Origin: a virus
Lineage: Duplodnaviria; Heunggongvirae; Uroviricota; Caudoviricetes
DNA length: 8,511 bases
IMG/VR virus record: IMGVR_UViG_2547132273_000021
Direction: 5' to 3' (one strand)
Shown: positions 1 through 8,511 of the stretch, piece by piece
How the letters are laid out: each line of letters begins with the position of its first letter
How positions within the stretch are numbered: the first letter of the stretch is position 1
Notes under the pieces: generated by a model
The model's input: only the letters and a program-made list of their open reading frames with translations
What the model was told of the DNA's origin: nothing
Databases searched by the model: none
Program-made: the position numbers and the translations under genes

Positions 1-6370: not shown

Positions 6371-7117
6371 ATGTCACAGTGCTTAGCGATGCTTCAGAAA
6401 CTTAATCAGCGTGTTAAGGCTGGGAAGAATTTCTGCGGGAGTTTTGATAACCGGAACAATCCGCCTGTCTTCATAGAGCTCACTAGCTTTCAGTGCGTTA
6501 AAAAAGTTATCTACGGCTTGTTGGTAACTTCGTGCTTGTCTGCTGCTCAGGTGAGGGCGCAGTCTTCTGAAATCGTCTCTGGATATATGTGGCATATCCC
6601 GTTTTCCGTCTCGGCAACCCTCGCGGAAGGCGTCAAGGATCAGGAACAATTCATCAGCGACGGCATTGAACTCTTTCCGCTTATCTCGATTTTTGGCAAG
6701 CCAGTGTCCGAGCCAGGCGCCAAGTCCAAAAGCACTAACCGTCCAGATGAAGGTAACAAGGCGCGGGTTGGTATTGAACAGAAGAACAAACTCACTCCAG
6801 ATGATTCCCATAATTTCTGGCGACTCCTTTTTGTTCAGGTAGCGGCATTTCTTGTTGCATTTCCTGTTGGTGCTTATTTCAGCATGCGGGCAAATCTTCG
6901 CAATGACTGGCGTAAGCATATCCAGAAAGGAAGACGCCTGAAAGTACCCGTACTGGCTATGTTCTCCATCACAGGCATCAGCGATCGCATTAAACCTCGA
7001 TCTTGGCAGATATGGGAACGGAAGCATTGGTTTCAGGATATGCGGATATGCCATGGGATCGAGGCTGCTTATAGGGATGCATGGCTCTGGAAAAAGCGCG
7101 TAACTGAGAAGTGCTGA
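6371..7117 (+). CDS. Hypothetical protein, 248 aa, basic and Trp-rich with one hydrophobic segment; uncertain
   Basis: ATG at 6371 with GGAGG Shine-Dalgarno and 6-nt spacer, 1 nt after the cro stop; ends 37 nt before the Rha start, so it fits the operon. The antisense frame in the same codon register is also open (see next feature), so strand assignment is not settled. Confidence 0.4.
   Translation: MSQCLAMLQKLNQRVKAGKNFCGSFDNRNNPPVFIELTSFQCVKKVIYGLLVTSCLSAAQVRAQSSEIVSGYMWHIPFSVSATLAEGVKDQEQFISDGIELFPLISIFGKPVSEPGAKSKSTNRPDEGNKARVGIEQKNKLTPDDSHNFWRLLFVQVAAFLVAFPVGAYFSMRANLRNDWRKHIQKGRRLKVPVLAMFSITGISDRIKPRSWQIWERKHWFQDMRICHGIEAAYRDAWLWKKRVTEKC
6383..6811 (-). CDS. Alternative antisense ORF: single-pass membrane protein, 142 aa, with a charged cytoplasmic domain
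   Basis: ATG at 6809-6811 with AAGGAG about 12 nt upstream. Protein-like sequence: a TM helix (IIWSEFVLLFNTNPRLVTFIWTVSAFGLGAWLGHWLA) followed by a charged domain. Fully embedded antisense in 6371-7117; may be a shadow ORF. Confidence 0.3.
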   Translation of the reverse strand: MGIIWSEFVLLFNTNPRLVTFIWTVSAFGLGAWLGHWLAKNRDKRKEFNAVADELFLILDAFREGCRDGKRDMPHISRDDFRRLRPHLSSRQARSYQQAVDNFFNALKASELYEDRRIVPVIKTPAEILPSLNTLIKFLKHR

Positions 7118-7154
7118 ACCGTGATCCCAATAATTTATCCGTAAGGAGGTATCA

Positions 7155-7862
7155 GTGAACACCGCAATTTTTAACGATAAAGCATCCATGACCAGCGTTG
7201 AGATCGCAGAGCTGGTGGGTAGTCAGCACTCAGATGTTAAACGTAGTATCGAACGCCTGGTTGCTAAAAACGTCATCCGGAAACCGCCAATGGCTGTTTC
7301 CGAGAAAATCAATAACTTAGGTTTTAAAGTTCAATATGAGCATTACCTGTTTGAAGGAGAACAAGGTAAGCGCGACAGCATCATTGTCGTCGCACAGCTC
7401 TGCCCTGAATTCACTGCTCGCCTGGTAGATCGCTGGCGCGAACTGGAAGAACAGATCCGTAAGCCAATGAGCGAAATCGAAATGGTTGCTGCGATGGCTC
7501 TTGAAGCCGTTCGTCAGCAAAAACGCCTCGACCAGATGGAAGAGAAAGTCACCCACGTTACTGAAACCGTCGAGCAAATCAAAAGAGGCACCATACGCGA
7601 TGGTTATGCAGGCTATCGTCAGCTGGTGGCGAAAACGGGTATGTCAGATGCGAAATGCCGCAATCCGGTGAACGCATATCAGATCCCTACCGACACCCAT
7701 GAATTTATGACGCCGGATGGATTGTTGTCTCGTCGCGCGATTGTTGCAGTAGAACCCTTCATGTCTGCTTTTCATCGCATGATGAGTGAAGCAGAACCAC
7801 GAGGTACTCGCTGGTATCACCCGAAAATGGGGTTGTTCCAGGCGCTGGGCTGGCAGGTGTAA
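7155..7862 (+). CDS. rha: Phage regulatory protein Rha family (antirepressor-like), 235 aa
   Basis: GTG start at 7155 with a strong TAAGGAGG Shine-Dalgarno at 7142-7149. N-terminal motif MTSVEIAELVGSQHSDVKRSIERL followed by a YxxYLFEGEQGK...IIVVAQL region typical of the Rha domain. Stop TAA at 7860-7862. Confidence 0.85.
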   Translation: MNTAIFNDKASMTSVEIAELVGSQHSDVKRSIERLVAKNVIRKPPMAVSEKINNLGFKVQYEHYLFEGEQGKRDSIIVVAQLCPEFTARLVDRWRELEEQIRKPMSEIEMVAAMALEAVRQQKRLDQMEEKVTHVTETVEQIKRGTIRDGYAGYRQLVAKTGMSDAKCRNPVNAYQIPTDTHEFMTPDGLLSRRAIVAVEPFMSAFHRMMSEAEPRGTRWYHPKMGLFQALGWQV

Positions 7863-7881
7863 TTATGCTCACAGGTAACAC

Positions 7882-8055
7882 ATGCAAGTACTCAATCGCT
7901 GGTTCCGTGATGGAAGGGGGCGTCGCGTCCACGTTATACGCTGGGAGCCTGAAACACAGCGGGTTATTTACCTGCGTGATGGTTATCCGCATGAATGCTT
8001 CAGCCCGCTGTGGTTGTTTCGTCGTGATTTTGTTGAGTGTGAAGCACCAGCATAA
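7882..8055 (+). CDS. Small hypothetical protein, 57 aa (MQVLNRWFRDGRGRRVHVIRWEPETQRVIYLRDGYPHECFSPLWLFRRDFVECEAPA); not in the supplied ORF track
   Basis: Translated by hand: ATG at 7882, TAA at 8053-8055. Fills the otherwise gene-free gap between Rha and the ProQ-like gene on the same strand. Weak Shine-Dalgarno. Basic, Trp/Arg-rich. Confidence 0.35.
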   Translation: MQVLNRWFRDGRGRRVHVIRWEPETQRVIYLRDGYPHECFSPLWLFRRDFVECEAPA

Positions 8056-8057
8056 GC

Positions 8058-8086
8058 TTGAACTGCTTGAAAAACCTGGATATATC
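8058..8086 (+). promoter_or_regulatory. Candidate sigma70 promoter upstream of the ProQ/FinO-like gene
   Basis: -35 TTGAAC (8058-8063), 17-bp spacer, -10 TATATC (8081-8086); positioned about 30 nt upstream of the ATG at 8119. Confidence 0.3.
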
Positions 8087-8118
8087 ATTCTGATATCTAG
8101 AGTAATGGAGAATGGTAT

Positions 8119-8511
8119 ATGGGAAGAAAAGCAAGGCATCTTGCAAATAAAGAAATCATTAAAGTATTGGCTGAACGCTATCCAGAAAGCTTCTTTGTTA
8201 TTCCATACAAAGTGGTTCCGCTTGTTCACGATATCGTTCATGAGCTCTTTGCCGATCTCGGACATATACCTAAGGAATACAAAAACAGCCTTCGAAGAGC
8301 CATCTATCAGTACAAAAGCTCAGATTCATACCTTCAGTCAGTCGCGTTTGGAGAATATCGCCGCAATCTGGCGGGAAATCGTATTGTCAGAACATCCGTA
8401 TCTGAACGCGAAGAAGCCAGAGCACAACTCAAAGAACGTGGTATCTGGACTCGTCGTATGGAGCTCTTGTTCAAAGTTAATATGGGTAGAAAAGAAGCGT
8501 CTAATCGCTGA
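8119..8511 (+). CDS. ProQ/FinO-domain RNA-binding protein (RNA chaperone-like), 130 aa
   Basis: Alignable by eye to the E. coli ProQ N-terminal FinO-like domain: KEIIKVLAERYPESF / KEVIAFLAERFPHCF, conserved PL..I..L, K..LR.A...Y.SS..YL, G..R..L.GN and E.ARAQLKE. ATG at 8119 with GGAG Shine-Dalgarno 8 nt upstream. TGA stop at 8509-8511. Confidence 0.75.
   Translation: MGRKARHLANKEIIKVLAERYPESFFVIPYKVVPLVHDIVHELFADLGHIPKEYKNSLRRAIYQYKSSDSYLQSVAFGEYRRNLAGNRIVRTSVSEREEARAQLKERGIWTRRMELLFKVNMGRKEASNR

Follow-up and report, generated by a model that had tools for sequence, protein, structure and literature searches.

Antisense transcription over the early operon is known from several temperate phages, namely the lambda PRE transcript through cro, oop, and sar of phage P22, and in these cases the overlapped segment of the antisense RNA is non-coding. 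The immunity regions of lambdoid phages are also known to encode membrane proteins that are expressed in the lysogen, such as lambda RexB and SieB. Long antisense overlaps of coding genes are contested in bacteria and phages, the main support for the accepted cases being expression data for short ORFs. The antisense overlapping genes of Escherichia coli O157:H7 are reportedly short ORFs of narrow distribution which are embedded in an older 'mother' gene. These cases, for example ano and the three genes of PMC9927249, rest on RNA-seq and Ribo-seq (see also PMC5960689; bioRxiv 10.1101/2020.11.18.388249). The long antisense ORF opposite dnaK ('NAD-GDH', PF10712) shows significant stop avoidance on the non-coding strand. 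Such ORFs are commonly free of negative selection and leave selection on the gene unaltered, and in a large survey most long antiparallel ORFs were not under selection (bioRxiv 10.1101/724807).

The window analysed here, a stretch of 8,511 nt, is the immunity region of the Stx2e phage phiP27. An earlier note had pointed to a plus-strand ORF of 248 aa (6371–7117) and a minus-strand ORF of 268 aa (6383–7189) lying across each other in this region. Both were found again at these positions, with shared codon boundaries, the lowest coordinate of each codon being 2 mod 3 for either ORF by simple arithmetic. Also read in the sequence were GGAGG at 6360–6364, six nucleotides ahead of the plus ATG, and the minus ATG (6811–6809) with AAGGAG (6829–6824). 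The stretch lacking stops on both strands does exist, but it is shorter than the approximately 249 codons that had been given. It covers 6386–7114 (243 codons), since codons 2 (TCA, 6374) and 5 (TTA, 6383) of the plus ORF are antisense stops. In GenBank and RefSeq, phiP27 has only the minus ORF annotated (L13, 223 aa), while PGAP annotates the plus ORF (6389–7117). Comparison of lineages resolved the stretch into three parts: a minus-strand gene, here called M, the tail of the plus ORF, here called P, and the plus frame running across M. Conservation does not extend over the whole of the double-open stretch, approximately 300 of the 750 nt being plausibly an accident of the phiP27 lineage. The features referred to below are as follows.

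6142–6369, plus strand: cro-like gene, matching phrog_4749, 5' of P
6360–6373, plus strand: putative translation start of P and coupling junction (GGAGG, cro stop TGA, one nucleotide, ATG)
6371–7117, plus strand: P, ORF of the early rightward operon, 248 aa, with full-length homologues and a conserved open frame
6383–6811, minus strand: M, the true core of phiP27 'L13', 142 aa, stop codon included in the coordinates, delimited by codon-position pattern and dN/dS
6788–6820, plus strand: juxtamembrane motif KLTPDDSHNFW of P, overlapping M codons 1–8 and the ribosome-binding spacer of M
6812–7189, minus strand: stretch prolonging the minus ORF at its 5' end, a non-coding shadow of the P tail, with in-frame stops in all homologues
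6818–6883, plus strand: transmembrane helix of P (codons 150–171), with synonymous and hydrophobic-conservative variation in the plus frame
6824–6829, minus strand: Shine-Dalgarno sequence AAGGAG of M, 12 nt ahead of its ATG and conserved in most lineages
6873–6881, minus strand: TGaAATAAG, a putative extended −10 element from which M could be transcribed leftward, picked out by eye in an alignment of the upstream sequences from 14 lineages
6884–7117, plus strand: basic, Trp-rich C-terminal tail of P, type A, recognised by dN/dS and stand-alone homologues

Codons 5–147 of P lie opposite the full length of M and share its codon register, M falling within the first 60% of P. The comparative sequence data indicate that there are probably two real genes here, which overlap in antisense over about 430 nt in one register, with P reading through M. 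The comparison set consisted of at least 14 lineages with saturated synonymous sites (16 with Serratia and Pectobacterium counted), from Escherichia, Klebsiella, Enterobacter, Yersinia, Providencia, Morganella and others. Third-position distances of M across 14 lineages were 0.36–0.71. A first scan of genome contigs with a narrow M alignment gave no match; a broader alignment succeeded. DNA-level searches were conducted with the M protein as query, making them independent of gene callers, and every locus found had both frames open. The P frame was also open in loci where callers had picked M. Both frames were open over M in 29 distinct core loci and in two further loci (L086 and L087).

The two strands were found to divide the stretch between them. 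By the method of Nei and Gojobori (NG86), dN/dS of the overlap was 0.19 when read as M and 1.01 when read as P, a naive value for P here being biased by the constraint on M. That of the plus tail (6812–7117, codons 148–248) was 0.17 when read as P and 0.99 antisense. The p-distances at plus-frame positions 1, 2 and 3 were 0.376, 0.127 and 0.194 for codons 5–132, and 0.232, 0.168 and 0.414 for codons 148–248. Ownership passes from one strand to the other at the start codon of M, and in a sliding window the switch falls at codon ~147. Judged by these patterns, M is a genuine gene and the plus tail is genuinely coding, with purifying selection acting on each in its own frame. Synonymous variation fitting one strand only, and homologues with the other frame interrupted, had been put forward as grounds for rejecting a pair of genes. 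However, each strand owns one segment, and over M both frames are open in every lineage. The length and position of both ORFs are also conserved across diverged homologues.

This openness goes beyond chance. If M is taken as the real gene and uses codons as the neighbouring phage genes do, the probability that its 17 Leu and 8 Ser codons leave the plus frame open is 0.0018. Across 14 lineages, none of the 214 Leu codons of M was TTA or CTA and none of the 116 Ser codons was TCA. In the flanking phage genes these codons make up 22.5% of Leu and 21.8% of Ser, and in stand-alone relatives of M, which carry 3–12 antisense stops, 38% and 30%, respectively. Per-lineage probabilities for this purging were 0.001–0.008, and the avoidance holds in AT-rich Providencia. 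If the lineages were independent the joint probability would be 10^-36, a figure which overstates the evidence as they are related. The codon usage of a real gene was rejected as the cause of the openness, as flanking and stand-alone genes use these codons freely. The idea that any moron in the cro–rha slot has to be translated across (anti-polarity) was also rejected, because other minus-strand morons located there are spanned by no plus ORF.

Each gene possesses its own start signals, conserved at the sequence level, namely GGAGG with ATG for P and AAGGAG with ATG for M. The cro stop TGA (6367–6369) lies one nucleotide from the ATG of P. Full-length P homologues (38–62% identity) directly follow cro in other prophages, where the equivalents of the cro-like gene match P22_Cro or YdaS. 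A Shine-Dalgarno sequence and ATG are present 6–18 nt past the M stop in most core loci, with the first ATG of the open P frame located elsewhere in a few. A TGAnATG junction with cro was seen in eight lineages, as GAGGyGTGAyATG in seven besides phiP27. No conserved in-frame start was found between P codon ~112 and M172. It is most likely that the 248-aa P reads antisense through the whole of M, given a coding tail without a start of its own, a frame that is kept open and the cro-coupled Shine-Dalgarno sequence and ATG.

The best-surviving alternative is that of back-to-back genes with a short overlap, in which a short P begins at an internal, non-canonical or unrecognised start near codon 112–140 while 6371–6700 is untranslated and open for other reasons. 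A stand-alone P of 112 aa with its own GGAGGGG and GTG, lacking both the N-terminal extension and M, is in keeping with this and indicates that the extension is dispensable for the P core. A GTG or ATG is present near codon 112 in 12 of 14 lineages. However, this codon is the complement of the M His36 codon, has no Shine-Dalgarno sequence and is missing in two lineages (L015 and L016), and was rejected as an internal start. The N-terminal part of P could also be cited in support, as no constraint at the amino acid level was detected on P within the overlap, only the purging of stops, and the AlphaFold2 (AF2) prediction for residues 1–143 had a pLDDT below 45. This alternative leaves unexplained why none of 330 M Leu and Ser codons generates a stop, against about 22% expected, and why most loci keep a Shine-Dalgarno sequence and ATG just past the end of M, with coupling to cro in eight lineages. 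It is considered improbable.

In the preferred reading, P would be translated from 6371. The selection on amino acids in the overlap is that of M, and the purging of stops is the only selection detected for P, which implies a weakly constrained P N-terminus overprinted on M. The plus product had been described as compositionally odd, and its N-terminus does look as expected for a frame read opposite a real gene. Selection for a signal peptide or membrane anchor in this part was rejected upon synonymous recoding of M (mean z 0.67), and none is claimed, as the hydrophobic segment is mostly a by-product of the M sequence. The dS of M codons 27–142 (1.15) is about equal to that of the P tail (1.26) and is not reduced. 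Synonymous turnover is 0.37 in M codons 2–20 against 0.55 elsewhere. In the KLTPDDSHNFW segment all three codon positions are nearly invariant and doubly constrained, and the motif is kept in the stand-alone short P (L084).

The constrained part of P consists of its last ~110 residues, comprising the KLTPDDxHxFW motif, the membrane helix and the basic Trp-rich tail. AF2 predicted a helix at residues 143–183 with low confidence. Two conserved tail types were found, along with stand-alone tail homologues of 58–59 aa and 112 aa. Opposite this tail, the minus frame is closed in homologues 5–11 codons upstream of the 6811 ATG, and elsewhere in the tail. The extension at 6812–7189 is therefore confined to the phiP27 lineage, and it is plausibly a chance opening, with a probability of about 0.06 over 101 tail codons. 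Its stops in diverged homologues are those of a shadow ORF, and it accounts for both the ORF length of 268 aa and the annotation of L13 as 223 aa. The minus gene of the earlier note is therefore real but not 268 aa long, the real gene being of 142 aa (6383–6811). That only the minus gene is real, as L13 of 223 aa with the plus ORF wholly a shadow, finds agreement in the phiP27 records and in the antisense-like N-terminal part of P. It is already contradicted by the closed minus frame upstream of the M ATG in all other lineages and by the selection on the plus tail, its conserved membrane helix, its two types and its stand-alone homologues, and is very improbable.

The start, stop and length of M are conserved across lineages, and gene callers elsewhere called relatives of 141–147 aa. 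AF2 gave a pLDDT of 84.4 for M from 14 sequences, and the model suggests a small membrane protein with an N-terminal membrane helix and a four-helix bundle. The least probable reading, to the point of being almost negligible, is the one that follows PGAP in accepting the plus gene alone, with the minus ORF its shadow. It agrees with an ORF that fits the operon and that gene finders pick in most of the homologous loci, but it is already contradicted by the comparative data, as codons 5–146 vary most at the minus wobble position, M has the conserved features just given, including its Shine-Dalgarno sequence, and members of the M family occur elsewhere without any antisense ORF.

M probably has its own extended −10 promoter, judging from the aligned upstream sequences, with the putative element falling inside P codons 168–171. 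No leftward promoter was called in a scan for consensus promoters, and the only terminator-like site detected was a weak one. Several stand-alone relatives of M lie directly downstream of HTH_3 and Peptidase_S24 repressors, on the strand of the repressor. As the family is otherwise found directly downstream of the CI gene on the same strand, M is probably made in the lysogen. No match was found for M or P in profile searches of Pfam, PHROGs, PADLOC and NCBIfam; distant relatives of M match only phrog_13469 and phrog_34525, both families of unknown function. An Rfam scan of the entire window gave no match, a repeat search gave nothing relevant and literature searches returned no report on the M/P locus and no expression data for phiP27 or its relatives.

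The cro-to-rha slot was matched in part by 292 E. coli genomes, five of which have a place covering at least 80% of the query. Among the four others that were examined, two have other genes on the minus strand, in one case of the bssS family, a third has a different ORF on the plus strand, and the fourth is empty. The presence of M is thus variable within an otherwise syntenic prophage slot, as is characteristic of a moron. It should also be noted that M and P appear to move as a pair, being located in other surroundings as well, behind cI or close to tail genes (L079 and L077). Of the three possibilities raised earlier, namely a shadow ORF, an antisense-embedded moron and a true sense-antisense pair, the last is favoured, with M being moron-like and the shadow ORF confined to the minus extension.

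It is proposed that M would be the older gene and would be expressed in the lysogen, while P would be translated from 6371 at a start coupled to cro. Ribosomes would reach the constrained part of P by reading about 146 codons antisense through M. After induction, rightward transcription from PR would be expected to collide with the expression of M and shut it off. As a guess from sequence, M could be an exclusion or defence-type membrane protein and P an early lytic membrane effector. A possible, if on balance doubtful, extension is that M and P form a coupled two-state module. In such a module, the M mRNA would both encode a lysogen membrane protein and serve over its full length as an antisense RNA to the first 60% of the P transcript, while transcription of P from PR and its translation would extinguish M. 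The apparent joint travel of the pair would support this. If true, the nesting would be a hard-wired switch between two mutually exclusive membrane effectors, one for lysogeny and one for the lytic state, P may be toxic, and the locus would be a protein-coding analogue of antisense control of the hok/sok or sar/oop type.

Conserved nested antisense gene pairs are rare in phages and bacteria. The M/P locus offers a comparative case, with a complete 142-codon gene nested antisense and both frames kept past synonymous saturation in several genera. Natural controls are available in the M family without its partner and in the short P without M. The shared register allows either gene to be knocked out silently for the other, making the biology directly testable. 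The locus also represents an annotation blind spot, as each pipeline reports one gene and the choice differs for the same DNA (L13 of phiP27 against the PGAP call), and as a result the M and P families are patchily represented in databases.

In comparison with the systems described at the outset, the locus resembles the O157:H7 cases in that an ORF is embedded antisense in a coding gene of an enterobacterial genome and pipelines keep one of the two. It differs in that its support is comparative, from at least 14 lineages in several genera, and in that the embedded gene M is the older and better conserved, whereas the overlapped part of the enclosing P is young and unconstrained. As with the ORF opposite dnaK, there is a long antisense ORF with statistically significant stop avoidance. 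Unlike in that case, the open frame of P runs on into a tail that lacks a separate start and is under purifying selection, and members of the M family without the partner use the stop-generating codons. The small size and membrane character of M, and the location of its stand-alone relatives immediately downstream of cI on the repressor's strand, recall rexAB. No similarity in sequence, profile or fold was found between M and proteins of the RexB or SieB type. As with PRE, oop and sar, a leftward element opposes the rightward early operon beside cro and could enforce exclusive lysogenic or lytic expression. Here, however, the antisense segment is a complete protein-coding gene.

The P/M segment is flanked by a cro-like gene and a Rha/Ant gene, with a divergent LexA/CI-type repressor upstream, and carries a plus ORF (P) and a long minus ORF within which a shorter gene (M, minus 6383-6811) begins. 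The features are as follows:

6360-6364, plus strand: Shine-Dalgarno sequence GGAGG of P, read in the sequence
6367-6369, plus strand: cro stop TGA, with one nt between TGA and the P ATG
6371-7117, plus strand: P, 248 aa
6383-7189, minus strand: minus ORF, long form, 268 aa
6829-6824, minus strand: Shine-Dalgarno sequence AAGGAG of M, upstream of its ATG
6811-6809, minus strand: start ATG of M, read in the sequence

Codon boundaries are common to both ORFs (lowest codon coordinate congruent to 2 mod 3 in each) and, with the ORF coordinates, confirm the earlier note's report of about 750 nt open on both strands in one register. Its figure of about 249 double-open codons was too high; because plus codons 2 and 5 read as stops on the antisense strand, the stretch without stops on either strand is 6386-7114 (243 codons). 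The window shares 99.8% identity with the Stx2e phage phiP27, the only carrier of the locus among 50,697 phage records, and 100% with prophages of four E. coli chromosomes. Only the minus strand is annotated in the GenBank and RefSeq records of phiP27 (as L13, 223 aa) and only the plus strand by PGAP (6389-7117). In related E. coli prophages the cro-rha slot (window 6142-7155; loci L002-L005) is a hot-spot for cargo, with minus-strand genes in two (a bssS-family gene and a 97-aa gene), a different plus-strand ORF (130 aa) in one and no cargo in another. It should also be noted that the repressor ORF (window 5374-6105, minus) is open for 243 aa, that its annotated start in both PGAP and the phiP27 record is at 6030 (218 aa), and that the extra 25 codons reach into the PR/operator region.

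A homology search with the 268-aa minus product returned itself as the sole match. The plus product gave eight full-length homologues (38-62% identity), most directly following a cro gene, often with a gap of only 1-2 nt. All eight loci have an uninterrupted plus ORF; the minus frame in the same register is open only from plus codon 5 to approximately 151-157, for which reason the longer minus ORF of the window, like the L13 annotation, is a lineage-specific extension of M. The conserved minus ORF is 137-143 aa, begins MGIIWSEF, finishes KHR and has AAGGAG upstream, so that the internal start at 6811 noted earlier is kept in homologues and the 268-aa length is not.

Within plus codons 5-132, p-distances at positions 1/2/3 were 0.376/0.127/0.194, highest at plus position 1 (the minus wobble), and within codons 148-248 they were 0.232/0.168/0.414, highest at plus position 3 (the plus wobble). 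A sliding window placed the switch at codon ~147, the M start codon. Nei-Gojobori dN/dS, with each part read in both frames, was 0.19 for the overlap read as M and 1.01 read as P, and 0.17 for the tail read as P and 0.99 antisense. Together, these values indicate that M is a real gene and that the plus tail (6812-7117) truly codes for protein; synonymous variation fitting one strand only, raised earlier as a possible refutation, was not observed, each strand owning one segment. As the synonymous sites of P in the overlap are M first codon positions, its naive value there (~1.0) is biased, and dS of M was taken as a fairer measure. For M codons 27-142 this was 1.15, close to the 1.26 of the P tail, so that the amino-acid sequence of P is hardly constrained in the overlap.

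Only the M codons TTA, CTA and TCA can give rise to a plus-frame stop. Across 14 lineages with third-position differences of 0.36-0.71 in M, TTA or CTA was found in none of 214 Leu codons and TCA in none of 116 Ser codons, the chance of which is 0.001-0.008 per lineage. The corresponding frequencies were 22.5% and 21.8% in flanking phage genes and 38% and 30% in M-family genes without a partner, and avoidance extended to Providencia lineages with a GC3 of 0.40. DNA-level searches seeded with M protein, which are independent of gene calling, detected loci in E. coli, Klebsiella, Enterobacter, Phytobacter, Yersinia, Providencia and Morganella, all with a plus ORF of 215-290 codons and zero antisense stops in M; homologues with the other frame interrupted, the other refutation raised, were thus not among them. 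A profile search gave 15 clusters where gene callers had picked M, and in the two core-family loci examined, from Pectobacterium and Serratia, all of the plus frame is open as well (284 and 269 codons). Five distant M relatives (L040, L078, L080, L081 and L085) have 3-12 antisense stops and lack a partner ORF, and no plus ORF spans other minus-strand morons of the cro-rha slot. Elsewhere in the window, a second same-register pair, plus ORF 3532-3924 (130 codons) opposite minus gene 3529-4167 (212 aa), probably reflects an ordinary shadow ORF, useful for calibrating how frequent such ORFs are there, and plus ORF 4825-5277 (150 aa) spans a whole HTH-domain gene (4836-5270, minus) in a different register.

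The main rival, a short P produced via internal initiation, is considered unlikely. It draws on a stand-alone short P of 112 aa with its own GGAGGGG and GTG, directly after cro and without an M gene. This form may be a deletion derivative, since its antisense strand retains the ribosome-binding site of M together with about 10 codons. Against internal initiation stand the absent stop-generating codons, the lack of any conserved in-frame P start between codon ~112 and M172, and the SD and ATG retained 6-18 nt past the M stop in most of 30 distinct core loci, with a GAGGyGTGAyATG junction of P start and upstream gene's stop in eight lineages. In a few core loci the first ATG of the open plus frame lies elsewhere. 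The GTG/ATG at P codon ~112, tried as an internal start, is the complement of the M His36 codon, has no SD and is missing in two lineages. Among the options of shadow ORF, embedded moron and sense-antisense genes, a true nested antisense pair is therefore favoured as the likely reading, with both frames kept and the overlapped part of P translated but barely constrained.

M has a confident predicted structure (pLDDT 84.4), in which a long N-terminal helix containing the hydrophobic segment precedes a four-helix bundle; it matched only generic bundles in PDB and only itself in BFVD. That of P is poor (mean pLDDT 41; residues 1-143 below 45), and its hydrophobic stretch at residues 46-62 is mostly accounted for by the M amino-acid sequence. 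The P tail opens with a membrane helix (codons 150-171) whose plus-frame variation is synonymous and hydrophobic-conservative, and the tail occurs in two conserved types, A (window) and B (Providencia, Morganella and others). The KLTPDDxHxFW motif of P overlaps M codons 1-8, where all codon positions are nearly invariant and synonymous turnover of M is lower (0.37 vs 0.55), consistent with double constraint. No Pfam, PHROG, PADLOC or NCBIfam family matched M or P; distant M relatives gave weak matches to PHROGs of unknown function. Two stand-alone proteins of 58-59 aa (P0043 and P0045) are homologues of P residues 191-240, which comprise a hydrophobic segment and a basic Trp-rich tail, and both resemble small membrane peptides. 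P also contains a 20-nt direct repeat (85% identity; 6652-6671 and 6976-6995) read in the plus frame as ISDGIE and ISDRIK.

The literature search found no report on the P/M locus. Antisense overlapping protein-coding genes have been described in E. coli O157:H7 (PMC5960689, PMC9927249) and questioned in a sceptical survey whose main example is the dnaK antisense ORF (bioRxiv 10.1101/724807); the class is described yet contested. The simplest history suggested by the sequences is overprinting, in which the P frame grew upstream over an M gene already present and has been kept open since, because M relatives without overlap and a P core without the extension both exist. Nesting may also occur away from cro: at L079 (1857-2381) an M-like gene directly downstream of cI is covered by an antisense ORF of 154-165 codons with a hydrophobic N-terminus and C-terminal membrane helix. 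At L077 (1779-2429) a cassette with a type B tail adjoins apparent tail or baseplate genes, as judged by sequence alone, and its P, whose N-terminus resembles a signal peptide (MKNIKPVIASAAAILLSTIIVLPCSAQ), starts 60 nt inside the M 3' end. A further accessory membrane module may be present in the early-left part of the prophage, where an SPFH-domain protein gene is followed by a 62-aa hydrophobic ORF (window 2340-3352, minus).

P expression would follow induction and start from PR, with translation coupled to cro and transcription running head-on into M. A candidate M promoter is a conserved extended −10 element resembling TGnAATAAG, located within P codons 168-171 about 60 nt before the M ATG and uncalled in a consensus promoter scan. 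Several stand-alone M-family genes directly follow an HTH_3 and Peptidase_S24 repressor gene, on the same strand and divergent from cro, and one follows an Arc-like repressor; since M in the nested cassette is also on the repressor's strand, it is expected to be made in the lysogen. In lambda, rexAB lies directly downstream of the repressor gene on the repressor's strand, and the stand-alone M-family genes that follow an HTH_3 and Peptidase_S24 repressor occupy this same position.

What the first reader, a model, noticed from the sequence alone, without database searches (positions are those of the whole stretch)
8119..8511. Prophage-encoded ProQ/FinO-domain RNA-binding protein, with its own candidate promoter
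The 130-aa product aligns convincingly with the N-terminal FinO-like domain of ProQ but lacks ProQ's linker and C-terminal domain; it is a minimal FinO-domain protein. A mobile-element copy could modulate host or phage sRNA and mRNA networks, in the way FinO controls conjugation through FinP and traJ. A plausible sigma70 promoter (8058-8086) suggests lysogen expression independent of the early operon.
Basis: partly seen in the sequence, partly recalled or inferred. Interest (0 to 1): 0.45.

Follow-up and report, generated by a model that had tools for sequence, protein, structure and literature searches.

The report
Prophage FinO-domain protein beside C4/IsrK switch
The gene is a real, very small FinO/ProQ-type RNA-binding protein in an E. 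coli prophage, and it and its relatives almost always sit just upstream of a small antisense-RNA switch (C4/IsrK type) that controls a phage antirepressor, so that switch is its most likely RNA partner.

Summary
Window 8119-8511 (+) encodes a 130-aa protein that passes Pfam ProQ/FinO (E 2e-13, 50.7 bits, cut-off 27). Its AlphaFold model (pLDDT 91) matches only FinO-domain structures in the PDB. It lacks the ProQ linker and C-terminal domain. RefSeq already names it 'ProQ/FINO family protein', in a phiP27-like prophage at yecE.

The proposed promoter (8058-8086) is no better than chance: about 43 equal-or-better sites per strand occur in shuffled sequence.

The new finding lies just past the window end. 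The stop codon is followed by a conserved promoter, an IsrK-type leader RNA with an intrinsic terminator, a C4 antisense RNA and a Rha-family antirepressor gene. The same order, FinO gene then C4/sRNA-Xcc1-type RNA then antirepressor, recurs in 10 of 11 homologue clusters (26-52% identity) that had enough downstream sequence. These come from Enterobacteriaceae, Acinetobacter, Comamonas and metagenomes, in different phage backbones, with six different antirepressor families. A related Stx2a phage has the same cassette without the FinO gene.

Best reading (about 0.6): a dedicated chaperone of the adjacent antisense switch, analogous to FinO/FinP. No binding or expression data exist. The protein is known by annotation; the linkage seems undescribed.

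The parts
8119..8511 (+). CDS of a 130-aa minimal FinO-domain protein (RefSeq WP_038813125.1, 'ProQ/FINO family protein'). The FinO domain covers about residues 3-107, followed by a C-terminal helix at 112-128 after a family-conserved Trp110.
   Evidence: The ORF is shown. Pfam PF04352 scores E=2e-13. The AF2 model has pLDDT 91.3. Foldseek hits are all FinO-domain structures. The family alignment has invariant P34, Y71 and A100, and near-invariant L17, P22, L35, Y65, G86, R101 and W110.
8107..8110 (+). Shine-Dalgarno GGAG, 8 nt upstream of the ATG. It indicates independent translation initiation.
   Evidence: Read directly from the sequence. The start (MGR...) is shared with the two closest homologue clusters.
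8055..8118 (+). Leader of the inserted module. Homology with Stx2a-converting phages ends at about 8054. Relative to those phages, the segment from 8055 to about 14 nt beyond the window end (leader plus FinO gene) is inserted between the DUF4222 gene and the isrK promoter.
   Evidence: The BLAST matches of Stx2 phages stop at 8054. The Stx2a phage has isrK and C4 directly after the DUF4222 gene.
8058..8086 (+). It is a chance-level match and its function is untested.
   Evidence: The consensus scan does not report it. It scores 6.2 bits and ranks 34th on the + strand; shuffled sequence gives about 43 equal-or-better sites per strand.
6077..6105 (+). PR-like early-right promoter (TTGATA, 17 nt, TAACAT) upstream of the cro-like gene. 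It is the best-scoring promoter-like site on the + strand and a possible source of read-through transcription into the FinO gene. This is an inference.
   Evidence: It is the only promoter-like site on the + strand of the window portion scanned (5889-8511), and the top score in the whole-window scan. No strong + strand terminator lies between it and 8119.

Best explanation
The gene encodes a minimal FinO-domain RNA chaperone that works on the antisense-RNA switch immediately downstream of it.

That switch is a P1 immI-like, Gifsy-1 isrK-like cassette. In the source genome it lies just outside the window. It consists of a promoter, an IsrK-type leader RNA that carries the a1b1 decoy sites and ends in an intrinsic terminator, a C4 antisense RNA, a second copy of the target site, and then a Rha-family antirepressor gene.

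The proposed mechanism is inferred, not shown. The FinO domain clamps the terminator hairpin and 3' U-tail of the IsrK-type RNA, and of any upstream transcript (its own mRNA included) that ends at that terminator. This would protect the RNA from 3' exonucleases and speed its pairing with the complementary single-stranded parts of the C4 RNA or the long read-through transcript. That sets how much antirepressor is translated, and so biases the choice between maintaining lysogeny and induction.

The direction of the effect (pro-lysogeny or pro-induction) cannot be decided from sequence.

Shown here: the FinO-domain identity and fold, the RNA cassette, and the conserved linkage.

Inferred: RNA binding, which RNA is bound, and the regulatory outcome.
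For: (1) The protein is a genuine FinO domain. The RNA-contact residues defined in the RocC-terminator crystal structure are retained. RocC Arg75, Tyr87, Arg97 and Lys119 (the last position is most often Gln or Arg in the family) map to R59, Y71, R81 and Q103 (alignment; residues from PMC9674577). Y71 is invariant across the 18 aligned members of the subfamily.

(2) Rfam finds isrK (62.8 bits, cut-off 50) 50 nt after the stop codon and C4 (80.1 bits, cut-off 45) 151 nt after it, on the same strand.

(3) Of 11 homologue clusters (26-52% identity) with at least 200 nt of downstream sequence, 10 have a C4 or sRNA-Xcc1 RNA downstream on the same strand. Nine of these lie within about 190 nt and one at 546 nt. 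P0049 and P0050 are close relatives in the same kind of prophage, so merging them gives 9 of 10. Outside the stretch downstream of the FinO gene (tandem copies included), no other C4-type hit at gathering score was found in the roughly 160 kb of flanks scanned.

(4) The gene after the RNA belongs to six different antirepressor-type families: Rha, Derepression PF25738, Bro-N, AntA, P22_AR_N and ORF6N. The phage backbones and hosts also differ (lambdoid, P2-like, tail-module islands; E. coli, Salmonella, Acinetobacter, Comamonas). The stable pairing is therefore FinO with the RNA.

(5) The cassettes look functional and have lineage-specific specificity. In 8 of the 11 cassette units examined, an 8-14 nt repeat flanks the RNA, and its 6-9 nt reverse complement lies inside the RNA, with a different sequence each time. 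All ten cassette-bearing lineages have a terminator-like hairpin plus T-run just upstream of the C4-type RNA, which is the canonical FinO-domain ligand. Two of these were read by eye from the printed sequence and one (L024) has an interrupted T-run.

(6) Linkage is physically tight. The cassette promoter starts 10-16 nt after the FinO stop in E. coli, and in Comamonas the stop codon directly abuts the -10 hexamer.

(7) Host ProQ, also a FinO-domain protein, is reported to associate with IsrK in Salmonella (PMC5391140).

(8) Precedents exist for mobile-element FinO-domain proteins that serve one cis-encoded antisense RNA: FinO/FinP-traJ and FopA/Inc-repZ (PMC9977716).
Against: There are no expression, binding or genetic data for this protein or any member of its subfamily.

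One cluster (P0003, 46% identity, locus L016) has no C4-type RNA within 339 nt and faces a convergent gene. In Acinetobacter (L023) a reverse-strand ORF separates the gene from the cassette.

Most C4/IsrK cassettes have no FinO gene. Examples are phiP27 and the Stx2a phage. Only 14 of 5426 complete E. coli genomes carry the gene. The protein is therefore dispensable for the switch in general.

The homologue clusters are not phylogenetically independent, because gene and cassette may simply have been inherited together.

The N-cap Arg (R59) is R or K in only 11 of 18 subfamily members. The near-universal turn Gly (RocC Gly52) is Asp38 here.

The C4 RNA itself has a processed 3' end, not a terminator end, so it is a less typical FinO ligand.
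Confidence: 0.6

Rival explanations
1. This is the first reader's reading: a general, trans-acting RNA-binding protein. Once expressed from the prophage, it binds many host and phage terminator-containing RNAs. It would compete with or supplement chromosomal ProQ and so rewire host sRNA and mRNA networks, with no special relation to the neighbouring cassette.
For: FinO domains recognise a generic feature, a terminator hairpin with a 3' tail (PMC9674577). Minimal FinO-domain proteins such as N. meningitidis ProQ are global binders (abstract of PMC11912907). The closest sequence match among solved structures is the N-terminal domain of the global binder E. coli ProQ.
Against: A global role does not explain why the gene stays glued to C4-type cassettes across 26-52% protein identity, different phages and different bacterial classes. 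The mobile-element FinO-domain proteins characterised so far (FinO, FopA) have narrow target sets. The two readings are not mutually exclusive.
Confidence: 0.2
2. The linkage is hitch-hiking without function. The gene is a moron-like passenger that inserted at a recombination-prone module boundary upstream of the cassette promoter and has been co-inherited since. Its real function lies elsewhere or is unknown.
For: The gene is an insertion relative to related phages that have the same cassette. It is rare. One homologue stands alone (L016). Cassettes work without it.
Against: Phage genomes reshuffle at gene boundaries. Here the gene downstream of the RNA has been swapped among six antirepressor families and the surrounding backbone has changed completely, yet the FinO-RNA junction persists. 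The RNA has diverged into separate Rfam families (C4 and sRNA-Xcc1) while remaining adjacent to the gene.
Confidence: 0.15
3. The ORF is not functional: a decaying or spurious reading frame.
For: PGAP leaves it unannotated in 10 of the 14 genomes that carry the identical DNA.
Against: It scores above the Pfam gathering threshold, gives a confident fold, has conserved length (113-142 aa) and conserved core residues across about 20 clusters, and has a good Shine-Dalgarno sequence.
Confidence: 0.02

Closest known systems
FinO of F-like plasmids (with FinP antisense RNA and traJ mRNA)
   Same: Both are FinO-domain proteins encoded by a mobile element. Both sit near a cis-encoded, stem-loop antisense RNA that gates translation of a master activator of the element's 'go' decision: conjugation there, an antirepressor here. 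The fold match to 1dvo has Foldseek probability 1.00.
   Different: Sequence similarity is very low. NCBIfam FinO scores 19.7 bits against a cut-off of 136, and tblastn finds nothing in 72,556 plasmids. The protein here has no long N-terminal helix, sits in a phage rather than a plasmid, and its presumed RNA partner is of a different family (C4/IsrK).
FopA of plasmid pCol1B9 (with Inc antisense RNA and repZ)
   Same: FopA is a small FinO-domain protein on a mobile element with a single dedicated antisense RNA. [quoted passage not shown]
   Different: There is no detectable close relationship, since tblastn against plasmids finds no hit. FopA controls plasmid replication, not a phage antirepressor.
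Minimal FinO-domain proteins NMB1681 (N. meningitidis ProQ) and Lpp1663 (L. pneumophila), and the RocC FinO domain
   Same: They are of similar size and have the same fold: TM-scores of 0.54-0.66 (normalised to the query) and 0.57-0.80 (normalised to the target) to 7rgt, 7rgu, 6s10 and 3mw6. The 3'-nucleotide pocket residues Tyr and Arg are conserved.
   Different: Those proteins are chromosomal. They are either global binders or, in RocC, specific for RocR. This subfamily has its own C-terminal helix with a conserved G-x-W motif and is found in prophages.
E. coli and Salmonella ProQ
   Same: It is the best sequence match among solved structures (5nb9, E=1.7e-5). ProQ is reported to associate with IsrK.
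   Different: The protein here has no linker and no Tudor-like C-terminal domain. The NCBIfam ProQ equivalog scores 41 bits against a cut-off of 127. ProQ residues R32, K35, R62 and K101 are not conserved (V33, V36, Y63 and A102 in the alignment). The ProQ numbering is from my own knowledge of the sequence.
P1/P7 immI (C4 RNA, a1b1/a2b2, icd-ant); Gifsy-1 isrK-orf45-anrP; P4 CI RNA with seqA/seqC
   Same: The adjacent cassette belongs to this kind. It has Rfam C4 and isrK hits above gathering score, flanking repeated target sites complementary to the RNA, and a downstream antirepressor. The Gifsy-1 mechanism and the P4 parallel are described in PMC4825925.
   Different: None of these systems is described as having a protein cofactor encoded with it. 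In this locus no icd- or orf45-like ORF was evident between C4 and the Rha-family start, apart from an AUG-UGG-UGA mini-ORF read by eye.

Membership tests
ProQ/FinO domain family (Pfam PF04352) | Profile HMM score above the curated gathering threshold | tested here: met
   The score is 50.7 bits against 27, E=2e-13, covering profile positions 4-99 of 109.
ProQ/FinO domain family (Pfam PF04352) | FinO fold: a helical bundle with a beta-hairpin | tested here: met
   The AF2 model has pLDDT 91.3, helices at 3-20, 39-47, 52-67, 69-77 and 94-106, and strands at 80-82 and 88-91. The top 26 PDB Foldseek hits are all FinO-domain proteins. This rests on a model, not an experimental structure.
ProQ/FinO domain family (Pfam PF04352) | 3'-nucleotide pocket residues (RocC Tyr87 and Arg97) and N-cap Arg75 | tested here: met
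   These map to Y71, R81 and R59 in the HMMER alignment to RocC and ProQ. The residue roles come from PMC9674577. Y71 is invariant in the subfamily, the R81 column is K or R in 14 of 18 members, and the R59 column is K or R in 11 of 18.
ProQ/FinO domain family (Pfam PF04352) | Nearly invariant Gly in the beta-turn that forms the pocket (RocC Gly52, ProQ Gly37) | tested here: not met
   The aligned residue is Asp38. In the subfamily this column is Gly in 5 of 18 members, Asp in 5, and otherwise N, S, K, H, T or A. Asp and Asn can also occupy turn positions, so the consequence is unclear.
ProQ/FinO domain family (Pfam PF04352) | Binds RNA hairpins with a 3' single-stranded tail | not testable with these tools
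   This needs a gel-shift assay or CLIP.
ProQ proper (NCBIfam NF003434 equivalog) | Full-length architecture (FinO domain, linker, Tudor-like C-terminal domain) and a score above the cut-off | tested here: not met
   The score is 41.2 bits against a cut-off of 127. The protein is only 130 aa and the match covers profile positions 6-105 of 205.
FinO (NCBIfam NF010317) | Score above the subfamily cut-off | tested here: not met
   The score is 19.7 bits against a cut-off of 136. tblastn finds no hit in PLSDB plasmids.
Dedicated mobile-element FinO-domain chaperone with a cis-encoded antisense RNA partner (FinO/FinP, FopA/Inc type) | A structured antisense RNA with a terminator is encoded next to the gene on the same element, and the linkage is conserved | tested here: met
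   isrK and C4 lie 50-240 nt downstream. C4-type RNA follows the gene in 10 of 11 homologue clusters. Terminator-like hairpins with T-runs are present.
Dedicated mobile-element FinO-domain chaperone with a cis-encoded antisense RNA partner (FinO/FinP, FopA/Inc type) | The protein binds, stabilises and promotes pairing of that RNA | not testable with these tools
   There is only indirect support: ProQ is reported to associate with IsrK in Salmonella.
P1 immI-type C4 antisense system (applies to the neighbouring cassette, not the protein) | C4 RNA, upstream and downstream target repeats complementary to it, and a downstream antirepressor gene | tested here: met
   C4 scores 80.1 bits (cut-off 45) and isrK 62.8 bits (cut-off 50). 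The repeat GATTGGCGTCC occurs at L002 11695 and 11863, with its complement ACGCCAA inside C4 at 11832. A Phage_pRha gene follows. The c4-a1b1 model itself scores only 21.7 bits against a cut-off of 46.7 at this locus, but passes in L013 and L006.

The most novel reading that the evidence does not exclude
This small clade of prophage FinO-domain proteins is the dedicated protein cofactor of C4/IsrK/Xcc1-type antisense switches. That would make it the first protein component assigned to the P1 immI-like class of RNA immunity systems, and the first phage-encoded FinO-domain protein with a defined RNA partner. By binding the IsrK-type terminator it would tune antirepressor synthesis, and so tune prophage induction or cross-induction of co-resident prophages. 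It might also make the switch independent of host ProQ or Hfq.
Probability: 0.5. Interest if true: 0.65.

Novelty: new member of a known kind. Interest (0 to 1): 0.55.

Why it matters
FinO-domain proteins are a major class of bacterial RNA chaperones. The phage-borne members are acknowledged in reviews but uncharacterised, and one paper that looked for an RNA partner next to a phage FinO gene found none.

C4/IsrK-type antisense switches gate antirepressors that decide prophage induction. The window's close relatives include Shiga-toxin-converting phages. These switches have been treated as RNA-only devices.

A conserved gene-RNA pairing gives a concrete, cheap experiment: gel shift, RIP-seq and a translational fusion. 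It offers a natural system for asking how a FinO domain chooses its RNA. It also offers a possible handle on how some prophages tune their induction.

If the linkage proves non-functional, the finding reduces to a correctly annotated but rare accessory gene.

Tried and rejected
- tblastn of the protein against 50,697 phage records and 72,556 plasmids found no match at E<=1e-3. The protein is therefore not a close relative of FinO, FopA or any deposited phage protein.
- The word-indexed protein search found only the protein's own cluster with the single sequence, and 8 proteins with the family profile.
- The search for related loci failed outright with the wider alignments. It found nothing in genome contigs, metagenome contigs or viral contigs for other clusters. 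Only four near-identical IMG/VR loci came back. The synteny sample could therefore not be enlarged beyond 11 informative clusters, and all 12 contig look-ups are used.
- RNAduplex of C4 against IsrK and the downstream leader gave long, uninterpretable 'duplexes'. I replaced it with an exact repeat-and-complement search.
- PADLOC gave no hit for the protein or for two of its upstream neighbours, so it is not a known defence component.
- Upstream neighbours of the homologues share no consistent family.
- Literature searches for C4 antisense RNA with FinO, FinO with antirepressor or anti-repressor, and FinO with lysogeny and phage-encoded found no paper that links the two. The search 'ProQ' with 'immI' was useless because of word-start matching.
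- I considered and rejected the idea that the gene is translationally coupled to the downstream 'Rha' CDS that PGAP starts at L002 11615. That start runs through the isrK and C4 RNA genes and is almost certainly over-extended.
Full report
**1. What is in the sequence**

Window 8119-8511 (+) is an ATG-initiated ORF of 130 codons. Its TGA stop is the last triplet of the window. A GGAG lies 8 nt upstream of the ATG.

The product matches Pfam PF04352 (ProQ/FinO) with E=2e-13 and 50.7 bits against a gathering score of 27, over nearly the whole profile. NCBIfam gives sub-threshold matches to ProQ (41 bits, cut-off 127) and FinO (19.7 bits, cut-off 136). It is therefore a family member but neither ProQ nor FinO proper. 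PHROGs gives only a family of unknown function (phrog_21591, 1.5e-6).

Among solved structures, the best sequence match is the N-terminal FinO domain of E. coli ProQ (5nb9, 1.7e-5), then Lpp1663 and RocC. An AlphaFold2 model built on an eight-sequence alignment is confident (pLDDT 91.3, pTM 0.83). Its 26 best Foldseek matches in the PDB are all FinO-domain structures: RocC, Lpp1663, FinO and NMB1681. The next hit has E>2.

The residues that contact the terminator in the RocC-RocR crystal structure (PMC9674577) map as follows in the HMMER alignments:

| RocC residue | Role | Window residue |
|---|---|---|
| Arg75 | N-cap | R59 |
| Tyr87, Arg97 | 3'-nucleotide pocket | Y71, R81 |
| Lys119 (position is most often Gln or Arg in the family) | contacts a tail base (U26) beside the pocket | Q103 |
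| Gly52 | beta-turn | Asp38 |

Only the turn glycine is not conserved. There is no ProQ linker or C-terminal domain. After the FinO domain there is a single helix (112-128) preceded by a conserved Trp.

**2. Where it is**

The window is 100% identical to four E. coli chromosomes (GB089, 09-00049, OkiPb01715, N96). There it is the left arm of a prophage integrated next to yecE. The order is integrase, excisionase, early-left genes, a LexA-like (S24) repressor, a cro-like gene, a Rha-family gene, a DUF4222 gene, the FinO gene, then a second Rha-family gene and replication genes. Positions 1-7842 are 96.8% identical to phage phiP27.

RefSeq names the protein 'ProQ/FINO family protein' (WP_038813125.1) in four genomes and leaves it unannotated in the other ten that carry identical DNA.

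The gene is rare. It occurs in 14 of 5426 complete E. coli genomes, all at 100% identity. tblastn finds no hit in 50,697 phage records or 72,556 plasmids. An exhaustive phmmer search of 1.84 billion cluster representatives gives only 47 hits at E<=1e-3. About 20 of these are similarly small proteins of 113-142 aa. These form a subfamily with invariant P34, Y71 and A100 and a conserved G-x-W before the last helix.

**3. The promoter claim**

TTGAAC, 17 nt, TATATC (8058-8086) matches 8 of 12 consensus positions and lacks the near-invariant T at the end of the -10 hexamer. The consensus scan does not list it. In a position-weight scan it scores 6.2 bits and ranks 34th on the + strand. Mononucleotide shuffles of the window yield on average 43 sites per strand that score at least as well. 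It is not evidence for anything.

The best + strand site is the PR-like TTGATA, 17 nt, TAACAT at 6077-6105. No convincing + strand terminator lies between it and the gene, so co-transcription with the early-right operon is at least as likely.

On the other hand, several homologues follow a terminator or a divergently transcribed gene and must have their own promoters (L016, L018, L023, L025). An own promoter here therefore cannot be excluded.

**4.

I read on in the GB089 record (locus L002; window position = L002 position minus 3111). The elements after the stop codon (L002 11620-11622), are:

| Element | L002 coordinates | Evidence |
|---|---|---|
| Promoter-like pair TTGATT, 17 nt, TACACT | 11638-11666 | read from sequence |
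| isrK | 11672-11748 | 62.8 bits, cut-off 50 |
| Intrinsic terminator at the end of isrK (AACCGCG-CUCAU-GCGGUU, then U6) | within isrK | read from sequence and scan |
| C4 antisense RNA | 11773-11860 | 80.1 bits, cut-off 45 |
| Second copy of GATTGGCGTCC (first copy inside isrK at 11695) | 11863 | repeat search |
| Complement ACGCCAA, in the single-stranded linker of C4 | 11832 | repeat search |
| Phage_pRha gene, probable true start ATG (MTTLPTL...) | 11916 | ORF list and Pfam |

This is the architecture of the P1/P7 immI region and of the Gifsy-1 isrK-orf45-anrP locus. In Gifsy-1, the short terminated IsrK RNA acts in trans on the read-through transcript to switch on antirepressor translation and prophage induction. 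A processed RNA downstream of IsrK (STnc1160) was compared by the authors to the P4 CI RNA (PMC4825925).

The promoter-like pair sits at the same distance upstream of most of the 12 isrK-type units I looked at, with sequence variation. This argues that it is real.

**5. The gene is an add-on to that cassette**

Stx2a-converting phage Stx2_12E129_yecE shares the DUF4222 gene up to window position 8054. It then continues directly with the same promoter, isrK and C4. Relative to it, the 64-nt leader, the FinO ORF and 14 nt more are inserted precisely between the DUF4222 stop and the cassette promoter. phiP27 also has isrK and C4 but no FinO gene.

**6. The linkage is conserved**

The downstream-gene families come and from the Pfam columns. 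Identities are those reported by the phmmer search, except for P0049 and P0050, which come.

| Cluster (identity to query) | Locus and setting | RNA downstream, same strand | Next gene |
|---|---|---|---|
| Window family | L002 and others, lambdoid prophage | isrK + C4 | Rha family |
| P0002 (52%) | L013-15, P2-like prophage at cpxP | a1b1/isrK + C4 | 'Derepression' family |
| P0005 (40%) | L018, beside defence-like genes | isrK-like + C4 | contig ends |
| P0006 (36%) | L022, Salmonella lambdoid nin region | two sRNA-Xcc1 units | ORF6N (after each unit) |
| P0051 (cluster of P0009, 35%) | L025 | C4 | Bro-N |
| P0010 (34%) | L023, Acinetobacter P2-like prophage | C4, 546 nt downstream, beyond a reverse ORF | not determined |
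| P0054 (cluster of P0018, 36%) | L024, Comamonas | a1b1-like + C4 | Rha family |
| P0019 (33%) | L007 | sRNA-Xcc1 | P22 antirepressor N-domain |
| P0050 (32%) | L008-11, Salmonella tail-module island | sRNA-Xcc1 | Bro-N |
| P0049 (32%) | L012, same kind of island | two sRNA-Xcc1 units | AntA |
| P0003 (46%) | L016 | none within 339 nt | convergent gene |

Two further contigs (L017, L019) end less than 100 nt after the stop and are uninformative.

The tally is 10 of 11 clusters. P0049 and P0050 are close relatives in the same kind of prophage, so merging them gives 9 of 10.

In the roughly 160 kb scanned around these genes, no other C4-type hit at gathering score occurs outside the stretch downstream of the FinO gene, where some loci carry tandem copies. 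Chance co-occurrence is therefore negligible. Shared ancestry of gene plus cassette is the real alternative.

Against pure co-inheritance, three things around the pair have changed. The gene after the RNA belongs to six different antirepressor-type families. The phage backbone and bacterial class differ. The RNA itself has diverged into two Rfam families that share one architecture, a closing stem around two hairpins followed by a CCACC tail.

In 8 of the 11 cassette units examined, an 8-14 nt repeat flanks the RNA and its complement lies inside it, with a different sequence in each lineage. These are working, heteroimmune switches.

Every cassette-bearing lineage has a terminator-like hairpin followed by a T-run just upstream of the C4-type RNA. 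Two of these were read by eye from the printed sequence, and the T-run in L024 is interrupted.

**7. How it most likely works**

FinO domains grip the base of a terminator hairpin and bury the 3'-terminal nucleotide of its U-tail in the Tyr/Arg pocket. In the cassette, the only species with such an end is the IsrK-type leader. Any transcript from upstream that stops at the same terminator has it too, which would include the FinO mRNA itself.

Host ProQ is reported to associate with IsrK and IsrJ in Salmonella (PMC5391140). FinO and FopA are precedents for mobile-element FinO-domain proteins that stabilise one antisense RNA and accelerate its pairing.

I therefore propose that the protein binds the IsrK-type terminator, stabilises the RNA and promotes its pairing with the C4 RNA or the read-through mRNA. 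This would set antirepressor output.

Two regulatory outcomes remain open:

- If the gene is expressed only from PR after repressor cleavage, it would act as a feed-forward element of induction.
- If it is expressed in the lysogen, it could equally reinforce C4-mediated silencing.

All of this section is inference. The fold, the RNA genes and the synteny are shown.

**8. Comparison and novelty**

The protein is a member of the ProQ/FinO domain family. The HMM, fold and pocket residues are met; the turn glycine is not. It is not ProQ or FinO in the narrow sense.

Reviews already state that FinO-domain proteins occur on phages. Genome papers list them in phages and satellites without function, and one notes explicitly that no partner RNA was evident. 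I found no paper in the searchable library that links FinO-domain proteins to C4/IsrK cassettes or antirepressor control.

So the gene is known by annotation. The conserved pairing and the candidate partner appear to be new, and would add a phage member to the FinO/FinP-type class.

**9. Verdict**

The finding becomes more interesting once the downstream cassette is seen. Interest is 0.55, and confidence in the functional coupling is about 0.6.

Noticed in passing
L002 11615-11915 (just beyond the window end) and L001 20480-21532: PGAP's 'Rha family' CDS in GB089 starts at 11615 and runs through the isrK and C4 RNA genes. Pfam Phage_ASH (PF10554) matches residues 16-110 of that translation, which is the translated RNA genes. 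In strain N96 a 350-aa 'ash family protein' spans isrK+C4 units, and its Phage_ASH match (residues 24-112) coincides with the first unit. The Ash protein family therefore looks, at least in part, like a spurious translation of C4/IsrK-type RNA genes, and the Rha start is probably the ATG at L002 11916.
   Followed up: partly
L001 20561-21768; L006 4443-5000; L012 5459-5757; L022 3502-4143: The antisense cassettes occur as tandem arrays downstream of the FinO gene. There are three isrK+C4 units in E. coli N96, two in an IMG/VR contig, and two sRNA-Xcc1 units in two Salmonella-type loci. The second unit in N96 and L006 has a different promoter and leader sequence. Why the arrays exist is unexplained.
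   Followed up: partly
window 6371-7117 (+) and 6383-7189 (-): Two long ORFs (248 and 268 aa) overlap almost completely on opposite strands. E. coli RefSeq records annotate the + strand ORF, while the phiP27 RefSeq record annotates a - strand ORF (P27p13) in the corresponding region. Neither has a Pfam hit tested here, except that the + strand product gave none.
   Followed up: no
window 1615-2019 (-): The window matches N96 in one piece, but GB089 only in two pieces, with about 110 extra bases in GB089. In N96 the DUF4222 gene here is flagged as an incomplete pseudogene, whereas GB089 has an intact one. The window therefore carries a small deletion in an early-left gene.
   Followed up: no
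window 7155-7862 and 7882-8055, with L002 11916-12478: The early-right region carries two Rha-family genes, one before and one after the FinO-C4 module. The prophage also carries two DUF4222 genes, one in each arm.
   Followed up: no
L018 1-3866: The homologue P0005 lies divergently next to a GmrSD_N-domain gene and an AAA_15/AAA_21 ATPase gene, a defence-island-like neighbourhood, while still being followed by isrK-like and C4 RNAs.
   Followed up: no
L007 4439-4957; L019 12-278: In two distant homologue loci, small proteins with weak CCDC90-like/DUF1640 matches (below Pfam's cut-off) lie immediately upstream of the FinO gene. This was not seen in the other loci.
   Followed up: no
L009 5458-5483 and L012 equivalent (upstream of the FinO gene in the Salmonella tail-module islands): A conserved inverted repeat (ACTGGCGAC...GTTGCCAGT) without a T-run lies between the preceding 182-aa ORF and the FinO gene. 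It could be an operator or an RNA structure.
   Followed up: no
window 8131-8144 (-): A short terminator-like hairpin with a T-run lies on the minus strand inside the 5' end of the FinO ORF (GCAAGATGCCTTGC, then TTTTCTTCCC). It has only 5 pairs, and the number of such sites in the region is at shuffle expectation, so it is probably chance.
   Followed up: no
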